Below, in pieces: positions 1 to 64,000 of a stretch of DNA of 64,000 nt. Origin of the DNA: Gammaproteobacteria bacterium (GTDB lineage: Bacteria; Pseudomonadota; Gammaproteobacteria; CAJXQU01); NCBI GenBank assembly GCA_965238175.1, contig CBDEGZ010000003.1:1152001-1216000 (forward strand), written 5' to 3'. Positions within the stretch are counted from its first letter, which is position 1. Every line of letters begins with the position of its first letter. The notes beneath the pieces are model-generated. The model was not told the DNA's origin. It saw only the letters and a program-made list of their open reading frames with translations, and did no database searches. The translations under genes were made by a program, and so were the position numbers.

Positions 1-101
1 GTCGCTGACCATCAGGATTTTGATGATAGATAAATATCTAACTGTAATTATGAAATGAGTGCCTTTATGGTACTCAATTTGATCAGAATGAAGATAAACA
101 A

Positions 102-674
102 ATGAAATTATCTGATCAAAAGATAATTCGAAATGGCGGTTTTAGTCTGCTCGAAATATTAATCGTCATTATTATTATCAGCGTTGTGGCTGGTGCTGCT
201 ATTCCTGCAAATTTCAGTGGTAAGGATCGGATTAAATTACAAACAGCGGCGAATGAAATTGCAACCCTGTTTCGTTATGCACGCGATCAAGCTATTCAAA
301 CGGGGCAGCCGCACGGCGTACATATCGATCCTTACTCTAGCAGAGTATATGGTTTTAAATCAGGCGGTTATGCTAATCCGTTAGTAGGGCTTATAGTTTT
401 ACACAACCCCATTTCAAAGTTAAGTACAGAAGTTGTAGTTACAAATCAACATCACACAGAAGGGGTGAGCATATCTAACACCGAATCTGTTTTTACCTAT
501 GCTGATCGCTCCAATCAGGATTATGTGTTGTTTGATGAAACTGGATTGCCATATTGGAAAGGAGGTGACGGCGTGTTCCGTTTACTAGTAGACAGTGAAA
601 TCACGCTCAGTTATAGCGGTGAGTTACAAAGCATCTCACTTATGGCGGGTTATGGACGTGTGATTTTACAATGA
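102..674 (+). CDS. GspH/FimT-like minor (pseudo)pilin
   Basis: Prepilin cleavage/methylation motif GGFSLLEILIV plus hydrophobic helix; AANEIATLFRYARDQAI is typical of GspH/FimT. Confidence 0.85.
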   Translation: MKLSDQKIIRNGGFSLLEILIVIIIISVVAGAAIPANFSGKDRIKLQTAANEIATLFRYARDQAIQTGQPHGVHIDPYSSRVYGFKSGGYANPLVGLIVLHNPISKLSTEVVVTNQHHTEGVSISNTESVFTYADRSNQDYVLFDETGLPYWKGGDGVFRLLVDSEITLSYSGELQSISLMAGYGRVILQ

Positions 675-1090
675 GCCTCTTGATTAAAACACAGCGACAA
701 TCAGGTTTCACTTACGTTGAAATAATGATCACCGTTGCCGTTATCGCGATTGCGATATTACCAATAATGGATGCTTTGCAAACCAGTGCCCAGGCATCGG
801 GGTATCAACGTCAACATGTTGCATTACATTATCATTTGATGGGAGGAATGGAATCCGTTTTAGCAGAGTCTTATACGGCGCTTGAAGCTGAGATTATTAA
901 TTCTACAACGGCCTCCTCATTTTCGGATGCATCGGGAACAAGTGATCGGCGACTCGTCTACCTGTCAAAATACGACATAGACAATGTCGATTTAGATAAC
1001 GATGTCTTTACTGGTACGGATGATGTTATCTGGGTTAAAACCGAGCTGGAAGGGACGAACCATAGTTTTGAAACCCTAGTGATCCCATGA
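671..1090 (+). CDS. Prepilin-type minor pilin (PilV/GspI/MshD-like)
   Basis: QSGFTYVEIMI motif; ATGA overlap with upstream gene. Confidence 0.8.
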   Translation: MSLLIKTQRQSGFTYVEIMITVAVIAIAILPIMDALQTSAQASGYQRQHVALHYHLMGGMESVLAESYTALEAEIINSTTASSFSDASGTSDRRLVYLSKYDIDNVDLDNDVFTGTDDVIWVKTELEGTNHSFETLVIP

Positions 1091-1665
1091 TTATCAACTC
1101 AGTAGATCAATCAAATCAACAGGGTTTTAGCCTGGTCGAATTGGTTGTTGTCATCGGGATGGCCGGTGTGATCTTTGCCTCGTTAAGTACTATCGTTGGT
1201 GAAATGTTCCAAACTCAAGAACGTATAGAAAATAATAGTGATATTAATCAGGAAGCTGCTTTTGTGACCGAACGTCTTGTTAATTTGATTGGGCATAGTC
1301 GTACATCTACCATACAGAACGACCAAACAAATCATGTACATGTTGATTTGGAAACGGATCCACAACAGGATATGAATAAGGATGGAACTTTTGATCCGGT
1401 TGATGAAATTGAATTTCATTGGGATCCTTCGTTGCTCGAAATTAGAACGCAAAGATTATCTTTTGATGTAACCGGTGATGGTGGAATAGACAGTAATGAT
1501 AGGTTCAGGTATTTACTTACGAGAAACATCAGTGCATTTACGATCAGTCGTTCAAGACCTACCGGTGGGCGCTTTGATTTAATTCGTCTTGAAATGACGT
1601 TTACCGATACGAGTGGTCAGACGTTGGATATCGATACATCTGTGCGGGTTGGTGGGCAATTATGA
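1087..1665 (+). CDS. Prepilin-type minor pilin (PilW/GspJ-like)
   Basis: QQGFSLVELVV motif; third position in the minor pilin series. Confidence 0.8.
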   Translation: MIINSVDQSNQQGFSLVELVVVIGMAGVIFASLSTIVGEMFQTQERIENNSDINQEAAFVTERLVNLIGHSRTSTIQNDQTNHVHVDLETDPQQDMNKDGTFDPVDEIEFHWDPSLLEIRTQRLSFDVTGDGGIDSNDRFRYLLTRNISAFTISRSRPTGGRFDLIRLEMTFTDTSGQTLDIDTSVRVGGQL

Positions 1666-2669
1666 AGCCTCATAACAAGTCAATTCCAAAGTCCTTTCCT
1701 GCATCATTTCACCGGTCAATTTACGGAACAACTCCTGAACAGAATCAGCAAGGGTTTATTTTGATTACTGTCCTGCTTTTAATCAGCTTGATCGCCTCTG
1801 TTGCTTATTTATCAAGTACCCATAGTGTTTTTAATGCCTCTCAAGCAGAGTCGAAAATTGATTCTCAGAAGATGCGTTATGCGGCGGAAACGGGTTTAGT
1901 CTTTGCGACGGCTGAGCTAGCAAAAGATCTGGATTGTACTGGATATACGATCACGCCGAATGGAACCTTTAATGGTTACCGTTACAGGGCAAGTTTATCG
2001 GCGACTTCTGGTTCTCCTGTCACGGTTAATGTTTCAATGGATCTTGGATCGGGTAATTCGCGTTCTTTTAGTCGGGAGGTTACTGTAACAAAAAATAATG
2101 AGACAGAAGTGGACTTGGAAGAAGATAGTTATTCTAATCGATCGGATGACAATCGAAACTATGGGGAAGATCAGGAACTCCACGTGAGAGCTCGGTTAGA
2201 TCGAATAACGTTCTTAAAATTCGATATGGGAAAAATCAATATCGATCCAGCAGCGATTATCGGGGCTGAGCTTAAGCTTTATCAAAAGAGTTCACCAGAG
2301 GCGAGTACGTTCAATATCCGTGTTTACAGAATCACAAAAAGATGGAAGGAAAGGGAAGTTACATATGACGATCGTTATAACAATAGAGCTTGGACCAAAA
2401 ATATGCTTGGTGTGATTACCGATGTTGATCCAACAGCAATAGATTCGGTTGAGATTGATAAAAATGTTGTGGATTGGAAGATATGGGATGTGACGTCTCT
2501 GGTGATAGATTGGTTAGATGGAACGTCTACTGATCGTGGTATGGCATTATCAAATACTGGAATCCGCACTAATAGTATTGAGTTCCTTAGCCGAGAGTCT
2601 TCAGATATTGCCAAACGGCCTAAGTTAGTTATAACTCATCAATGCGAGTGTGGGACAGCCGGTTGCTAG
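1662..2669 (+). CDS. PilX/GspK-like minor pilin with C-terminal DNRLRE/CBM96-like domain
   Basis: QQGFILITVLL lacks Glu+5, as in PilX/GspK; C-terminal EDSY..NYG..L.V..FLKFD..AELKLY..W.E..VT..W..WDVT.LV..W..RPKLVI pattern. Confidence 0.75.
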   Translation: MKPHNKSIPKSFPASFHRSIYGTTPEQNQQGFILITVLLLISLIASVAYLSSTHSVFNASQAESKIDSQKMRYAAETGLVFATAELAKDLDCTGYTITPNGTFNGYRYRASLSATSGSPVTVNVSMDLGSGNSRSFSREVTVTKNNETEVDLEEDSYSNRSDDNRNYGEDQELHVRARLDRITFLKFDMGKINIDPAAIIGAELKLYQKSSPEASTFNIRVYRITKRWKEREVTYDDRYNNRAWTKNMLGVITDVDPTAIDSVEIDKNVVDWKIWDVTSLVIDWLDGTSTDRGMALSNTGIRTNSIEFLSRESSDIAKRPKLVITHQCECGTAGC

Positions 2670-2710
2670 TTCTGAAACTGATCTTTGGTTTACCCAGACT
2701 AAAATTTAAC

Positions 2711-2811
2711 TAACCTGATGTGATGGTCTCCTCCCCCTTACGGCATGTAAGTGTCATGATTGAACCGTCATCAACACAATCAAAAGAGGAGAAGACCATC
2801 AAATCAGGTTA
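2711..2811 (+). mobile_element. Miniature IS110(IS1111)-derived element / left-end remnant forming a 19-bp terminal hairpin
   Basis: 2716-2798 is about 90% identical to the left end of the IS110 copies; taacctgatgtgatggtct / agaccatcaaatcaggtta pair at 18 of 19 positions. Confidence 0.85.
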
Positions 2812-2871
2812 AATAAAGAATTTGGTGTTTTTGCCGATAAAGTTATCAGATAAAAATATTTGGGATAGGAC

Positions 2872-3980
2872 ATGCTAGGGATAACCCGTAAGGGTCCAAT
2901 TGGATTAGATTTTGGTTCTGATCATTTGAAAATGGTACAGGCAGATTTTGTAAAAGGAAGTCCGGTGATCCGTTCTGCTATTATTTTGCCTTACCCCACG
3001 AACAAAAAAGAGCTATTTGAATCTCCTACAGATTTAAAAAAAATGGTTCGTAAAGCGCGCAGTATAGGTGGGTTTCAAGGTGCTCGTACAGTGGTGACAA
3101 TGCCTCCTGAAAAACTTCAATTTGTTTCGCTCGAATATAAATGTATGCCGTCAAAAGATCCTGACGAAGCGGTGATTGAGGCGATAAGAGAACGATTTGG
3201 TGATCAGATAAAAAGTTCAGTGATCGATTTTTACATATTCGCCCTGAACATAAAGATCAAATTGATCGCAGTGCACTCGCTGCGGTCGCACAAAAAGAAT
3301 CTGTCATTTCTTTCCTGGAGTCTATACGCAAGAGTGGATTAGAAGTTGATCGACTTGAAATTGGTCCGGTTGCGATTAATAGATTGATGGGCGCAATTAA
3401 TCCTAATGAGCATGACAAAATTAATCTAGTGATCAATTTCGGTCTATATAAATCTTATGCGACCGTTTTATGGGGCAGGCGCTTGTTGCTAGATCGTGAA
3501 TTATCATTTGGCTGTGCAACAGGTGCTACCGTTCTGTCTGAGGCACTGGAAGTATCAAAGCAAGAAGCAACAGAATTATTGGCTCGACATGGTATTAAGG
3601 TGGCAAATAAAGTCATCGTAGGTTCAGATTACGAAGAAGTAAGTATCGCGGAAACGGTGGCTGATATTTTAAAACCTGTACTTCAAGATTTTGCTCATGA
3701 GATTAAACGGCTGATGTTATATGTGGCCTCGAGAACGCGTGGACGTACAGTTAATGAATCGTATATGTTTGGTAATGTTCTCGAATGGTCTGGTGTAGAT
3801 AGAATTCTTTCTGAAATGACAGGAATAACGTTTAAAACAACGCAACCTTTCTACGGGTTTGCTACTTCTAAGCAGGCCGCGAAAATAAAGGATGTGTCTG
3901 AGTTACGTGGGATTGCTGTCGCGACCGGGCTTGCTTTGTTAGGGCTGGAAAACAACCAGAGGGCAAGCGGTGATGCATGA
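2872..3980 (+). pseudogene. pilM: PilM/MshI-like pilus assembly protein, split by a single-base frameshift (or sequencing error)
   Basis: N-terminus PIGLDFGSDHLKMVQ and C-terminus ..AVATGLAL; adding one T to the T5 run at 3228-3232 joins ORFs 2872-3342 and 3384-3980. Confidence 0.75.
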
Positions 3981-4560
3981 GATGGATTTGATGCCAGCAG
4001 ATTACCGCCGTAATCAAACTGCACGAAAATTACTGATTGGTTTTGCAGCGTTCTATGTATTGATTATTTCAGGTCTATTGGCAGGTAAAATTATTCTGGA
4101 AATGAAAATGTCTTCATTAGAGGTGCAAGTCAAGACCTATAAGAAGCAAAGCCAGATTTTGGTTGAACAACAAAAATTAAATTCTGATCTAAAAAATAAA
4201 AAATCTGCTATAGAAAGTCAATATACATTCGTCAAAATGCTTCAGCAAGGTGGTGGTGCGGATCAAATTTTCCATGTTTTTGATCGTGTTCTAGCACGAG
4301 ATTTGAAAGTTACTGGCAAAAGAAATATATGGATGACTGCGTGGACTTATACTGCCGAAAATCTTGATTTAGGAAAAGAACAAAACATTAAACAAAATAT
4401 GAAGGTCACGATGAATGGTCAAGCGAGGGACCATGAAGCACTATCAGTTTTTGTGGAAAATTTAATGCGACAGCCAGAGGTTCATGATGTAAATGTCATC
4501 AATACAACACTGCTTGGTGCAGATGAGGCTATCGTTACATTTGAACTGGAGATGAGTTAG
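3970..4560 (+). CDS. PilN domain protein
   Basis: MDLMPADY start, TM helix, coiled coil, G.A....L..FV.NL; follows pilM. Confidence 0.8.
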   Translation: MMHEMDLMPADYRRNQTARKLLIGFAAFYVLIISGLLAGKIILEMKMSSLEVQVKTYKKQSQILVEQQKLNSDLKNKKSAIESQYTFVKMLQQGGGADQIFHVFDRVLARDLKVTGKRNIWMTAWTYTAENLDLGKEQNIKQNMKVTMNGQARDHEALSVFVENLMRQPEVHDVNVINTTLLGADEAIVTFELEMS

Positions 4561-5118
4561 ATGTTGGATGAATTTACAAAAAATCTAACACCAAGACTGA
4601 TGTTTTTACTCTTACTGGCGGGTGTGGTGTTGCTATTGTCTACTGCGAATACATTATGGTTTAAAAAGCAGATCAAAGATTATCGACAATTGAAAGAAAA
4701 TTACAACGCTATACAGGCTGATTCTGTTGATTTGGCTTCTGCGGAGTTGGTTGCAAAAAACTTGCGTAAAGAAATTTCTAAACTAGATGATCAACTGACA
4801 TCGGTTGGCAGAGAAGTTTTAAAAGGAAAACCGTTGTCAGTGATAGCGGATCTTGGACGCTATGCTAAGCAATACCAGGTGCAAATGGTTAATATAAAAC
4901 CAGAATCTGAAATCAGGGGAGAGCTGTATACAGAAATCCCCTTTAATGTCAGTTTGTCCGGTAGTTATGCAGATCTATTCAAATGGGTTTATACGCTAGA
5001 GAATTCAAATAATCCGCTATTTATTAAAAATTTTTCCATGTCTTTAGGAACCGATCAAACAAACAGAACCATGCAATTAGCCATTGGTTTAATCCAACTA
5101 GTAGAGGAGGAGGGATAA
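4561..5118 (+). CDS. PilO/MshJ-like inner membrane protein
   Basis: TM + coiled coil + YTEIPFNVSLSGSY..L..W...LE ferredoxin-like motif. Confidence 0.8.
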   Translation: MLDEFTKNLTPRLMFLLLLAGVVLLLSTANTLWFKKQIKDYRQLKENYNAIQADSVDLASAELVAKNLRKEISKLDDQLTSVGREVLKGKPLSVIADLGRYAKQYQVQMVNIKPESEIRGELYTEIPFNVSLSGSYADLFKWVYTLENSNNPLFIKNFSMSLGTDQTNRTMQLAIGLIQLVEEEG

Positions 5119-5121
5119 GCC

Positions 5122-5535
5122 GTGGGAATACAACAGCATCTATCAAGAATATTGTTGGTAACTTGTTTGGGCATAGCTACCATGCAGTTAGTATTTGCGG
5201 CTGAAAATGTGGCACCTGAATTGCATATTGATCCCTTTGTAAACACCCTGGTATTGGAGACACGGCTTGATCCGTCAGGTGGAGATGAACAAGATGTACC
5301 AGTGGTAAAAGCGCAGCCTAGAGAGACATTTTTGTGGCAGCCAGAATTGCGCGGCATTATTCGATCAGAAGATGTTGCAATTGCAAATATGGCTGGTGAA
5401 CTGATCGAACTGGGTATGGAATATGAAGGATATCGCCTGATTAAGGTAAGGGAACAATCGGTTGTTTTTGAAAAAAATGGAAGAAAATTTCCTGTGTCGA
5501 TTGATGGCACAGAAGAACAGGAAAGCACTTTATAG
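5122..5535 (+). CDS. PilP/MshK-like periplasmic assembly protein
   Basis: Signal peptide, DPF motif, L.GII...A.....G....GY.L..V....V.F; lies between pilO and the secretin. Confidence 0.6.
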   Translation: MGIQQHLSRILLVTCLGIATMQLVFAAENVAPELHIDPFVNTLVLETRLDPSGGDEQDVPVVKAQPRETFLWQPELRGIIRSEDVAIANMAGELIELGMEYEGYRLIKVREQSVVFEKNGRKFPVSIDGTEEQESTL

Positions 5536-7069
5536 CCAAGTACTATACAAAGCTTTAGCTATTGTATGTTTACTTATTCCTCAACAGCTAAATGCCGCTG
5601 AGGTAACGTCACAGAAAAATTCAACGCCTCAGCCTGTTTTTCAAGCGGGTGCTGAGAATCAAAATCTTGGACAAGATACTCAAGATCAAGGCAGTCAAGA
5701 TCAAGTTTTAAATGCTGATAGCATAGCCAATGCTAGCAATGAAAAGAAAGCAACTAATTTAAAACAAAAGTTAAGCATAGGGATCCCAACTTCTAAAGGA
5801 TCAAAAATAAATAGCACCGTGACTATTTCTGTTCGTCACGCTAATCTGGCAGAAGTGTTTGAAATGATGTCCAAGCATGGTCGGGTGAATATTCTGCTAG
5901 CCAATGGTGTGCAAGGTGAAGTGTCGATTAATCTATATGAAATCGATTTGCATGAGGCAATTAAAGCGGTTGCCATTGCTGCTGGGTTTGCGGTTGAGAA
6001 ATCGGGCAATACCTATTTTGTCGTCACCCGTGATGATGCTGGCAAAGAAATTGTTGATGGTTTGACCGAAGTTAAATCATTTAAGGTTCAGTACAGTGAT
6101 CCTAATTTGGTCGCCACTATTCTGAGTGATCATTTATCACGTTATGGAAAAATTACCGCGCTACCAGAACGTCGCTTGATCGTCGTAGAAGATCTGCCTG
6201 AATTTATGGATCGCGTGGGAAACTTGTTAGAAGAGTTAGATAGCCCACCGGTACAAATTTTGATCGAGGCGCAGATTCTGGAGGTGAGATTAGATCGGAC
6301 AGAGGCTTTTGGTGTTAACTGGGAAAATATATTCTCATCAAGTAATGGGACGGGCAGGGCAGGTATTACAGGCCTCTCGATTCCTGCAAGCGGTTTATTT
6401 TTTCAGATTATTAATTCAAAGATAGAAGCGGCACTTGGGGCTTTGAGCACTAAAGGACGTCTTAGAACCTTATCTACGCCAAAATTAATGGCGTTAGAAC
6501 ATCAGAATGCGGAAGTTATTATTGGAGATAGAGTTGGCTATACAGAAGTGACTCTAACTGAAGGTGGAAGTAGAGTAGAAAATGTTGAGTTTCTTGATTC
6601 AGGTGTGATCTTACGGGTGACACCTTTTGTTGATCGAAGTGGCAAAATTATGATGGAGATCCATCCAGAAGTAAGTAGTGCAAGTCTTAATGGTGGAGTG
6701 CCCTCATTACAGACAACCGAGGTTACCACACAGTTATTAGCCGCTGATGGAGAAACGATTTTTATCGGTGGTCTGATCAGAAATAATACGGTTAACGAAA
6801 GAGATGGTATTCCTATTTTAAGTGATATTCCTGTAATAGGTCATTTATTTAGAAGCCAAAATGACACGGTTTCAAATACAGAAACGGTGGTTATGATCAC
6901 CCCTCGGATTGTTAGACCAGATTCGGGTATTCAAGACCCTGTTGGGCTGGAAAATGAAACAAAAATCCGCGAGATTGATTCGACATTAAAAAATGAAGGG
7001 CGAGATGTTGATGACATTTTCAAAAACCATGTACCTCTCGGTCAAAAATTCAATTCATTCGGCCAATAG
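5504..7069 (+). CDS. Secretin (GspD/PilQ/MshL family)
   Basis: QILIEAQILEV, STPKL, GVILRVTP, GETIFIGGL, GIPILSDIPVIGHLF, VMITPRI; start uncertain (ORF open from 5462). Confidence 0.92.
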   Translation: MAQKNRKALYSQVLYKALAIVCLLIPQQLNAAEVTSQKNSTPQPVFQAGAENQNLGQDTQDQGSQDQVLNADSIANASNEKKATNLKQKLSIGIPTSKGSKINSTVTISVRHANLAEVFEMMSKHGRVNILLANGVQGEVSINLYEIDLHEAIKAVAIAAGFAVEKSGNTYFVVTRDDAGKEIVDGLTEVKSFKVQYSDPNLVATILSDHLSRYGKITALPERRLIVVEDLPEFMDRVGNLLEELDSPPVQILIEAQILEVRLDRTEAFGVNWENIFSSSNGTGRAGITGLSIPASGLFFQIINSKIEAALGALSTKGRLRTLSTPKLMALEHQNAEVIIGDRVGYTEVTLTEGGSRVENVEFLDSGVILRVTPFVDRSGKIMMEIHPEVSSASLNGGVPSLQTTEVTTQLLAADGETIFIGGLIRNNTVNERDGIPILSDIPVIGHLFRSQNDTVSNTETVVMITPRIVRPDSGIQDPVGLENETKIREIDSTLKNEGRDVDDIFKNHVPLGQKFNSFGQ

Positions 7070-7206
7070 TTCTCTTGCGTACACGCTTTTCCAAACCACT
7101 CGTACTTTAATTTCCATTTTGAACTTATTTCAGGTCATTTTCAGGCACAAGTAATGCATTGTTTTTTTTGACTCAAAAAAAATTGAAATAGAAAGGAGGG
7201 GTCATT

Positions 7207-8151
7207 ATGTATCTCAAACACTTTTCTCTAAAAGAACAGCCCTTTGGCATCACGCCGGACACGTCATTTTTTATGAACCGTTCTGGTTATCGCGATGCAC
7301 TCAATGTGATGAAAATTGCATTGGATATGGGGGAAGGTTTTCTTAAGGTGACCGGTGAAGTTGGCACGGGGAAAACACTTTTGTGTCGCGCTTTGATTAG
7401 CAACCTTGGTAATGAATATGTGACTGCTTATGTGCCGAATCCTTACCTAACCCCTGAGGCATTATTTCTGACGATTGCGGATGAACTGGGTATTCGTTAT
7501 ATACCCAATATCAAGCAACACGCGTTGTTAAAACGTATTACCTGGACTTTATTGAGAATGCATAAAGAAGGTAAACGTGTTGTTCTGTGTCTTGATGAGG
7601 CCCAGGCAATGCCGATCCAAACACTGGAAACTCTTCGTCTTCTAACCAATCTTGAGACTGAGAAACGAAAATTGATTCAGGTGATCTTATTTGGACAGCC
7701 TGAATTAAATGATGTGTTAGCTGAAGCTTCGGTAAGACAACTCCGTCAGCGGATCACTTTCTCATATGATTTAGCGCCATTGAATCGAGAAGCCATGAAA
7801 CGCTATCTTGATCATCGTCTTAGCATTGCCGGATATCTGGATGGAGACTTATTCGATGAGGATGCACTGGAACTGCTTTTTATTGCTAGTCGTGGCATAC
7901 CAAGGTTGGTAAATATTCTGGCGCACAAAGCAATGATTGTTGCCTATGGAACGGGTGATATCATTGTGATGCGAAAGCATATGCGTGTTTCAATTGAAGA
8001 TACTGAAGATGCACGCCGATGGCAGCAAAAATTCACCAGGAAAAGAGAAAAGATCATGCGCTGGGCTTATGGAACATTTGGAAGTTTTGCTTTGGCCGGT
8101 TTATTGTTCCTTGGCGTTAATTCAGTGGACGTGATGGCTTTTATCAAGTGA
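7207..8151 (+). CDS. ExeA/MshM family AAA ATPase
   Basis: MYLKHFSLKEQPFGITPD, Walker A GEVGTGKT, Walker B LDEAQ, FGQPEL; RBS aggagg. Confidence 0.93.
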   Translation: MYLKHFSLKEQPFGITPDTSFFMNRSGYRDALNVMKIALDMGEGFLKVTGEVGTGKTLLCRALISNLGNEYVTAYVPNPYLTPEALFLTIADELGIRYIPNIKQHALLKRITWTLLRMHKEGKRVVLCLDEAQAMPIQTLETLRLLTNLETEKRKLIQVILFGQPELNDVLAEASVRQLRQRITFSYDLAPLNREAMKRYLDHRLSIAGYLDGDLFDEDALELLFIASRGIPRLVNILAHKAMIVAYGTGDIIVMRKHMRVSIEDTEDARRWQQKFTRKREKIMRWAYGTFGSFALAGLLFLGVNSVDVMAFIK

Positions 8152-8993
8152 GCTTCGTTAACGATGTAATGGCTGAAGCTGCGGATAGAAAGAGCTTCGA
8201 TCTTTATCAGAATCAATTTAATCCTGATGAACCTGGGCTTAATAATAGAAAAAAATCGACAAAGTTAGCGACGACAAAGAATGTATTTTTTTCATTACTT
8301 TTATTCTTGATAGCACTCTGGTTTTTCGAGCAACTAGTTTCTATTAATACTTCCGAAAATGCTTATACTTCTGCTGAGAGTTTCAAATTTGATCCGGTAA
8401 ACGATTCGAAAAATCAATCTAATAAGTCGATCGATTTTCAACTGGGCCAGGCTCAAAAACTGCATCAACAAGGTCAATTTATTGCTGCACAAGATATTCT
8501 TCAACAAATCCTGAGTTCGGATAAAGATCACCTCCAGGCACGTCTAATGTTAGCATCTTCTTTAATTGATCAAGATCAAAAACGTGATGCGATTAAGCTC
8601 TATACAGAAGGATTTAAAAACGCACCAAAAGAACCTCATATTGCACAACCTTTAGCAAAATTACTTGAGGAGGAAGGGAAAATTGACCTAGCAATAAAAG
8701 TGCTGTTATATGCCGTACCATCGAATATGTCTGATCCAGCATATTATGCTTCGATTGCAGCCTTACAACAGAAACTCGGTCGGCATAAAGACGTGATTAA
8801 GATCTATCAAACAATTCTGCAAAAACGCCCTGAAAATAGACAATGGTGGCTAGATTTAGGAATTTCTTTGTTGGCAGAAACCAGGAAAGTTGAAGCACGT
8901 GAGGCATTTGAAAAGGCTTTGTTGGATAAAACGCTTTCTCCTGCGTTAGCCTCATTTGCCCATCAACGAATTAAAGAATTGAAACGCAGCTGA
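8148..8993 (+). CDS. MshN-like TPR protein
   Basis: TM segment then TPR repeats; follows the MshM-like gene. Confidence 0.75.
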   Translation: MSFVNDVMAEAADRKSFDLYQNQFNPDEPGLNNRKKSTKLATTKNVFFSLLLFLIALWFFEQLVSINTSENAYTSAESFKFDPVNDSKNQSNKSIDFQLGQAQKLHQQGQFIAAQDILQQILSSDKDHLQARLMLASSLIDQDQKRDAIKLYTEGFKNAPKEPHIAQPLAKLLEEEGKIDLAIKVLLYAVPSNMSDPAYYASIAALQQKLGRHKDVIKIYQTILQKRPENRQWWLDLGISLLAETRKVEAREAFEKALLDKTLSPALASFAHQRIKELKRS

Positions 8994-9005
8994 GTCAATC
9001 CGTTA

Positions 9006-9165
9006 TATACCTGTGCTACTTGGAACTGCATCTTTATAGTACGCCTGCTTTCATCCATGGCGGCGTTGTTCCTCTTTGCTGGGAATGCCATGCGCATCGT
9101 CACGCCTTGCCCTGAATAAAAACAGACGCACTCTAAAACACGCATTGCCAAGTATCATGGGTATA
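9006..9165. repeat. ERIC-like miniature inverted-repeat element
   Basis: Ends TATACCtgtgctacttgg ... ccaagtatcatgGGTATA; internal arms also complementary. Confidence 0.65.
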
Positions 9166-9197
9166 ATCTCTGTTTTAGCTTAATAGACAGGATCTTA

Positions 9198-10067
9198 ATG
9201 TCATCACTTCTTCCAGTGATAAAACTGAAATCGGGATTTGATCACTATTCGGTGATAGGAAATCCGATTTCCCACAGTCGCTCCCCACAAATTCATCAAC
9301 AGTTTGCTGAACAGGCTGATCAGAACCTGATCTATCAAGCAATTGAATCACCGTTGGATCAATTTACTAATGTGATCAAACGGTTTCGAGACGCAGGTGG
9401 TCTTGGTTTAAATGTGACAGTGCCTTTTAAGCAAGAAGCCTGGGAGCTATCAACTCACCGAAGTGAAATTGCGGAGCGAGCTGGAGCGGTCAATACACTC
9501 TTTTTTAAAACCAGTTCAGGTCAAATTGAAATCCATGGGCATAATACTGATGGCCTGGGTTTAGTGAGAGATATTGTTCATAATTATGGACAGGCAATTA
9601 CCGGTAAGCGTATTTTGATTCTTGGTGCTGGCGGCGCTGTTAGAGGTGTTCTGGAACCGTTATTAAAAGAAAAACCGAGCTCTTGTGTAATCGCAAATCG
9701 TACCCTTTCTAAAGCAGTTGAGCTAGCTGATCTTTTTTCAGATCTTATTGATCCAGATAATCTTCGAGCAAGTGATTATCCAGATCTTGGTGAATCAAAA
9801 TTTGATCTGATTATCAATGGAACATCGGCAAGTCTTGATGGGAAGTTACCGCCTTTAAAGAATAATATCCTGGCAAAAGGCGCTATGTGTTACGACATGA
9901 TGTACGCAAAAAAACCGACAGCCTTTGTCATATGGGGGGATGAACAAGGTGCGGTATTATCGGTGGATGGAACAGGAATGTTGATAGAACAAGCCGCAGA
10001 AGCGTTCTACCTGTGGCGTGGTATAAGACCTGAGACTAAATCAGTAATATCTTTATTCAAGGCTTGA
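9198..10067 (+). CDS. aroE: Shikimate dehydrogenase
   Basis: GNPISHSRSP, NVTVPFK, GAVNT, NTDG, GAGGA, GMLIEQAAEAF. Confidence 0.97.
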   Translation: MSSLLPVIKLKSGFDHYSVIGNPISHSRSPQIHQQFAEQADQNLIYQAIESPLDQFTNVIKRFRDAGGLGLNVTVPFKQEAWELSTHRSEIAERAGAVNTLFFKTSSGQIEIHGHNTDGLGLVRDIVHNYGQAITGKRILILGAGGAVRGVLEPLLKEKPSSCVIANRTLSKAVELADLFSDLIDPDNLRASDYPDLGESKFDLIINGTSASLDGKLPPLKNNILAKGAMCYDMMYAKKPTAFVIWGDEQGAVLSVDGTGMLIEQAAEAFYLWRGIRPETKSVISLFKA

Positions 10068-10312
10068 CTTATTCACATTGACTTTTAAAAAGTGAATTTT
10101 ATAAGGTCATTGTACTCATCTTCTGAAAAAATCAAAAAAAACAATGTAAGTTATTGATATTTAATAATTATAGCAATCGGTCAATAATTGACTGAATTAA
10201 TAAGGATGTGATAAACACTGTGGATGACAAGGTTTTTACGCAGTTTGATCACAATGTTATCCACAGTTTTTGTGGGTAAAGTAAATTCACTTTCAAACAC
10301 AATAGCTTAGCT
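10064..10312. promoter_or_regulatory. DnaA-box cluster with IHF/Fis-like sites (DARS-like), copy A
   Basis: TTATTCACA 10069, TTATCCACA 10257, TGTGGGTAA 10271, TGTGGATGA 10219; perfect IHF consensus at 10147-10159. Confidence 0.65.
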
Positions 10313-10337
10313 CTTTTATGTGATAAAGTGCGACTAG

Positions 10338-11657
10338 TTAGGGTTGTAGACTTTCCATATAATCAGGCAACCAGGAGATAAGTTTTGGAAAAAGTGCGAT
10401 CAATAAAATTGTGATTACCTGGATCAAAACAAAAGGAATAATCCCTCGATAAATTTGTTGTATTGTTATTTCTGTTGGGGCGACCGCTTTTAGGTAAAAC
10501 AAGGAGAATCCAAATGGAGGAGTTAAAAAAGAAGTTTGCAAATTGACCGCGATCAAAATAGCAAACCAGAGAAGATCTATTCCCATTAGCTGTGCAATGG
10601 GTGCGAGAATCGGAACCACTAAAAAGCAAATCTCCAGAAAATCTAAAAAGAAACCTAGCAAAAAGATCAATATCATACTGACAGCAACAAATCCCCAGAT
10701 CCCTCCAGGTAAATTCGTGAATAAATTTTCGACTAATTGATCGCCGCCCATTCCCCGGAAAACTAGACCAAACGCAGTTGCACCTACTAGGATCAAAAAG
10801 ACCATGCTGGTGAGTCGTGAAGTGTGTTGAGCGGCATGCAGTAAATTGTCTAGTGAAAGCCGTTTATGTAGTGCCGCCAGAAGGATCGCACCAAGTGAGC
10901 CATATGCCGCAGATTCGGTGGGTGAAGCAATTCCAAAGAAGATTGAACCCAAAACAGCAATGATTAGGGACAGTGGCGGTAACAGACTTTTTAATATTTT
11001 TCTGCCAAGGTTATCAATAGAGGGCGATTTGATACTTGGTGCCATCGTCGGATAACGAAATACAACATAACTGATGTAGAGAAGGAAAAGAGTGATCAGT
11101 AACAAGCCAGGTACGACCGCGCCGATAAATAATCGTCCTGGTGGAACACCGATAACATCACCGAGTAAGATCAAAACAATGCTAGGTGGAATTATTTGTC
11201 CTAATGTTCCCGAAGCAGCGATAGTTCCGGTAGCAAGTTGTGGAGAGTAATTATGCTTAAGCATTGCTGGTAGAGCGATGACACCCATTGTGACGACTGT
11301 TGCACCAACAACACCGGTTGTTGCAGCAAGCAGTGCGCCGACGATAACGACTGATAACGCTAAACCACCTCTAACTCTTCCAAACAGTAGCCCCATTGTT
11401 TCGAGAAGATCTTCGGCTAAGCCCGATTTTTCCAGAACAATACCCATGAAGATAAACAAGGGAACGGCTAACAAAGTGAAATTTTTCATTATCCCCCAGA
11501 TTCGTAATGGAAGTAGCTCGAAATAATCAAAGCCGAGAAAGATTGTCCCAAATAGTGTTGCAATGGCACCGAGAGTAAAAGCGACTGGATAACCGAGCAT
11601 CAACACCAACATAGCGATGGCGAACATGATGAGTGCCCAGACTTCCATTCCGATCAT
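10338..11657 (-). CDS. dctM: TRAP transporter large permease
   Basis: AVPLFIFMG, GTLGQIIPPSI, TSFLTPPFG. Confidence 0.95.
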   Translation of the reverse strand: MIGMEVWALIMFAIAMLVLMLGYPVAFTLGAIATLFGTIFLGFDYFELLPLRIWGIMKNFTLLAVPLFIFMGIVLEKSGLAEDLLETMGLLFGRVRGGLALSVVIVGALLAATTGVVGATVVTMGVIALPAMLKHNYSPQLATGTIAASGTLGQIIPPSIVLILLGDVIGVPPGRLFIGAVVPGLLLITLFLLYISYVVFRYPTMAPSIKSPSIDNLGRKILKSLLPPLSLIIAVLGSIFFGIASPTESAAYGSLGAILLAALHKRLSLDNLLHAAQHTSRLTSMVFLILVGATAFGLVFRGMGGDQLVENLFTNLPGGIWGFVAVSMILIFLLGFFLDFLEICFLVVPILAPIAQLMGIDLLWFAILIAVNLQTSFLTPPFGFSLFYLKAVAPTEITIQQIYRGIIPFVLIQVITILLIALFPKLISWLPDYMESLQP

Positions 11658-12178
11658 GGGGATTTATTCCTTATCAGAAAGTTAATATTTCTTAATGTTT
11701 CGGCGATACCTTGGAGTAGTAATAAAACGAATCCGAGAATAATCATTGCTTTTAATAACCATCGGTAGGGTAAGCCGCCCGGATCAGGGGAGGTTTCGTT
11801 CAGCAAAAATGAATTCTCAATAAAAGACCAAGAATTTAAGATGATTAGTAAACAGAATGGGATGAGGAAAAATAACCCGCCGAAAATATTGATCCAGGCT
11901 CTGTGACGATCATTTAAACGTTTACTTTTGTAGATTAGATCAACTCGAACATGTTCGTCATGCTTGAGGGCATAGGCTGCACCTAGCAAAAAAACAACTG
12001 CAAACAAGTGCCATTCAAGTTCCTGAAGTGCCACTGATCCGCTATGAAATAAGTAACGCATGGTAACGTCGTAGCTGATCAAAAATACCATAAACAAAAT
12101 CAGCCATGCTGTGAACTTTCCAAAAGCCTCACTCAGCAAATCAATGTTTTTTACAATGAGTTTTAAAAAGTTTGTCAA
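11654..12178 (-). CDS. dctQ: TRAP transporter small permease
   Basis: 4 TM helices, ELEWHLF, HVRVD, E.SPDPGGLP. Confidence 0.93.
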   Translation of the reverse strand: MTNFLKLIVKNIDLLSEAFGKFTAWLILFMVFLISYDVTMRYLFHSGSVALQELEWHLFAVVFLLGAAYALKHDEHVRVDLIYKSKRLNDRHRAWINIFGGLFFLIPFCLLIILNSWSFIENSFLLNETSPDPGGLPYRWLLKAMIILGFVLLLLQGIAETLRNINFLIRNKSP

Positions 12179-12212
12179 GTGATTTATTTGCCTATTTTTA
12201 TAAAAATAATTA

Positions 12213-12463
12213 TTGACTTATTCACAAAGCACAATTGTAGGTCGTATGTAACATACTTGCCGAATATTTTGATTGTTATAAATGAAGAAAGTAATTTAAG
12301 TTATTGTAATATATATAATAATACAAGATGTCTGTTTTTTGTTCGATTTAATCAAAGTGCAACAATCATAAGGCTTCTTAGGCTTTAACCGCACTTTACT
12401 AACAGAGTTATCCACAGATTCTGTTAGTAAAATTTTTATCCGTTTCAAGTCAATGAGTTAGCT
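12213..12463. promoter_or_regulatory. DnaA-box cluster (DARS-like), copy B
   Basis: TTATTCACA 12218; TTATCCACA 12408 flanked by ttactaaca / tgttagtaa with the same 3- and 5-nt spacing as copy A; IHF-like sites. Confidence 0.6.
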
Positions 12464-12510
12464 AAACAAGCTGTTTATCTTTACACATTTCGGTGTCTAA
12501 TAGAACCTGT

Positions 12511-13305
12511 TTACGGTTGTTTCTGGTGTAAATAATTTGACAGATCTACGAAATATTTTAGCGATATCGTCTCAGATCTGACACTGCCTGAAAGCCCTAA
12601 AAATTCGAAATCTTTGTCATCTGCAAAATCTTTTAGAACATTGCGTAAGGTTTTTCTCCGTTGGCTAAATGCTTGTTTGATGAGTTGCTCAAAGAACGCT
12701 TTATTTTCTAGCGGTAAAGGAGATTTTTTGGGTATCAATCGTATAATTGATGACATTACTTTGGGTGGTGGGTCAAACGCATCTGGTGGTACATCAAACA
12801 AATATTCGGTATCACAATGATATTGCAGCATGACAGAAAGTCGCCCATATTGACGTGAGCCTGCTTCTGCAGTCATTCTATCGGCGACTTCTTTTTGGAG
12901 CATGAACGTCATATCTGAGATGACATCAGCTTCTTCTAACACATGGAAGATCAGTGGCGTTGAGATATTGTAGGGAAGGTTCCCAACCAGGCGGATCTTC
13001 TTATCATTGTCGATTAATGACCGAAATGAAAAATTAAGTACGTCGATTTCGTGAACGCGTAGTTTATCTTGATCATAGTTGCGGCGAAGGTTTTCTGCGA
13101 GGTCACGATCCAGCTCCACCACATCAAGTTGATTAAGTTGGGAAAGCAGTGGCCGAGTTAATACACCTGTTCCGGGGCCTATCTCAACTATTTGCTCATC
13201 TTTTTGTGGAGCAATAGCTGAAATTATCTGGTCGATAATAAATTGATCAATCAGGAAATGCTGCCCAAATCTTTTGCGAGGACGGTGTTTTCTCTTCTCA
13301 CTCAT
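12511..13305 (-). CDS. rsmA: 16S rRNA m6,2A dimethyltransferase (KsgA)
   Basis: RKRFGQHFL, EIGPG.G, GNLPYNIS, PPPKV. Confidence 0.97.
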   Translation of the reverse strand: MSEKRKHRPRKRFGQHFLIDQFIIDQIISAIAPQKDEQIVEIGPGTGVLTRPLLSQLNQLDVVELDRDLAENLRRNYDQDKLRVHEIDVLNFSFRSLIDNDKKIRLVGNLPYNISTPLIFHVLEEADVISDMTFMLQKEVADRMTAEAGSRQYGRLSVMLQYHCDTEYLFDVPPDAFDPPPKVMSSIIRLIPKKSPLPLENKAFFEQLIKQAFSQRRKTLRNVLKDFADDKDFEFLGLSGSVRSETISLKYFVDLSNYLHQKQP

Positions 13306-13326
13306 AAAGATTTCTACGGCTTATCT

Positions 13327-14325
13327 TTATTTTACTACGGGAGAGGCCATTTCTATAGCCAGCTCGATGGCTGCACATAAGCTACCTTTATTTATACAGC
13401 CAGTCCCTGCAAGATCTAAGGCGGTGCCATGGTCAACTGAGGTGCGGATAATCGGAAGCCCTAGGGTAACGTTTACTGCATCTCCAAAGCCGTGATGTTT
13501 GAGCACAGGTAGGCCTTGATCATGATACATGGCTAATACGACATCAGCTTGTTCAAGTTGTTGAGGGGTAAAGGCCGTGTCTGCTGGTAGTGGGCCATGA
13601 ACGTTGATTCCTTCAGCGGTTAGTTTTTCAAGTGCGGGTATGATTGACTCTATTTCTTCCATGCCCAGATGACCACCTTCGCCAGCATGAGGGTTGAGAC
13701 CACAAACGGAAATTCTAGGGTTTTCAAGTTTAAATTTTGCTCTCAAATCGTGATCAATTATTCGTGTTACGTCTATGATCAGCTGCTCATTTATCATTGC
13801 AGGGATTGCTGACAATGGTGCATGTGTTGTCACCAAAGCAACGCGAAGCTGAGGCGTCGTTAGCATCATCACCGGATGATCGCCGCCGGATTTTTCTGCT
13901 AAATACTCAGTGTGTCCAGTGAAAGATAAACCTGAGTCGTTAATAACACCTTTATGTAGTGGTGCAGTGACCATTGCGTCAAATAATCCGTTCATACAGC
14001 CATGGCAGGCGCTATCGAGTGTACTCATCACATATTGCGAATTAGTTTTATCAAGCTGGCCAGAAATGACAGGATTGAAAACAGGTAATGGTAAAACTTT
14101 CAGGCTGCCTTTTTGATGAATATCATTGTGAGATGGATTAAATAGATCGATGGTTATAGCTTGTTTTATTTGTGCGGCTCGTTGTTGAAGGATGCTGGGA
14201 TCACCAATAACGATGAGTTCTGCATCAAATGATTTTTGGGCGATCAAAATGCATAGATCTGGGCCAATACCTGCAGGTTCACCGGAGGTGATCGCAATGC
14301 GGACTGGGTTAGAGGATGCATTCAA
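13327..14325 (-). CDS. pdxA: 4-hydroxythreonine-4-phosphate dehydrogenase
   Basis: GEPAGIGP, GHTEYL, NPHAGE, MYHDQGL, RTSVDHGTA. Confidence 0.97.
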   Translation of the reverse strand: MNASSNPVRIAITSGEPAGIGPDLCILIAQKSFDAELIVIGDPSILQQRAAQIKQAITIDLFNPSHNDIHQKGSLKVLPLPVFNPVISGQLDKTNSQYVMSTLDSACHGCMNGLFDAMVTAPLHKGVINDSGLSFTGHTEYLAEKSGGDHPVMMLTTPQLRVALVTTHAPLSAIPAMINEQLIIDVTRIIDHDLRAKFKLENPRISVCGLNPHAGEGGHLGMEEIESIIPALEKLTAEGINVHGPLPADTAFTPQQLEQADVVLAMYHDQGLPVLKHHGFGDAVNVTLGLPIIRTSVDHGTALDLAGTGCINKGSLCAAIELAIEMASPVVK

Positions 14326-14345
14326 ATTAGATGTGACTTCTTAGA

Positions 14346-15641
14346 CTATAGACGGTATTCAACGTAGGCTTCGTCTCTTAGACGAATAAGCCAGGACTGA
14401 CGATCCTCCTCAATCTTACGCTTTTTAACCGCTGCTCTGGCTTTGGCAATTGTGAGTTCTTCAGTTCCATCGTATTGACGATGTTCCAGCACCTGAACTA
14501 TATGCCACCCAAACTGACTTTTAAACGGAGCACTGATCTCACCATCAGAGAGTGCATCCATCTCTTTCTCAAATACGGGTACCATTGTCCCGGGGCTTGT
14601 CCATCCGAGATCACCGCCTTCAACTGCGGAAGCATTGTCATCAGAGTTTGAGCGTGCCAACTCAGCAAAATCGGAACCACCTTCAATACGTTCTTTAAGT
14701 AGTTCAAGTCGTGCTTCAGCATCTTCATCAGAAGTAAGCTCATTAGTGCGGATAAGAATATGGCGAGCACGTGTTTGAGGAATAATTTGTACATCGGATG
14801 AACGTTTATCTACTAGCTTGAAAATATGAAAACCACTATTGTTTTTGATCAAGCTGCTGACTTCCCCCTTGTTCATAGTGGCCAGTTCAGAGCTAAATAA
14901 AGAGGGAACTTGATCCGCTTCCATCCAGCCTAAATTACCGCCTCCAGTAGCATTACCTGCATCTGAAATTTCAGTCGCTATCTTAGAAAAATCCGAATCA
15001 CTATTACATTGATCAAGCACGTCTTCTGCTTTAGCTTCTAATTCTTTTTTCTGCTCCTCATCTGCATCTTCTGGCACGGCGATTAAAATATGTTGTAGCT
15101 CATATTCTTCGGCATTGTTGCCCTGTTGAGTTTGTGTTGCAAGAAAATTTTTTACTTCTCGTTCAGAAACAAAGACACGATTATCAACTTGTTTTTGGCG
15201 TATGCGTGTTAACGTTATTTCCTCGCGAATATCCTCACGGAACTGGTTAAAGCTAAAGCCTTCGCTTTCGAGAGCTGCACGAAAATCATCAAGTGACATG
15301 TTGTTTTGGTTTGCCATGTTACTGATTGCGCGGTTGAGCATGCTGTCGTCTACTTTAATACCAGAGCGTTTTGCGGATTGCAGCTGTATGCTATTCATGA
15401 TCAATCTTTCTAGAACTTGTTTTTCCAGATCTGCCGAGGGAGGAAGTTGTGTTCCACGTTGAGCTGTTTCTCTTCGTACACGTGCCATTCGACGTTCTAA
15501 CTCACTGGCCATAATTACATCATTGTCGACGATAGCAATGATGGTATCTAGTGTTTCGGTGTTTGCAGGGCTAAGAGGTAATATTGTGCCAGTGATCACG
15601 AGTACAGAAAATATAGTTTTGATCTTTGAGTAAGTAGTCAT
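14346..15641 (-). CDS. surA: Periplasmic chaperone/PPIase SurA
   Basis: Two parvulin domains (HILI..GG.LGW..GFHI/GWHI); lptD-surA-pdxA-rsmA synteny. Confidence 0.96.
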   Translation of the reverse strand: MTTYSKIKTIFSVLVITGTILPLSPANTETLDTIIAIVDNDVIMASELERRMARVRRETAQRGTQLPPSADLEKQVLERLIMNSIQLQSAKRSGIKVDDSMLNRAISNMANQNNMSLDDFRAALESEGFSFNQFREDIREEITLTRIRQKQVDNRVFVSEREVKNFLATQTQQGNNAEEYELQHILIAVPEDADEEQKKELEAKAEDVLDQCNSDSDFSKIATEISDAGNATGGGNLGWMEADQVPSLFSSELATMNKGEVSSLIKNNSGFHIFKLVDKRSSDVQIIPQTRARHILIRTNELTSDEDAEARLELLKERIEGGSDFAELARSNSDDNASAVEGGDLGWTSPGTMVPVFEKEMDALSDGEISAPFKSQFGWHIVQVLEHRQYDGTEELTIAKARAAVKKRKIEEDRQSWLIRLRDEAYVEYRL

Positions 15642-15649
15642 AAAAATTA

Positions 15650-17914
15650 TTAGAATTCGTAGTGATAACCTGGAATGTTACGTTGTAAAAAGTCTCTTGT
15701 TTTACGGCCAAATCCTGCGAGTCCTTTCATTTCAAATTGCAAGAAAATAGCATTATCGAATTCACCTTCTGTATTTCTTAGATAATGTCTCCCGACCAGT
15801 CTTGTTGCCCAGCAACAGCTATTGTATTCAACACCAAACAAGCTATCTATTGTTTGATTGTTTTGTAGCGAATAGTTCCAACGTCCAACAATACTCCAGT
15901 TTGCATTTATTGGTGTATGCATTGAGAAATCAACTTGTTCTATATCAACAATATCTCGACGCATTCTATAAGCTGCATTGTAAACGGTGTTTTTATCAGG
16001 ACGATAGCGTAAGTTTAGTGACGCTAGTTCGGTCCGATTTTCATGTGGGTCAAACTGTAAATCGTAACGAGTTGTCCAATGATCGCTTAACTGCAAAGAG
16101 GCTTGTGCCACAATATCTGAAGAGTCTTCAGTTTCGATCACACTACCAGGCAAAGTAACATCACGATCTCTAAAGTACTGTATCTGACCAAGACTAAAGC
16201 TCATTCGTTCCTTGCCAGAATTTTTATCAATCAGCCGCGTTGTGACTGCAAGTGTTAGCTGATTCGCATCACCGATACGATCAGCCGCATTAAATCGGTC
16301 ATCTCTGAACAGTTGTGCGTAGGATGTGTCATATTCGCCAGTATCAAATATGGGAATATCGTCCTGGCTTGATTTAGGAATATAAAGATAAAAGACCCGA
16401 GGTTCTATTGTGTGTAAAAATTGTGTTGAGCCCAAATTCAAATCACCTTCGAAAAATAAACCCGCATCCAAGCTAAAAATAGGCAGTGTTCGGTCAGGGG
16501 ATTCATCGTTGATCCCATCGTTACGATCAAGGAAGTATTGTGTGTGACGTAATTTTAATTTTGGAACGATAAATGAACTAACATTACGAATGGGATAGCT
16601 AATTTCAGGTGCGAAATCGACTCTGCCACCGGTTGTACTGTCATCTCGATCAAAATAAACGGCTTCGCCGAATATCTGATAATTCAGTTTTTTATTGCCT
16701 TGTGGAAAATGAGTCTGGAAATAAAATTGTGGTAATCGATCATAGGGTTGCTGCGATGAAAGCAAACTTCTATCGACCGATTGGTAACTTTGCACTCTAC
16801 TTAACAGGCTCCACCAACCACCGTTCCATTGAAAGTCAGCACGACGATCGAGTAATCGCTGACTGGTGATATCAATACTGGTGCTTAAATCCTCAAAATA
16901 TTCTCTATCTGACACCTGATTAAAATCGATTAATAAATGGCCACGATTGCCAGCAAACAATTGTTCAACCTGGGTATTAAATAGATAACGATCATCGTCT
17001 TGAAAAAGATTATCAGAGGGGAGGTACTCCAGATCAAATTGACCCTTGCCGGTTGGTTTCAGATAACGATATTGAGCTCCTAGCATAAATCCTCGATCAC
17101 CGAGTATTCTTGGGGTGATAGTGGCGTCACTATCGGGAGCAATATTCCAGTAGTAAGGCGTTCGAATATCGAAACCGGAATCCTTGGTTGAGCCTATCGT
17201 CATGGGCAGAAAACCCGACGTACGTTCTTCTGTGAGTGAAAAGCTTATATAGGGAATATAAAGGACAGGCACTTCTTTTATTTTCAAGATGGTATGTAGA
17301 GCACGACCTTTGTTTGCATCGTGATCAAGTTTGAGGTTTTTTGCTTTGAGTCGCCATGGAGCCTCATCATCCGGCCCACCGGGGCAGGTGGTGTATTCGA
17401 CATCTTCGAGACGCGTTACTTGCTGTGCTGATCTATCCGTTAATTTTTTTGCTTTGCCATGGCCGCGTTTATCAAGGAGTCGATAATCGCCTTTTTTAAA
17501 ACGAGACACATTTTGTTCACGATCAATGGTTGCTTCTTCACCATGCCAGTAAATTCCATCAGTCCAGAATTTAACATTACCTTGTGCATCTAATTTAGTT
17601 TTTGAATCATCAAAGATCGCACGTTGAGCATGGACAGTATTTTCGTTGTGTTTAATTTCGACGTTGCCAGAAAGGGTTGTAACGCCTTCTTCTACTTCCA
17701 TTGTATTGGCATCGATTGAAGTACTGTTTTTTTCGAAGAGTTCGTCAGAGCGTTCTAAAATCCATTCTGAGCCAGCGGGATCTTCGCTACAGAGTTTCCA
17801 TAGCTCACTATCAGGAACATCTTCAGCTGCATGAAGAGCATTCGAAAATAATGCAAAAAGAATGAGGTAGAATGTAATTAATATTTTCAAGACGTTGGTA
17901 GGCTGTGCCGTCAC
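15650..17914 (-). CDS. lptD: LPS assembly protein LptD
   Basis: YTTCP, PYYWNIAP, EPR.FYLY.P, DRIGDANQ, EYNSCCW. Confidence 0.96.
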   Translation of the reverse strand: MTAQPTNVLKILITFYLILFALFSNALHAAEDVPDSELWKLCSEDPAGSEWILERSDELFEKNSTSIDANTMEVEEGVTTLSGNVEIKHNENTVHAQRAIFDDSKTKLDAQGNVKFWTDGIYWHGEEATIDREQNVSRFKKGDYRLLDKRGHGKAKKLTDRSAQQVTRLEDVEYTTCPGGPDDEAPWRLKAKNLKLDHDANKGRALHTILKIKEVPVLYIPYISFSLTEERTSGFLPMTIGSTKDSGFDIRTPYYWNIAPDSDATITPRILGDRGFMLGAQYRYLKPTGKGQFDLEYLPSDNLFQDDDRYLFNTQVEQLFAGNRGHLLIDFNQVSDREYFEDLSTSIDITSQRLLDRRADFQWNGGWWSLLSRVQSYQSVDRSLLSSQQPYDRLPQFYFQTHFPQGNKKLNYQIFGEAVYFDRDDSTTGGRVDFAPEISYPIRNVSSFIVPKLKLRHTQYFLDRNDGINDESPDRTLPIFSLDAGLFFEGDLNLGSTQFLHTIEPRVFYLYIPKSSQDDIPIFDTGEYDTSYAQLFRDDRFNAADRIGDANQLTLAVTTRLIDKNSGKERMSFSLGQIQYFRDRDVTLPGSVIETEDSSDIVAQASLQLSDHWTTRYDLQFDPHENRTELASLNLRYRPDKNTVYNAAYRMRRDIVDIEQVDFSMHTPINANWSIVGRWNYSLQNNQTIDSLFGVEYNSCCWATRLVGRHYLRNTEGEFDNAIFLQFEMKGLAGFGRKTRDFLQRNIPGYHYEF

Positions 17915-18007
17915 TTATTAGTTGTTAATTTATATATTCTACCTTGTGAGCTGTCGACTATAAAGCGCACTCTGATAATAATTGGGATAATGACAGTGAA
18001 CCAATCA

Positions 18008-18718
18008 TGTAAGACATTCTTAGCTTTTGTAATTCTTATTTCTTTGTTAGGAGGTACTTGGTGATTGAATAAAAATCAGCCCGAGAAATAGGTTGAATTA
18101 CAACAGATATTGTCGATTTTGGTTGAGGTGACTAAGGTCACTAAAGAGGATGTACAGCTTAGTAGCAAGGTAACGGGTGTTTAGTATTTGCACAACGTGC
18201 AAAATTACATTGTGAAATTTCTGAACAGGTGTTAAAGCGCAATGTAGAACTAGGTTAGTAAGGTAACATTAAACGATCAACCAATCCGTATTAATGTAGG
18301 TGAGTATGAAGATGTGCTTAGCGAAATGCAGATCAAAATATGATCAATAAAAAGTGGTAATTTGGAAGAGATCAAAAATTATTTGATATCGTCGAGTGAC
18401 AAATCACATTATTCCAACACGAAGTAAATTGGTAATGAAAGAGTTTAAGAAATAATCCTTAGTTTCGCAGTCAAAAATCGACGAAACTCATCGTCAATCA
18501 CGGTGCGATCAAAAATTACGTTTTATGGGATGAGTCGATCGTATTTGTATGATCTGGCTGATGAGACAAAGCGACAGCTAATGCAAATTCCGGGTGTTGT
18601 TGGTGGTAGAGAGGTTGGGAGTTATGGTTTGAAGTTGATCCACACCTGGTCTTTATCTGAGCCTTTAGACATACAAAACAGGCCATTTTTTATAAAAGCA
18701 AAAGTATTAGTCACAATT
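18008..18718 (+). pseudogene. Possible decayed RND efflux (adaptor + AcrB-like) fragments
   Basis: Stop-riddled frames giving KTFLAFVILISLLGG..VEVTKVTKEDVQLSSKVTG and LYDLADETKRQLMQIPGVVG. Confidence 0.35.
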
Positions 18719-18813
18719 TAACTTAACCTGATGTGATGGTCTCCTCCCCCTAACGGCATCTAGGTGCCATGATTGAACTGACATACACACAATCAAAAGA
18801 GGAGAAGACCAAA

Positions 18814-19827
18814 ATGAAGACTACAACAATCGGGTTAGACATAGCAAAAAACGTATTTCATGCTGTCTGCTGTAATCAACAAGGGCGTATAATCAAAAAG
18901 AAAATGTTAAAGCGAGCGCAGGTACTCTCCTTTTTTCAATCTCAACCTCCTTGTTTAGTCGCAATAGAATCTTGTGCAACGTCACAGTATTGGGCCCGAG
19001 CGATACAACAACAGGGACATCAGGTGAAATTACTACCACCTCAGCATGTTAACGCATTTCTAATCGGCAATAAGAATGATTATAACGATGCCTTGGCCAT
19101 CGCCGTTGCTGCGAAACAACCTCATTTAAAAAGTGTGGGCATTAAATCAGTTGAGCAACAAGACAACCAGGCACAACATAAAGCAAGAGACTTAGCGGTC
19201 AGACAAAGAACCGCATTATGTAACCAAATGAGAGCGCTTGTTGCAGAATATGGCATTAGCCTTCGTCCCGGCCTAAATACCCTACGTCAATCTATCCCGT
19301 TGCTATTAAGTGATGAGAACGAACGGTTGTCCGTTACTTTCAAAAGGATACTGCGCCAGCTAAAGGAACAATGGCAATCACTTGATGCCTGTATTGCGAC
19401 ATTTGACCAATTGATCATTCAATCGGCAAAAAACAATGCGATTTGCCAACGCTTACAAACTATTCCAGGGTTTGGGCCGATGGTCTCGAGCGCGTATTTT
19501 AATGAAGTGGGAAACGGCGCTCATTATCACAAAGGGCGCGATGTGTCCGCCTCATTAGGACTTGTTCCACGACAGTACAGTAGTGGTGGTAAAGAGGTGC
19601 TACTGGGGATCAGTAAACGCGGCAATAAATACCTTCGTTGTTTGTTAATTCTAGGCGCGAAGGCCGTGGTATCAAGAGCCAAAACGAAAGGCGATAAACT
19701 GAGTCAATGGATTAATCGTTTAGTTGAGACGCGGGGGCATAATCGAGCGTGTGTGGCGTATGCCAACAAAATGGCAAGAATGGCCTGGGCTATAACGGTT
19801 TCTGGTGATGACTACTCACCGGCCTAA
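18814..19827 (+). CDS. IS110 DEDD recombinase/transposase
   Basis: IGLDIAK, AIES, KNDYNDA, TIPGFG, GLVPRQYSSGG, ISKRGNKYLR; start placed after RBS gaggag. Confidence 0.96.
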   Translation: MKTTTIGLDIAKNVFHAVCCNQQGRIIKKKMLKRAQVLSFFQSQPPCLVAIESCATSQYWARAIQQQGHQVKLLPPQHVNAFLIGNKNDYNDALAIAVAAKQPHLKSVGIKSVEQQDNQAQHKARDLAVRQRTALCNQMRALVAEYGISLRPGLNTLRQSIPLLLSDENERLSVTFKRILRQLKEQWQSLDACIATFDQLIIQSAKNNAICQRLQTIPGFGPMVSSAYFNEVGNGAHYHKGRDVSASLGLVPRQYSSGGKEVLLGISKRGNKYLRCLLILGAKAVVSRAKTKGDKLSQWINRLVETRGHNRACVAYANKMARMAWAITVSGDDYSPA

Positions 19828-19869
19828 ATAGAGAGAACAAATCATTTCAACGAATTGCGAAGGTAAAAC

Positions 19870-20045
19870 TAAAGATGGCATAACAGGTCAAACCAGCCTA
19901 TTGAAAACCTGTCGAGCTCAGGGGTAACTAATACCGATAACCTGATAAGGAAAATAGGCGCGTAATACATCCAGGTCAGAAGTTGAAAACTTCATTGAAG
20001 GCCGTATATATGACAGCAATCCTGTCCCTGTTATCTGAATGTTTT
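19870..20045 (+). ncRNA. Putative bridge/seekRNA in the IS110 3' non-coding region (also in copies 2 and 3)
   Basis: Stem gcctatt/aataggc encloses CGAGCTCAG and ATAACCTGA (target matches); ACATC and TATATATGA match the circle junction; RNA ends approximate. Confidence 0.75.
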
Positions 20046-20083
20046 ATCTTGCAATACGGGAGGAGACCATATATGAGATCGGT

Positions 20084-20983
20084 TTAAGCCACGGTTGCTA
20101 ATGCCCGTTTTAAGTAATTAAATTCATCGCCAGACAAGTTCAAAGACGGCTTATTCTCTTTCAGACAATAAGCGATCAATCCACCGATAAGATTAAGCAT
20201 AAAACCATGTACAGAGCGGTGTCTGGAATGTTCTATCTGAGTAATGTTCTTCAACTGGTCATTAATGGTTTCAATAATAAAACGTCTGCTCAGCATGGCT
20301 CTGTCCCAGAGCGATGTAGCTTTTGCCTTCATGTTTTTTCGAACATTTGTCACCAACTCCACGCCTTTATCAAACAATTCGCTCGATAAGGCTTGGCTGA
20401 TATAGCCCTTATCCCCGTAAAGTTTGCCACTCATCGCCTTGCACAGCTCGGGAACAGGCTGACGGTCATCGATATTTCCCGGGGTGATTTTGGCTGCCAG
20501 GATATCCCCCTGATGATTGGTGATAAGGTGTAACTTGAAACCATAAAACCAACCCATTGTGCCTCGACCTCGCTGGGCGATGTCTTTGAAAACACGGTGG
20601 CGTGGAATACGGAGGTTGTGGCACACTTTTAAGGCGGTTGAATCAACAAACGCAACACCTGTGGGTTTCCCTTTAAGATAAGAAAAGTAGCTACATAAAG
20701 GAACGAGCACTGTCGGCATCACCTCCAGAAACCGCGTGTAGCTTAGCATCTGTGGAAAATCCTCGGCATAGAATTGAGCGATAAACCCTTTGTAGTAGTT
20801 CTTGAAATCGCGATGGTTGGAGTGATGAAACAGGATGATGATAGTCATGATTTCGCTGGCTTGCATTCGCCCAACTCGACGGCGTTTGCGTTGCCCATCG
20901 GTCAGTAATTGTTGTTCCCACAACGGTATGAAGTGCTGACAGAAGTCATCGACATCACAAAAGATTTCAACTAGTTTATCCAT
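20084..20983 (-). CDS. IS982 family transposase
   Basis: IFCDVDDFC, FVDST, GWFYGFKLHL, GDKGYIS, IETINDQLKN..QIEHSRHRS. Confidence 0.95.
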   Translation of the reverse strand: MDKLVEIFCDVDDFCQHFIPLWEQQLLTDGQRKRRRVGRMQASEIMTIIILFHHSNHRDFKNYYKGFIAQFYAEDFPQMLSYTRFLEVMPTVLVPLCSYFSYLKGKPTGVAFVDSTALKVCHNLRIPRHRVFKDIAQRGRGTMGWFYGFKLHLITNHQGDILAAKITPGNIDDRQPVPELCKAMSGKLYGDKGYISQALSSELFDKGVELVTNVRKNMKAKATSLWDRAMLSRRFIIETINDQLKNITQIEHSRHRSVHGFMLNLIGGLIAYCLKENKPSLNLSGDEFNYLKRALATVA

Positions 20984-21106
20984 TGGCTTGTTCTCCTTTT
21001 TTTTCAATTGTTTGGTCACAATTGATCTGATCGGGGGACAAGCCGTTAGTTCATTTCCTTAAGCCGAGTTGGGGTTAACTTAATAGAAATTGATAAAATC
21101 ACAGGC

Positions 21107-21142
21107 AAAAAAAAGCCTGGCAATAAATGCCAGGCTTTTTTA
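21107..21142. terminator. Intrinsic terminator of the cold-shock gene (bidirectional)
   Basis: aaaaaaagcctggca-ataaa-tgccaggcttttt. Confidence 0.85.
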
Positions 21143-21159
21143 TGTAATTGAAGGAAGTT

Positions 21160-21363
21160 TTATACTTTCGTCACATTACTAGCTTGTGGACCTTTGGGAC
21201 CATCTTCAACGTCGTAAGAAACTTCGTCGCCTTCACCAAGGCTTTTGAAACCGTCGCCTTGAATTGCAGAAAAATGTACGAATACATCTGTGCTGCCATC
21301 AGCTGGTGAAATAAAGCCGAAGCCTTTTGAATCGTTGAACCATTTAACACTGCCAGTAGCCAT
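21160..21363 (-). CDS. Cold-shock protein (CspA family)
   Basis: [29 protein letters not shown]. Confidence 0.96.
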
Positions 21364-21685
21364 GTAGAATTACCTCTTAAATAAACAAAAAATAAATCAA
21401 TTGCGGTTTAGCGAGGTAATACACAGGAGATGCCTTCCTGGAAACTTCTGAAACCTATTAAAACGTGCAATCAAACTTGTATAGCAGTCAATATCACTAT
21501 TTATAATACAAAATATAAACCACTAACACATATATTGTAGACCTATCTGGCCCAAGATCAAACATTTAGTACGACTATTTACTTTTCTTATAGGTAAAGT
21601 TTGTGAACAATTCAACATAAATTGCCACCAATAATCATAAATTTACCTCATTGTAGGTATATGGCTTGGCTATTTGGAGTGTGTA

Positions 21686-21850
21686 TTATTTTTTATTGCA
21701 ATTAACTTCTTTTGATCCATCACATTGATCAGCATTTCCAGTGCCGCCGATCCCACCTTCTTCAATACGAGTATTTGAAGTTGCACAAGAAGCTAATAAC
21801 AGAATAATAGAAAGCGTAAGTATTTTTCGTATGACGTCAGTCTTCATCAT
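21686..21850 (-). CDS. Small lipoprotein with GGIGGTG motif
   Basis: Lipobox LLASC; start overlaps the end of the upstream gene, with RBS gagg. Confidence 0.6.
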   Translation of the reverse strand: MMKTDVIRKILTLSIILLLASCATSNTRIEEGGIGGTGNADQCDGSKEVNCNKK

Positions 21851-22655
21851 TTTTTTCCTCGAAGTAATAAATTCCAACACCAATACGTTGGGTGCCTTTT
21901 TTGATTATTTTAGGATTTGTATCACTATCGTAATTTGCAAGTAATTGATTTAAATCTTCTAAACAGCTTTGTGAGCGGTTATTGAGTTTTTTCCGTAAGA
22001 AAGGCAGCGCCTCTTTGCCGATGGCGTTATATGAGACTTTTCTTTGAAAGTAAGGCTCTTGAGGATCGATAAAAATATTGTGATCAATTGTGTTTATGAG
22101 ATCACGCACATCGGTTCCGAGTATACGGATCTTTTCATCCACGTTATTTGATGGAATGTAGGCTTTTTTGATCAACTTTATTTTGTTATCAGATAATTGC
22201 TGGATAGCGCCGACACGTAATAATTCATCAGCGATTGCACCGGATGGAACATCTCCGCTATAGATTTTTACGAGTGCTTTGAAACTAGAATCTCCTTTAT
22301 CAAGGAACAATTCTGTTGGTTCACCAGCTTTATTCTGAAATGACGGATCATTTATCCAGCCGGAAATAACCCGAGCAGCTCGATTGTATTGTTGGGTCAT
22401 GTCGGAAAGATCGATCTTATCTATGGATTTTGCGCGGGAAACCTCTTTTCTAGTTAGGCCTGTCAGTGTCGAAATTCTTGAAACAGATTGTTTTTTGCCA
22501 GAGATAGCAAACTCAGCCTCAGCGACTTCTATATAGAGCTTTTTCAGTAACTCACTTAGTGCATTGAATGCGATTCCGTTGCGTAATAACAAACGTACCA
22601 GCGGTTTTAATAACTGGTAAATCGCTTTGCTGAGGACAGTTGAAGAATGATCCAT
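21837..22655 (-). CDS. DUF6502-family protein (putative DNA-binding regulator)
   Basis: LLKPLVRLLLRNGI, SRISTLTGLTRKEV, ARVISGW, F..LVK.YS.D, DLINTIDHN, FQRKVSY; start placed at ATG 22655. Confidence 0.8.
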   Translation of the reverse strand: MDHSSTVLSKAIYQLLKPLVRLLLRNGIAFNALSELLKKLYIEVAEAEFAISGKKQSVSRISTLTGLTRKEVSRAKSIDKIDLSDMTQQYNRAARVISGWINDPSFQNKAGEPTELFLDKGDSSFKALVKIYSGDVPSGAIADELLRVGAIQQLSDNKIKLIKKAYIPSNNVDEKIRILGTDVRDLINTIDHNIFIDPQEPYFQRKVSYNAIGKEALPFLRKKLNNRSQSCLEDLNQLLANYDSDTNPKIIKKGTQRIGVGIYYFEEKNDED

Positions 22656-22661
22656 ATCGAT

Positions 22662-22743
22662 ACTGTAGTTGATCAGACTTGAATTATCAAAAAAATGGGT
22701 TATTATTCCCAAATAATTTATTGGGAAATTAATCCCAATAAAT
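22662..22743 (-). promoter_or_regulatory. sigma70 promoter (TTGATA-17-TACAGT) and two TGGG-N8-CCCA palindromes
   Basis: -35 at 22690-22685, -10 at 22667-22662; boxes at 22696-22711 and 22722-22737. Confidence 0.6.
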
Positions 22744-22757
22744 TTCAATAAAGGAGA

Positions 22758-23612
22758 ATGAATATGAATAACTTTTTGATCACAGCAATACTCTCAGCTT
22801 CAGTTTTATTATCAGCTTGTAGTTCACATATCCAAACAACCTCAGGCAAAGCCTATTTGGATAAATATGATCCGACTTTGGATCGTTATGCTGAGAGTCC
22901 TAAAAATGAAAATAATAAAATAACCGAAACGCCACATCCGCAGAATATTAATCAGCTAATCAGGCAAGTTGCATCCGTTGAACCAACCCTTAGATTCCCT
23001 GCCAGAATAGGCGTCGCAAGAATTGATCGTGGTTATTTATCACCTATTCCGCCGACAGAAATTGAGGCATGGGCCAACAGTAGCAAACAGCTTGGTGATG
23101 AGTTTGGAGAATTTATTCCCGTTAATCCAATGATTATCGATATGGTCGTGTCTTCAGAAATGTATCAAACCAGTTCAGGTTATGACAAGCATGCGAGAGA
23201 TGTCGTCAGTAAGATTAGGTTAGGTGCGGCTCGTCAGCATTTGGATGCAGTTTTGATCTATGAAGTTTATAGTCGTGAGAATAGCGACAGCAATTTTCTG
23301 TCGGTGGCGAATCTAACCATTTTAGGCGCTTATATTCTGCCATCAAAAGCCATTACAGCCGAAGGTTTTGCTAACGCAATGTTAATCGATGTTTTACAAG
23401 GCTATCCGTATGGCACGGTGGACACGACAATTGATAAAAGTGAAATGACCACAACCAATGGAGAGTGGGATAAACGACAACAACTTTCCAATGAAATAAA
23501 AGCAGAAGTGACTATAAAACTGGTCGAGGAAGTGAAAGACATGTTTAAAGATTTGCAATTGCAGTTGTTACGTAAAAGGGCTGAAAAAGCGCAGGGGAGT
23601 ACAGCTACGTAA
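22758..23612 (+). CDS. Uncharacterised lipoprotein (rhombotarget-lipoprotein-like)
   Basis: RBS aaggag, lipobox LLSAC, EPTLRFPARIGVARI, AARQHLDAVLIY. Confidence 0.7.
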   Translation: MNMNNFLITAILSASVLLSACSSHIQTTSGKAYLDKYDPTLDRYAESPKNENNKITETPHPQNINQLIRQVASVEPTLRFPARIGVARIDRGYLSPIPPTEIEAWANSSKQLGDEFGEFIPVNPMIIDMVVSSEMYQTSSGYDKHARDVVSKIRLGAARQHLDAVLIYEVYSRENSDSNFLSVANLTILGAYILPSKAITAEGFANAMLIDVLQGYPYGTVDTTIDKSEMTTTNGEWDKRQQLSNEIKAEVTIKLVEEVKDMFKDLQLQLLRKRAEKAQGSTAT

Positions 23613-23692
23613 GGTGTAATCTGACGATGTGGACGTTGGAGGTAGAGTAACGCAGGAGCAGTTGCAGCTACCGAGCCTTGCGTATTCCGATA
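23609..23692 (+). repeat. REP-like palindrome carrying a GGA-rich module of about 50 bp
   Basis: Module is colinear with an inverted copy at 24963-25011. Confidence 0.4.
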
Positions 23693-23712
23693 GGCTTTGA
23701 TGTTGGGTTATG

Positions 23713-24938
23713 TGTAGAAGTTTAGACCCAATCTGACACATCACTAAATCAAGCGGAGCGTAGCGACGCTTGATTTAGTGAGAGTTACCCGCTTTGATGT
23801 AACTGCAACGTAAACATCAAAACACAAAGAGGTAACTCTCATGATTCATACTAATGACAAAGTTATAAAACATAAAGTTGGTCTACTCAATCTCGCTGAA
23901 GAACTCGGCAATGTCTCAAAAGCCTGCAAGATGATGGGTTTGTCCAGAGATACATTTTATCGCTACAAAGAAGCGGCTGATGAAGGCGGTGTAGAAGCCT
24001 TGTTTGATCGTAATCGGCGTACCCCAAATCTTAAAAACAGAATCGACCCGGCTATTGAAACCGTTGTGCTCGAGTATGCACTGGAAGAGCCCGCACATGG
24101 TCAAACGCGCACCAGTAACGAGCTGCGCAAACGGGGAACATTTGTCTCACCCAGTGGCGTTCGTTGTATCTGGCTTCGTCATGGTCTTGCTTGCTTTAAA
24201 GATCGCCTGAAGGCATTGTCTGATAAGGTAGCTGGTGAAGGCTTGATCCTCACTGAGTCTCAAGTCGCGGCGATGGAACGCAAGAAAGACGACGATGAGG
24301 CTTGTGGCGAGATAGAGACGGCACACCCTGGTTATCTTGGCTCGCAAGATACTTACTATGTCGGTACTTTCAAAGGCATTGGTCGGGTTTATCAACAAAC
24401 GTTTGTTGATACTTACAGCAAGGTCGCTCACGCGAAACTGTACCCGACTAAAACACCGATTACGGCAGCTGACATGCTCAATGACCGCGTCCTCCCATTC
24501 TACGAAGAACAACGTTTGCCTATGTTGCGCATTTTGACAGATAGAGGGACGGAGTATTGTGGGCGAGCTGACCAGCATGATTATCAGCTTTATATGGCGT
24601 TGAACAATATCGAACACACCAAAACCAAGGTCAAATCACCTCAGACGAATGGTATTTGTGAGCGATTCCATAAGACGATCCTCAATGAGTTTTATCAAGT
24701 CGCTTTGCGTAAGAAAATTTACCAATCGATTGATGAACTGCAACTCGACCTTGACGAATGGTTGCTCAAATACAATACTCAACGAACTCACCAAGGCAAA
24801 ATGTGCTGCGGGAGGACGCCGATGGAAACACTCATCGACGGACAAGCTATCTGGAAGGAAAAGTTTGTGAATTAAACTTAACCTGACAGTCGGTTACTGA
24901 TAATTGGGTAACTGTCAGATCAAATCTGAATTTCTACA
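23713..24938 (+). mobile_element. IS481 family element, copy 1 (1226 bp)
   Basis: TGTAGAA...TTCTACA ends, 7-bp TSD GGTTATG. Confidence 0.95.
23841..24875 (+). CDS. IS481 family transposase
   Basis: HTH N-terminus, rve core SQDT..TDRGTEY..PQTNGICERF. Confidence 0.96.
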   Translation: MIHTNDKVIKHKVGLLNLAEELGNVSKACKMMGLSRDTFYRYKEAADEGGVEALFDRNRRTPNLKNRIDPAIETVVLEYALEEPAHGQTRTSNELRKRGTFVSPSGVRCIWLRHGLACFKDRLKALSDKVAGEGLILTESQVAAMERKKDDDEACGEIETAHPGYLGSQDTYYVGTFKGIGRVYQQTFVDTYSKVAHAKLYPTKTPITAADMLNDRVLPFYEEQRLPMLRILTDRGTEYCGRADQHDYQLYMALNNIEHTKTKVKSPQTNGICERFHKTILNEFYQVALRKKIYQSIDELQLDLDEWLLKYNTQRTHQGKMCCGRTPMETLIDGQAIWKEKFVN

Positions 24939-24962
24939 GGTTATGGCATAAAAAAGCATGCT

Positions 24963-25018
24963 TCGATTTTTGTTCCAGGCGGAATTCTATCTCCTGTATC
25001 CATACAGTCGTAACCCAA
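24963..25018 (-). repeat. Inverted GGA-rich module within a REP-like palindrome split by IS481
   Basis: Arms ttgggtta (23703-23710) / taacccaa (25011-25018) pair once the IS is removed. Confidence 0.4.
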
Positions 25019-25028
25019 TTTACGAAAT

Positions 25029-26183
25029 TTAGGCGAGATAATGATCAGGAATAATAACTTCACCGCGCATCAAGGTTCTGGCTGTTCGCATAATTGATGC
25101 GCTGTGGGCTAGCCAGTTTGTATCGATATTTTCAGTGATGGCGCTGGCATCCATAACGCCGGCACTGTGTCCAATCCTTAAATTACCCAACTGTTTTTGT
25201 GATGCGACATCTGACACCAGAGTCTCTGGAATAGATGCCGCAACAGCAACTGCAATTGCACCTGTGCCGGTAAAGGCGTGGTGAAGTTTACCCATCGAGA
25301 ATATTCGTGCGCAAAGATCTATTTGATCGTTTTTGATCATATTTCCTTGGGTCGATTGATAATCCTGTGCTTTTGAAACAAAGGCCAGTTTGGGTGTCGC
25401 AGGTTGCAGGTGTGCTTGTTCGACAGTTTTAGTCAGGCCCATTTTAACCGCTGCAGCACAACGTATCTCTTCTACTTGATCGAGTAGTGTTTGATCGGCA
25501 TTAATTTGATCAGGTAATTCTGTTCCTTTAAGTCCTAGATCTTTTGTATTTACGAACACGGTTGCATTTCCAGCGATGACTAAGGAAACGGTTATTTGTT
25601 TATTTTGATCGTAGGTCAGTTTTTCAGAGGTGTTTCCTGTCGGTAGAATAATGCCGTTTTGTCCACCGGGCTTTATAAATTCAACTTTGATCGCGGAGCC
25701 TGTGTTGGGAATTCCGGCTATTTGATAATCACCATTATTGATCACATTTCCATCAGCTGAGGTTGGAACGTGAATGATCATTTTTTGTGACAGGTTGGTT
25801 TGCCAGACGCGGACGGAGGTCATACCAGTAGGATCTGCTTTGACCATTCCTTGTTCAATTGCAAAAACGCCGATCGCTGAAGACAGGTTTCCACAATTGC
25901 CGGAATAGTCGATAACAGGTTGATCGATTGCCACATGACCAAAGGTGTAATCGACATCAAAGCCTTCTTTATCAGAAGGTTTGATCAAGACTATTTTGCT
26001 GGTGCTTGAGGTCGCACCACCGAGTCCATCGATTTTTTTTCCATAGGGATCTGGGCTGCCGATGACGGCGAGTAAAAGTTGATTTCGGAATATCGGATCT
26101 TCGGGTAAATTTTGAGGATCAATAAATAAACCTTTGCTTGTGCCGCCACGCATCCAGACAGCGGGGAGAATTTTTGTTGTCAT
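25029..26183 (-). CDS. prpF: PrpF family (2-methylaconitate isomerase)
   Basis: MRGGTSKG, DGLGGATSSTSK, NCGNL, SMGKLHHA, RTARTLMRG. Confidence 0.92.
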   Translation of the reverse strand: MTTKILPAVWMRGGTSKGLFIDPQNLPEDPIFRNQLLLAVIGSPDPYGKKIDGLGGATSSTSKIVLIKPSDKEGFDVDYTFGHVAIDQPVIDYSGNCGNLSSAIGVFAIEQGMVKADPTGMTSVRVWQTNLSQKMIIHVPTSADGNVINNGDYQIAGIPNTGSAIKVEFIKPGGQNGIILPTGNTSEKLTYDQNKQITVSLVIAGNATVFVNTKDLGLKGTELPDQINADQTLLDQVEEIRCAAAVKMGLTKTVEQAHLQPATPKLAFVSKAQDYQSTQGNMIKNDQIDLCARIFSMGKLHHAFTGTGAIAVAVAASIPETLVSDVASQKQLGNLRIGHSAGVMDASAITENIDTNWLAHSASIMRTARTLMRGEVIIPDHYLA

Positions 26184-26287
26184 AAGTTTTGAGTTTAGAG
26201 GAATCTCAAAGGGAGCTTTGCACGAAATGAATAAGAGTTCAAAAAAGTATGCTGTTAAAGTTTTGCAGATAACTTATCCTGAGTTCA

Positions 26288-27632
26288 TATATGGTCTCCT
26301 CCCGTATTGCAAGATAAAACATTCAGATAACAGGGACAGGATTGCTGTCATATATACGGCCTTCAATGAAGTTTTCAACTTCTGACCTGGATGTATTACG
26401 CGCCTATTTTCCTTATCAGGTTATCGGTATTAGTTACCCCTGAGCTCGACAGGTTTTCAATAGGCTGGTTTGACCTGTTATGCCATCTTTAGTTTTACCT
26501 TCGCAATTCGTTGAAATGATTTGTTCTCTCTATTTAGGCCGGTGAGTAGTCATCACCAGAAACCGTTATAGCCCAGGCCATTCTTGCCATTTTGTTGGCA
26601 TACGCCACACACGCTCGATTATGCCCCCGCGTCTCAACTAAACGATTAATCCATTGACTCAGTTTATCGCCTTTCGTTTTGGCTCTTGATACCACGGCCT
26701 TCGCGCCTAGAATTAACAAACAACGAAGGTATTTATTGCCGCGTTTACTGATCCCCAGTAGCACCTCTTTACCACCACTACTGTACTGTCGTGGAACAAG
26801 TCCTAATGAGGCGGACACATCGCGCCCTTTGTGATAATGAGCGCCGTTTCCCACTTCATTAAAATACGCGCTCGAGACCATCGGCCCAAACCCTGGAATA
26901 GTTTGTAAGCGTTGGCAAATCGCATTGTTTTTTGCCGATTGAATGATCAATTGGTCAAATGTCGCAATACAGGCATCAAGTGATTGCCATTGTTCCTTTA
27001 GCTGGCGCAGTATCCTTTTGAAAGTAACGGACAACCGTTCGTTCTCATCACTTAATAGCAACGGGATAGATTGACGTAGGGTATTTAGGCCGGGACGAAG
27101 GCTAATGCCATATTCTGCAACAAGCGCTCTCATTTGGTTACATAATGCGGTTCTTTGTCTGACCGCTAAGTCTCTTGCTTTATGTTGTGCCTGGTTGTCT
27201 TGTTGCTCAACTGATTTAATGCCCACACTTTTTAAATGAGGTTGTTTCGCAGCAACGGCGATGGCCAAGGCATCGTTATAATCATTCTTATTGCCGATTA
27301 GAAATGCGTTAACATGCTGAGGTGGTAGTAATTTCACCTGATGTCCCTGTTGTTGTATCGCTCGGGCCCAATACTGTGACGTTGCACAAGATTCTATTGC
27401 GACTAAACAAGGAGGTTGAGATTGAAAAAAGGAGAGTACCTGCGCTCGCTTTAACATTTTCTTTTTGATTATACGCCCTTGTTGATTACAGCAGACAGCA
27501 TGAAATACGTTTTTTGCTATGTCTAACCCGATTGTTGTAGTCTTCATTTTGGTCTTCTCCTCTTTTGATTGTGTGTATGTCAGTTCAATCATGGCACCTA
27601 GATGCCGTTAGGGGGAGGAGACCATCACATCA
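26288..27632 (-). mobile_element. IS110 (IS1111) element, copy 2
   Basis: Same 1345-bp element; reconstructed target TAACC|TGAACTCAGGATAAG. Confidence 0.95.
26534..27547 (-). CDS. IS110 transposase
   Basis: Protein identical to copy 1. Confidence 0.96.
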   Translation of the reverse strand: MKTTTIGLDIAKNVFHAVCCNQQGRIIKKKMLKRAQVLSFFQSQPPCLVAIESCATSQYWARAIQQQGHQVKLLPPQHVNAFLIGNKNDYNDALAIAVAAKQPHLKSVGIKSVEQQDNQAQHKARDLAVRQRTALCNQMRALVAEYGISLRPGLNTLRQSIPLLLSDENERLSVTFKRILRQLKEQWQSLDACIATFDQLIIQSAKNNAICQRLQTIPGFGPMVSSAYFNEVGNGAHYHKGRDVSASLGLVPRQYSSGGKEVLLGISKRGNKYLRCLLILGAKAVVSRAKTKGDKLSQWINRLVETRGHNRACVAYANKMARMAWAITVSGDDYSPA

Positions 27633-27799
27633 GGTTAACTTAAGCAATTCAGATCTGGAGAAACATCTGGCAGAAGCTACACGGTTCCGTTGTTTCGTGG
27701 ATTTAAGGTTAATCATCGAAATGGGTTTATGGCGTTTAATCACTGTCTTGTAAAGTGTTTATTAGTATTTTCATGTCAGAGTCTGTTCTTAAGTCCATT

Positions 27800-27836
27800 A
27801 TAAAAAAAGACTATCGAGGCTATAGCAATTAAGAAT
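27800..27836 (+). promoter_or_regulatory. OxyR-type binding site upstream of katG
   Basis: ATAA-N7-CTAT-N7-ATAG-N7-GAAT versus consensus ATAG-N7-CTAT-N7-ATAG-N7-CTAT. Confidence 0.7.
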
Positions 27837-27918
27837 TAGACAGAAACTTTACATCCTCCTATCTTATCTTCGTCACACGACTCAATACATATAAAGCTAA
27901 AAATATAAGGAGGCAGAG

Positions 27919-30162
27919 ATGCTTAAAGAAACAATAAAATTAATGACGATTATAGTAATAGCTTTTTTAATGATTGTATTATCTACAATCGTTTCGATTG
28001 ACTTAGCAATAGCGCAGGATAAGGCTGTGACCAATGAATATTGGTGGCCAAACAGCCTCGATCTTAAATCGCTTCGTAATAATTCTTCAGAATCAAATCC
28101 TCTAGGTGTTGATTTTAATTATGCTGAAGAATTCGCAAGCTTAGATCTGGATGCCGTAAAAAGAGATCTGGAGGTACTAATGACCACATCTCAGGACTGG
28201 TGGCCAGCAGATTATGGTCACTACGGTCCTTTTTTCATTCGTCTTGCCTGGCACAGTGCAGGTACGTATCGAGTAAGCGACGGTCGCGGTGGCGCATATG
28301 GTGGCATGCAGCGTTTTGCACCTTTGAATAGTTGGCCTGACAATGCCAATTTGGATAAAGCACGGCGCTTACTTTGGCCGCTTAAACAAAAATACGGTAA
28401 TAAGATCTCATGGGGAGACTTAATGGTACTTGCTGGAACCGTTGCTATGGAATCAATGGGTTTTAGAACCCTGGGTTTTGCTGGTGGACGTGTAGACGGT
28501 TGGGAACCTGAAGTAATTAATTGGGGTGCTGAAGGAGAATGGCTCTCAGATAGCAAACGTTATCATGGAAAAAGGGAATTGAAAAAACCATTTGGAGCTG
28601 TCCAAATGGGTTTGATTTACGTAAATCCTGAAGGGCCTAATGGTAATCCTGATCCTCTTGCCGCAGCAGCTGATATCCGTCTGGCATTTGGTCGTATGGC
28701 GATGAATGATGAAGAAACTGTTGCGCTAATTGCTGGCGGACATACTTTTGGTAAAGCGCATGGTGCTGCTGATCCTCATCAGTACGTTGGCAAGGAACCA
28801 GAAGGTGAAAGTATCGAAGCTCAAGGTACGGGTTGGAACAGTAGTTATAAAAGCGGTAAAGCTGGAGACACCATTACCAGTGGTTTAGAGGGTGCCTGGA
28901 CAAGTAATCCTGCTGCCTGGACGCACAATTATCTACAAAACCTCTATGCTTTCAATTGGGTTAAAACCAAGAGCCCCGCAGGTGCAACCCAGTGGATTCC
29001 AGATACTGAGGACGCATCGAATCTTGTTCCAGATGCACATGACCGATCGAAGAGACATGCGCCGATTATGTTCACAACTGACCTTGCCCTTAGATTTGAC
29101 CCTGAATATGGCAAGATCACCAAACGTTGGTTAGACAACCCTAAAGAGTTTGAAACTGCTTTTGCGAAAGCGTGGTTCAAACTAACGCATCGAGATATGG
29201 GGCCGAGTTCGCGTTATCTTGGTTCTATGGTGCCTGAAGAAAAGATGATCTGGCAGGATAATATCCCTACTGTAAATCATAAGCTAATTAGTCATGATGA
29301 GGCGGAGAAACTTGAATCCATCATTCTAAAGTCAGGTTTAACTATTCCTGAACTGGTAAGAACAGCCTGGGCATCAGCATCTACTTTCCGTGCTACTGAT
29401 TTCCGTGGTGGTGGAAATGGTGCACGTATTCGACTGGCTCCTCAAAAGGATTGGGCGGTGAATCAACCTGAAGAATTGGCTAAAGTGCTAAAAAAATTGG
29501 AAGGCATTCAAAAAGACTTTAATGAATCGCTTTCCGATGGTAAGCAAGTATCACTTGCTGATGTGATTGTTATAGCTGGGAATACAGCGATTGAAGCAGC
29601 AGCCAGAAAAGCTGGGCATAATGTTGAAGTACCTTTTACCGTTGGTCGTGTTGATGCATCGCAAGCACAAACTGATGTCTATTCATTTGCTAATCTTGAA
29701 CCAAATGCTGATGGCTTCCGTAATTACTTTGTAAGCGGTAATTCAGAATCACCAGCGGAGTTGTTGGTTGATAAAGCTAGTACACTATCATTAACAATAC
29801 CTGAAATGACGGTTCTGATTGGTGGTATGCGTTCTTTGGGTGCCAATGTTGGAAGCTCTAAACACGGTGTGTTTACAGATAAAGCGGGCGTTTTGAGTAA
29901 CGACTTCTTTGTGAATTTGTTGGATTTGTCCACGAAATGGACGAAGTCCGCAAGTTCTGAAGGGGTTTACGAAGGCAGTGATCGTGCAACAGGCAAAGTT
30001 AAGTGGACGGCAACACCGGTTGATCTGGTTTTTGGGTCGAACAGTGAGTTACGTGCTGTTTCAGAAGTTTATGCACTGAACGATTCAGATAAAAAGTTTG
30101 TTAATGACTTTGTTAAAGCGTGGACTAAGGTAATGAATCTTGATCGTTTTGATGTGCTTTGA
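27919..30162 (+). CDS. katG: Catalase-peroxidase with N-terminal signal peptide
   Basis: [36 protein letters not shown]. Confidence 0.98.
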
Positions 30163-30216
30163 TCTTAGTTGGAGAAAGTGTTTGAAAGTTACAGTACGCT
30201 ATTTTCTATGAAACAG

Positions 30217-30249
30217 AAAAGGGACTGATTGTGAAATCAGTCCCTTTTT
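30217..30249 (+). terminator. katG intrinsic terminator
   Basis: aaaagggactgatt-gtga-aatcagtcccttttt. Confidence 0.85.
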
Positions 30250-30258
30250 GTAATACAG

Positions 30259-31484
30259 TGTAGAAATTCAGATTTGATCTGACAGTTACCCAATTATCAG
30301 TAACCGACTGTCAGGTTAAGTTTAATTCACAAACTTTTCCTTCCAGATAGCTTGTCCGTCGATGAGTGTTTCCATCGGCGTCCTCCCGCAGCACATTTTG
30401 CCTTGGTGAGTTCGTTGAGTATTGTATTTGAGCAACCATTCGTCAAGGTCGAGTTGCAGTTCATCAATCGATTGGTAAATTTTCTTACGCAAAGCGACTT
30501 GATAAAACTCATTGAGGATCGTCTTATGGAATCGCTCACAAATACCATTCGTCTGAGGTGATTTGACCTTGGTTTTGGTGTGTTCGATATTGTTCAACGC
30601 CATATAAAGCTGATAATCATGCTGGTCAGCTCGCCCACAATACTCCGTCCCTCTATCTGTCAAAATGCGCAACATAGGCAAACGTTGTTGTTCGTAGAAT
30701 GGGAGGACGCGGTCATTGAGCATGTCAGCTGCCGTAATCGGTATTTTAGTCGGGTACAGTTTCGCGTGAGCGACCTTGCTGTAAGTATCAACAAACGTTT
30801 GTTGATAAACCCGACCAATGCCTTTGAAAGTACCGACATAGTAAGTATCTTGCGAGCCAAGATAACCAGGGTGTGCCGTCTCTATCTCGCCACAAGCCTC
30901 ATCGTCGTCTTTCTTGCGTTCCATCGCCGCGACTTGAGACTCAGTGAGGATCAAGCCTTCACCAGCTACCTTATCAGACAATGCCTTCAGGCGATCTTTA
31001 AAGCAAGCAAGACCATGACGAAGCCAGATACAACGAACGCCACTGGGTGAGACAAATGTTCCCCGTTTGCGCAGCTCGTTACTGGTGCGCGTTTGACCAT
31101 GTGCGGGCTCTTCCAGTGCATACTCGAGCACAACGGTTTCAATAGCCGGGTCGATTCTGTTTTTAAGATTTGGGGTACGCCGATTACGATCAAACAAGGC
31201 TTCTACACCGCCTTCATCAGCCGCTTCTTTGTAGCGATAAAATGTATCTCTGGACAAACCCATCATCTTGCAGGCTTTTGAGACATTGCCGAGTTCTTCA
31301 GCGAGATTGAGTAGACCAACTTTATGTTTTATAACTTTGTCATTAGTATGAATCATGAGAGTTACCTCTTTGTGTTTTGATGTTTACGTTGCAGTTACAT
31401 CAAAGCGGGTAACTCTCACTAAATCAAGCGTCGCTACGCTCCGCTTGATTTAGTGATGTGTCAGATTGGGTCTAAACTTCTACA
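30259..31484 (-). mobile_element. IS481 element, copy 2
   Basis: Same ends as copy 1; TSD AATACAG. Confidence 0.95.
30322..31356 (-). CDS. IS481 transposase
   Basis: Two amino-acid differences from copy 1. Confidence 0.96.
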   Translation of the reverse strand: MIHTNDKVIKHKVGLLNLAEELGNVSKACKMMGLSRDTFYRYKEAADEGGVEALFDRNRRTPNLKNRIDPAIETVVLEYALEEPAHGQTRTSNELRKRGTFVSPSGVRCIWLRHGLACFKDRLKALSDKVAGEGLILTESQVAAMERKKDDDEACGEIETAHPGYLGSQDTYYVGTFKGIGRVYQQTFVDTYSKVAHAKLYPTKIPITAADMLNDRVLPFYEQQRLPMLRILTDRGTEYCGRADQHDYQLYMALNNIEHTKTKVKSPQTNGICERFHKTILNEFYQVALRKKIYQSIDELQLDLDEWLLKYNTQRTHQGKMCCGRTPMETLIDGQAIWKEKFVN

Positions 31485-31527
31485 AATACAGATATGCTTG
31501 AAGAGTGTTTAATATATTTAAGAGTTT

Positions 31528-31956
31528 TTACTGAACAATAAAGGTAGTAAACAACACTTCTTCGACTTTGAGTTTCTTTTCCAAGGTATCGAGGTGTTTA
31601 TTCATATTTTCCATGGCTTGAGTCTGTAATTCTGCTCTTGCATCAGCCGATTGCAGTTCTTGTTTGGTTTTGCTGGAAAGTAGCATAACTAGTTCATGTC
31701 TGATCGGCGCTTTGTGAAATCGGAGTTTGTCAGCGACGTCTTCGCCCAAGGCAACAAGTTGTACTTCCGCTTTCAAGTAGCTTGATGGTGTAGTATTGCC
31801 TAAGTTCACAACAAAAGCGGGAGCAAAATCAACGTACATAGTTTCAGGTTCTTCTACTTCCTCACCTTCTTCGTCTTCTGCGTAGACTGCAGAAAAGTTG
31901 ATTGCCAAGAATGCCATAAGTAATAGTTGGAATAAGCGTATATTGAATTTATGCAA
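31528..31956 (-). CDS. fliL: FliL family protein (stand-alone)
   Basis: YVDFAPAFVVNL, PIRHELVMLLS, VEEVLFTTFIVQ. Confidence 0.85.
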   Translation of the reverse strand: MHKFNIRLFQLLLMAFLAINFSAVYAEDEEGEEVEEPETMYVDFAPAFVVNLGNTTPSSYLKAEVQLVALGEDVADKLRFHKAPIRHELVMLLSSKTKQELQSADARAELQTQAMENMNKHLDTLEKKLKVEEVLFTTFIVQ

Positions 31957-32001
31957 TTTGAGAACCTCTTGTCAGATTAATTCAGCACAATATTGAGAGC
32001 C

Positions 32002-32032
32002 AAAAAAAGGCGAACCTGAGTTCGCCTTTTTA
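32002..32032 (-). terminator. acnB terminator
   Basis: aaaaaggcgaac-ctga-gttcgccttttt. Confidence 0.85.
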
Positions 32033-32051
32033 TTAAATGATAACTAACGTA

Positions 32052-34670
32052 TCAATTAGCAACTCTAACCGGTATATCGGCCAATTTTGCTGGAGCTTCA
32101 GCTGCTTTTTCAGTGTATTCTGCAATTTCATCAAAATTCAGATAGCGATAGATATCATCTGCCATGGGATCAATTTTTGATGCAAATTCCATATACTCTT
32201 CTTTATTAGGAATTTTACCGAGAATTGAGGCTACTGCGGCTATCTCAGCTGAAGAAAGATATACATTTGCACCATCGCCAAGACGATTTGGGAAGTTACG
32301 AGTTGAAGTCGAAACTACTGTAGAATTTGCCGCAACTCGTGCCTGGTTACCCATGCAGAGCGAACAACCCGCCATTTCTGTTCTGGCGCCTGCTTTGCCA
32401 TAAATGCTGTAGTAACCTTCAGCAGTAAGTTGTGCTTCATCCATTTTTGTTGGCGGTGCAACCCAAAGACGCGTTGGGATGACTTCTTTAAATTGCTCAA
32501 GCATTTTACCAGCAGCACGGAAGTGACCAATATTGGTCATACATGATCCAAGGAAGACTTCATCGATCTTGGTGCCAGCAACGTCAGCTAATGTTTTCAC
32601 ATCATCCGGATCATTCGGGCAAGCAAGAATTGGCTCATGAATTTTATTCATGTCGATTTCGATGATGGTATGATATTCCGCATCAGCATCAGCCTCCATT
32701 AACTCCGGATTTTTGATCCATTCTTCCATTGCTAAAGCACGGCGTTCTAATGTACGAGGGTCGCCATAATCATTCGCAATCATCCAACGTAGCATTGTGA
32801 TGTTAGAGTTTAGATATTCGATGATTGGTTTTTTATCCAATTTGATCGTACAACCTGCTGCTGAGCGCTCAGCAGACGCATCCGATAATTCGAATGCTTG
32901 CTCGACTTTAAGCTGAGGTAGACCTTCGATTTCAAGAACACGTCCAGAGAAAACGTTTTTCTTACCTTTTTTCTCTACCGTTAGAAGTCCCATTTCCAGT
33001 GCTTTCAAAGGAATTGCATTAACCAGATCACGCAGAGTGATCCCCGGCTGCATTTCACCAGAGAATCGAACAAGTACTGATTCAGGCATATCCAAGGGCA
33101 TAACGCCCGTTGCAGCTGCAAATGCAACCAGACCAGAACCGGCAGGAAAAGAAATACCGATCGGAAAACGTGTATGCGAATCACCACCCGTACCAACCGT
33201 ATCAGGCAGCAACATACGGTTTAACCAGGAGTGAATAACACCATCACCTGGTCGTAAAGAAACACCGCCACGAGTCATAATGAAATCAGGTAGCGTGTGA
33301 TGCGTGTTGACGTCAATGGGTTTTGGATAGGCAGCTGTATGACAAAAAGATTGCATAGTCAGATCAGCGGAGAAGCCAAGACAAGCCAGATCTTTCAACT
33401 CATCACGTGTCATCGGGCCTGTTGTATCTTGTGATCCAACAGTTGTCATCTTAGGTTCGCAGTAGGTATCTGGTCGAATGCCATCAACACCACATGCTTT
33501 ACCGACCATTTTTTGTGCAAGTGTATAACCCTTGCCGGTATCAACCGCAGGAACGGGTACACGGAATAGATCTGTTACGCCCAAGCCTAGTGCTTCTCTT
33601 GCACGAGTCGTTAGACCACGACCAATGATCAAAGGAATACGTCCGCCTGCGCGAACCTCATCCAAAAGGATCTCTGTTTTCAGACCGAAATCACATAAAG
33701 TATCACCACTGTTAGCATTTTTAACCAGACCTTCATAAGGGTAGATATCAACAACATCACCCGTATTCAAATTATTGACATCACATTCAATCGGTAATGC
33801 ACCAGCATCTTCCAGCGTGTTAAAGAAAATAGGTGCAATTTTGCCACCAAGACAAAAACCACCAGCACGTTTGTTTGGAATGAAAGGAATATCATCGCCT
33901 GTATGCCAAAGCACAGAGTTAACCGCAGATTTACGTGAAGAACCGGTACCGACAACATCACCAACATAAGCTAAAGGGTGGCCTTTTTCTTTCAACGTTT
34001 CGATTTGTTTGATCGGACCAACAGTACCTTGCTGATCAGGATTAATACCTTCACGTTCCATTTTTAACATCGCTTGTGCGTGCAATGGGATATCTGGTCG
34101 TGACCAGGCATCTGGTGCAGGTGAAAGATCATCTGTATTTGTTTCACCTGTGACTTTGAAAACAGTGACGGTAATTTTTTCTGCCAGTTCAGGCTTACTC
34201 GTAAACCACTCGCCGTTAGCCAAGGACTCGATAATTTTTTTAGCGTGAGTATTACCGGCTTTCATTTTTTCTTCGACATCATAAAAGGCATCGAACATTA
34301 ATAATGTATGAGAAAGTGCTTCAATCGCAGGAGCAGCAATCTCTTCATCATCAAGTGCGTCGATCAAAGGTACGATGTTATAGCCGCCCAACATTGTGCC
34401 GAGTAGCTCTGTTGCTTTGACTTTATCGATGAGAGGAGAACTTGCTTCGCTTTTTGTAATCGCCGCCAGAAAACCCGCTTTTACATAAGCAGCCTGATCA
34501 ACACCGGCTGGTACACGATTGATCAAAAGATCAAGAATAAAATCTTCTTCACCAGCAGGTGGGTTTTTTAATAGTTCTACCAGATCAGCAGTTTGTTCAG
34601 GTGACAAAGGTTGAGGAACAATCCCCTCAGCGGCACGTTCTTCGACATGTTTGCGATAAGCTTCAAGCAC
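32052..34670 (-). CDS. acnB: Aconitate hydratase B
   Basis: [50 protein letters not shown]. Confidence 0.98.
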
Positions 34671-34895
34671 GATATTTTCTCCAGAGTATGTGCGCCAGTT
34701 TCCTTACTAACACTTAGAAATGAATAGTTGTAAAAGTGAACCGTTAATTATAGTGGATTTTTGATAAGAAGCGTAGTCGGGCTCGGAAAACGAAAACCTT
34801 GGTATTTATTGATACACAGTAATCAATTATCTATGTACAAATAACGACAGAGCAGATTATTTACGGAAAATATTCGGGTGTGAACTCAATCGAGA

Positions 34896-35611
34896 TCAAG
34901 AACCTAAGAAGTAGCTAAGACGACTGTCGAAGTTGGTTAAAGAATATTCAACTGACTCAGAACACTCAGCCACTGCGTCTAGCGATATTTTCTTTTCTTG
35001 CGGATCGTAAACGAACAAATTGCCACTTAACGGGTTTGTCGCAAGATCAGGATTGTTTTGAATAAAAGTCGCAATCTGGGATGACGGAATATTCTTTTCT
35101 TTCAATAGCACAATAAAACGCAGTAGTTCTCTTCGAGCATGATAGGAATGCTGTGCAAGATATAGGCTTAAAATACAGATCTCGAAGTTGATAGATCAAA
35201 GGTATTAGCTATCTGTTCTGAAGGGCCAAATTTTATTAATTGTTTTATGTGATCGAATAGCTGGTTGCTTTCTCGTGAATAGGATTTTCTGATTTTGGTT
35301 TTAGAGCAGAGTTCTTTGAATGGTAAATGTGTATTTGCTAAAAACTCTTGAGCATTTTTATAAGCGTCATTTGAGTTTTGGTTTTTGTCCAAGCCAACAT
35401 AGTATTGGATCAATTTCTCCAACAAAGGGGATTTTGACGTAATCACTTTCTCTGGTTTGTTCAATCTTTATGATCAAATTTTTGTTTCTCTTGATCAGAA
35501 ATATGAATAAAAAAATGCCTCAGCTTCAGGATTAACGCGTGATAAATAAACCGCCCATCCGATTAAAAGGATTAGGGAAAGGATCAAAAAACGTATGAGG
35601 AATTTTTTCAT
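34896..35611 (-). pseudogene. Fragmented hypothetical membrane-anchored protein
   Basis: ATG 35611 MKKFLIRFLILSLILLIGWAVY then stops and frameshifts; fragments 35168-35464 and 34896-35111 on the same strand. Confidence 0.4.
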
Positions 35612-36006
35612 GGGTTTTAATTATTTGTTTCTAAACCATGTAACAGTATTTTCAATTGCAAGGTAGCAGATCGAAATTTATAACCCAAGTCACCTTGAGT
35701 TTTATTGCGGGAGAAAAAATTGAAAAATTATAGATCCTGTTTTAGTTTTTCGGCTAGTGCGATACTTGCATCTTGAGTCTCGTTAAGTTTATCGGATTCT
35801 ATAACGATGATAATTAATCTGAAAATTGCTGGAAAGTGTTTTCGTATTAGATATGATCTGTTCGCCAGTCAATATCCTCTTACAAACCGAGTGAGCTCTC
35901 GATCTTATTTGTTGCGCATATGATCATAAAATGTGACGGAAATAAAATAAGGCCCACCAGTTTCCTGGCAGGCTTTTATGGTAACCGAATTCTAAGTGTT
36001 AGCGGC

Positions 36007-36450
36007 TTAGTTAACAGTTTGCCAGCGTCCATCGTTTTGACGACACGCCGTTCCATAAACGGTTTCAACCCGGCCATCAATAGTCGCATTAGTACGGTAT
36101 TCACGACATGGGCCAGCAGCGGTTTCGTATGTGTGCGTAGGAGTGACTGCATACTGAACACCTGAATCGGGATTCTGCCAACGAGAAGTGGAGCCTGTTC
36201 GGGCATGTTCAAATGTACGGTTTGCTTTCATTTGATCCAGTTCATCCATACTTGCTCCAACCGAGCTGCCTAACATAGCACCGGCAAGAGTTCCTGCGGC
36301 AGTTGCAACTAACCGACCACTTCCACCTCCAATGGTACTGCCCACATAACCACCGACAATTGCGCCGGTTGTTGATCCAATAGTTTGTTTATTACAGCCC
36401 GCCAAAAAAGCCAGACTGGCGAGAAGAATTATTGTGATTAGCTTGTTCAT
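36007..36450 (-). CDS. 17-kDa surface antigen-like lipoprotein (glycine zipper, RT0821/Lpp0805)
   Basis: RBS ggagga, lipobox LAGC, glycine zipper, W.NPDSG, CREY, GTACRQ.DG.W. Confidence 0.9.
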   Translation of the reverse strand: MNKLITIILLASLAFLAGCNKQTIGSTTGAIVGGYVGSTIGGGSGRLVATAAGTLAGAMLGSSVGASMDELDQMKANRTFEHARTGSTSRWQNPDSGVQYAVTPTHTYETAAGPCREYRTNATIDGRVETVYGTACRQNDGRWQTVN

Positions 36451-36601
36451 CTGGTGTGTCCTCCACCGGTATTTGACAGTGAATTTAAAAACTAGCGCAA
36501 ATATTCGCACGCAGTGACTGAACGAATCCTTAATAAGACATTAAGGGTTTGGACAAGATCAGGAGTCATTATTCAAAATTTCAGGTTGATAAAGAAGTCG
36601 T

Positions 36602-37366
36602 TTATTCGATGATAAGTACGCCGCCTTCTGCATCATCATCTTCGCTAAAAAAGTCATCCAGTTCTTCTGCAGGTGGATTGCCGTCATAGATTAAGGATGT
36701 TCTATGCTGGCGATATGCTTCTCGTGTAAATGCGTATGGATCAAGTGCCGCTTCATCTCTGAATGTCGAAGCATCGAGCAAATTCGCACGTTCATCAACA
36801 AATCTCAGGATAGTTAAGGGAATAGATATTCCGGAAGACAAATAGGTGATCGGGTTTAACAGCGTACTTGTTATTAAGTCAGGGGCGTCACGTGTTGAAC
36901 TGGATCCTAAAAGTGGCAGATTCAGATAAGCCCCTTCGCCTGCTCCCCAAGTTCCGAATGTCTGACCTAGATCTTCTTCATGTTTTACTAACCCTGCTGA
37001 AGAGGCAGGATCAAAAAATCCAAGAATACCGATTGTGCTATTGATAAGGAATCGGGCGGAATCGCCAATAGCCTGTTTAAATTTGCCTTGTAAAACATCG
37101 TTGAAGATAACGTTAATTGATTCAAGATTATCAAAGAAGTTGGTCATACTATTTCGTACGGGTTTAGGTGTAACGGCAACATAGCCTTTCGACACTGGTT
37201 TCATCACGCCTCTATCAAGCCCATCATTAAATCCATAAATTGGTCGATTAATTCCTTCCAGCGGATCAGTTTCATCTCTGGTTGCGCCGGTTTGGCAGCC
37301 AGTAGTTAGAAGGGTTGTGCATAGTAAAATCAGTACAATTAGTTTTTTTAGTAATCCAAATTTCAT
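36602..37366 (-). CDS. mlaA: MlaA/VacJ lipoprotein
   Basis: DPLEGINR, RFLINSTIG, EDLGQT, DPYAF.REAY. Confidence 0.94.
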   Translation of the reverse strand: MKFGLLKKLIVLILLCTTLLTTGCQTGATRDETDPLEGINRPIYGFNDGLDRGVMKPVSKGYVAVTPKPVRNSMTNFFDNLESINVIFNDVLQGKFKQAIGDSARFLINSTIGILGFFDPASSAGLVKHEEDLGQTFGTWGAGEGAYLNLPLLGSSSTRDAPDLITSTLLNPITYLSSGISIPLTILRFVDERANLLDASTFRDEAALDPYAFTREAYRQHRTSLIYDGNPPAEELDDFFSEDDDAEGGVLIIE

Positions 37367-37704
37367 GTGGCGCCTCAAGCAATGTACGTAATAATCACGT
37401 TAATTTACAATTTTAGTTTCATCAACTTGACCCTCCACCGATTGATGCTCCTAATCTTTCAATTTTAACAAGCAACTTTCCTACCAGTCTATCAAAACCT
37501 TCGGATTTAATAATGGCGAACTTATTGAAGGAGGAAAATCACTTGCTTTTTTTAAGGAGGGTTATTATACGTCATTCAGTGATTTTCTAGTGTTAAATAA
37601 TAGGTAATGTTTTGATTCAGAATTAGATGGTACTTTATGTTTTTATAGGCACAAGAGCATATTTCTCAGGAAAGTAACGGATAATACACATTAAATTAAA
37701 AGGA

Positions 37705-37741
37705 GTTTATAGCCTATAACTTTGAATTATAGGCTATAAAC
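37705..37741. repeat. Perfect 15-bp inverted repeat
   Basis: gtttatagcctataa-ctttgaa-ttataggctataaac. Confidence 0.7.
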
Positions 37742-37791
37742 TGGCTGAGCCTAATCTTATATTAAAGTACGTGAAACCAGCTATGATAAAC

Positions 37792-39017
37792 TGTAGAAAT
37801 TCAGACTTGATCTGACAGTTACCCCTTTTTCTGTAACTGACTGTCAGGTTAAGTTTAGTTCACAAACTTTTCCTTCCAGATAGCTTGTCCGTCGATGAGT
37901 GTTTCCATCGGCGTCCTCCCGCAGCACATTTTGCCTTGGTGAGTTCGTTGAGTATTGTATTTGAGCAACCATTCGTCAAGGTCGAGTTGCAGTTCATCAA
38001 TCGATTGGTAAATTTTCTTACGCAAAGCGACTTGATAAAACTCATTGAGGATCGTCTTATGGAATCGCTCACAAATACCATTCGTCTGAGGTGATTTGAC
38101 CTTGGTTTTGGTGTGTTCGATATTGTTCAACGCCATATAAAGCTGATAATCATGCTGGTCAGCTCGCCCACAATACTCCGTCCCTCTATCTGTCAAAATG
38201 CGCAACATAGGCAAACGTTGTTGTTCGTAGAATGGGAGGACGCGGTCATTGAGCATGTCAGCTGCCGTAATCGGTGTTTTAGTCGGGTACAGTTTCGCGT
38301 GAGCGACCTTGCTGTAAGTATCAACAAACGTTTGTTGATAAACCCGACCAATGCCTTTGAAAGTACCGACATAGTAAGTATCTTGCGAGCCAAGATAACC
38401 AGGGTGTGCCGTCTCTATCTCGCCACAAGCCTCATCGTCGTCTTTCTTGCGTTCCATCGCCGCGACTTGAGACTCAGTGAGGATCAAGCCTTCACCAGCT
38501 ACCTTATCAGACAATGCCTTCAGGCGATCTTTAAAGCAAGCAAGACCATGACGAAGCCAGATACAACGAACGCCACTGGGTGAGACAAATGTTCCCCGTT
38601 TGCGCAGCTCGTTACTGGTGCGCGTTTGACCATGTGCGGGCTCTTCCAGTGCATACTCGAGCACAACGGTTTCAATAGCCGGGTCGATTCTGTTTTTAAG
38701 ATTTGGGGTACGCCGATTACGATCAAACAAGGCTTCTACACCGCCTTCATCAGCCGCTTCTTTGTAGCGATAAAATGTATCTCTGGACAAACCCATCATC
38801 TTGCAGGCTTTTGAGACATTGCCGAGTTCTTCAGCGAGATTGAGTAGACCAACTTTATGTTTTATAACTTTGTCATTAGTATGAATCATGAGAGTTACCT
38901 CTTTGTGTTTTGATGTTTACGTTGCAGTTACATCAAAGCGGGTAACTCTCACTAAATCAAGCGTCGCTACGCTCCGCTTGATTTAGTGATGTGTCAGATT
39001 GGGTCTAAACTTCTACA
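37792..39017 (-). mobile_element. IS481 element, copy 3 (divergent right end)
   Basis: TSD GATAAAC; 7 substitutions in the terminal 70 bp relative to copy 2. Confidence 0.95.
37855..38889 (-). CDS. IS481 transposase
   Basis: Near-identical to copies 1 and 2. Confidence 0.96.
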   Translation of the reverse strand: MIHTNDKVIKHKVGLLNLAEELGNVSKACKMMGLSRDTFYRYKEAADEGGVEALFDRNRRTPNLKNRIDPAIETVVLEYALEEPAHGQTRTSNELRKRGTFVSPSGVRCIWLRHGLACFKDRLKALSDKVAGEGLILTESQVAAMERKKDDDEACGEIETAHPGYLGSQDTYYVGTFKGIGRVYQQTFVDTYSKVAHAKLYPTKTPITAADMLNDRVLPFYEQQRLPMLRILTDRGTEYCGRADQHDYQLYMALNNIEHTKTKVKSPQTNGICERFHKTILNEFYQVALRKKIYQSIDELQLDLDEWLLKYNTQRTHQGKMCCGRTPMETLIDGQAIWKEKFVN

Positions 39018-39225
39018 GATAAACTAATGCAGTATTAGTCTTCGCTGAGAGTGTCTGAACAAATTATTAGCACTATTTTCTTTTTCCAAAGACTCTTTCT
39101 ACTCGACCAAGCTCATAAGTTGCATTTGTTTTTACCCGCAATAATAGTGAATAGGGTTACCTCCTTGCATGATTGAATGTCACTCCCCATAATTGCAGTT
39201 TTCGTATGAAATGTGATTTTTGAAA

Positions 39226-41091
39226 ATGGATGATACACAAATCCCTTTACTTTCCAAAATAGATTCACCGGCAGATCTACGCAAACTAACCGAAACCCAG
39301 TTGCTGTCACTAGCAACCGAGTTACGTGCTTTTTTGTTGGGTGTCGTCAGTCAAAGTGGTGGTCATTTTGCTGCAGGTTTAGGAACAGTAGAGCTTACCG
39401 TTGCCTTACATTATCTCTATAACACACCAGAGGACCGGTTAGTTTGGGATGTCGGTCATCAAGCTTATCCGCATAAAATATTGACTGGTCGTCGCGATAG
39501 GATGACAACAATTCGTCAGAAGGGTGGTGTTTCACCTTTTCCAAACAGAGAAGAAAGTCCCTACGATACTTTTGGTGTTGGCCATTCTAGCACCTCGATT
39601 AGCGCAGCACTTGGTATGCAGATAGCGTCTGATCGTACAGGATCAAATCGGAAGTGTGTCGCGATTATTGGAGATGGTGGTATGACCGCAGGTTTGCCAT
39701 TTGAAGCTATGAATCACGCAGGAGCTGTGGGATCTGATCTTTTGGTGATACTCAACGATAATAATATGTCAATCTCGCCAAATGTTGGTGCGTTATCAAA
39801 TCACTTTGCTCAAGTATTATCAGGAAAAATCTATTCAACTGTGCGCGAGGGTGGCAAAAAAGTCCTGTCGAATATGCCTTCTGTTAAAGAGCTTGCTCAT
39901 CGTTTAGAGGAACACGCTAAAGGTTTGATCGTGCCGGGAACCTTATTTGAAGAGCTTGGTTTTAACTATATTGGCCCTATCGATGGTCACGATTTACCCG
40001 TTCTGATGAACACTTTACGTAATATAAAACGACTTAAGGGGCCGCAACTCCTGCATATACATACTAAAAAAGGTAAAGGCTATGAAAAAGCAGAAGCGGA
40101 TCCTGTTAAATATCATGGTGTATCACCTTTTGATCCTGAAAAAGGAATCATCTCTTCAGGTAAATCATCACCAGTGACTTATACAAATGTATTTAGCGAC
40201 TGGGTTTGTGATATGGCCGCAGAAGATGATCGGCTTGTTGCAATTACACCTGCGATGAGAGAAGGGTCAGGGTTAGTTCGTTTTGAAAAAGAATATCCTG
40301 ATCGCTATTTTGATGTTGCCATAGCAGAACAACATGCAGTGAATATTGCCGCAGGTATGGCCTGCGATGGCTTGAAACCGGTTGTCGCTATTTATTCGAC
40401 CTTTTTGCAGCGTGGTTATGATCAATTATTACATGATGTTGCTTTGCAAAATTTGCCCGTAATGTTCGCCATTGATCGGGCCGGTTTGGTCGGAGCAGAT
40501 GGCCCTACACATAATGGTATTTATGATTATTCCTTCATGCGTTGTTTACCGAACATGGTCATTATGGCACCGGCAGATGAGAACGAATGTCGACAGATGC
40601 TATATACAGGTATGCAACTAGATCAACCATCTTCAGTTCGATACCCTAGAGGTGATGGACCAGGGGTTAAGGTTCAAAAGGAAATGGTTGCTTTACCTGT
40701 TGGAAAAGCAGAAGTCAGAAAACAAAGTGAAAATAAGCAGTTGGCAATATTAGCCTTTGGGACAATGGTCACAGCAGCAATGGAAGTTGCGGAAGAAATT
40801 GATGCGACGATTGTAAATATGCGTTTCGTAAAACCACTAGATGTTGAGATGGTGAAAAAAATAGCTGATGAATATGCACAAATCATCACTATTGAAGAAA
40901 ATGTGATTGAGGGTGGTGCGGGTTCAGCTGTTGCGGAGACCTTGTCAGCGGCAGGTATTGTGACTAACATGCATCATTTGGGAATACCAGATCGGTTAAT
41001 TCATCATGGTTCTCAAGCAGAAATGTTGGAAGATTGTGGGTTAACCGCAGGGCAGATTAAGGGAAAAATCAACGCATTAGTTAATAATTAA
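39226..41091 (+). CDS. dxs: 1-deoxy-D-xylulose-5-phosphate synthase
   Basis: [37 protein letters not shown]; start 39220 or 39226. Confidence 0.98.
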
Positions 41092-41261
41092 GCAAGATTC
41101 AGAAACAAAATAACAATAAAGTTCAAGCTGATGGAGTAGTAACAGGTTAGTAGGGATAACCACGAACTGTATAGATTGGTAACGTACATTTCTTATAAAA
41201 AGTGTCGCTAGTAGGTAACGCAATTTAGAGGTTTTGTGATTTGTTAAATACTGGGGGCACG

Positions 41262-41310
41262 CTAACTATTTGATAGTGGGGTTAAATATTGGATTGGCAT
41301 GATTGATGCT
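41262..41310 (+). promoter_or_regulatory. IHF site plus sigma54 promoter of the VPLPA-CTERM gene
   Basis: taactatttgata (IHF consensus on minus strand); TGGCATGATTGATGCT (GG-N10-GC) at 41295-41310. Confidence 0.7.
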
Positions 41311-41320
41311 ATGTATAACA

Positions 41321-41360
41321 TGTTAGTGTTAACAATTTCATGTTAGTGTTAACAATTTCA
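41321..41360 (+). repeat. Perfect 20-bp tandem duplication
   Basis: tgttagtgttaacaatttca x2. Confidence 0.9.
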
Positions 41361-41407
41361 GGTTTTTTCTGAAAATATTTTTGTACAATTAGAAAAAGGA
41401 GTTAATT

Positions 41408-42016
41408 ATGGGTTTTACAATCAAAAAGGCAGGGGTTATAGCAAGCATACTTACAAGTATTACTATTTACTCGTCTGCAGCGTCAGCGATTGTGGTTGAT
41501 TTTACTGGCAGTGGTGGCAATTTAGGCACAACAGCAATGTTTAATACAGGCTTTGTTGATGTTGCATCAACTGGGTCAGGTGGAGGAGCGCTTTATCAAG
41601 ATTCTGATGGTTTGGGTGTTATTGGTGCAGGTGACTCAGACGAAATCAATGGTAGAGTCGAAGTCGTTACCGTCACATTCGATCAAGCTGTAAGTATAAA
41701 TTCTATTACGGTAGATGATTTATGGTTGGATACGGGTGATGTAGGTGCGGGTTATCAGATTAATGGAACGGGAACAATATTTAATATTGCAGCAGTAAAC
41801 AATCGTTCAAGTAATCTACCAACAGTTTCTACATTTGGGACACCATTTTCTAGTGTTACCTCACTTACTTTCTTTGCAGGGGTATTAGATGATACAGCAA
41901 GGGGCTATGCGCTAAGAGCAATTGACTACGATGTTGCCGCAGTTCCAGTGCCTGCAGCGTTCTGGTTGTTAGGCTCGGCGATGGTGTTCCTTTTCAGGAA
42001 ACGTAAAGTCGGTTAA
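41408..42016 (+). CDS. PEP-CTERM/VPLPA-CTERM exosortase substrate
   Basis: Signal peptide; C-terminal VPVPAAFWLLGSA + TM + RKRK. Confidence 0.9.
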   Translation: MGFTIKKAGVIASILTSITIYSSAASAIVVDFTGSGGNLGTTAMFNTGFVDVASTGSGGGALYQDSDGLGVIGAGDSDEINGRVEVVTVTFDQAVSINSITVDDLWLDTGDVGAGYQINGTGTIFNIAAVNNRSSNLPTVSTFGTPFSSVTSLTFFAGVLDDTARGYALRAIDYDVAAVPVPAAFWLLGSAMVFLFRKRKVG

Positions 42017-42058
42017 AGCGAGAAAGTTGTTCTAAATACATATAGTTCTGATGTTCGG

Positions 42059-42090
42059 AAAGCCCTGTTTTTGACAGGGCTTTTTTATTT
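42059..42090 (+). terminator. Intrinsic terminator
   Basis: aaagccctgt-tttt-gacagggcttttttattt. Confidence 0.8.
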
Positions 42091-42145
42091 TCCAGTTATT
42101 GCTGCTGCAAATGGACTTGGTGGGAAGAGGAGAACCTTAGAAACC

Positions 42146-43490
42146 TGATGTGATGGTCTCCTCCCCCTAACGGCATCTAGGTGCCATGATTGAACTGACA
42201 TACACACAATCAAAAGAGGAGAAGACCAAAATGAAGACTACAACAATCGGGTTAGACATAGCAAAAAACGTATTTCATGCTGTCTGCTGTAATCAACAAG
42301 GGCGTATAATCAAAAAGAAAATGTTAAAGCGAGCGCAGGTACTCTCCTTTTTTCAATCTCAACCTCCTTGTTTAGTCGCAATAGAATCTTGTGCAACGTC
42401 ACAGTATTGGGCCCGAGCGATACAACAACAGGGACATCAGGTGAAATTACTACCACCTCAGCATGTTAACGCATTTCTAATCGGCAATAAGAATGATTAT
42501 AACGATGCCTTGGCCATCGCCGTTGCTGCGAAACAACCTCATTTAAAAAGTGTGGGCATTAAATCAGTTGAGCAACAAGACAACCAGGCACAACATAAAG
42601 CAAGAGACTTAGCGGTCAGACAAAGAACCGCATTATGTAACCAAATGAGAGCGCTTGTTGCAGAATATGGCATTAGCCTTCGTCCCGGCCTAAATACCCT
42701 ACGTCAATCTATCCCGTTGCTATTAAGTGATGAGAACGAACGGTTGTCCGTTACTTTCAAAAGGATACTGCGCCAGCTAAAGGAACAATGGCAATCACTT
42801 GATGCCTGTATTGCGACATTTGACCAATTGATCATTCAATCGGCAAAAAACAATGCGATTTGCCAACGCTTACAAACTATTCCAGGGTTTGGGCCGATGG
42901 TCTCGAGCGCGTATTTTAATGAAGTGGGAAACGGCGCTCATTATCACAAAGGGCGCGATGTGTCCGCCTCATTAGGACTTGTTCCACGACAGTACAGTAG
43001 TGGTGGTAAAGAGGTGCTACTGGGGATCAGTAAACGCGGCAATAAATACCTTCGTTGTTTGTTAATTCTAGGCGCGAAGGCCGTGGTATCAAGAGCCAAA
43101 ACGAAAGGCGATAAACTGAGTCAATGGATTAATCGTTTAGTTGAGACGCGGGGGCATAATCGAGCGTGTGTGGCGTATGCCAACAAAATGGCAAGAATGG
43201 CCTGGGCTATAACGGTTTCTGGTGATGACTACTCACCGGCCTAAATAGAGAGAACAAATCATTTCAACGAATTGCGAAGGTAAAACTAAAGATGGCATAA
43301 CAGGTCAAACCAGCCTATTGAAAACCTGTCGAGCTCAGGGGTAACTAATACCGATAACCTGATAAGGAAAATAGGCGCGTAATACATCCAGGTCAGAAGT
43401 TGAAAACTTCATTGAAGGCCGTATATATGACAGCAATCCTGTCCCTGTTATCTGAATGTTTTATCTTGCAATACGGGAGGAGACCATATA
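42146..43490 (+). mobile_element. IS110 (IS1111) element, copy 3
   Basis: Same 1345-bp element; reconstructed target AAACC|TGAACTCGGGATAAG. Confidence 0.95.
42231..43244 (+). CDS. IS110 transposase
   Basis: Protein identical to copy 1. Confidence 0.96.
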   Translation: MKTTTIGLDIAKNVFHAVCCNQQGRIIKKKMLKRAQVLSFFQSQPPCLVAIESCATSQYWARAIQQQGHQVKLLPPQHVNAFLIGNKNDYNDALAIAVAAKQPHLKSVGIKSVEQQDNQAQHKARDLAVRQRTALCNQMRALVAEYGISLRPGLNTLRQSIPLLLSDENERLSVTFKRILRQLKEQWQSLDACIATFDQLIIQSAKNNAICQRLQTIPGFGPMVSSAYFNEVGNGAHYHKGRDVSASLGLVPRQYSSGGKEVLLGISKRGNKYLRCLLILGAKAVVSRAKTKGDKLSQWINRLVETRGHNRACVAYANKMARMAWAITVSGDDYSPA

Positions 43491-43635
43491 TGAACTCGGG
43501 ATAAGAAATACTGCGTAGGTTATGCAAAGCCTAGCGTATCAACGTTTCTGAGAGCCCAGTTCTCTGCTAGTTTTGTCTTAGTTTATCAATCTAAATCTAT
43601 TAACACTATGATTTAGTAGGTTTTTAACCTACTTA

Positions 43636-44365
43636 GTCAGCCCTAAAAAACAAACTCATTGAATATATTAACTAAAGATTCAGTAACAAGATGACCGAAT
43701 CGACCAGCGATAATAAAATGAAAGCTCCTTCTCTAGTCGAAATGCTGAATAAATGCTGACCAAAAGCCATACGGGTGGTTTTCAACCGAATTTGATTGGG
43801 AATGAGACTTACTTCAACTACTAACTCCCTCTACCCCTTTACTAGTGCTATCCGCCCGCAATTCCCTGGCATGACTTTGAGCAAGCCCTTGCCAAGCACT
43901 ACACTCAGGGATTTAGCTATATGGCAGCAAAATCTCCATTGCCAGCACAGCGAAGGGCAATATCATCGTTGGTACAATGAGTCACTTACAGAGCCTGCAT
44001 GACAGCCATACTTTACTGTCGTAGTGATGCATATCGAAACGTTACGGGGCAAAGTCGTTCACACAGCTGTTTGTGTTCGAGACTATCGAAGCCATCATTG
44101 GCTATCTGAAATCAGATTTTCGGATATCAAGAAACTTCCTCAAAGGTATATCAGGCAATGAAATTAATCTGCTAATGGCACTGTCTGGAACTTGAAGAAA
44201 TGGCTAGTCGCCATTTATCTGGCCTTATTTTTGTGGCTTAAAAGGAATGCTATACAGAATCAAAATCAACCCAGCATCAATGCAACGTTAAATCGAGGTT
44301 GCTCAGAGCCAAAGGCTTCTCTGGCAAATATCCATATCGTAAGTTGAAACTTTTTCAGGGGCGAT
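43636..44365 (+). mobile_element. Internally deleted IS5-family relic
   Basis: Fragments AIPWHDFEQALAKHY, SIASTAKGNIIVG, IEAIIGYLKSDFRISRNFLKG..INLLMA..WNLKKWL; imperfect TIR GTCAGCCCTAAAAAA / ATCGCCCCTGAAAAA; flanking DR TACTTA. Confidence 0.8.
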
Positions 44366-44438
44366 TACTTAGCTAAAAAATTAGTTAAAAATCACAGTCA
44401 ATAAATCAAAAGCGGGTAATGCGCTTTTTTAGTTTGAT

Positions 44439-45383
44439 TTAAACGCAAATTTCAACCATTTCTTCAGTAATTGTTGAGATGATCTCTTCTAGTTTTTCAT
44501 CAGCCAAATTATTTTTGACTTGACATGTGCCCGCATTTAGATGGCCACCACCGCCGTAGTTCAGACAAAGTTCGCCAATATTAATATCAGACGATCGATC
44601 GAGAATTGACTTACCAATTGCAAATACGGTGTTTTGTTGTTTCAACCCCCACATAACATGGATAGAAATATTGGTTTCAGGGAATAATGCATAGATCAGA
44701 AAGCGATTGGCTGTATAGATAGTTTTTTCCTCTCGCAGATCAAGCACAACCAAGTCGTTATGGACCGTAGAGCAACGTTGGATCTGTTGTTTCGCTTTTT
44801 CTTCATGATGTTTAAAAAGTGTGATGCGCTCCTGAACGTCAGGTAAATTCATGATTTCATCAATAGAGAGTGCCTTACACTTGTCGATCAGATCCATCAT
44901 TAATTGATAATTTGAAATCCTAAAATCATGGAAACGGCCAAGGCCTGTACGTGCATCCATCAGAAAGTTAAGTAATGGCCATCCTTCTGGGTTTAAAATT
45001 TCGTTTTTACTAAATTGTGCAGCATCACCCTTATCTACCGCTGCCATCATTTCTTGCCAGTCTGTAGGAAAACGAGCATCGCCACCGTAATAGTCGTATA
45101 CAACACGGGCTGCGGATGGTGCATCCGGATCAATAACGTGATTTTTTTTCTTATCGTTTCGAATGGTTTCACTTAGATGATGATCAAAAGCGATGTGTAC
45201 GCCTTCAACATAAGGAAGGTTTGTTGTAATGTCGTTATCGGTGATATTAATCTTGCCATCTTGCATATCTTTAGGGTGAACAAATTTTATTTCATTAACA
45301 ATATCTAATTCTTTTAGAAGCACGGCGCAGACGAGTCCGTCAAAGTCGCTTCTTGTTACTAGTCTGAAATTTAAATTGGTCAT
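44439..45383 (-). CDS. DHH-family phosphoesterase (NrnB/exopolyphosphatase-like)
   Basis: RSDFDG, FDHH, GGGHLNAGT. Confidence 0.85.
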   Translation of the reverse strand: MTNLNFRLVTRSDFDGLVCAVLLKELDIVNEIKFVHPKDMQDGKINITDNDITTNLPYVEGVHIAFDHHLSETIRNDKKKNHVIDPDAPSAARVVYDYYGGDARFPTDWQEMMAAVDKGDAAQFSKNEILNPEGWPLLNFLMDARTGLGRFHDFRISNYQLMMDLIDKCKALSIDEIMNLPDVQERITLFKHHEEKAKQQIQRCSTVHNDLVVLDLREEKTIYTANRFLIYALFPETNISIHVMWGLKQQNTVFAIGKSILDRSSDINIGELCLNYGGGGHLNAGTCQVKNNLADEKLEEIISTITEEMVEICV

Positions 45384-45551
45384 ACCTATATCTCCTTGAA
45401 ATTATTTTCCTTGCTTATTTAGGCTATATCGGTAGGAAAGACAGAATCTTTAAGAGATTCTTACCATCAACGATTCTACTACTGATTTGGTGGACACAAA
45501 TCTATAGAATACGGATCAGTCATCATGTACAGTTTTTAAAGGACAAAATTA

Positions 45552-46049
45552 ATGGAAAAGAAATTCGAAAATTTACTTTACTTATCGCGTTGGTTGCTGG
45601 CGCCGATCTATTTTGGGTTGAGCTTTGCTTTACTCGCTTTATCAATAAAGTTTTTCCAGGAAATTGTTCATACACTGCCTCATATTCTCGAAATTAAAGA
45701 GGCAGATTTAGTGTTGTTAGTACTTTCTTTAGTGGATATTTCTCTCGTTGGTGGCCTATTGGTCATGGTGATGTTTAGTGGTTATGAAAACTTCGTTTCT
45801 CAGATAGACATAGAGGATGGAAAAGAAAAACTAAACTGGTTAGGTAAGTTGGATTCGGGCTCACTTAAGCAAAAAGTAGCAGCTTCTATTGTTGCCATTT
45901 CATCAATTCATTTGCTAAAAGCATTTATGAATGCTGATCAGATCGAGAACGATAAGTTAATGTGGTACGTGATAATGCATATGACCTTCGTCTTTTCAGC
46001 CATTGGAATGGCGTTTGTGGATAAGATGAATAGTAAGGTGGGTTACTAG
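45552..46049 (+). CDS. YqhA/UPF0114 (TIGR00645) membrane protein
   Basis: [37 protein letters not shown]. Confidence 0.9.
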
Positions 46050-46074
46050 AAGATAGCCTATACAATCTTTGTTT

Positions 46075-48576
46075 CTAGACGTCATAGAGGAAGTGCTGAA
46101 AACCTACGAATACTTCACGTATTGCTGTGGGTGATCCAAGCATACCGGTAGCATCGCTGATCGTGTTGTATTTTAGCTCAAGTATGCTTTTCATCTTACT
46201 CACTGATAATTCGTTAACGCCATCATTAATATATCGTTTTAGTATAAATTCAATAAAGGCTTGTTGGTTATATTCCGCGAAGTTCTGATTAATATGGGGT
46301 TTTGCTTGTTTTACACGCTGCTGACGAGAGCGTGTTTCAGTAGCGTAGGCGACATAAGCGAGCACATCGAAAACGTCACTATTTCTAGCATCGATCAGTT
46401 CTTTCATACTCTCAAGTTTTTCATTGTCATAACCCGCTTCTGAAAGGTCATGTAATAATCTTTCACGAGTTTCAGGATCACCCCATATTTTACGCAAACG
46501 ATCTTCCGTTTCAAAAAATTGCGGTAAGTCATCAAACATTCGTTCGACAAACTCTTTTGCTGTAATAGGTTTTCCTTCAGAACTCCAATACATTACCGAG
46601 GATATATGCAGGATCTGACGCGCTTTTCCATCACTCAATTTTATAACTATTTTCTCAAAACAAGTGCAAGGTTTATTCCCACACTCAGAACAAGACTGTG
46701 ATTCGCATAAACAGGGCTTGTTACCACACACGTCGCAGGCTTGTTTACCACAGCTGCAAGGATCATTTCCGCACTCAACACATAAATCTTTATCGCAATT
46801 GCATGGGCTAAAACCACACTCGCTACAAGGCGCTTCACAATTGCACGGTGCATTACCGCATTCACTACAAGATTCTGGCGGTAGCGGTTCATCATCCCAC
46901 TCAGGATCAGCAAAGTTATGATGCGCTTTTACAAAATCGAATACCGTGAAAAAATCTTTACCCTCAAACAGTCGAGTACCGCGCCCAACAATTTGCTTAA
47001 ACTCGATCATATTATTGCAGGGTCGCATTAAAACAATATTGCGTATATTTCTGGCATCCACTCCCGTGGAGAGTTTGCGCGAAGTGGTCAAAATTGTAGG
47101 AATAGTTTTCTCGTTATCCTGAAATATTCTTAAATCTTTCTCACCCGCTTTGCCATCATTAGCGGTAACACGCACACAGTAATCTGTATTACTTGTCCAG
47201 CCATGCTTAACTGCATATTGATTGACAAAATCGCGCACTGTTCCGGCATGTTCTTGCGTTGCACAAAAGACGATCGTTTTCTGCTGAGGGTTAATCCGAT
47301 CCATCCAATAGTGCACACGTTTTTCTTCACGTTCTGGAATCGTAATTGTTCGATTAAAATCAGCCTCTTTATAAACCTTTCCCGGTTCAGGATCGCCCTG
47401 AATCACCACGCCATCATTAGGGGTATACACATACTCATCCATCGTCCCGACAATAGGATAGACCTTAAACGGCGTTAAGAAACCATCGTTAATACCTTGT
47501 TTTAAGGTGTAGCTATAAACCGGCTCGCCGAAGTATGTGTAGGTATCCACATTATCTTTGCGTTTTGGTGTCGCGGTTAAACCTAACTGCACGGCAGGGG
47601 CAAAATAATTGAGTACATCGCGCCAACTACTCTCATCTCTGGCTCCGCCACGGTGGCATTCATCAATAATAATAAAATCAAAAAAATCCTTTGGATAATC
47701 ACCGTAATATTCTGTCGGATTTCCCTTTTGATCTTTAGGGCCAGACATAAAGGTTTGGAAGATAGTAAAGAACACACTGGCATTTTTAGGTACACGACCT
47801 TTCTTTTTGATCTCGTCTGGCGCAATACGCACAATGGCGTCTTCACCGAAAGATCCGAAATCGTTAAACGCCTGATTAGCGAGAATATTCCGATCAGCTA
47901 AGAATAATATTCGAGGGCGACGTGTAGCTTCATCTGGCGTTTTATGGGCAGTTAAACTCCAACGGCTGTGAAACAACTTCCAGGCAATTTGAAAAGCGAT
48001 GGCGGTTTTACCTGTCCCTGTCGCCAGCGTTAATAAAATCCGCTGTTCTCCTTTTGCAATAGATTCCAGCGCATTATTGATCGCGTTTTCCTGATAATAA
48101 CGCGGCGCCCAACTACCGCTTTTAGTCTCGCAAGGAATCGTAGAAAAACGTTTGCGCCAACCACTAGCGAAATCAGGTTCAGTTTTTCCGAAGGTTAAGG
48201 CCCAACACTGATCGGGAGAAAGAGAATCATCGACTAACTTTTCTTCACCGGAGATCAAATCTATCTGATAAATCTGATCACCATTTGTCGCATAGGCAAA
48301 TCGACACTGCAAACGCTGGGCGTAATCTTTGGCCTGACGTACGCCCTCGACATAAGACAAGCTTTCTTTCTTCGCTTCAACCGCAGCTAATTTGCGGCCT
48401 TGATACACCAACACATAATCACTGGTGACACTGTCGCTGCGTTGTCCACCTGTGATAATACGACCGGGACAGATTACCTCTCGACGAATAAAACTGTTTT
48501 CAACCACACCCCAACCGTTCGCCCGTAACTGCGGATCGATCAGATCAGCGCGGGTATCAGCTTCATTGCGTGGCAT
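46075..48576 (-). CDS. hsdR: Type I restriction enzyme R subunit (EcoAI/EcoEI, type IB-like) with Cys-rich insert
   Basis: D..VEAK nuclease motif, LATGTGKT, DECHR, GLTATP, QIVGRGTR. Confidence 0.95.
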   Translation of the reverse strand: MPRNEADTRADLIDPQLRANGWGVVENSFIRREVICPGRIITGGQRSDSVTSDYVLVYQGRKLAAVEAKKESLSYVEGVRQAKDYAQRLQCRFAYATNGDQIYQIDLISGEEKLVDDSLSPDQCWALTFGKTEPDFASGWRKRFSTIPCETKSGSWAPRYYQENAINNALESIAKGEQRILLTLATGTGKTAIAFQIAWKLFHSRWSLTAHKTPDEATRRPRILFLADRNILANQAFNDFGSFGEDAIVRIAPDEIKKKGRVPKNASVFFTIFQTFMSGPKDQKGNPTEYYGDYPKDFFDFIIIDECHRGGARDESSWRDVLNYFAPAVQLGLTATPKRKDNVDTYTYFGEPVYSYTLKQGINDGFLTPFKVYPIVGTMDEYVYTPNDGVVIQGDPEPGKVYKEADFNRTITIPEREEKRVHYWMDRINPQQKTIVFCATQEHAGTVRDFVNQYAVKHGWTSNTDYCVRVTANDGKAGEKDLRIFQDNEKTIPTILTTSRKLSTGVDARNIRNIVLMRPCNNMIEFKQIVGRGTRLFEGKDFFTVFDFVKAHHNFADPEWDDEPLPPESCSECGNAPCNCEAPCSECGFSPCNCDKDLCVECGNDPCSCGKQACDVCGNKPCLCESQSCSECGNKPCTCFEKIVIKLSDGKARQILHISSVMYWSSEGKPITAKEFVERMFDDLPQFFETEDRLRKIWGDPETRERLLHDLSEAGYDNEKLESMKELIDARNSDVFDVLAYVAYATETRSRQQRVKQAKPHINQNFAEYNQQAFIEFILKRYINDGVNELSVSKMKSILELKYNTISDATGMLGSPTAIREVFVGFQHFLYDV

Positions 48577-48591
48577 CAGATCGCGACTCCT

Positions 48592-49584
48592 TTAATCCTT
48601 TTCTTTTAACATATGCATAATTAAACGGATCAATGTTTCTTTTTGTTTTGGATCAGATTCCGCCACTAACAATGTCAATGCCGCCAGCCCAGTATCATTA
48701 ATCACCGGCTGGTTTTGATCATTCAATAAACGACCATTGCGGTGTAAAAAATCAACAAACAAAAAAGCACCGCTGCGTTTATTACCATCACTGAACGGAT
48801 GATTTTTCACCACAAAATAAAGAAGATGTGCGGCCTTACTTTCAATCGTCGGATAAGCGGCTTCACCAAACACACTTTGATCAAGGTTTCCAAATATAGA
48901 TGCTAGGCCATCTTCGCGCAAACGTGCGAACAGATCGGTTGCCTCGCCGCGTTTAATCAAAGATTGTTTCAACGTATTTAACGATTGCATCGCCTCGTCA
49001 ACACTGGGCAATACACCGCCAACCTGACCTTTAGGTTCGATCAACAAACCTTCATCGTACTGCTGCAACCACAGAAACGTTTGCGTATAACGGCTAACAA
49101 TTTCAACCAATCCACTGCCAGCTTCTGAGGTTAGCGACTCGGACTTAGCCGCTTTTTGGATCAGCGCAATTGCTTGTTGTAGTTCAGCGGCATTTTGAAC
49201 AAAACGTTGCTGGTTAATGGTGTAACCTTGTACGAGATGTTCGCGTAACGTTTTAGTTGCCCATATCCGAAACTGCGTGCCTTTTTTGGAGTTAACCCGA
49301 TAACCAACGGAAATGATCGCATCCAGATTGTAGTGATCAACATCACGTTCAACCTGCCGTTTTCCTTCAGTTTGAACTATCCGGAATTTCCGGGTAGTTG
49401 GTTCAGACTCCAGTTCTTGTTCTTTATAGATATTTTTTAAATGTTCGTTGACCGTACGTACGTCTTTATCAAACAACTCAGCCATCTGTTTTTGATTTAA
49501 CCAAATCGTTTCCTGATCACTATCAAAGCGAACTTCTACATCCTGTCCTTCTTGCTGATAAATTAATAGCTGATTATTCATCAT
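48592..49584 (-). CDS. RhuM-Fic/DOC fusion protein
   Basis: ETIWLNQKQMAELF, YNLDAIISVGYRVNS, HPFSDGNKR. Confidence 0.92.
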   Translation of the reverse strand: MMNNQLLIYQQEGQDVEVRFDSDQETIWLNQKQMAELFDKDVRTVNEHLKNIYKEQELESEPTTRKFRIVQTEGKRQVERDVDHYNLDAIISVGYRVNSKKGTQFRIWATKTLREHLVQGYTINQQRFVQNAAELQQAIALIQKAAKSESLTSEAGSGLVEIVSRYTQTFLWLQQYDEGLLIEPKGQVGGVLPSVDEAMQSLNTLKQSLIKRGEATDLFARLREDGLASIFGNLDQSVFGEAAYPTIESKAAHLLYFVVKNHPFSDGNKRSGAFLFVDFLHRNGRLLNDQNQPVINDTGLAALTLLVAESDPKQKETLIRLIMHMLKEKD

Positions 49585-49609
49585 TTTACTCCTTGTTGAT
49601 GTTGAGTAC

Positions 49610-50845
49610 TCATGCGGCGTGTTGTCCTTTGTTTTGGTTTTTATCGGTAGTTAGCTGTCCGGTGAAGGCTTTTTGCAGGATGGATTTTTTTAGTTCGTCG
49701 AGAGACTTTAATTTATTAGAATAGACTTGCTCTAACAGTGATACTTGATATTTAGTTTTTAGAAGAGCATCAACATCAGCCCGCTGCTGATCTATTCTTG
49801 GTAGCTCACTGATAGCTAATTGTCGAATATCTTTCATGTTAACGTGTTGAACAGTTGCACCTGTTGAATAAGCCAAAAGCCTATTTTGCATAATCGGGTG
49901 TAACAACAAAAAAGCTAAATAACGAGAATCGATAATATTACTCATGGGGCGTATTAGAACAGTCCTCTGGCCTAGGCATACTTGCTCCCTACTTGGGATT
50001 ACGCCGACATTACCCGCTGGTGCTTCACGAGCAAGTATCAAGTCACCCGATTGTGGCACAGCTCTCTTCGTCCACAGTTCATATGTTTTTTTTGAAACCC
50101 GTCTCACATTATCGAGTATTAACTCACCTTTACCAATGTTTGGTGTTCGTATTGACGGAAACCCTTCATCTTGAGTTGGTGCAGTTTTATGCTCACAATC
50201 AACTATAAGATCAGTGATACATGAAAGCGTTTGTTTAGGAATCTTTGAGCAAATAGCTAAGAGACGCTCATTTAAACAATTTTCAAACAGTTCACGGACA
50301 TTTTTGAGATTTTGTTCGGCATTAGCGCGAGCTTTGTCGATGTCAGCAAAGGCTTGATCGAGAATAGCGACGATGCGTTTTTGTTCGGGGAGTGGTATTA
50401 GTGGAATTTTTACGCCACTTACCAAGTCAATATTTAAGTTCCTTACAGTTGATCCCGCAGCCAACGAATCAAATTGTTGAAAAATAAATTGGGAACCAAG
50501 AATATGATAGAGAAAGTCTTGATCAATACTTTTATCTTTGGCTTTTAGCACCAACCACCCATCATGAATACAGCCCGGTGTTCCCATAATGTATGGTCTT
50601 CCAAAGCTCATTGAGTTTGATAATATGAAGTCTCCCTCATCTACCAGCCGTGATCGTTGGATACCTTCTGGAATGATTTTTTGTTTTGTTTCGAAAATAT
50701 ACTTTCCACTTGCGGTTGCGTCGCCAATTTTTATCCAATTAATTCCTTCAGGGTCATCAGTGATAAATTTATTGATTGGCCTAGGTGAGCCTCCTCTAGC
50801 AATACTGTAAAGACTATCGAGCCGAACTAAAGGCCATTCCATCAC
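49610..50845 (-). CDS. hsdS: Type I R-M specificity subunit
   Basis: Two TRDs, PLPEQKRIV, LKKSILQKAFTGQL. Confidence 0.95.
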   Translation of the reverse strand: MMEWPLVRLDSLYSIARGGSPRPINKFITDDPEGINWIKIGDATASGKYIFETKQKIIPEGIQRSRLVDEGDFILSNSMSFGRPYIMGTPGCIHDGWLVLKAKDKSIDQDFLYHILGSQFIFQQFDSLAAGSTVRNLNIDLVSGVKIPLIPLPEQKRIVAILDQAFADIDKARANAEQNLKNVRELFENCLNERLLAICSKIPKQTLSCITDLIVDCEHKTAPTQDEGFPSIRTPNIGKGELILDNVRRVSKKTYELWTKRAVPQSGDLILAREAPAGNVGVIPSREQVCLGQRTVLIRPMSNIIDSRYLAFLLLHPIMQNRLLAYSTGATVQHVNMKDIRQLAISELPRIDQQRADVDALLKTKYQVSLLEQVYSNKLKSLDELKKSILQKAFTGQLTTDKNQNKGQHAA

Positions 50846-52296
50846 AGCAATCCTTGAATATTTTTCAGAATTCTTTCACTCTCTTTATCCAATGCGATAA
50901 TTTCTTCAATAATTACCGCTGGTTCGCGCAACACAACCTCATCATCCACATTCGGGTTTTTAACCGATAAATCCCAAGTTGTAGTATCAAGATCATTTAC
51001 ATTCAGTGACCATGATTGATCAGAATCTGCAAAGGTTTTTTGCAGATCAACAAAGTCTTTTAGATCATTATCATTAAGTGGATTGGTTTTGCCCAGGCTA
51101 CGGCCAACATCTAATTGATAGAACCAGACTTTTTGCGTAGGCACACCTTTTTCAAAAAACAGCACAACGGTTTTTACACCGGCACCGAGAAATGTTTTAG
51201 CTGGGCAATCAAGAACCGTATGCAGGTTACAGTTTTCGAGTAATTCTTTTCGTAATGCAATCGCGGCGTTATCGGTATTGGATAGAAATGTATTTTTGAT
51301 CACAATCGCGGCACGGCCACCAGCTTTGAGCATTTTGATAAAATGCTGCAAAAACAAAAAGGCAGTTTCGCCCGTTTTGATCGGGAAGTTTTGTTGGACT
51401 TCTTTACGCTCTTTTCCGCCGAAGGGTGGGTTGGCTAAAATAATATCGTGACGCTCGCTTTGTTGAATATCCGCCAGGTTTTCGCCCAGTGTATTGGTAT
51501 GGATCACATTCGGCGCTTCAACGCCATGCAGGATCATATTCATAATCGCGATCACGTAGGCGAGCGATTTCTTCTCTTTGGCGTAAAAGGTTTTTTCTTG
51601 CAGGGTTTTTAGATCGCTGGTGGATAAACCTTCGCGCTGTCTTAAATAATCAAACGCTTCACATAAAAATCCTGCCGATCCTGCTGCGCCGTCATAAATG
51701 GTTTCACCAATTTTCGGTTGCACTATATCGATCATGGCACGGATCAGTGGGCGCGGTGTGTAGTATTCGCCGCCGTTACGACCGGCATTGCCCATGTTTT
51801 TGATCTTGGTTTCGTAGAGGTGTGACAGTTCGTGCTTTTCTTCTTGTGAACGAAAACGTAGTTCGTCGATCTTTTCTAACGCGTCACGTAGGGAATAACC
51901 GCTTTGGATCTTGTTTTTGATCTCACCGAATATTTCGCCAATTTTATATTCAATTGTATCGGGACTTTCAGCGCGTTGTTTAAACCCTTTCAGATATGGG
52001 AATAGTTCACCATCGACATAGTCCATCAAGTCACTGCCGGTTAATGCATTATTATGATCAAAGTTACTATCAGTATCTTTGGGTGCGGCCCAGGTGTCCC
52101 AACGGTGTTCGTTGTCAATAATGTATTGGTATTCTTTGTTTAACAGTTGGGCTTCAAGTGATTTTTCATGTTCCAGATCGTCGAGGTACTTGAGGAACAA
52201 CATCCACGAGGTCTGTTCTGTGTAATCCAGTTCACTGGAACATCCAGCATCTTTGCGCAGAATGTCGTCAATGTTTTTGAAGGTTTGTTCAAACAT
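50842..52296 (-). CDS. hsdM: Type I R-M methyltransferase
   Basis: GEYYTPR, DGAAGSAGFL, NPPF. Confidence 0.96.
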   Translation of the reverse strand: MFEQTFKNIDDILRKDAGCSSELDYTEQTSWMLFLKYLDDLEHEKSLEAQLLNKEYQYIIDNEHRWDTWAAPKDTDSNFDHNNALTGSDLMDYVDGELFPYLKGFKQRAESPDTIEYKIGEIFGEIKNKIQSGYSLRDALEKIDELRFRSQEEKHELSHLYETKIKNMGNAGRNGGEYYTPRPLIRAMIDIVQPKIGETIYDGAAGSAGFLCEAFDYLRQREGLSTSDLKTLQEKTFYAKEKKSLAYVIAIMNMILHGVEAPNVIHTNTLGENLADIQQSERHDIILANPPFGGKERKEVQQNFPIKTGETAFLFLQHFIKMLKAGGRAAIVIKNTFLSNTDNAAIALRKELLENCNLHTVLDCPAKTFLGAGVKTVVLFFEKGVPTQKVWFYQLDVGRSLGKTNPLNDNDLKDFVDLQKTFADSDQSWSLNVNDLDTTTWDLSVKNPNVDDEVVLREPAVIIEEIIALDKESERILKNIQGLL

Positions 52297-52331
52297 GTTT
52301 AATTTTCTAATTATTATTGAATTACTGAACC

Positions 52332-52360
52332 AAAAAAGGCTACATCATAGTAGCCTCTTT
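52332..52360 (-). terminator. ssb terminator
   Basis: aaaaaaggctac-atcata-gtagcct. Confidence 0.7.
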
Positions 52361-52392
52361 AGAGATAGAACTGAAATTTTAACTAGTTGTGT

Positions 52393-52881
52393 TTAAAACG
52401 GAATATCATCATCAAAATCATCTATCTGTGGAGCGGATGATGAAGGTGTTTGTTGTTGAGGCGTCTGCTGCTGAGACGCCTGATTTGAAGCTTGGTTAGG
52501 TGCTGCGTGTGGAGCCGATTCAAAATTAGCCGATGCTCCACCTTTGCTATCAAGCATTTGCATTTCGTTTCCTACAATTTCAGTGGTGTAGCGATCCTGG
52601 CCATTATTGTCTTGCCATTTGCGAGTTTGCAACCTTCCTTCAACATAAAGTTTTGATCCTTTATGCACGTATTGTTGAACAATTTCTGCCAGCTTGCCGA
52701 AGAAGACGACACGATGCCACTCGGTTTTTTCTTGTTGTTCGCCGGTTGTTTTGTCGCGCCATGTTTCACTGGTGGCCATATTGATATTTGCCATCGCACT
52801 GCCGCTGGATGTATAGCGGACTTCGGGTTCGGCTCCGAGATTGCCGATGATCATTACTTTGTTGAGTCCTCTGGACGCCAT
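52393..52881 (-). CDS. ssb: Single-stranded DNA-binding protein
   Basis: [23 protein letters not shown]-terminal DFDDDIPF. Confidence 0.98.
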
Positions 52882-53152
52882 GTTATTTCCCCTTTGAGCT
52901 TTTGAGACCTTTCCACGATTGTTCTTTTGTCCACTGGCTTCGTCGCTTAAAGCGCCTATTATTGGTAAAAACGTACTCATTTGGTCATTTATATGTATAA
53001 ACTCCCTCATTCCGTGCGCTTTTGCCTTGCCAGCGAACAAAAGCCCGCTCGTGTAAAGGTCTCTAATTATTATTATGGATTTGCATCCGATCCTGTATCG
53101 TTAACGATACCGTTTTTTGATCTTAACGTCACTATATACGTCATAGCAAAAA

Positions 53153-54364
53153 TTAGTGTCTTGCCGATGTTATCTTTATCGGAACAATGATCACAATCCA
53201 GATAAGGATCAAAATTGCGTTGACTAAAAATACATTTCCAATCCCCGCTGTTCCATATAACCATCCGCCGATTGTTCCGCCGAGAAAAGCACCGAAAAAT
53301 TGTGAGGTGGAGTAGACACCAAGTGCTGTGCCTCTTCTATCGGATGGTGCGGTTCTGGAAACTAATGAAGGTAAGGTTGCTTCGAGATAATTAAAGGCGG
53401 TAAAGAATACGAGCATCATGACGGAAAGCCAGACGACTGATGAATAGCCTTTCCAAAGTCCGAGTTCGGCAAATGCTAACAAGATGGTTGCGCCGATAAA
53501 GATCGGTTTAGCCAGATTCTTTTGCGAATTTGGTTTTTCTGCTAATCGAATAAAGGGGAGCATGAATACCAGTGAAAGTAGCATGACGGGTAGATATGTT
53601 TTCCAATGCTGTGCAGAATCTAAGCCTGCATAATCACGCAAGGCTAGAGGTAGAACAACGAAACTGGCGGTCAGGACTAAATGTAAGATCAGAATGCTAA
53701 TGTCTAGCCTTAAAAGATCTGAGTTTTTTAGAACCGCCAGAAAGTTTTTTTTCTCAGGTTCTGGGTCGATTTCTGTCTGTTCAAAGTCTTGAGTATTGGG
53801 TACCCAGACAAAAAGCACGGCAATGGCTAGCAGGCCAAGTAAAGCTGCCATCCAGAACAAACCATGAAGTCCAAGCCAGATATCGAGAATTGGCCCAGCG
53901 ATAAATGACAATGTGAAAGCCAATCCGATTGTGACACCAATAATGGCCATGGTTTTTGTGCGCTGGCTTTCACGGGTTAGATCAGATGCTAATGCCATGA
54001 TTGCTGCTGCAATTGCGCCTGCACCCTGGAGAGCACGACCGAGAATTAAGATATAAATATCTTCTGATAATGCGGCGATCATACTACCGATCGCAAAGAT
54101 AAGTAACCCAGTAGCAACCACGGGTTTACGCCCAAAACGATCAGAAAACATGCCGAAAGGAATTTGCAATAGAGCTTGAGTCAAACCATAAATACCGATA
54201 GCAAGGCCGATCAAAATTGGTGTCGCACCGGTCATTACTTCGGTATACAAAGACAACACCGGCAAAAGCATGAACAGGCCGAACATGCGTAAGAAGTAGA
54301 TTAGCGCAAGTGATGTGGCAGATCGGAGTTCTAGCGGCGTCATTTTTTGTTTATTTTTATTCAT
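53153..54364 (-). CDS. MFS transporter (YajR-like)
   Basis: LRMFGLFMLLP, SDRFGRK, GRALQGAGAI, GVYSTSQF; uvrA-MFS-ssb synteny. Confidence 0.9.
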   Translation of the reverse strand: MNKNKQKMTPLELRSATSLALIYFLRMFGLFMLLPVLSLYTEVMTGATPILIGLAIGIYGLTQALLQIPFGMFSDRFGRKPVVATGLLIFAIGSMIAALSEDIYILILGRALQGAGAIAAAIMALASDLTRESQRTKTMAIIGVTIGLAFTLSFIAGPILDIWLGLHGLFWMAALLGLLAIAVLFVWVPNTQDFEQTEIDPEPEKKNFLAVLKNSDLLRLDISILILHLVLTASFVVLPLALRDYAGLDSAQHWKTYLPVMLLSLVFMLPFIRLAEKPNSQKNLAKPIFIGATILLAFAELGLWKGYSSVVWLSVMMLVFFTAFNYLEATLPSLVSRTAPSDRRGTALGVYSTSQFFGAFLGGTIGGWLYGTAGIGNVFLVNAILILIWIVIIVPIKITSARH

Positions 54365-54438
54365 GCCGTGTATTTCTAAAACATCCTTGCGCAAAAACGC
54401 GTATATTAACAGGTTGCTTCCAATTCGATTAAGAAAAT

Positions 54439-57261
54439 ATGGATAAAATTTCGATCCGTGGTGCACGTACTCATAATTTGAAGGGCGTGGATCTTGATTT
54501 ACCTCGCAATAAACTGATCGTGATCACAGGCTTGTCTGGATCCGGTAAATCATCATTAGCATTTGATACGATTTATGCCGAAGGACAACGCCGCTACGTT
54601 GAGTCGCTTTCGTCCTATGCACGTCAGTTTTTGTCGATGATGGAAAAACCCGATGTTGATTTGATCGAAGGCTTGTCTCCAGCCATCTCCATTGAACAAA
54701 AATCCACCTCGCATAATCCACGATCAACGGTTGGTACTATCACCGAGATTTATGATTATTTGCGTTTGTTATTTGCCCGTGTTGGCGAGCCGCGCTGTCC
54801 TGAACACGATAAGATTCTTGAAGCTCAAACCATTAGCCAAATGGTTGATAATGTTCTGGAGTTACCAGAAGGTAGTAAATTGATGTTGCTGGCTCCTCTA
54901 GTACAAGGGCGAAAAGGCGAGCATATTCAGTTGCTTGAGAGTCTTCGTCGCGAAGGTTACATTCGCGCACGGATCAATGGTGAGGTAGTCAATCTTGATG
55001 ATGCACCTGAATTGGATCTGTATAAAAAACACGATATTGAGGCGGTGGTTGATCGGTTCAAAGTCCGCGATGATATGAAAATACGATTGGCCGAATCGTT
55101 TGAAACAGCACTGACGCTTACCGAAGGCATCGCAAAAGTTGCCTGGATGGACGACGATAAACCGGATTTTATCTTTTCAGCCTTATTTGCTTGTCCGCAT
55201 TGTGGTTATAGTATTAGTGAATTGGAACCGCGGATTTTTTCTTTCAATAATCCTGCCGGCGCATGTCCAGATTGTGATGGTTTGGGCGTGATGCAATTTT
55301 TTGATCCTGACCGTGTTGTACAACACCCAGAATTATCAATGCCCGGTGGAGCGATTCGTGGATGGGATCGACGTACTGTCTATTACTATCAGTTGATCTG
55401 TGCGCTAGCTGAACACTATAAGTTTGATGTTGATATTCCTTTTCAAGATCTTCCAAAGAATATTCAGGAAGTGATTCTCTACGGCAGTGGCGAAACCGAA
55501 ATTAAGTTTGACTACGCTGATTCCAAAGGGAGTAAACGTAAGCGTAAACATGCATTCGAGGGTGTGATTAATAATCTGCAACGACGTTATCGAGAAACTG
55601 ATTCCAGTTCGATCCGTGATGAGCTGGCAAAATTTTTAGTTTCTAAACCTTGCTCTTCCTGTAGTGGACAGCGCTTAGGTGTTGCCGCGAGAAATGTGTT
55701 TGTTGAAAAGAAAAACTTGCCGGAAATTTCAGATATGTCGGTGGGAACGGCGCAGTTATTTTTTGATGGCTTGAAACTAGAAGGTCAGCGCGGCGAGATC
55801 GCAGAAAAGATCCTTAAAGAAGTCTCTGAACGATTAAGTTTTTTGGTTAATGTCGGTCTTGATTATCTGACCTTGTCGCGCAGTGCGGAATCTCTTTCAG
55901 GTGGTGAAGCACAACGGATCCGTTTAGCCAGCCAAATTGGTGCGGGCTTGGTCGGTGTGATGTATGTGCTTGATGAACCTTCGATTGGTCTGCATCAGCG
56001 AGATAATCAACGTTTGTTGAGCACTTTATATCATCTGCGAGATCTCGGTAATACAGTAATTGTTGTTGAGCATGATGAAGAAGCGATTCGGGCTGCTGAT
56101 TATGTCCTTGATATCGGTCCTGGTGCGGGTGTTCATGGTGGTGAGATTGTCGCGCAAGGGACGATGAAGGATCTGGAATCAAGTGAACGATCGCTTACTG
56201 GGCAATATCTTTCAGGCAAACGAGAGATTAAGGTACCCGAAACACGTCATCCAGTAGATCCTGATCGTCTACTACGAGTTGTTGGGGCGACGGGGAATAA
56301 TCTCAAGAAAGTCACTTTGGAAATCCCTGTAGGTTTGATGACCTGTATAACCGGTGTTTCTGGATCGGGTAAATCCACTCTAATTAATGACACACTTTAT
56401 AAGGTTGCCGCACATCAATTAAACCGGGCAAATACAGAACCAGCCAAGCACGAAAAGATCGAAGGGCTGGATCAGTTTGATAAGGTGGTTGATATTGATC
56501 AAAGTCCGATTGGCCGCACACCAAGATCAAACCCCGCAACATATACCGGTATTTTCACTCCCGTTCGTGAGCTATTTGCGACGACTCATGAATCCCGTTC
56601 ACGTGGGTATAAGCCGGGTCGTTTTAGTTTTAATGTCAAAGGTGGGCGATGCGAAGCTTGTCAGGGTGATGGTGTGCTCAAAGTCGAAATGCACTTTTTA
56701 CCGGATGTGTATGTGCCTTGTGATATTTGCAAAGGAAAACGTTATAACCGCGAAACTCTGGAAGTTAGATACAAAGGGAAAAATATCCATGAAGTGTTAG
56801 ATATGACGGTTGAAGAAGCGCGCGAATTTTTTGATTCAGTTCCGATGATTAAAACCAAGTTACAAACACTAATGGATGTTGGTTTAACCTATATAAAACT
56901 CGGTCAAAACGCGACAACTCTCTCTGGTGGTGAGGCACAGCGGGTGAAATTATCGCGCGAGTTGTCAAAACGAGATACAGGTAATACTTTGTATATCCTC
57001 GATGAACCGACAACTGGGTTACACTTTTATGATACTGAACAACTACTACAAGTCTTGCATCGTTTACGTGATCATGGCAATACTGTCATTGTGATCGAAC
57101 ACAATTTGGACGTGATCAAAACGGCAGATTGGATAGTAGATCTTGGGCCAGAAGGTGGTAACGGTGGTGGAGAGATCCTGGTTGCAGGTTCACCCGAAGA
57201 GGTAGTGAAGCACAAGGTATCGCATACGGCGAAATATTTGTCTCCGCTATTGGAGAAATAA
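54439..57261 (+). CDS. uvrA: Excinuclease ABC subunit A
   Basis: GARTHNLK, two GxSGSGKS motifs, zinc fingers, LSGGEAQR twice. Confidence 0.99.
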
Positions 57262-57263
57262 TC

Positions 57264-58466
57264 ATGAAAAAACTATTCTTTTTTACTAGTTCATTATTCC
57301 TCGTATTTTTGTTTTATGCTAAGACGACAATTGCAAAACCTGTTAACTGGCTAGCAGAAGGACTACCAGCACCTTATGCAACACCCTCAGCCAATAGGGG
57401 AGCGAGGATTATTGATCAACCAGATGGTGCGAAATTAAAAGTGCCTGAAGGTTTCCAAGTCGAAGAATACATGTCTGGGTTTGTCAGCCCGCGATTTATG
57501 ATCCTTGGGACAAAAGGCGAGCTGATCTTGTCTGATACCTTTGTCGGCAAGGTCTATGTGATTAAGGATAAAAAGAAAACATTACTGATCCGTGATTTGA
57601 ATAATCCTTATGGATTGGCCTTTTACAAAGATTGGTTATACGTTGCCGAGACAACTGCCGTGCGTCGATATAAATATGATCCGGAGTCATTAGCTGTAAC
57701 ACCAGAAAGCGAGATGATTGTCGATATGTCAGATTTTAATCGAGGACATATTACCCGTTCGATTGTTTTTGATTATAAAGTCGACAAGTTTTATTTAAGC
57801 GTTGGATCTCAATCGAATGTTGACCCTGGAGAGCCAGTGATGAGGGCGGCTATAAGCCGGTTTAATCCTGATGGTAGTGGTAAAGAGATTTTTGCATCAG
57901 GTATTAGGAATGGTGTGGGATTGCGTTTAACTGAGGATACAGCGGATCAAAAACCTCAAGTTTGGGTGACGTCTCATGAACGCGATGGACTTGGGGATGA
58001 TCTTGTTCCCGATTATTTGACCAGTGTTAATGAGGATGATTTTTTGGGTTGGCCTTATGCCTATATTGGTCCAAACGAAGATCCTCGAAATGCTGGTTTA
58101 GCATCTGATATGGTGGCGAAAACCCGTTATCCAGATGTATTGCTGGGTTCACACGTAGGCGCGATGGACTTTATTTTTTATAAAGGCAATCAATTTCCAG
58201 AAAAATATCATGGCGGTAGTTTCGTTGCGCTTCATGGTTCGTGGAATCGTTCAAAACTGGTGGGTTACCGTATCGCATTTGTACCTTTTACTGCAGGAAA
58301 ACCAACTTCCGGGCCAGAAGATTTTCTTACGGGTTGGTTGTTATCTAACGATTCAAATAAGGTATGGGGCCGTCCTGTAGGACTGGTGGAATTAAAAGAT
58401 GGATCAATTTTGGTTACAGACGATGCGGCAGGGAAAATCTGGCGTGTTTTTTATTCTGTTCAATGA
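57264..58466 (+). CDS. PQQ-dependent sugar/sorbosone dehydrogenase family beta-propeller
   Basis: LKVPEGF.V, GIRN.VG, ERDGLGDD..PD, HGSWNR, GRPVG. Confidence 0.85.
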   Translation: MKKLFFFTSSLFLVFLFYAKTTIAKPVNWLAEGLPAPYATPSANRGARIIDQPDGAKLKVPEGFQVEEYMSGFVSPRFMILGTKGELILSDTFVGKVYVIKDKKKTLLIRDLNNPYGLAFYKDWLYVAETTAVRRYKYDPESLAVTPESEMIVDMSDFNRGHITRSIVFDYKVDKFYLSVGSQSNVDPGEPVMRAAISRFNPDGSGKEIFASGIRNGVGLRLTEDTADQKPQVWVTSHERDGLGDDLVPDYLTSVNEDDFLGWPYAYIGPNEDPRNAGLASDMVAKTRYPDVLLGSHVGAMDFIFYKGNQFPEKYHGGSFVALHGSWNRSKLVGYRIAFVPFTAGKPTSGPEDFLTGWLLSNDSNKVWGRPVGLVELKDGSILVTDDAAGKIWRVFYSVQ

Positions 58467-58538
58467 TTATTTGAAGTTTTACACGAGGTTTTGCGGTAGT
58501 ATTTAAATCAAAGTATTTAGAACACACGAGGAGTTTTT

Positions 58539-59471
58539 ATGTCAATTTTAGTCTGTGGATCGCTAGCTTACGACAATATTATGGTTTTTCCCGACAAGTT
58601 CAAAAATCATATTTTGCCGGATAAGATCCATATGTTGAACGTTTCTTTTTTTGTTCCTGAAATGCGCCGAGAATATGGCGGTTGTGCCGGTAATATTGCT
58701 TATAACCTTAATTTATTGGGTGAATCACCCGTATTGATGGCCACTGCGGGAAGTGACTTTGCACCTTATGCGCAATGGATAGATGACTGTGGTGTCCGTC
58801 GTGAAAACGTTACTATCATTGACGATGCCTTCACGGCCCAGGCCTTTATTACAACGGATCTAGATGATAACCAGATCACTGCTTTTCATCCGGGAGCAAT
58901 GAATATGTCGCATGTTAACCGCGTTGATGATACGTCGGACATTGTATTGGGTATTATTTCTCCCGATGGCCGTGACGGCATGATTCAGCACGCAGAACAA
59001 TTTGTAAAACAAGAAGTGCCGTTTATTTTTGATCCGGGTCAGGGTATGCCGATGTTTGACGGTGATGATTTGAAGAAATTTATTGATCAAGCCACTTGGG
59101 TAACCGTGAACGATTATGAATGGCAAATGATGCAGGAACGAACAGCTTGGTCGGTTGATGATGTTACAGAACGAGTTGAAGCGTTGATTGTCACCAAAGG
59201 AGGCGAAGGATCATCAATTTATTGTCGCGGAAATACGATAGAAATTCCGCCCGCTAAAATCGCTGAAAATAATGATCCAACCGGTTGTGGTGATGCATAT
59301 CGAGCTGGATTACTCTACGGATTAAAAAATAATCTGGATTGGGAAAGTACAGGACGAATTGCTTCTCTCATTGGTGCGATCAAGATTGAGCAACATGGAA
59401 CACAGAACCACCAATTTACCAAACCTGAATTTAAGGCACGTTATGAACGTGAATTTGGAAGTTCTTTTTAA
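58539..59471 (+). CDS. PfkB carbohydrate kinase (adenosine kinase-like)
   Basis: [27 protein letters not shown]. Confidence 0.9.
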
Positions 59472-59494
59472 GATTTTTTATAAGAAATAACATT

Positions 59495-60445
59495 ATGAAA
59501 ATATTACTTGCTAACCCTCGAGGTTTTTGTGCTGGCGTTGACAGAGCAATTGGGATTGTTGATCGTGCGATAGAGTTGTTTGGAGCTCCAATTTATGTAC
59601 GACATGAAGTGGTCCACAATAAGTATGTTGTTGATAACTTAAGGGAAAAAGGTGCAGTATTTGTTGATGAGTTAGATCAGGTGCCAGATGGCAATACCGT
59701 CATTTTTAGTGCCCATGGTGTCGCAAAATCTGTCCGAGAAGAAGCAGAAAAAAGAGATTTGCGAGTCTTTGATGCAATTTGTCCTTTGGTAACGAAGGTG
59801 CATATGGAAGTAAGTCGATACCAGAAAGAGGGGCGAGAGTGTATTTTAATCGGCCATGTTGGTCATCCTGAAGTTGAAGGTACCTTAGGGCAATACACTC
59901 GTAACGATGGTGTTGGTGGGATTTATCTTATTGAAACTGTAGAGGATGTCCAGAATCTTCAAGTTAAAGATCCAGAATTTTTAGCTTTTGTTACGCAAAC
60001 AACCTTATCGATGGATGATACTGCCGAAGTGATCAATGCATTGGTCGAACACTTCCCTAAAATATATGGTCCAAAAAAAGAAGACATTTGTTATGCGACT
60101 CAAAATCGTCAAGATGCTGTGAAAGTGCTTGTTGAACAATCTGATCTGGTTCTTGTTGTTGGATCCCAAAGCAGTTCTAATTCGACAAGGTTGAAAGAAA
60201 TATCTGTTAAGAAAGGTATACTTGCTTATCTGATTGATGGTGCTAATGAAATTCAAAAAGAGTGGCTGGATGGGGTTGACACTATCGGTGTGACTGCTGG
60301 TGCCTCAGCGCCTGAAGTGCTGGTGAATGAGGTAATTGAACGGTTAAGAGAATGGGGTGGGGTTATACCTGAAGAGCTTGAAGGTGTAAAAGAGACGATT
60401 GTTTTTAACCTTCCCAAAGAACTGGCAAAGGTTGCTAATTCCTAG
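59495..60445 (+). CDS. ispH: HMBPP reductase
   Basis: [36 protein letters not shown]. Confidence 0.98.
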
Positions 60446-60883
60446 TTATCTTTGCCAGCAGTCATCATTGGTAGCCGTTTTTCGTCCAGTCGATGTTTGA
60501 GTATATTTTGCACATTCTGTGTCTAATGATTGAAGGGTGCCATGAGTAGTAACGGATAAGGAAAAACAGTTAGTTATAGGACAATTTCCAGTAGGCGTAT
60601 CAACGGATAGCTGATAGTAACCATGTTTGGAGATGGCAGGATTAGCTAGGTATCCTAATATTATTGTACTCACGGCATAAGTATTATTGGAAGAGTAATA
60701 ACGTTCTTGATCTGCAATTGCACGTTCTAGCATTGCTTTTCCTTCTAGTCGATTAGTTCTCAAAACATGCTTGTTATAGGATGGATAAGCAATAGCGGCG
60801 ACAATCCCTATTATAGTGACAGTAATCATTAGTTCGATAAGTGTGAAACCAGCAAATTGTTTTTTGCAAGCTCGTAGATTCAT
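60446..60883 (-). CDS. pilE: Type IV minor pilin PilE
   Basis: GFTLIELMI, AYPSY, QERYYS.N.TY, C-terminal D.C....G....CW. Confidence 0.88.
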   Translation of the reverse strand: MNLRACKKQFAGFTLIELMITVTIIGIVAAIAYPSYNKHVLRTNRLEGKAMLERAIADQERYYSSNNTYAVSTIILGYLANPAISKHGYYQLSVDTPTGNCPITNCFSLSVTTHGTLQSLDTECAKYTQTSTGRKTATNDDCWQR

Positions 60884-61058
60884 CTATTTACACCATTTGA
60901 TTTGAGACAAGTTGATGCTAGTTTAGCATGCAGCAGCAGTACCACTATTCATCAATGTTCTGTGTATCAGGATATGGTTAATTTTACCATGCACTTAATT
61001 GATAAATCGTAGAAAATATTAACCATTATGTACTGACGGTGATGATTGGAGAAGGTAT

Positions 61059-62165
61059 TTGACAATTGATTGTGTAATTATTGGTGGAGGAATCATTGGA
61101 ATGATGACTGCACGGGAATTGTCCACCGCAGGTCTTAAAGTCCAAATCCTTGAAAAGGGGGTGGTTGGGAGAGAGGCTTCTTGGGCTGGCGGAGGTATTC
61201 TTTCACCTATTTACCCTTGGGACGCTGCTGAAAAAATTTGGCCAATGGTGGACGCCAGTCAAAAAATATATCCCAGTTTATGCGCAGAACTGACAGATGA
61301 AACAGGGATAGATCCACAAAGGTCTCGTTCTGGGATGCTTAACTTTGATCAAATTGATAATGAGAAATTAACGCGTTGGCAAAGTAAAACTGAAACAAAT
61401 TATGAGTATCTGGATAGAGAACAGATCCGTGAGATAGAGCCTTTAATTAATGAGAGGTTTGAGTCTGCTATTTGGATATCAAACATTACGCAAATCAGAA
61501 CGCCACGACTACTCAAGGCATTAAAGAAATCCTTGTTACTTCATGGAGTCAAAATAAGTGAAGGGGTTGAGGTGACAGAAATTAGCCAAGCTAAGGCTAA
61601 GATAGATGGTGTTGAATCTACTCAAGGTAGAATTGATTGTGCGTCTGTTGTGATTGCAGCTGGTGCCTGGAGTGGGAAATTTCTTAAAGATAAGTTATCA
61701 ATAAAACCTGTTCGAGGGCAAATGTTGCGAGTTGGTGTCCCGAATGGTTTACTCAATAGTATTTTATTGAAAAACGGAATTTATCTCATACCCAGGAAAG
61801 CTGAGTTAATAAAAGATTTGTCTCAGCAAAAACAACAGATTTTGATAGGGTCGACAATGGAGCATGTTGGGTTTGATCAATCAACAACGGCTGAGGCAGC
61901 TAACAGTCTCTATGTCGCAGGGATCGAAATACTTCCAGATCTGGAAAATTATCCAATTATTCAGCAGTGGTCAGGGTTAAGACCAGGTTCAGAAAAAGGA
62001 ATTCCTATTATTGATGCGATAGAAGGTACCGAAGGGTTGTTCTTAAACAGTGGTCATCATAGAAATGGTGTAACACTTGCACCAGGCGCAGCGAAAATAA
62101 TGAAGGATAAGGTTATTAATTATTTGCAGGGACAACTTGCCAATTTGTACCGGGAAAAGAATTGA
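61059..62165 (+). CDS. thiO: Glycine oxidase ThiO-like FAD oxidoreductase
   Basis: GGGIIG, EASWAGGGILSP, PVRGQM, WSGLRP, GHHRNG. Confidence 0.85.
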   Translation: MTIDCVIIGGGIIGMMTARELSTAGLKVQILEKGVVGREASWAGGGILSPIYPWDAAEKIWPMVDASQKIYPSLCAELTDETGIDPQRSRSGMLNFDQIDNEKLTRWQSKTETNYEYLDREQIREIEPLINERFESAIWISNITQIRTPRLLKALKKSLLLHGVKISEGVEVTEISQAKAKIDGVESTQGRIDCASVVIAAGAWSGKFLKDKLSIKPVRGQMLRVGVPNGLLNSILLKNGIYLIPRKAELIKDLSQQKQQILIGSTMEHVGFDQSTTAEAANSLYVAGIEILPDLENYPIIQQWSGLRPGSEKGIPIIDAIEGTEGLFLNSGHHRNGVTLAPGAAKIMKDKVINYLQGQLANLYREKN

Positions 62166-64000
62166 TTGTTTCACTGTTAATTATGGAAATGCCATTCAGT
62201 TGATTCATCAAGTTGCCCCCGGTAACCGAATTTTTCCATAACAGATCAGTATTACCGTCGTTGTTATAGTCCGCAGTTTGTACTAATGTCCAGGATCCAA
62301 CCAATGTACTTAGTAGATCATTTTGCGTTATTTGGGTTCCATTCATCAGATACATCCAAACAAGGTTCGTGGATTCATTACGCCAAACAATATCTTCTTT
62401 ACCATCTCCGTTAAAATCACCTGTTCCTTTTATATCCCAGTCAGCACCTGAGAAGGCAACATGCTGATCAGTAATGATATTTGATCCATTCATTAAGTAC
62501 ATCCAGACTCTTCCGTTTGATTTATTTCGCCATAAAATGTCACCATCACCATCACCATCAAAGTCACCGACACCTTTTATTTCCCAGTCAAGTCCAGTAA
62601 AAGCAATGTGATTGCCTTGGCCGCCACCATTAATAACGGTTGATCCATTCATAAGATATACCCAAATACGCCCTGTTCCGCTATGACGCCACAGAATATC
62701 GTTGCTTCCATCACCATTAAAATCAGCGATCCCATTCACTTGCCATCTTGTGTCAGCGACTGTTTGAATGACACTATTACGCAAAATCTGAGTACCATTC
62801 ATAAAATAAATTCGATTTTCACCGGAGACACTATTTCGCCATAAAAGATCTTCTTTGCCATCACCATCAAAATCGCCATTACCGACGATCTGCCACTGAT
62901 TTGATGGTGTATTTAGAGTGGCATTCTGGTTAATAACATTCCCGGCAATGAGGTATGTTTTATGTGCGCCAGTTGCAGTATTACGTAAAAAAATTGATAT
63001 GGTTGTTGATATTGGATCATTTATATCAGTTGGATTACTACCACCTCGAAACTCTTGCAAATTTGTTAACCCATCTCCATCGAGATCAAGTGACGCATCC
63101 GCACTATTCAACGGATTGAGTCCATAAGTTGTTTCAAAGTTATCTGCTATACCATCGCCATCAGTGTCAGCTGTTTCAGTGGCGCTAGTTGGGAAAGCAT
63201 CACAGGCATCGCCTGCTAAATCGCCATCGGTATTTATTTGGTTAGAATTCGGAATAGAAGGGCAGTTATCGCTGCTATCGGGAATGCCATCGCTATCAAG
63301 ATCTCCTACGAATTGTGCAATGATACTTCTGAAAGTATTCATTGTAACTGTACAATTTCGGTTAGATGTTGAATCACACCCAGTCCATGCAATGAATGTG
63401 CTATTTGATGCAGGATTAGCTGTAATCGTGACATTCGTACCATCAGAATAATATCCACAGCTTACCGAATTATCACCACAGTCTGTACCGGACGAACTCA
63501 GCACGAAATTACCCGAATCATTTCCTGAACTTGTAACGAGTAAATATTTGTTGTCAGTAATGTCTGGGTTCTCGGAAAGATAGATGTCTTTCTGCCCGTT
63601 GGAATCACTAACAATCAAATTAGAAGCGCTACTGGCAAAAGTGACAAATTTTCCATCGAAAGAGATACTTGATTTACTGCTATTGTTATTTGCTTGCGTC
63701 GCCGTTAGCGATCTCACACTCATACGGGAAGTTTTAGATCCATCACGATCTCGAACAAAAATATCGTTAACGCCATTTGTATCGTTTACAACCGAATCAA
63801 GATTGGTTGCAGTACTCGTGAAACTAACATAATCACCGTCCGCAGAAATCGATGGTTCGATACTGTCGTTGTTTGCCTGGACATTAAACGAATTAATGCT
63901 TAGACGACTGGTATTTCCTGTTTGTCGATCATGTAAAAAAATATCACGACTCGAATTACTATCGCTATCGACCAAATTAGTTGCAGTACTGTCAAAAACA
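62116..64000 (-). CDS. Large surface/adhesin protein (TolB-like propeller, B-repeat, thrombospondin type 3, FG-GAP repeats), 5' end beyond window
   Basis: SISADG..V.F.S.ATNL..D.NG..DIF repeats; DGIPDSSDNCP..N..Q..TDGD..GDACD; GDFDGDG..D.LWR repeats. Confidence 0.85.
   Translation of the reverse strand, partial: VFDSTATNLVDSDSNSSRDIFLHDRQTGNTSRLSINSFNVQANNDSIEPSISADGDYVSFTSTATNLDSVVNDTNGVNDIFVRDRDGSKTSRMSVRSLTATQANNNSSKSSISFDGKFVTFASSASNLIVSDSNGQKDIYLSENPDITDNKYLLVTSSGNDSGNFVLSSSGTDCGDNSVSCGYYSDGTNVTITANPASNSTFIAWTGCDSTSNRNCTVTMNTFRSIIAQFVGDLDSDGIPDSSDNCPSIPNSNQINTDGDLAGDACDAFPTSATETADTDGDGIADNFETTYGLNPLNSADASLDLDGDGLTNLQEFRGGSNPTDINDPISTTISIFLRNTATGAHKTYLIAGNVINQNATLNTPSNQWQIVGNGDFDGDGKEDLLWRNSVSGENRIYFMNGTQILRNSVIQTVADTRWQVNGIADFNGDGSNDILWRHSGTGRIWVYLMNGSTVINGGGQGNHIAFTGLDWEIKGVGDFDGDGDGDILWRNKSNGRVWMYLMNGSNIITDQHVAFSGADWDIKGTGDFNGDGKEDIVWRNESTNLVWMYLMNGTQITQNDLLSTLVGSWTLVQTADYNNDGNTDLLWKNSVTGGNLMNQLNGISIINSETINSFPGTNWQVVPANN

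Follow-up and report, generated by a model that had tools for sequence, protein, structure and literature searches.

A single-copy hairpin upstream of pilM is probably a fold-back relic of an IS1111-group insertion sequence

A 101-nt hairpin lies between a CBM96-domain protein gene and pilM in a gammaproteobacterial genome, at positions 2711-2811 of the 64,000-nt stretch of DNA that was analysed (the window). The hairpin consists of the left end of an insertion sequence (IS) joined to an inverted copy of the same terminus. It is present once in this genome, occupies the target of the IS, and is absent from congeners, and its architecture recurs elsewhere. The explanation that we favor, with somewhat more confidence than doubt, is that an IS1111-group (IS110-family) element left the unit behind as a non-autonomous fold-back relic, formed in place, most likely by fold-back template switching. 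The parts of the unit are as follows.

2711..2811, no strand assigned: whole fold-back unit; outer stem of 2711-2735 paired with 2787-2811, 51-nt interior, two small inner stems
2711..2715, + strand: left target half TAACC; host/target DNA, outermost part of the left arm
2716..2798, + strand: IS positions 1-83, from BLAST and direct comparison; 8 of 83 positions differ, all within 2739-2773
2716-2722, + strand: left extension TGATGTG (7 nt), which begins with the shared core TGA
2723-2734, + strand: subterminal inverted repeat IRL ATGGTCTCCTCC, within IS positions 1-83
2786-2798, + strand: transposase ribosome-site region GAGGAGAAGACCA, which mimics the right inverted repeat; end of the 5'UTR portion kept
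2799..2806, + strand: TCAAATCA; apart from a single mismatch (2802), the left extension and core in reverse complement (TCACATCA)
2807..2811, + strand: GGTTA, mirror of TAACC; probably native, as the right half of the palindromic target

When the full IS was compared with the genome by BLAST, IS positions 1-83 aligned to C3:1154716-1154798, which corresponds to window positions 2716-2798 (90.4% identity, E = 1e-25). Direct comparison places the substitutions relative to the resident IS at 2739, 2747, 2750, 2754, 2766, 2768, 2772, and 2773 (n = 8), where a preliminary description of this DNA had counted about eight over about 83 nt. These substitutions give no age, because they fall where IS lineages differ anyway. 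None of them affects a stem position, and the right arm has its one mismatch.

Beyond the end of the IS match (...GAGGAGAAGACCA), the sequence continues TCAAATCAGGTTA. This right arm equals the inverted left terminus plus the left target half, with one mismatch, and it differs from the true IS right end (...CCATATA), so the element has no true right end. The transposase gene and the guide region are missing as well, and the unit is thus a derivative rather than a member of the IS1111 group. Its terminal arms, TAACCTGATGTGATGGTCT and AGACCATCAAATCAGGTTA, match over 19 nt with one mismatch, exactly as had been reported, and an inverted-repeat search stretches them to 35 nt at 83% complementarity. 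The element folds to −40.6 kcal/mol as RNA (z = −6.3; 0 of 200 shuffles equal it) and to −22.5 kcal/mol as DNA (z = −6.8), which bears out the earlier claim that a strong hairpin separates pilM from the gene before it. The stem between IRL and the ribosome-site region is already present in the intact IS.

The flanks had also been said to fit the target motif of the IS. Empty sites in the genome agree with this view, but TAACC itself is target DNA and the IS starts at TGATGTG (2716), since related ISs in other genera carry different left flanks before TGATGTG.

Full-length copies of the parent-type IS are located in the window itself.

18729..20073, + strand: full-length parent-type IS, 1345 bp, with 12-bp subterminal inverted repeats and a 338-aa DEDD/Transposase_20 transposase
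26288..27632, − strand: second full copy, identical to the copy at 18729..20073
42146..43490, + strand: third full copy, identical to the copy at 18729..20073

The parent transposase carries the domains DEDD_Tnp_IS110 (PF01548, E = 3e-16) and Transposase_20 (PF02371, E = 6e-20). Relatives of this transposase occur in marine Gammaproteobacteria, and a search of a plasmid collection returned only distant IS110 matches, in enterobacteria. The subterminal repeats of the IS, ATGGTCTCCTCC and GGAGGAGACCAT, are 12 bp long, and the extensions are TGATGTG (7 nt) and ATA (3 nt). The rule for the IS1111 group, as given in the covered part of PMC11187229, is 11-13-bp subterminal inverted repeats with a 7-bp left and a 3-bp right extension. 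A 246-nt non-coding region 3' of the transposase gene contains TAACCTGA and ATATATGA, and the guide RNA would be made from this region. Judged from its sequence, the parent IS agrees with the IS1111 group in all four features tested, namely domains, repeats and extensions, non-coding region, and specific target.

The genome holds 25 full copies of this IS by BLAST (23 identical to the query and two at 99.93%). The left flank is TAACC for 24 of the 25 and AAACC for the other one. Apart from the window element, the partial matches comprise only one palindrome and, at two further loci, remnants of the left end, and BLAST with the full IS detected no solo IS right ends in the genome. Unoccupied target sites of the type TAACCTGA-ACTCGGGATAAG are present. 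These empty sites read TAACCTGAACTCGGGATAAG, and seven pattern matches comprise four of the type TAACCTGA-A[C/T]TC[A/G]GGATAAG and three that are more degenerate. Among related ISs, the right end is ...GGAGGAGACCATATA in all eight whose right end fell in the fetched stretch.

The preliminary description proposed a BLAST for copy number, and this search (word size 7) returned no second full-length copy of the element in this genome; the element is single copy. An exact element-specific 25-mer occurred in 0 stretches of the genome contig collection. A 113-nt query against 400 genomes of the class gave only left-terminus matches of ∼20-30 nt.

The outer 28-30 nt of the element are common to 25 IS copies and contigs break there, as would suit an assembly artefact in which a full IS had been collapsed or mis-joined. 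However, contigs from two Logan runs, which represent one sample that is probably the source of the assembly, span positions 2709-3300 with 0 differing letters in both runs. Each continues with the element-specific variants into pilM, at a depth (2.9 and 7.21) like that of the flanks. The IS-type contig is separate, carries the eight differences, and is 13-19 times deeper (37.8 and 139.2). Independent contigs carry the element at single-copy depth, and the collapse of a full IS, a danger that the preliminary description had foreseen, was accordingly rejected as having a minute probability. Two other runs with the same species label (X4 and X5) yielded nothing matching the stretch, which is no proof of absence.

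The arrangement of a left end joined to an inverted left end was found in eight further elements: four in genome G408, one each in G445, G734, and G731, and one on metagenome contig L156. Their hosts include several marine bacteria that are not related to one another. The survey of these sister elements covered a 301-genome sample of one family. Together with the window element, the architecture is known from nine places in five genomes and one metagenome contig, and it represents at least three IS lineages. The sister junction reads ...GACCA-TCACATCA-GGTTA, which is an inverted copy of the left terminus, and this is true also of elements identical to their parent IS. The string TCACATCA is exact in six of the eight sisters, and the remaining two have one or two changes. 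Three of the four G408 copies match the full IS of that genome perfectly up to GACCA. The GGAGAAGACCA version of the junction is kept in all nine elements (L179 and L156 have their own lineage's variant of that motif), as fold-back priming predicts. Immediate flanks were compared for five TAACC-type elements, and four of these are bordered by irregular direct repeats (2-3 nt), which count against the fold-back origin favored below. When a G408 locus was compared with 40 genomes of its genus, the flanks matched, but the intergenic DNA had diverged so far that a palindromic empty target could not be read clearly.

A second fold-back exists in the present genome at C3:1393263-1393348. It is a perfect palindrome that pivots on a different small left-end stem and ends in TAACC and GGTTA. 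The flanks of this palindrome sit on different contigs in the congeners G002 and G006. The palindrome marks a rearrangement and provides no simple empty site.

The junctions of these elements bear on two other explanations. In the preliminary description, aberrant excision at the internal inverted repeat was suggested, such that the element would be a transposase scar. The look-alike GAGGAGAAGACCA-AAA-TGA would have served as a false right end, with the rest of the IS excised or with an 87-bp mini-circle as the intermediate. The resemblance can be seen in GACCA-AAA-TGA internally versus GACCAT-ATA-TGA at the right end here and GACCA-ATA-TGA in the G408 IS, and ISPpu9 makes alternative circles from internal look-alike ends, according to the covered part of PMC12288879. 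This scenario predicts ...GACCAAAA-TGA followed by the right flank. In contrast, the window element reads GACCA-TCAAATCA-GGTTA, and the G408 elements have TCACATCA and GGTTA after GACCA rather than GACCAATA-TGA. The predicted junction is present in 0 of 9 elements. Contradicted by the sister elements, use of a false right end was rejected, and we consider it highly improbable.

Simple internal deletion is also quite unlikely. The deletion would have occurred between the repeats GAGGAGAAGACCA (internal) and GGAGGAGACCA (right), which are indeed direct and 11-13 nt long, after which the true right end would have lost four bases of its TATA run. Moreover, TCAAAT or AAATCAGG is common to G002, G006, and the right arm, and TCAAATCAGGTTAA could be wholly native. 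However, the need for an additional 4-nt loss weakens this proposal, as does the absence of the sister TCACA from that strand of any full IS. A deletion also leaves unexplained the perfect palindrome at C3:1393263, and no ...GACCATATA-TCAAATCAGG allele is seen here, whereas exact TCACATCA occurs in fresh copies elsewhere. This candidate was rejected because an extra loss is needed and the sister elements go unexplained. The right arm is one base off the ideal, and for this copy taken by itself it might therefore consist of a right end that lost 4 nt, followed by native flank.

The fold-back origin that we favor would proceed as follows. A full-length IS, related to the 25 resident copies but slightly diverged from them, would have used the normal RNA-guided route to insert at a native site that is almost a palindrome (TAACC-T[G/C]A-AA-TCA-GGTTAA). 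This site separates the CBM96-domain gene from the promoter region of pilM. The left inverted repeat of such an IS pairs with the transposase ribosome-site region to form a left-end stem. During replication, the nascent strand would fold back on this stem, copy the complement of the left terminus (TCACATCA) together with GGTTA, and then re-anneal where the palindromic target has its native right half. The transposase gene, the guide-RNA region, and the right end would all be bypassed. We infer this fold-back step, as well as the formation of the unit where it now lies. Equivalently, a second copy could insert into the opposite half of the palindrome, facing the first. The resulting long palindrome would collapse between GGAGAAGACCA and GGAGGAGACCA and give the same product. 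With two left junctions that are inverted and with the right end absent, a recombinase could at most invert the unit and could not excise it. Mobility of the element by the canonical route is thus probably absent.

The locus could be located in five congeners (G001, G002, G003, G004, and G006), which are different species with the same gene order there, and none of the five has the element. G006, which is without the IS, natively carries AAATCAGGTTAA at the orthologous spot. The worry in the preliminary description that relatives might have a site unrelated to the target motif is allayed by this finding. In G002, G001, and G003, related blocks are located at an equal distance from the conserved sequence CCGATAA.

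An alignment of the G002 intergenic region is possible in which the whole unit, including TAACC and GGTTA, is an insert, and this would suit a mobile unit. A non-autonomous MITE had been one of the options proposed previously. In the form considered here, it would have two left-end-like termini, be moved in trans by an IS1111-type transposase, and have inserted as a whole between the genes. The element has the small size (101 nt), the lack of a transposase gene, and the terminal inverted repeats (19-bp arms with one mismatch) expected of a MITE. Four copies of similar length at different loci in G408, versus one full IS found there by pattern, form a classic MITE signature. The conservation of the architecture across at least three IS lineages is also consistent with mobility, and the IS110-family MITEPpu9 is a precedent (PMC12288879, in the part covered). 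These points are countered by the single copy in this genome, where several would be expected, and by the termini. A MITE should have usable termini that match both ends of the IS, but the right terminus here is an inverted left end, whereas the eight related ISs all end in ...GGAGGAGACCATATA and the guide region ATATATGA matches that true right end. The direct left and right boxes of the MITEPpu9 type are likewise not found, since the right-type box is absent; MITEPpu9 retains both A'-type and B'-type ends in the account covered (PMC12288879). From the IS110 mechanism, as described in the covered parts of PMC11187229 and PMC13626964, inverted cores would lead to inversion and not to excision. 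Finally, the right-arm motif is native in G006. The G408 copies speak for the earlier MITE proposal, but the lone copy here and the lack of a right end for seekRNA/bridge excision speak against it, and overall we find a mobile MITE unlikely.

The element is situated within a set of pilus genes, whose relevant features are listed below.

102-1665: GspH/N-methyl pilin-like genes, at the start of the same run as the next gene; three N-methyl pilin-like genes
1662..2669, + strand: upstream gene for a CBM96-domain protein, last of the run; stop codon 41 nt 5' of the element
2834..2840, + strand: CCGATAA, invariant in five of five aligned congener sequences; 3' of the element and 5' of the pilM start
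2872..3980, + strand: pilM, two ORFs in the assembly (2872-3342 and 3384-3980); start 60 nt 3' of the element

Downstream from pilM are pilN, pilO, an unnamed ORF, and the secretin gene (pilQ). The gene upstream of the element had been called pilX-like, but its CBM96-domain product is not recognisably PilX. The motif CCGATAA may be a regulatory or promoter-proximal site of pilM, and it is intact beside the element.

Given its strong fold and its placement past a stop codon and ahead of pilM, the element could be viewed as adaptive: between the minor-pilin run and pilMNOPQ it might act in regulation, as a terminator, an attenuator, or a stabiliser of mRNA, or it might be a segment that the resident recombinase inverts. 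In Moraxella, a DNA segment is inverted by Piv, which is related to these transposases (covered part of PMC11187229), and the stem is free of the eight differences, its right arm having a single mismatch. However, the stem positions without changes are ones that IS lineages conserve in any case. By sequence the stem is no intrinsic terminator, as it lacks a directly adjoining T-run, the next sequence being AAATAAAGAA. A promoter/terminator scan of 2500-3000 found no terminator-like and no promoter-like site, and Rfam gave no match at the element. Absence from five congeners with the same gene order also argues against an adaptive role, as does the fact that contigs show the element in one orientation only, although contigs drop rare variants. 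An adaptive role of either kind is therefore very unlikely. There is a slim chance that a resident seekRNA-recombinase still recognises the inverted left junctions and either flips the ∼50-90-nt interior or uses the junctions as decoy or secondary sites. The sole Rfam match in the window is a cspA thermoregulator. The element is probably neutral for pilus expression. Most likely it has no present function and is a tolerated DNA/RNA hairpin upstream of the CCGATAA block and the pilM start.

For this genome the finding means little: the chromosome is rich in ISs, the element merely adds a relic to it, and control of pilM is probably intact. If the interior does flip, the element would be a recombinase-driven switch between two type IV pilus gene sets. 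More generally, IS1111/IS110 elements are being turned into programmable recombinases, and the ways in which they fail in nature have been little charted. The fold-backs suggest that insertion into a palindromic (REP-like) target carries a built-in route to self-destruction, and that such collapse is especially frequent at the stem that the left repeat forms with the ribosome site. Fold-backs of this type leave strong intergenic hairpins and could pass as MITEs or REP elements in annotation. The left-end/inverted-left-end elements may represent a distinct class of IS1111-group derivatives. No earlier description of such a derivative was found in the titles, abstracts, and passages covered; one may be in print or in ISfinder.

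Comparison with known systems begins with the IS1111 group (IS1111, ISEc11; seekRNA/bridge RNA), to which the insertion sequences IS4321 and IS5075 also belong. The parent IS shares with this group the DEDD transposase, the 12-bp repeats, the 7- and 3-nt extensions, the non-coding region, and the specific target and core. By eye, it also shares a predicted circle-junction promoter (TTGCAA-17-TATGAT). In contrast, the window element keeps only positions 1-83, and has no transposase, guide region, or right end.

QMITE2 of Coxiella burnetii, also a small palindromic repeat, is found at IS1111 insertion sites in intergenic and 3' regions (PMC5896051). It differs in that it is the target of IS1111 and not its derivative, has 7-11-nt direct repeats, and is present in roughly 50-78 copies (PMC5896051). 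The segments inverted by Piv, so far as PMC11187229 was covered, resemble the window element in having two inverted site-like junctions around a short segment beside type IV pilus genes. However, Piv acts on its own sites, whereas the right junction of the window element is mutated and inversion is not seen in contigs (PMC11187229 for Piv, in part).

In Pseudomonas putida KT2440, MITEPpu9, which is the ssr9 module of ISPpu9, is likewise a short non-autonomous derivative of the IS110 family, and its targets are of the same palindromic (REP) kind (PMC12288879, part covered). In that account, its A' and B' look-alikes are in direct arrangement, and it forms circles and encodes an sRNA (PMC12288879). 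Elements of the class described here have the left end on both sides, inverted, and a circle is not expected from them.

In bacterial quasipalindrome template switching, the nascent strand uses an imperfect hairpin as its priming site and converts it into a perfect one; long inverted repeats are unstable in bacteria. The event proposed here would differ from such a switch in also deleting 1.26 kb by a return to the palindromic target half, and in affecting one IS family repeatedly at two particular stems.

The fold-back element begins 41 nt past the stop codon of an upstream gene, and its end is followed by the pilM start (2872) after 60 nt. Direct reading of the sequence gives the following layout, in window positions.

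1662-2669: gene for a CBM96-domain protein (domain match), upstream of the element
2711-2811: fold-back element, TAACC-TGATGTG-ATGGTCTCCTCC...GAGGAGAAGACCA-TCAAATCA-GGTTA
2872-3342: pilM ORF 1, without Pfam match
3384-3980: pilM ORF 2, matching the C-terminal half of PilM_2

The arms of the element are 19 nt long with one mismatch, and with weaker pairing they reach 35 nt at 83% complementarity. The computed RNA fold is −40.6 kcal/mol (z = −6.3; none of 200 shuffles folds as well) and the DNA fold is −22.5 kcal/mol (z = −6.8). The preliminary description placed this hairpin between a pilX-like gene and pilM. The position stands, but the upstream gene encodes a CBM96-domain protein and follows three genes, one of them GspH-like, that carry N-terminal methylation motifs, and it is therefore not recognizably PilX. 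On the 3′ side the order is pilM, pilN, pilO, an unnamed ORF, and secretin. Inside pilM ORF 1, the assembly and the contigs of two public sequencing runs differ by one base in length. By frame arithmetic, a one-base correction would bring both pilM ORFs into one frame. The split may therefore reflect an error in the assembly and not a pseudogene.

The source genome (3.35 Mb in three contigs; 40% G+C for the chromosome contig, C3) carries 25 full-length copies of the 1345-bp insertion sequence (IS), of which 23 show no difference from the query copy and the other two match it at 99.93%. Copies in the window and older, diverged copies elsewhere on C3 are as follows.

18729-20073, plus strand: IS copy 1, identical to the other two window copies
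26288-27632, minus strand: IS copy 2, identical to the other two window copies
42146-43490, plus strand: IS copy 3, identical to the other two window copies
C3:2357911-2358383: diverged truncated copy, 79% identity to the parent IS
C3:2897431-2898300: diverged left-end remnant, 84% identity to the parent IS

The IS encodes a 338-aa protein with DEDD_Tnp_IS110 and Transposase_20 domains. Its subterminal inverted repeats are 12 bp long (ATGGTCTCCTCC and GGAGGAGACCAT) and lie inside a 7-nt left extension (TGATGTG) and a 3-nt right extension (ATA), and a 246-nt non-coding stretch (19828-20073) is located 3′ of the transposase gene. These are the features used as IS1111-group criteria in excerpts of Siddiquee et al. 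(PMC11187229), and the parent IS is an ordinary member of that group. Within the non-coding region, TAACCTGA corresponds to the left half of the target with the core and is followed directly by TAAGG, and ATATATGA corresponds to the right end with the core; both fit the guide segments of a putative seekRNA. With the right end joined to the left, the circle junction would read TTGCAA-17 nt-TATGAT (by eye), a good predicted promoter of the kind described in this family.

Several other features were recorded. Copy 1 adjoins a minus-strand DDE_Tnp_1_3 transposase gene (20084-21019), and the sole Rfam match in the window at gathering score is a cspA thermoregulator RNA (RF01766, 107 bits) at 21108-21493 on the minus strand. 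The remnant at C3:2897431 stops near the ribosome-site region and is followed by the apparent start of a different IS110-like gene (minus-strand reading by eye). Contig C1 (10,967 bp) stands apart at 56% G+C (chromosome 40%, contig C2 44%) and may represent contamination or a foreign plasmid.

Positions 2716-2798 of the window correspond to IS positions 1-83 with eight substitutions (2739, 2747, 2750, 2754, 2766, 2768, 2772, and 2773). All eight are interior, and the left repeat and ribosome-site region carry none. Related IS lineages vary among themselves at the same positions, so the differences probably mark descent from a parental lineage other than the resident copies and give no age. Identity to the IS stops at ...GACCA, past which the intact IS continues into AAATGAAG (transposase start) and the element into TCAAATCAGGTTA.

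The preliminary description named an assembly collapse of a full IS as a possible refutation. The element stretch is present in two public runs, both from one sample that is probably the assembly source, and these data are therefore not independent of the assembly. Run contigs break within 28-30 nt common to IS copies. Each run nevertheless yields one contig covering 2709-3300, through the element-specific interior into pilM, with no base differences and a depth (2.9 and 7.21) like that of the flanks (2.7 and 10.9). IS-type sequence forms a separate contig, distinguished by the eight differences, at depths of 37.8 and 139.2. As far as contigs can tell, this pattern rules out a collapsed full IS.

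The left flank is TAACC in 24 of 25 IS copies and AAACC in the other, and most right flanks are TGA-ACTCGGGATAAG or near variants. Relatives of the IS in other genera have the same start, TGATGTGATGG, behind differing left flanks (GCCAGATC, CCTAACT, GGTGGGA, TATATA), which indicates that TAACC is target DNA and that TGA is a core common to target and IS. A genome pattern scan for the target gave seven matches. Four are clean and unoccupied (C3:123565, 1506524, 2510108, and 2865109), and three are more degenerate, such as C3:2509894 with TAACCTAA. By these flanks and unoccupied sites, the target motif proposed earlier is essentially right. The same right flank of ∼40 nt (GGGATAAGAATG.CC.TAAAAACATTAAA...) occurs at eight IS copies (C3:5398, 123763, 1051548, 1391374, 1788706, 2300479, 3000707, and 3331944) and once unoccupied (C3:2509906), and another is common to three other copies. 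These repeated flanks show that the target borders other repeated units.

The pilM locus was found in five of six further congeners (G001, G002, G003, G004, and G006, not G005), and the element is absent from all five. In the closest, G002 (83% identity), the genes are 48 nt apart versus 141 nt between matching points in the source genome; one alternative alignment with G002 would have the whole 101 nt inserted as a unit. The IS left end (≤2 mismatches) was not found in G002, G004, G005, or G006, and occurs once in G003, at a contig end. The orthologous spot in G006 reads AAATCAGGTTAA and overlaps the upstream gene's stop codon. Related blocks occur in G002 (TCAAATTTAGATCTAA) and in G001 and G003 (TTCTAGTCAA), equally far from a CCGATAA block that is invariant. 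Taken together, these blocks suggest that the motif's right half is native to the genus at this position, and the site resembles a near-palindromic, near-cognate target, TAACC-T[G/C]A-AA-TCA-GGTTAA.

A pattern search of the five genomes that carry the closest IS relatives gave eight matches in four of them, comprising five full ISs and three short elements. All three short elements are at different loci of Paraglaciecola algarum G1-23 (G408, the genome of locus L073). They are identical to the full IS of that genome up to GGGAGAAGACC and continue with ATCACATCAGGTTA, one with an extra ATCAC. The sister elements are listed by locus.

L158, L159, L160 (G408): fold-backs, same architecture
L177 (G408): fourth copy, slightly decayed
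L157 (genome G445): fold-back, same architecture
L178 (genome G734): fold-back, same architecture
L179 (genome G731): from another IS lineage
L156 (metagenome contig): target half GTAGCC, mirrored GGCTAC

The eight sister elements come from at least three IS lineages, and some are decayed. Within the family of G408, a left-end 18-mer occurs at 24 sites in 14 of 301 sampled genomes, and four of these sites, in two genomes, are fold-backs by exact pattern. When the window element is included, symmetry ends at the target half in 9/9 elements, and the junction is the internal version, GGAGAAGACCA, with L179 and L156 carrying their own lineage's variant.

Three readings of the right arm were considered. 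A true right end plus native flank predicts GACCATATA-T.A-AATCAGG and requires a 4-nt loss. An internal look-alike serving as a false right end predicts GACCAAAA-TGA-AATCAGG and requires a 3-nt loss and one substitution; the G408 look-alike, GACCA-ATA-TGA, is almost perfect, yet it is absent from the G408 products. An inverted copy of the left terminus has the predicted form GACCA-TCACATCA-GGTTA and requires one substitution. Because elements elsewhere show that junction, we consider the third reading settled.

The preliminary description reported the truncated left end correctly and offered an excision scar or a miniature element (MITE), with several copies expected for a MITE and one for a scar. 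That interpretation is partly right. BLAST of the source genome reveals no second copy, and G408 has four copies of similar length. The G408 copies are what a MITE would look like, and they count against collapse in place. So do direct repeats of 2-3 nt just outside TAACC...GGTTA (AC/AC, AGA/AGA, TG/TG, AC/AC) at four of the five TAACC-type elements compared (L158, L159, L160, L157, and window 2705-2817); the window element has none immediately outside. The composition of the target (TAnn precedes TAACC on both sides) may explain these irregular repeats, as may the mode of formation.

The source genome carries a second fold-back of a related kind.

C3:1393263-1393348 (locus L027, ∼1501-1586): perfect palindrome, 86 nt, TAACC-TGATGTG...GGCATCTAGGTGCC plus exact complement back to GGTTA

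It consists of the initial ∼36 nt of the IS left end together with their complement (DNA fold −47 kcal/mol), and it pivots on a different small left-end stem, GGCA/TGCC. One arm matches the resident IS at 100% over 40 nt and the other at 95% with loop-only differences, so its origin is recent. Its flanks map to different contigs in G002 and G006, which places it at a rearrangement.

We propose that fold-back template switching at the left-end stem made the window element. By fold computation, the left repeat of the intact IS pairs with the ribosome-site region. During replication, a nascent 3′ end just past ...GGAGAAGACCA would fold back onto the left repeat, copy TCACATCA-GGTTA off its own 5′ part, and re-anneal to the native right half of the palindromic target, so that the rest of the IS (1.26 kb) would be skipped. 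This model would account for the exact junction, the symmetry ending at the target half, the constant retention of the internal repeat version, the second stem used at C3:1393263, and the recurrence across several lineages. Alternatively, two copies inserted in opposite orientations could have filled the palindromic target, and collapse of the perfect 2.7-kb palindrome between its two 11-nt direct repeats would give the same product. Instability is a general property of long palindromes, and template switching corrects quasipalindromes. Either route leaves two left junctions in inverted orientation without a right end. In the portions consulted of three reports (PMC11187229; PMC13626964; PMC12288879), recombination of two direct-order cores gives a circle. 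By this known mechanism the window element could be inverted, not excised.

We rate the window element as a tolerated relic. No T-run follows the stem, a scan of 2500-3000 found no terminator-like or promoter-like sites, the CCGATAA block and pilM start downstream are untouched, and congeners manage without it. It may modestly affect read-through, or how stable the 3′ end of the upstream transcript is.

The window element itself is of low importance. A left-end/inverted-left-end derivative of an IS1111-type element was not found described in the literature covered, which did not extend to supplements, ISfinder, or subscription journals. The recurrent fold-back class represents a small, possibly new point on the decay of IS1111-type elements at palindromic targets. 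Coxiella QMITE2 is, in the excerpts seen, a target of IS1111 and not a derivative of it (PMC5896051; review PMC10969869). One IS110-family MITE on record, MITEPpu9, is presented in the text consulted (PMC12288879) as a circle-forming element whose left-type and right-type boxes stand in direct order, whereas fold-backs of the window type have two inverted left junctions and no right end.

Follow-up and report, generated by a model that had tools for sequence, protein, structure and literature searches.

The window, the whole stretch of 64,000 nucleotides that was analysed, carries between positions 18719 and 21082 two nested insertion sequences, an IS1111-type element of the IS110 family and an IS982-family element whose terminal inverted repeat (TIR) it splits. 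The features of this composite are as follows, in the numbering of the window.

18719–18725: left copy of the IS982 target-site duplication, TAACTTA (the same 7-mer occurs again at 21076–21082)
18726–18728, + strand: ACC, outermost 3 bp of the IS982 TIR, cut off from the remaining TIR by the insertion
18729–20073, + strand: IS1111-type insertion sequence (IS110 family), 1345 bp counting one copy of the TG core (18729–18730)
18729–18735, + strand: left terminal extension of 7 nt, TGATGTG (core TG + ATGTG)
18736–18748, + strand: left subterminal inverted repeat ATGGTCTCCTCCC, kept in relatives
18814–19827, + strand: DEDD transposase/bridge recombinase gene, 337 aa from ATG 18814
20049–20054, + strand: TTGCAA, a -35-like hexamer of putative function
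20058–20070, + strand: right subterminal inverted repeat GGGAGGAGACCAT, with ATA (20071–20073) as the 3-nt extension after it
20074–21075, − strand: IS982-family element, remainder after the ACC tip (1005 bp including ACC)
20074–20088: IS982 TIR bases 4–18, reading TGAGATCGGTTTAAG
20084–21019, − strand: IS982 transposase ORF
21058–21075: other IS982 TIR, CTTAAGCCGAGTTGGGGT (reverse complement ACCCCAACTCGGCTTAAG)
21076–21082: right copy of the IS982 target-site duplication, TAACTTA

Two nested elements and their family membership

The IS1111-type element starts with TGATGTG and ends with CCATATA. The cut point is ambiguous within a repeated TGA, and comparison with relatives gives TG as the shared core. 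The subterminal inverted repeats are perfect over 13 bp and leave extensions of 7 nt on the left and 3 nt on the right; the IS1111-family rule, as given in PMC11187229, is one of 11–13 bp subterminal repeats, with 7 bp beyond the left and 3 bp beyond the right repeat. The same paper characterizes the IS1111 group by a transposase of 330–350 aa, the motif GL-P----S(t)G, and a longer non-coding region downstream of tnp. Here the non-coding region measures 246 nt downstream of tnp versus 85 nt upstream, and the translation contains the C-terminal motif GLVPRQYSSG, which conforms to the group motif. The gene probably starts at ATG 18814, which is preceded by GAGGAG, and relatives align from residue 1–2 of the 337-aa form; the longest ORF begins at 18769. 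Insertion is site- and orientation-specific without target duplication, as in the IS1111 group, all 25 copies in the genome lying in one orientation at AACC|TG. In the joined ends of the predicted circle, TTGCAA lies 17 nt upstream of a TATGAT that spans the junction, and junction promoters have been reported for the IS1111 family (PMC11187229). Excision as a circle, transcription from such a junction promoter, and expression and processing of the RNA may all belong to the activity of the element.

The identification of the insert as IS110 (IS1111-type) and of its host as IS982, proposed in the initial annotation, agrees with the profile matches of both proteins. The transposase of the insert matches NF033542 (IS110-family RNA-guided transposase) at 302.6 bits against a cut-off of 140, and its domains match PF01548 (IS110 N-terminal, E 3.6e-16) and PF02371 (C-terminal, E 6.4e-20), from which the DEDD class is taken. 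The protein of the host element matches NF033520 (IS982 transposase) at 279.4 bits against a cut-off of 130 and PF13612 with E 5.5e-78. With a length of ~1 kb, a DDE transposase of IS982 type, TIRs, and a short duplication of 7 bp, the host has the characteristics of the IS982 family.

Removal of the insert (18729–20073) had been noted to rebuild a terminal inverted repeat of IS982, and it does: the restored end reads ACCTGAGATCGGTTTAAG and agrees with the other 18-bp TIR at 13 of 18 positions. The duplication TAACTTA likewise lies outside both elements, as had been claimed, and the IS1111-type target begins with TA, the last two bases of its left copy. Because the IS982 duplication flanks the whole composite, the IS1111-type element went into IS982 and not the reverse, a conclusion that the observations support. 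A second copy of IS982 with this insertion, 100% identical, is present elsewhere in the genome. It is plausible that the split end is inactivated and the IS982 copy immobilised, and both effects are here regarded as putative.

A predicted guide RNA and its correspondence to target and donor

The 3' non-coding region of the insert contains the following predicted RNA features.

19883–20025, + strand: predicted structured bridge/seekRNA region, with an outer stem of ACAGG (19883–19887) and CCTGT (20021–20025)
19913–19922, + strand: target-loop 5' guide (T), CGAGCTCAGG, complementary to top-strand CCTGAGCTCG
19923–19935, + strand: hairpin GGTA-ACTAA-TACC between the two target guides (helix 4; compensatory changes in 4 of 4 pairs)
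19938–19945, + strand: target-loop 3' guide (B), TAACCTGA, equal to the target top strand (left flank + core + A)
19967–19971, + strand: donor-loop 5' arm ACATC, complementary to left-end GATGT
20006–20013, + strand: donor-loop 3' arm ATATATGA, equal to the right-end/left-end circle junction (..ATATA+TGA)

In an alignment of 35 sequences the consensus has 31 pairs, and compensatory changes occur in 20; 97.5% of the cells are paired, versus 29–37% when the partners are slid, and the fold score is reached by none of 500 shuffles on four of five measures. The RNA is thus predicted to fold into two internal loops, one for the target and one for the donor. In the donor loop, ACAUC would pair with the left end of the element and AUAUAUGA corresponds to its right-end/left-end junction, so that the loop matches the element's own joined ends; the 5' arm matches over only 5 nt in the present element. 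In the target loop, CGAGCUCAGG would pair with the top strand and UAACCUGA with the bottom strand, which places the predicted top-strand-complementary segment 5' of the bottom-strand-complementary one, the order found in the IS1111 group. Recombination at the TG core would then account for insertion in a single orientation without duplication.

Read together, the two target-loop guides specify TAACC-TG-AGCTCG, and this 13-mer equals the TA left by IS982 insertion followed by TIR bases 1–11 (ACCTGARMTCG), so that an element guided by it would land mainly 3 bp inside such TIRs. Every TIR variant that is actually occupied differs from the guide at one position, and the complement of T, CCTGAGCTCG, agrees with both TIR variants at 9 of 10 positions. 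A conserved AACCTG at 19906–19911 was considered as a guide and rejected; it is invariant in relatives with different targets and is therefore regarded as structural. An Rfam scan of 18600–21200 with E up to 1 found no match to a bridge-RNA family. The scan returned only weak matches, to a terminator-like hairpin near 21106–21187.

The assignment of the guides is borne out by covariation among 36 elements with both ends defined, namely 35 of 80 related loci and the present element. A match of at least 9 nt between the T region and the element's own right flank is found in 16 of 36 elements, versus 0 of 1060 mismatched element–flank pairs, and these matches sit 160–168 nt from the element end. 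Matches of at least 7 nt between the B region and the left flank, located 136–143 nt from the element end, occur in 26 of 36 elements versus 88 of 1060 mismatched pairs. Four relatives (L021, L024, L025, and L026) have other targets and correspondingly different guides. On the donor side, the 5' arm covaries with the left end, ACATC occurring with ATGTG or ATGTA and TCATC with ATGAG or ATGAA, and the 3' arm is ATATACG in relatives having a CG core in place of TG.

The same left guide is kept, with IS982-type ends as sites, in Colwellia, Pseudoalteromonas, Paraglaciecola, the sister species, and metagenome relatives, and the versions of the right guide are TGAGATC, TGAACTC, TGAATTC, and TGAGCTC. 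The Pseudoalteromonas element (L047) lies in the TIR of a 1014-bp IS982 (transposase 260 bits), the Paraglaciecola element (L027) in a 240-bp MITE with a target duplication, and that of a Colwellia MAG (L022) in TGAGATCGGTTTAAG, to which its T guide is a perfect match. In the sister species (G001) the T guide is perfect for TGAATTCGG, and the flank is TGAATTCGGGATAAG. The site in Shewanella frigidimarina (L023) is not TIR-like. Among 12 metagenome loci, which were chosen by their B-guide region, the left flank is TAACC in 7 of 7 readable cases and the right flank begins with TGA in 5 of 5. In the sense of insertion sites, the earlier suggestion that the element parasitises IS982 ends is upheld, and it extends to these relatives in other genera. 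Among the seven genomes covered for the order and family, the element is found in the present one, and a sister genome has a single fragment of it at a contig end.

Genome copies and the occupancy of candidate sites

The genome contains 25 copies of the element, 24 full-length and one cut by a contig start, which are 99.9–100% identical. The left flank is AACC in all 25 and TAACC in 24, and the right flank begins with TGA in all 24 readable copies, an agreement far beyond chance. Two further copies lie in the window.

26288–27632, − strand: second copy, in TTAACC|TGAACTCAGGATAAG; solo TIR-like 18-mer, matching at 17/18
42146–43490, + strand: third copy, in GAAACC|TGAACTCGGGATAAG; solo 18-mer, matching at 18/18

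The second copy has no partner TIR within 1.5 kb, and the third is the only copy in the genome with AAACC as its left flank. Both had been described as sitting in TIR-like sites after TAACC and AAACC, respectively, as the matches of their 18-mers confirm. Counting as IS982-type TIRs those sites that score at least 16/18 against the TIR set, 16 of the 24 readable copies lie in such TIRs, which belong to full IS982 elements, to ~205-bp MITEs, or to solo ends. The remaining eight have the short motif but no complete TIR-like sequence. Of these, one occupies a TIR-derived mini-palindrome, three are 5 nt away from an IS481-like end, one is within that IS481-like element, and the last three lie in unique DNA. 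All copies have in common a motif of ~13 nt, TAACC-TG-A(G/A)(C/A/T)TCG. The initial annotation had proposed that all copies share an IS982-TIR-like target. Across the genome this holds for most copies (16/24), and for the other 8/24 it reduces to the ~13-nt motif in place of the whole 18-bp TIR; moreover, the TA with which the motif opens is part of the IS982 target duplication and lies outside the TIR.

Three copies have an identical right flank consisting of a 38-bp MITE end and an IS481-like element, and three others have TGAAC and an IS481-like end in common. Not all copies are therefore independent events, and there have been fewer insertions than the copy counts suggest. Two sets of three copies with long identical right flanks would also be expected if the boundaries of a larger composite had been set wrongly, or if IS982 had inserted beside an IS110-type element. 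Such an origin is barely credible and was rejected, since it is contradicted by the uninterrupted ACCTGA... TIRs present at unoccupied sites in the genome, by right flanks that diverge after 18 bp between target classes, and by TAACTTA, which encloses the entire composite while the ACC tip lies beyond the insert; in addition, the terminal bases are exactly the same in relatives whose flanks are quite different. In one of four contig-level sequence sets, sequence depth is ~37.8 over the element versus ~2 on its flanks, and no contig joining across the insertion was found in any of the four. A search for an orthologous empty site in six other genomes of the genus gave, for the left flank, a best match of 77% identity.

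Occupancy of candidate sites in the genome, ordered by the number of mismatches to TAACCTGAGCTCG from 0 to 4, is 0/1, 9/12, 8/41, 5/336, and 1/2138, the only perfect 13/13 site being unoccupied. TIRs with the TG core are occupied in 16 of 24 cases versus none of eight TIRs without it (Fisher p = 0.002); five TA-flanked TG-type TIRs are unoccupied, and the ends of the only uninterrupted full-length IS982 copies in the genome are ACCTC or ACCCC. When the comparison is confined to sites that retain TAACC and have no more than two mismatches, sorted by eye into TIR-type and other, 14 of 21 TIR-type sites are occupied versus 2 of 12 others (p = 0.01), indicating that the 13-mer alone does not explain the higher occupancy of TIR-type sites.

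Taken together, these data favour, with a probability of roughly 85%, an RNA-guided IS1111-group element whose 13-mer guide addresses the tips of IS982-type TIRs and which mainly lands there. The element's anatomy, the guide–target and guide–donor covariation, the conserved fold, and the match-dependent occupancy are established by computation. The insert would accordingly be described as an active or recently active IS1111-group, IS110-family insertion sequence guided by a bridge RNA/seekRNA, with its main landing point 3 bp inside the TIRs of IS982, of derived MITEs, and of solo ends, and with occasional insertion at chance look-alike sites.

The lower occupancy of unique-DNA sites with one or two mismatches, relative to TIR-type sites of equal mismatch, could be read as survivorship: insertions would occur at many motif-like sites and persist only in neutral DNA such as insertion sequences and MITEs, the pattern reflecting selection and not target choice. 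This reading is quite improbable, given that occupancy tracks guide pairing across four orders of magnitude in site number and that TIRs differing only at the TG core, which should be equally neutral, are occupied in none of eight cases. It is somewhat less improbable, though still unlikely, that the link to IS982 is incidental, the element being guided to a 13-nt motif of which TIRs are merely the commonest carriers in this genome, with no evolved dependence. The eight of 24 copies outside full TIR-like sequences, the success of the motif alone in predicting occupancy, and the non-TIR-like site in Shewanella frigidimarina all accord with an incidental link. Against it stand the excess of occupied TIR-type sites over equally matched non-TIR sites and the recurrence, in at least four genera and in metagenomes, of an unchanged left guide beside right guides fitted to the local variants of the TIR (TGAGATC, TGAACTC, TGAATTC), in relatives that occupy IS982, MITE, or solo TIRs.

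Beyond guidance to TIR tips, the clade might be a dedicated hyperparasite of IS982, in which the right guide co-evolves with local TIR variants, the disabling of an end by insertion 3 bp inside the TIR acts as a genome-level brake on the spread of IS982 and its MITEs, and IS982 escapes by changing the TG core. This scenario is tentative and, on present evidence, rather doubtful.

Relation to known elements and significance

Partridge and Hall are said to have described, in 2003, that IS4321 and IS5075, members of the IS1111 family, target the TIRs of Tn21-family transposons. The present element resembles these two in being of IS1111 type with subterminal repeats and in inserting in one orientation inside the TIR of another transposable element, but its target is the ~18-bp TIR of the IS982 family and MITEs and not a Tn21-family TIR. 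All matches among plasmid-borne IS110-family transposases are below 60% identity, the best being ~46%. Given the different TIR, and best plasmid matches, which may or may not include IS4321 and IS5075, of at most 46% protein identity, the element resembles that lineage in the way it works and falls outside it. In one plasmid relative, the 3' non-coding region is interrupted by IS5.

The core of IS621 is CT. The bridge RNA of IS621, of the IS110 group, likewise has two loops that pair with target and donor around a shared 2-nt core, but it is encoded in the left end and the subterminal repeat is very short, whereas the RNA predicted here is encoded in the right end of an element with a TG core (PMC11208160). 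The IS1111 element of Coxiella burnetii, the founding member of the family, also lands in a repeated non-autonomous mobile element, 20 of 21 copies being associated with the MITE QMITE2; unlike here, it goes into a GTAG REP palindrome within the MITE and not into the terminal repeat, and no parent IS family is involved (PMC5896051). ISEc11, ISKpn4, ISPst6, and ISPa11 share with the present element the non-coding region downstream of tnp and the 7/3-bp extensions, and their seekRNAs also have the top-strand-complementary segment 5' of the bottom-strand one, with overlapping target matches. According to PMC11187229, their targets differ, being a short linear site, attC sites, or REP sequences, and their RNA has been shown experimentally, whereas the present RNA is predicted from covariation.

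A literature search, judged by its listings and with ISfinder and the 2024 supplementary target tables outside its scope, found no description of the pairing of an IS1111-type element with IS982 TIRs. Within the literature searched, a recognized kind of RNA-guided element here has a target not seen before, the IS982-family TIR.

IS982 TIRs and MITEs join the landing pads of IS1111-type elements, next to Tn21 TIRs, attC sites, REP sequences, and the Coxiella MITE. The element is a clean natural example of bridge/seekRNA programming, in which one 13-nt address accounts for 23 of 25 copies, and in related elements the guide has been altered in step with the variants of another transposon's end. 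For annotation, the finding accounts for IS982 and MITE ends that appear 3 bp short beside an IS110-family gene in such genomes. Finally, it provides a case, open to direct testing, in which one insertion sequence may restrain another.

An IS982 element split by an IS1111-type insertion

Reinspection of the sequence at 18719-21082 finds the layout exactly as the initial annotation had described it, with an IS1111-type element (IS110 family) placed within one terminal inverted repeat (TIR) of an IS982.

18719-18725 and again 21076-21082, TAACTTA, IS982 target duplication
18726-18728, ACC, IS982 TIR tip
18729-20073, IS1111-type insert, 1345 bp
20074-20088, TGAGATCGGTTTAAG, IS982 sequence right of the insert
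20084-21019, minus strand, IS982 transposase ORF
21058-21075, second IS982 TIR

Because the TAACTTA duplication encloses the entire composite, the IS110-type element entered a pre-existing IS982, as had been proposed; deletion of the insert in silico rebuilds a TIR, ACCTGAGATCGGTTTAAG, which shares 13 of its 18 bases with the other IS982 end, ACCCCAACTCGGCTTAAG. The family assignments of the two proteins are firm, profile searches giving matches to PF01548 and PF02371 and 302.6 bits to NF033542 for the insert, and a match to PF13612 and 279.4 bits to NF033520 for the host element. The insertion puts 1345 bp between the 3-bp TIR tip and the remaining TIR, an arrangement predicted to prevent correct cleavage at the split IS982 end.

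Genomic copies and their target sites

A genome-wide search finds 25 copies of the element at 99.9-100% identity and six short or diverged fragments; the contig start truncates one copy, and right-flank counts use the 24 that are full-length. The left flank ends in AACC in 25/25 copies and in TAACC in 24/25, and TGA comes first in the right flank of 24/24.

Table. Insertion sites of the element by class of right flank. MITE, miniature derivative with IS982-type TIRs.
IS982 "A", two 100% identical elements: 2 copies
IS982 "B", TIR ACCTGAACTCGGGATAAG, transposase 271 bits: 1 copy
MITEs of ~205 bp with B-type TIR: 6 copies
38-bp MITE end truncated by an IS481-like element: 3 copies
Solo TIR-like ends: several copies
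No full TIR-like 18-mer, 45-bp palindrome made from two TIR tips: 1 copy
No full TIR-like 18-mer, 5 nt off an IS481-like element (left end): 3 copies
No full TIR-like 18-mer, 57 bp inside that IS481-like element: 1 copy
No full TIR-like 18-mer, unique DNA: 3 copies

When every 18-mer of the genome, with IS copies removed, is scored against four TIR variants at a threshold of at least 16/18, 32 sites are obtained. Those with TG at TIR positions 4-5 are occupied in 16 of 24 cases (15/20 with a TA flank, 1/4 without), compared with 0/8 of those with CC, TC, TA or TT (Fisher p = 0.002). Comparison of all genomic copies with the IS982 TIRs of this genome thus places most of them (16/24) in TIR-like 18-mers. 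The remaining 8/24 lie outside full TIR-like 18-mers, so that the IS982-TIR-like consensus ascribed to all copies in the initial annotation is valid for two thirds only; the sequence common to all copies is shorter than the TIR.

The genome holds five full-length IS982 transposase genes. In three of the five elements (both A, one B) one TIR is interrupted; the other two are uninterrupted, their ends reading ACCTC or ACCCC. Both A copies show proper duplications around the composite, and they may represent separate hits or a composite that moved as a unit.

Three of the ~205-bp MITEs have both ends identified (G000:C3:123565-125115, 1222125-1223677 and 2912243-2913795, G000:C3 being contig CBDEGZ010000003.1 of the genome under study and the window its positions 1152001-1216000). 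Each carries the element at one end only, the second end being empty even where it matches the target just as well (as does TAACC^TGAACTCGG, the caret marking the junction), and no MITE occupied at both ends is seen. Variant copies of the element, with one base change each, are found only at G000:C3:747420-748764 and 393963-395307; one has A to G at the equivalent of window position 19999, in the 3' part of the donor-loop region, and the other C to T at the equivalent of 19452, within the transposase gene. Solo left-end fragments also occur, one of 83 bp (90% identity), one of 73 bp (84%) and two of 40 bp in inverted arrangement, as does a relic of a related element, 79% identical.

The commonest IS in the genome is a 1226-bp IS481-family element, represented by 57 full-length copies (99.2-100% identity); against NF033577 its transposase reaches 279 bits, its ends start TGTAGAA, and its duplications are 7 bp and AT-rich.

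Window 23713-24938, 30259-31484 and 37792-39017, and 54 further places on G000:C3, IS481-family element
Window 2716-2798, and G000:C3:2897431-2897503, 1393274-1393339 and 2357911-2358383, fragments and relic of the IS1111-type element

At G000:C3:1050196-1054153 a sandwich consists of an IS1111-type copy (+), a 38-bp MITE end, an IS481-like element (-), 5 nt (GTTCA) and an IS1111-type copy (-). An identical MITE-end and IS481-like flank is common to three copies, and TGAAC with an IS481-like end to three others; the left flanks of these six all differ, and IS481 duplications are absent in several. Evidently recombination between IS copies reshuffled the flanks, and copy counts therefore overstate independent insertions.

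A predicted guide RNA and its match to the target

The element has a perfect 13-bp subterminal inverted repeat with extensions of 7 nt left and 3 nt right, and a 246-nt non-coding region 3' of the gene for a 337-aa transposase with GLVPRQYSSG, which is the complete IS1111-group anatomy as defined in PMC11187229. [quoted passage not shown] The two predicted target-loop guides are as follows.

19913-19922, CGAGCUCAGG, T guide (5', top strand), complement of CCTGAGCTCG
19938-19945, UAACCUGA, B guide (3', bottom strand), identical to the target left flank plus core

A hairpin lies between the two segments and a stem, GCCUAUU/AAUAGGC, around both; jointly the guides specify TAACC-TG-AGCTCG. RNAalifold on 35 distinct sequences yields 31 pairs, 20 with compensatory changes; 97.5% of alignment cells are paired, sliding the partners by 1-3 columns lowers this to 29-37%, and the observed value is reached by 0/500 shuffles on four of five measures. 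The downstream region is established by computation as encoding a predicted two-loop bridge RNA.

A genome-contig scan for relatives gave 80 loci, of which 35 have both subterminal repeats and readable flanks, making 36 with this element. In 36/36 the element ends and flanks have no more than a 2-nt core, TG or CG, in common, and its first base differs between left and right junctions in 6/36. Against a control of 1060 mismatched element-flank pairs, the T region matches its own right flank over at least 9 nt in 16/36 elements (mismatched, 0/1060), and the B region its own left flank over at least 7 nt in 26/36 (mismatched, 88/1060); own matches lie at a constant distance from the element end, 160-168 nt for T and 136-143 nt for B. 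Close relatives (73-77% protein identity) with other targets carry other guides: locus L021, with target ...GATC^TGAGGTTA, has UAACCUCA and GAUCUGA, and loci L025 and L026, with target ^TGGGTATA, have UAUACCCA. Changes in the second loop accompany changes in the ends of the element itself (ACAUC with ATGTG or ATGTA, UCAUC with ATGAG or ATGAA) and track the core (AUAUAUG with TG, AUAUACG with CG).

Further observations concern individual relatives. In L021 (Halioglobus MAG, locus 2418-3755), which has 77% protein identity, the target has been reprogrammed to ...CCAGATC^TGAGGTTAAAA; a GTAAGCG motif lies ~45 bp away, and the adjoining ORF looks, by eye, like a candidate IS66-family transposase. 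Many relatives at ~52-55% identity, among which are L083, L084, L087, L090, L098, L040, L069 and L086, occupy GTAGG(T/G)^CGGAT(T/A)AG-type sites, REP-like in look, and several at such sites differ in the first core base (TG vs CG) between left and right junctions. L101 (Enterobacter hormaechei plasmid NZ_CP058173.1, locus 3923-5270) is an IS110-family element with subterminal repeat ATGGTCGCCTCCC, the right end of which is missing because its 3' non-coding region is cut by IS5.

Occupancy in the genome falls with mismatch to the target.

Table. Occupancy of genomic sites with an exact TG core, by mismatches to TAACCTGAGCTCG.
0 mismatches: 0/1 occupied
1 mismatch: 9/12 occupied
2 mismatches: 8/41 occupied
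3 mismatches: 5/336 occupied
4 mismatches: 1/2138 occupied

The drop is significant from one to two mismatches (p = 0.0016) and from two to three (p = 9e-6). TAACC is intact at all occupied sites but one, which implies strict matching in the left half and tolerance in the right, and the guide is one mismatch away from each TIR variant hit, TGAACTCG and TGAGATCG. The sole perfect 13/13 site is empty; it lies at G000:C3 ~393937-393962, adjoining the copy at 393963-395307, within the 45-bp two-TIR-tip palindrome that also holds an occupied site 27 bp away on the other strand. Where TAACC is intact and mismatches number at most two, TIR-type sites, classed by eye, are occupied in 14/21 cases compared with 2/12 for others (p = 0.01), an excess at equal match that may reflect some additional preference or the loss by selection of insertions in unique DNA.

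IS982 ends as the address, here and in other taxa

The leading TA of the motif lies outside the TIR, being the last two bases of the target sequence duplicated by the IS982 or MITE (TAACTTA, TAGTTA, TACTTA, TACATA and TAAATA are observed); a TA flank is present at nearly all TIR-like sites of the census. With TA coming from the duplication and the rest from the TIR, the address is an IS982 insertion scar plus TIR tip. In other taxa the left guide is unchanged and right guides are fitted to local TIR variants. The guide of L022 (Colwellia MAG) is perfect for TGAGATCG, its flank being the IS982-A end of the present genome across 15 nt, and that of the sister species G001 is perfect for TGAATTCGG, its flank being TGAATTCGGGATAAG. 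L047 (Pseudoalteromonas) lies within the TIR of a 1014-bp IS982 (duplication TACATA, transposase 260 bits) and L027 (Paraglaciecola) in a 240-bp MITE (duplication TAAATA); a counter-example is L023 (Shewanella frigidimarina), whose flank is without TIR likeness. A metagenome contig scan with a pattern from the B-guide region, not the flank, returned 12 loci; readable left flanks are TAACC in 7/7, readable right flanks begin with TGA in 5/5, and positions 11-18 of the latter agree with the TIR consensus, by eye, at 8, 7, 6, 6 and 4 of 8.

Like this element, several family members target repeats of mobile elements. IS4321 and IS5075 reportedly target the TIRs of Tn21-family transposons. IS1111 itself inserts in the Coxiella MITE QMITE2 (PMC5896051), and attC sites and REP sequences serve as targets for other members (PMC11187229). 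The targeting of other mobile elements' repeats is thus an established habit of the family. The transposase is at most 46% identical to those of plasmid-borne relatives, which places the element outside those lineages. Joining of the element ends would put TTGCAA (20049-20054) 17 nt upstream of a junction-spanning TATGAT, a predicted promoter of a kind reported for the family (PMC11187229).

A literature search at the level of its listings found no description of an IS1111-type/IS982 pairing. The RNA-guided mechanism and the repeat-targeting habit are both already known; IS982 ends are a newly identified target class, with a well-supported RNA-guided explanation.

What the first reader, a model, noticed from the sequence alone, without database searches (positions are those of the whole stretch)
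19870..20045. Readable bridge/seekRNA: target and donor guides in the IS110 3' non-coding region
Seen, first loop: stem GCCTATT (19896-19902) / AATAGGC (19953-19959), with inner hairpin GGTA-actaa-TACC, encloses CGAGCTCAG (19913-19921) and ATAACCTGA (19937-19945). These correspond to the bottom strand of the right target half and the top strand of the left half. Together they spell (A)TAACCTGAGCTCG, 1-2 mismatches from each observed site. Seen, second loop (inner hairpin GAAGTT-gaa-AACTTC): ACATC (19967-19971) and TATATATGA (20005-20013) match the end-joined junction CCATATA|TGATGTG, with shared core TG(A). Known: IS110/IS1111 recombinases use a bispecific ncRNA, encoded downstream of the transposase in IS1111. 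Inference: a natural, apparently intact programmable RNA-guided recombinase with three in-window examples of mismatch tolerance.
Basis: partly seen in the sequence, partly recalled or inferred. Interest (0 to 1): 0.9.

Follow-up and report, generated by a model that had tools for sequence, protein, structure and literature searches.

The report
RNA guide inside a jumping gene
This is the guide ("bridge" or "seek") RNA gene of an IS1111-type insertion sequence, whose loops spell out the site where the element inserts; it is a clean natural example of a mechanism first described in 2024, not a new one.

Summary
Window 18731-20075 is a 1345-bp IS110-family element of the IS1111 type: a DEDD transposase, 13-bp subterminal inverted repeats and a 248-nt 3' non-coding region. 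The window holds 3 identical copies and the genome 25.

Across 44 homologous elements (50-78% transposase identity) the RNA scaffold is conserved with compensatory changes: 20 of 31 pairs, 97.3% of cells paired against 31-39% when partners are slid. The two strands of the first internal loop change together with each element's own flanking DNA (0 of 10,000 permutations reach the observed match).

Empty sites in the same genome confirm the element's boundaries. The core dinucleotide TG comes from the alignment with the homologues. The second loop tracks the element's ends more weakly: 43 of 44 and 38 of 44 at the variable positions.

Of 24 mapped insertions, none is a perfect match to the guide. 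The left half, TAACCTGA, is near-invariant. The right half is loose, and 19 of 24 sites carry A where the guide specifies G.

No RNA data exist, so expression is inferred. This is a new member of a known kind, of moderate to low interest.

The parts
18729..18730 (+). Core dinucleotide TG at the left junction; the same TG recurs at 20074-20075.
   Evidence: Empty sites TAACCTGAACTCGG in the same genome against occupied sites. The core varies TG/CG among homologues.
18731..18735 (+). Left terminal extension ATGTG, outside the inverted repeat.
   Evidence: It reads ATGAG, ATGAA or ATGTA in homologues.
18736..18748 (+). Left subterminal inverted repeat ATGGTCTCCTCCC.
   Evidence: It pairs with 20058-20070 and is conserved in most homologues.
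18814..19827 (+). Transposase/recombinase gene: 337 aa, DEDD RuvC-like domain plus Transposase_20 domain.
   Evidence: Pfam PF01548 (E 3.2e-16) and PF02371 (E 6e-20). NCBIfam NF033542 'IS110 family RNA-guided transposase', 302.9 bits against a cut-off of 140. D9, E52, D89 and D92 are invariant in 44 of 44, and GLVPRQYSSG lies at 249-258.
19883..20025 (+). Predicted bridge/seekRNA body, closed by helix H1 (ACAGG 19883-19887 with CCTGT 20021-20025). The true 5' and 3' ends are unknown.
   Evidence: RNAalifold on 44 sequences and pair counts. Covariance model R1 hits all 25 genomic copies.
19896..19959 (+). Target-binding arm. It comprises H2 (19896-19902 with 19953-19959), H3 (CCT 19908-19910 with AGG 19948-19950) and the apical hairpin H4 (19923-19926 with 19932-19935).
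   Evidence: H2 has 6 of 8 pairs with compensatory change and H4 has 4 of 4.
19912..19921 (+). Target guide 1, on the 5' strand of the internal loop: TCGAGCTCAG. Its reverse complement CTGAGCTCGA reads 1 nt left of the core, the core, and 7 nt of the right flank. It is complementary to the top strand.
19937..19945 (+). Target guide 2, on the 3' strand of the internal loop: ATAACCTGA. This equals the left flank plus core TG plus one further nt. It is complementary to the bottom strand.
   Evidence: TAACCTGA is present at 23 of 24 mapped left junctions (position 2 is T in 23 of 24; positions 3-9 are invariant).
19960..20017 (+). Donor-binding arm. It comprises H5 (GC 19960-19961 with GC 20016-20017), H6 (GGTC 19974-19977 with GGCC 20000-20003) and hairpin H7 (19979-19984 with 19988-19993).
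   Evidence: H6 has 2 of 4 and H7 has 5 of 5 pairs with compensatory change.
19966..19972 (+). Putative donor guide 1: TACATCC. Its ACATC is complementary to GATGT of the left end, TG-ATGTG.
   Evidence: The A/T position covaries with left-end ATGT/ATGA in 43 of 44.
20005..20012 (+). Putative donor guide 2: TATATATG. It matches the right end CAT-ATA-TG.
   Evidence: The Y of ATATAYG agrees with the right-junction core in 38 of 44.
20049..20054 (+). TTGCAA, a -35-like hexamer. After a 17-nt spacer it meets TATG (20072-20075). TATG becomes TATGAT only when joined to the left end, which would give a junction promoter.
   Evidence: Sequence. 40 of 44 homologues have the same geometry. Published precedent was read. 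This part is inferred, not shown.
20058..20070 (+). Right subterminal inverted repeat GGGAGGAGACCAT, followed by ATA (20071-20073) and core TG (20074-20075).
26286..27630 (-). Second copy of the element; its RNA region is about 26325-26487.
42148..43492 (+). Third copy of the element; its RNA region is about 43291-43453.

Best explanation
The 3' non-coding region of an IS1111-type insertion sequence encodes a structured RNA of about 145-165 nt, a bridge RNA or long seekRNA. This RNA tells the element's DEDD recombinase where to insert.

A closing helix encloses two arms. In the first arm an internal loop carries two guide strands. The 5' strand (TCGAGCTCAG) pairs with the top strand of the right target half plus the core. 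The 3' strand (ATAACCTGA) pairs with the bottom strand of the left half plus the core. Together they specify TAACC-TG-AGCTCG, with exchange at the TG core.

In the second arm an internal loop carries short stretches matching the element's own joined ends (CAT-ATA-TG-ATGTG). These presumably hold the circular donor.

Transcription most likely comes from a promoter assembled when the ends join (TTGCAA, 17 nt, TATG+AT). That promoter would read through the transposase gene into the RNA.

Shown here:
- the anatomy of the element and RNA;
- the conserved structure;
- guide-target covariation;
- the boundaries, from empty sites;
- 25 near-identical copies in the genome.

Inferred:
- that the RNA is made and binds the protein;
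- that the donor loop is used;
- that the junction promoter is used.
For: Family. Pfam DEDD_Tnp_IS110 and Transposase_20 match. NCBIfam 'IS110 family RNA-guided transposase' scores 302.9 bits. The DEDD residues and the GL-P----SG motif are present. There are 13-bp subterminal repeats and a 248-nt 3' non-coding region against 83 nt at the 5' side.

Boundaries. Six unoccupied sites matching TAACCTGA + [AG][ACT]TC[GA] exist in the same genome, 4 of them ending in TCGGGATAAG.

Structure. There are 31 consensus pairs, 20 with changes on both sides. 97.3% of cells pair, against 31.6-39.0% when partners are slid, and 0 of 500 shuffles reach any measure.

Guide-target covariation in 42 loci. Guide 1 matches its own flank at 7.69 of 10 against 3.71 for other loci. 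Guide 2 matches at 6.45 of 8 against 3.18. 0 of 10,000 permutations reach these totals. A locus's own flank is the best or tied-best partner in 32 of 42 for each guide.

Natural retargeting. L001 has 77% identical protein. Its guides read GATCTGA and TGAGGTTA and match its own flanks.

Out of sample. Among 12 loci not used to build the model, 9 of the 10 testable ones have a 6-10-nt exact guide-1 match exactly at the right junction.

Scaffold homology. Model R1 hits the 3' non-coding region of IS5075 (69.7 bits, E 6.9e-17) and of a Klebsiella plasmid element (78.5 bits).

Donor loop. It agrees with the ends at 43 of 44 and 38 of 44 at the variable positions. On a quick tree these switches arise in at least 3 and at least 5 separate lineages.

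Recent activity. There are 25 copies at 99.9-100% identity.

Guide order. The order matches the published IS1111 seekRNA order.
Against: There is no direct evidence that the RNA exists. No RNA run was listed, and Rfam 15 has no matching family.

The single-sequence fold is no more stable than shuffles. No sigma-70-like promoter was found on the + strand within the integrated element.

None of the 24 mapped insertion sites matches the guide perfectly. 19 of 24 have A where the guide specifies G. The one perfect 13-mer in the genome (C3:393937) is unoccupied.

Five of the 24 sites have 4-7 mismatches across all 15 compared positions, most of them in the right half, so guide 1 alone does not dictate the site. 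Three further sites abut another insertion sequence, so their right halves may not be the original target.

The donor matches are short, 5 and 7-8 nt. Published work shows that an 82-nt form with only the target loop suffices for ISEc11.

The homologues are related, so permutation figures overstate independence.
Confidence: 0.9

Rival explanations
1. Only the first arm is a guide, as in the short seekRNA. On this view the second arm is scaffold or a processing substrate. The ends are recognised by the protein through the long subterminal inverted repeats, and the donor 'guides' are conserved scaffold that happens to resemble the equally conserved ends.
For: Siddiquee et al. found that the 82-nt form was sufficient, and even more efficient, for ISEc11. 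They state that the role of the long form is not established. The donor matches here are only 5 nt (ACATC) and 7-8 nt. The ends and the loop are both highly conserved, so few informative changes exist. In one subgroup the first donor strand (ATCATTG/ATCATTT) matches the left end in only 4 of 7 positions without wobble pairs.
Against: The A/T position in donor strand 1 follows the left end in 43 of 44. The C/T in donor strand 2 follows the right-junction core in 38 of 44. These switches lie in separate parts of the tree. [quoted passage not shown]
Confidence: 0.2
2. The element and its RNA gene are intact-looking relics that no longer move. On this view the 25 copies reflect an old burst or homogenisation by gene conversion.
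For: No site is a perfect guide match, and the one perfect site is empty. No joints or empty-site contigs were seen in the three DNA runs. Those runs are contigs, which cannot show rare forms.
Against: Of the 24 complete copies, 22 are identical. The other two differ at one base each. The 25th copy is cut by the contig start and matches at 100% over 1317 bases. The catalytic residues are intact. All 25 RNA regions score 149-152 bits.
Confidence: 0.07
3. The conserved region is a cis-acting DNA or mRNA element, such as a terminator, a stability element or a protein-binding site. On this view its resemblance to the flanks is coincidental.
For: A weak terminator-like hairpin was called at 20012-20026. 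There is no expression data.
Against: Guide-flank agreement across 42 loci gives 0 of 10,000 permutations, and it holds out of sample in 9 of 10. G-U pairs occur on this strand only, for example 8 and 7 in H1 and 16 U-G at one H2 pair. This points to a single-stranded, sense-strand molecule.
Confidence: 0.02

Closest known systems
IS1111-type seekRNA (ISEc11, ISPa11, ISKpn4, ISPst6; Siddiquee et al. 2024, PMC11187229; sections 6, 8, 9, 10, 13, 14 read)
   Same: The RNA lies downstream of a ~340-aa DEDD transposase in an element with subterminal inverted repeats. The two target matches overlap at the insertion point, with the top-strand match 5' of the bottom-strand match. Close relatives are naturally retargeted. 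A junction-type promoter is expected. The arm sizes here (64 nt, and 143 nt inside H1) are of the order of the published short (70-100 nt) and long (145-170 nt) forms.
   Different: This is a different element, target and host. Nothing was tested at the bench here. I could not compare sequences with ISEc11, ISPa11 or ISPst6 because none was fetched.
IS621 bridge RNA (Durrant et al. 2024, PMC11208160; Hiraizumi et al. 2024; passages read)
   Same: It is a bispecific RNA with a target-binding and a donor-binding internal loop. Each loop reads both strands around a core dinucleotide. Natural targets show 0-2 mismatches to the guides. The recombinase C-terminal domain aligns to the IS621 structure 8WT6 (E 2.3e-4).
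   Different: IS621 encodes its RNA in the left end, upstream of the gene, with the guide order reversed and the core CT. Here the RNA is in the right end and the core is TG. The two arms are closed by a common helix, giving a multi-loop. The inverted repeats are 13 bp rather than 2-3 bp.
IS5075 / IS4321 (IS1111 family, targeting Tn21-family inverted repeats)
   Same: The transposase is 35% identical. The 3' non-coding region is recognised by the model built here (69.7 bits). Its guide-1 position matches its right flank over 9 nt, TTCCGTTTT.
   Different: The target and the inverted-repeat sequence differ. These are plasmid and transposon-borne elements in Enterobacteriaceae.

Membership tests
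IS110 family, IS1111 group (insertion sequence) | DEDD (RuvC-like) transposase with a C-terminal Transposase_20 domain, about 330-350 aa | tested here: met
   PF01548 and PF02371. NF033542 scores 302.9 bits against a cut-off of 140. The protein is 337 aa. D9, E52, D89 and D92 are invariant in 44 of 44 homologues.
IS110 family, IS1111 group (insertion sequence) | Conserved GL-P----S/T-G motif in the C-terminal domain | tested here: met
   GLVPRQYSSG lies at residues 249-258. It aligns to the GLTPRRYESG stretch of the IS621 structure. The motif definition comes from the paper.
IS110 family, IS1111 group (insertion sequence) | Subterminal inverted repeats of 7-17 bp with short terminal extensions | tested here: met
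   The 13-bp repeats ATGGTCTCCTCCC and GGGAGGAGACCAT lie 5 nt from the left end and 3 nt from the right end.
IS110 family, IS1111 group (insertion sequence) | The longer non-coding region lies downstream of the transposase gene | tested here: met
   248 nt downstream (19828-20075) against 83 nt upstream (18731-18813).
IS110 family, IS1111 group (insertion sequence) | Site- and orientation-specific insertion without target duplication | tested here: met
   24 mapped insertions share TAACC-TG on the left in one orientation. Empty sites show that only the core is shared.
Bridge RNA / seekRNA (IS1111 type) | Conserved secondary structure supported by covariation | tested here: met
   20 of 31 pairs have compensatory change. 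97.3% pair against 31-39% when slid. 0 of 500 shuffles reach the observed values.
Bridge RNA / seekRNA (IS1111 type) | Two loop strands match opposite strands of the target and overlap at the insertion point, with the top-strand match 5' of the bottom-strand match | tested here: met
   The order follows the paper.
Bridge RNA / seekRNA (IS1111 type) | Guides covary with targets among relatives | tested here: met
   0 of 10,000 permutations in 42 loci. 9 of 10 testable out-of-sample loci agree.
Bridge RNA / seekRNA (IS1111 type) | A second loop complementary to the element's joined ends (donor) | tested here: inconclusive
   Agreement is 43 of 44 and 38 of 44 at the variable positions. However, the matches are short, few positions vary, and a subgroup fits only with G-U pairs.
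Bridge RNA / seekRNA (IS1111 type) | The RNA is transcribed and co-purifies with the transposase | not testable with these tools
   No RNA run was listed. Contigs cannot show it.
Bridge RNA / seekRNA (IS1111 type) | Changing the guides retargets insertion | not testable with these tools
   This is a bench test. Natural retargeting in relatives is the nearest surrogate.
Bridge RNA / seekRNA (IS1111 type) | Scaffold homologous to that of recognised IS1111-family elements | tested here: met
   Model R1 hits IS5075 (69.7 bits) and a Klebsiella plasmid IS110-family element (78.5 bits). It was not tested against ISEc11, ISPa11 or ISPst6.

The most novel reading that the evidence does not exclude
The 24 natural insertions may record rules of IS1111-type targeting that differ from simple Watson-Crick reading of both guides.

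The left guide plus core behaves as a strict 8-nt determinant. The right guide is permissive, and one position (C in the RNA opposite A in 19 of 24 sites) is systematically mismatched. The only perfect site is empty.

One reading is that imperfect sites accumulate copies because excision, which also needs guide-flank pairing, is impaired there.

A weak signal suggests that IS1111-type RNAs also carry handshake-like nucleotides after the core in the donor loop. These track the right target flank in 25 of 44 loci, against 17.1 expected, with 52 of 10,000 permutations reaching that value.
Probability: 0.2. Interest if true: 0.5.

Novelty: new member of a known kind. Interest (0 to 1): 0.33.

Why it matters
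RNA-guided IS110/IS1111 recombinases are being developed as programmable tools for inserting large DNA. This locus adds a compact natural system: a 337-aa protein and an RNA of about 150 nt.

It comes with an unusually rich internal record:
- 24 mapped insertions and several empty sites in one genome;
- at least 44 relatives whose guides have drifted with their targets.

Together these give a natural map of which guide positions are strict and which are tolerant in the IS1111 branch. That branch is less studied structurally than IS621. The locus does not change the known mechanism.

Tried and rejected
Rfam 15 at E up to 1 over 18600-20200 gave no relevant family, only a chance cow-rumen-1 match outside the element.

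A megablast of the element against plasmids found nothing.

Single-sequence folding gave z-scores of -0.49 and -0.63, so energy alone is uninformative.

The promoter scan found no + strand promoter inside the integrated element.

No RNA holder was listed for the element. Laying the three DNA runs, all from one sample and held as contigs only, gave no joints. It showed only that the element assembles as a collapsed high-depth repeat. This is no evidence on expression or excision.

A possible extra outer helix, GATGGCA (19874-19880) with TGTTATC (20029-20035), was considered. It was not counted because its 3' partner is poorly conserved in homologues.

The handshake-like signal is weak and confounded by relatedness, so it is kept only as a lead.

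I considered that TAACCTGA might belong to the element rather than to the target. I rejected this because of the empty sites.

I considered that the three sites reading TGAAC+TGTAGAAG are genuine off-targets. This could not be decided, because a ~1.23-kb insertion sequence abuts them and may have arrived later.

The careful tree did not finish, so only the quick tree was used. L049 and L069 sit on long branches, so their independence is probable but not certain.

The host organism was not identified. The nearest relatives of the element are in marine Gammaproteobacteria.

Supplementary files of the papers were not opened. Durrant et al.'s Supplementary Table 5 and the ISfinder-wide target lists of Siddiquee et al. 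may already include this element or a close relative. That bears on the novelty rating.

Search listings only were seen for the other papers. The Prosseda 2006 Pjunc paper was seen only as a reference entry.

Full report
WHAT IS THERE

The finding lies in the 3' non-coding region of a 1345-bp insertion sequence at window 18731-20075. Its single gene (18814-19827, 337 aa) matches Pfam DEDD_Tnp_IS110 and Transposase_20. It also matches NCBIfam NF033542, 'IS110 family RNA-guided transposase', at 302.9 bits against a cut-off of 140.

D9, E52, D89 and D92 are invariant in 44 of 44 aligned homologues. The motif GLVPRQYSSG lies at residues 249-258. The C-terminal domain aligns to the solved IS621 recombinase, 8WT6 (E 2.3e-4).

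The element has 13-bp subterminal inverted repeats: ATGGTCTCCTCCC at 18736-18748 and GGGAGGAGACCAT at 20058-20070. They are set 5 nt and 3 nt in from the ends. The downstream non-coding region is 248 nt, against 83 nt upstream. These are the features that define the IS1111 group.

COPIES, BOUNDARIES AND TARGET

The window holds three internally identical copies. The genome, which is 3.35 Mb in 3 contigs, holds 25 full-length copies at 99.9-100% identity. One of them is cut by the contig start.

Six unoccupied sites matching TAACCTGA + [AG][ACT]TC[GA] (4 of them ending in TCGGGATAAG) occur elsewhere in the chromosome. Comparing them with occupied sites shows that the element carries ATGTG...ATA, and that only TG(A) is shared between the two junctions.

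Among homologues the shared dinucleotide is TG or CG, so I take TG as the core.

Across the 24 complete sites, positions 2-9 (TAACCTGA) are invariant or nearly so. The right half is looser:
- A in 24 of 24 at the first position;
- then A 19, G 3, C 1, T 1;
- then C 16, T 5, A 3;
- then T 22, C 17 and G 14 at the next three positions.

THE OBSERVATION

The guide-encoded target is TAACC-TG-AGCTCG. The three window sites differ from it at 1, 2 and 2 positions. Genome-wide, 0 of 24 sites match perfectly. Over positions 2-14 of the table, by my count, 9 have one mismatch and five have 3-5.

The one perfect 13-mer in the genome, at C3:393937, is unoccupied. It lies 15 bp from another copy.

STRUCTURE

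I fetched 80 related loci (50-78% protein identity) and aligned 44 non-coding regions with clean ends. RNAalifold gives 31 pairs in 7 helices, and 20 pairs keep pairing through changes on both sides.

On that structure 97.3% of cells form standard pairs. The figure is 31.6-39.0% when 3' partners are slid by 1-3 columns. 0 of 500 column shuffles reach any of the five measures.

In window coordinates the structure is:
- H1: 19883-87 with 20021-25. It closes two arms.
- Arm 1: H2 (19896-902 with 19953-59), H3 (19908-10 with 19948-50) and hairpin H4 (19923-26 with 19932-35). The internal loop between H3 and H4 carries TCGAGCTCAG (19912-21) on the 5' side and ATAACCTGA (19937-45) on the 3' side.
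- Arm 2: H5 (19960-61 with 20016-17), H6 (19974-77 with 20000-03) and hairpin H7 (19979-84 with 19988-93). The loop between H5 and H6 carries TACATCC (19966-72) and TATATATG (20005-12).

G-U pairs occur on this strand only, which fits a sense-strand RNA. Single-sequence folding recovers H2, H4 and H7 but is no more stable than shuffles.

DO THE GUIDES TRACK THE TARGETS?

Yes. I read the ends of each locus from its inverted repeats, independently of the guides. I then compared each locus's loop strands with its own flanks.

In 42 loci with complete flanks:
- Guide 1 matches its own right junction at a mean of 7.69 of 10 positions, against 3.71 for other loci's junctions.
- Guide 2 matches its own left junction at 6.45 of 8, against 3.18.
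- 0 of 10,000 permutations reach either total.
- The own flank is the best or tied-best partner in 32 of 42 for each guide.

Some examples:
- L001 has 77% identical protein. Its guides read GATCTGA and TGAGGTTA and match its own flanks.
- L005 and L006 read TGGGTATA.
- L012, with a CG core, reads CCGCAATGA.
- Three rows are off by one alignment register (L010, L043, L076) and score low. I did not correct them.

Twelve further loci were not used to build model R1. Ten of them are testable at the right junction. L008 runs off its contig and L054 has a disrupted right end. Of the ten, nine have a 6-10-nt exact guide-1 match exactly at the junction, and L077 has 5 nt.

These twelve include IS5075 (9 nt, TTCCGTTTT) and a Klebsiella plasmid element (8 nt). 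R1 recognises their non-coding regions at 69.7 and 78.5 bits. The scaffold is therefore homologous across IS1111-family elements down to 35% protein identity.

In the window's own genome R1 finds 25 matches, one in each copy, and no orphan RNA genes.

THE DONOR LOOP

The ends are much more conserved than the targets, so there is less to test.

The fourth base of the left extension is ATGT or ATGA. It agrees with the second base of the first donor strand (ACATC or TCATC) in 43 of 44. The C/T in ATATAYG agrees with the right-junction core in 38 of 44.

On a quick tree the ATGT state appears in the window's clade (8 rows, support 100) and in two long-branched rows elsewhere. TG/CG switches occur in at least five places.

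In a Desulfuromonadales-type subgroup the first donor strand fits the left end only if G-U pairs are allowed. There the left-junction core reads TG while the guides and the right junction read CG.

I rate the donor reading as probable but not settled. The published short seekRNA, which lacks this arm, is sufficient for ISEc11.

EXPRESSION

None could be shown. No RNA run was listed, and the DNA runs are contigs.

The right end carries TTGCAA (20049-54). After 17 nt it carries TATG, which becomes TATGAT only when joined to the left end. 40 of 44 homologues share this geometry, reading TACGAT, TATGAT or TATAAT.

Siddiquee et al. state that in ISEc11 the only promoter found is the one formed by joining the ends. 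[quoted passage not shown] I infer the same here.

COMPARISON WITH WHAT IS KNOWN

The anatomy matches the IS1111-type seekRNA in four respects:
- its position downstream of the gene;
- the guide order, top-strand match first;
- overlap of the two matches at the insertion point;
- natural retargeting in relatives.

It also matches Durrant et al.'s statements that IS1111 elements encode the bridge RNA in the right end and that donor-binding nucleotides often sit in a multi-loop. They predicted such RNAs in 93.0% of ISfinder IS1111 elements.

It differs from IS621 in location, guide order, core (TG against CT) and length of the inverted repeats.

Natural IS110 targets show zero to two mismatches to their guides in most cases. 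The window's three sites fall within that range. The looser genome-wide right half, and the systematic C-opposite-A position, are the only features that go a little beyond the published picture.

VERDICT

This is a new member of a known kind.

Its value is as a well-documented natural data set for the IS1111 branch, not as a new mechanism. Confidence in the bridge/seekRNA reading is 0.9. Interest is 0.33.

Noticed in passing
window 2703-2798: A 97-bp copy of the element's left end only, 90.7% identical. It runs from ATGTG-ATGGTCTCC to just before the transposase start. It is flanked by TAACCTGA on one side and its reverse complement TCAGGTTA on the other (2711-2718 +, 2804-2811 -). It looks like a miniature or relic derivative. 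Similar left-end fragments lie at C3:2897435 and C3:1393278.
   Followed up: partly
window 23713-24943 and about 60 places in the genome (e.g. C3:946626-947851): An unrelated ~1.23-kb insertion sequence is present in about 60 copies. Its ends read TGTAGAAGTTTAGA...TCTGAATTTCTACA, with 7-bp target duplications. Near its right end it carries TAACCTGACAGTCG, a perfect left half-site for the IS1111-type element. Only 1 of about 60 such sites is occupied (C3:589242). The genome is very rich in insertion sequences.
   Followed up: partly
window 20084-21019 (-): An insertion sequence with a DDE_Tnp_1_3 transposase abuts copy A. Its end GATCGGTTTAAGCCACGG occurs twice in the genome. Both times it is preceded by the IS1111-type element, with different left flanks.
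   Followed up: partly
C3:946624, 2867338, 1052805 (outside the window): Three copies of the IS1111-type element have right flank TGAAC followed directly by the ~1.23-kb insertion sequence. The four other copies of that sequence with the same AC prefix lack TAACCTGA upstream. It is unclear which element arrived first.
   Followed up: partly
C3:393937 (outside the window): This is the only perfect 13-nt match to the guide-encoded target in the chromosome (TAACCTGAGCTCG). It is unoccupied and lies 15 bp from the right end of another copy.
   Followed up: no
L026, L028, L047, L053, L056, L058, L070, L078: In these homologues the left-junction core reads TG while the right-junction core and both target guides read CG. 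This could reflect a donor/target core mismatch resolved by replication, or a one-base core.
   Followed up: no
L045:997-1165: A second, weaker match to the RNA model (49.5 bits) lies about 2.4 kb upstream of the main one, on the same strand. It is a possible orphan or relic RNA gene.
   Followed up: no
L075:3763-3830: The right end appears to carry two tandem copies of the right inverted repeat (GGGATGGGTCCATA twice) before the flank that matches guide 1.
   Followed up: no
window 18736-18813: The left inverted repeat ATGGTCTCCTCC is largely complementary to GAGGAGAAGACCA just upstream of the transposase start codon. That stretch includes the likely ribosome-binding site. It is a possible translational hairpin in read-through transcripts.
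   Followed up: no
C3:2357915-2358378 and C3:2897502-2898110: These are relics of two other IS110-family transposase genes, at 72.5% and 35% protein identity over partial lengths. Neither is accompanied by an RNA-model hit.
   Followed up: no
genome contigs C1 and C2: Two small contigs of 10,967 and 8,481 bases have G+C of 55.8% and 43.9%, against 40.4% for the chromosome. They may be plasmids or foreign DNA.
   Followed up: no
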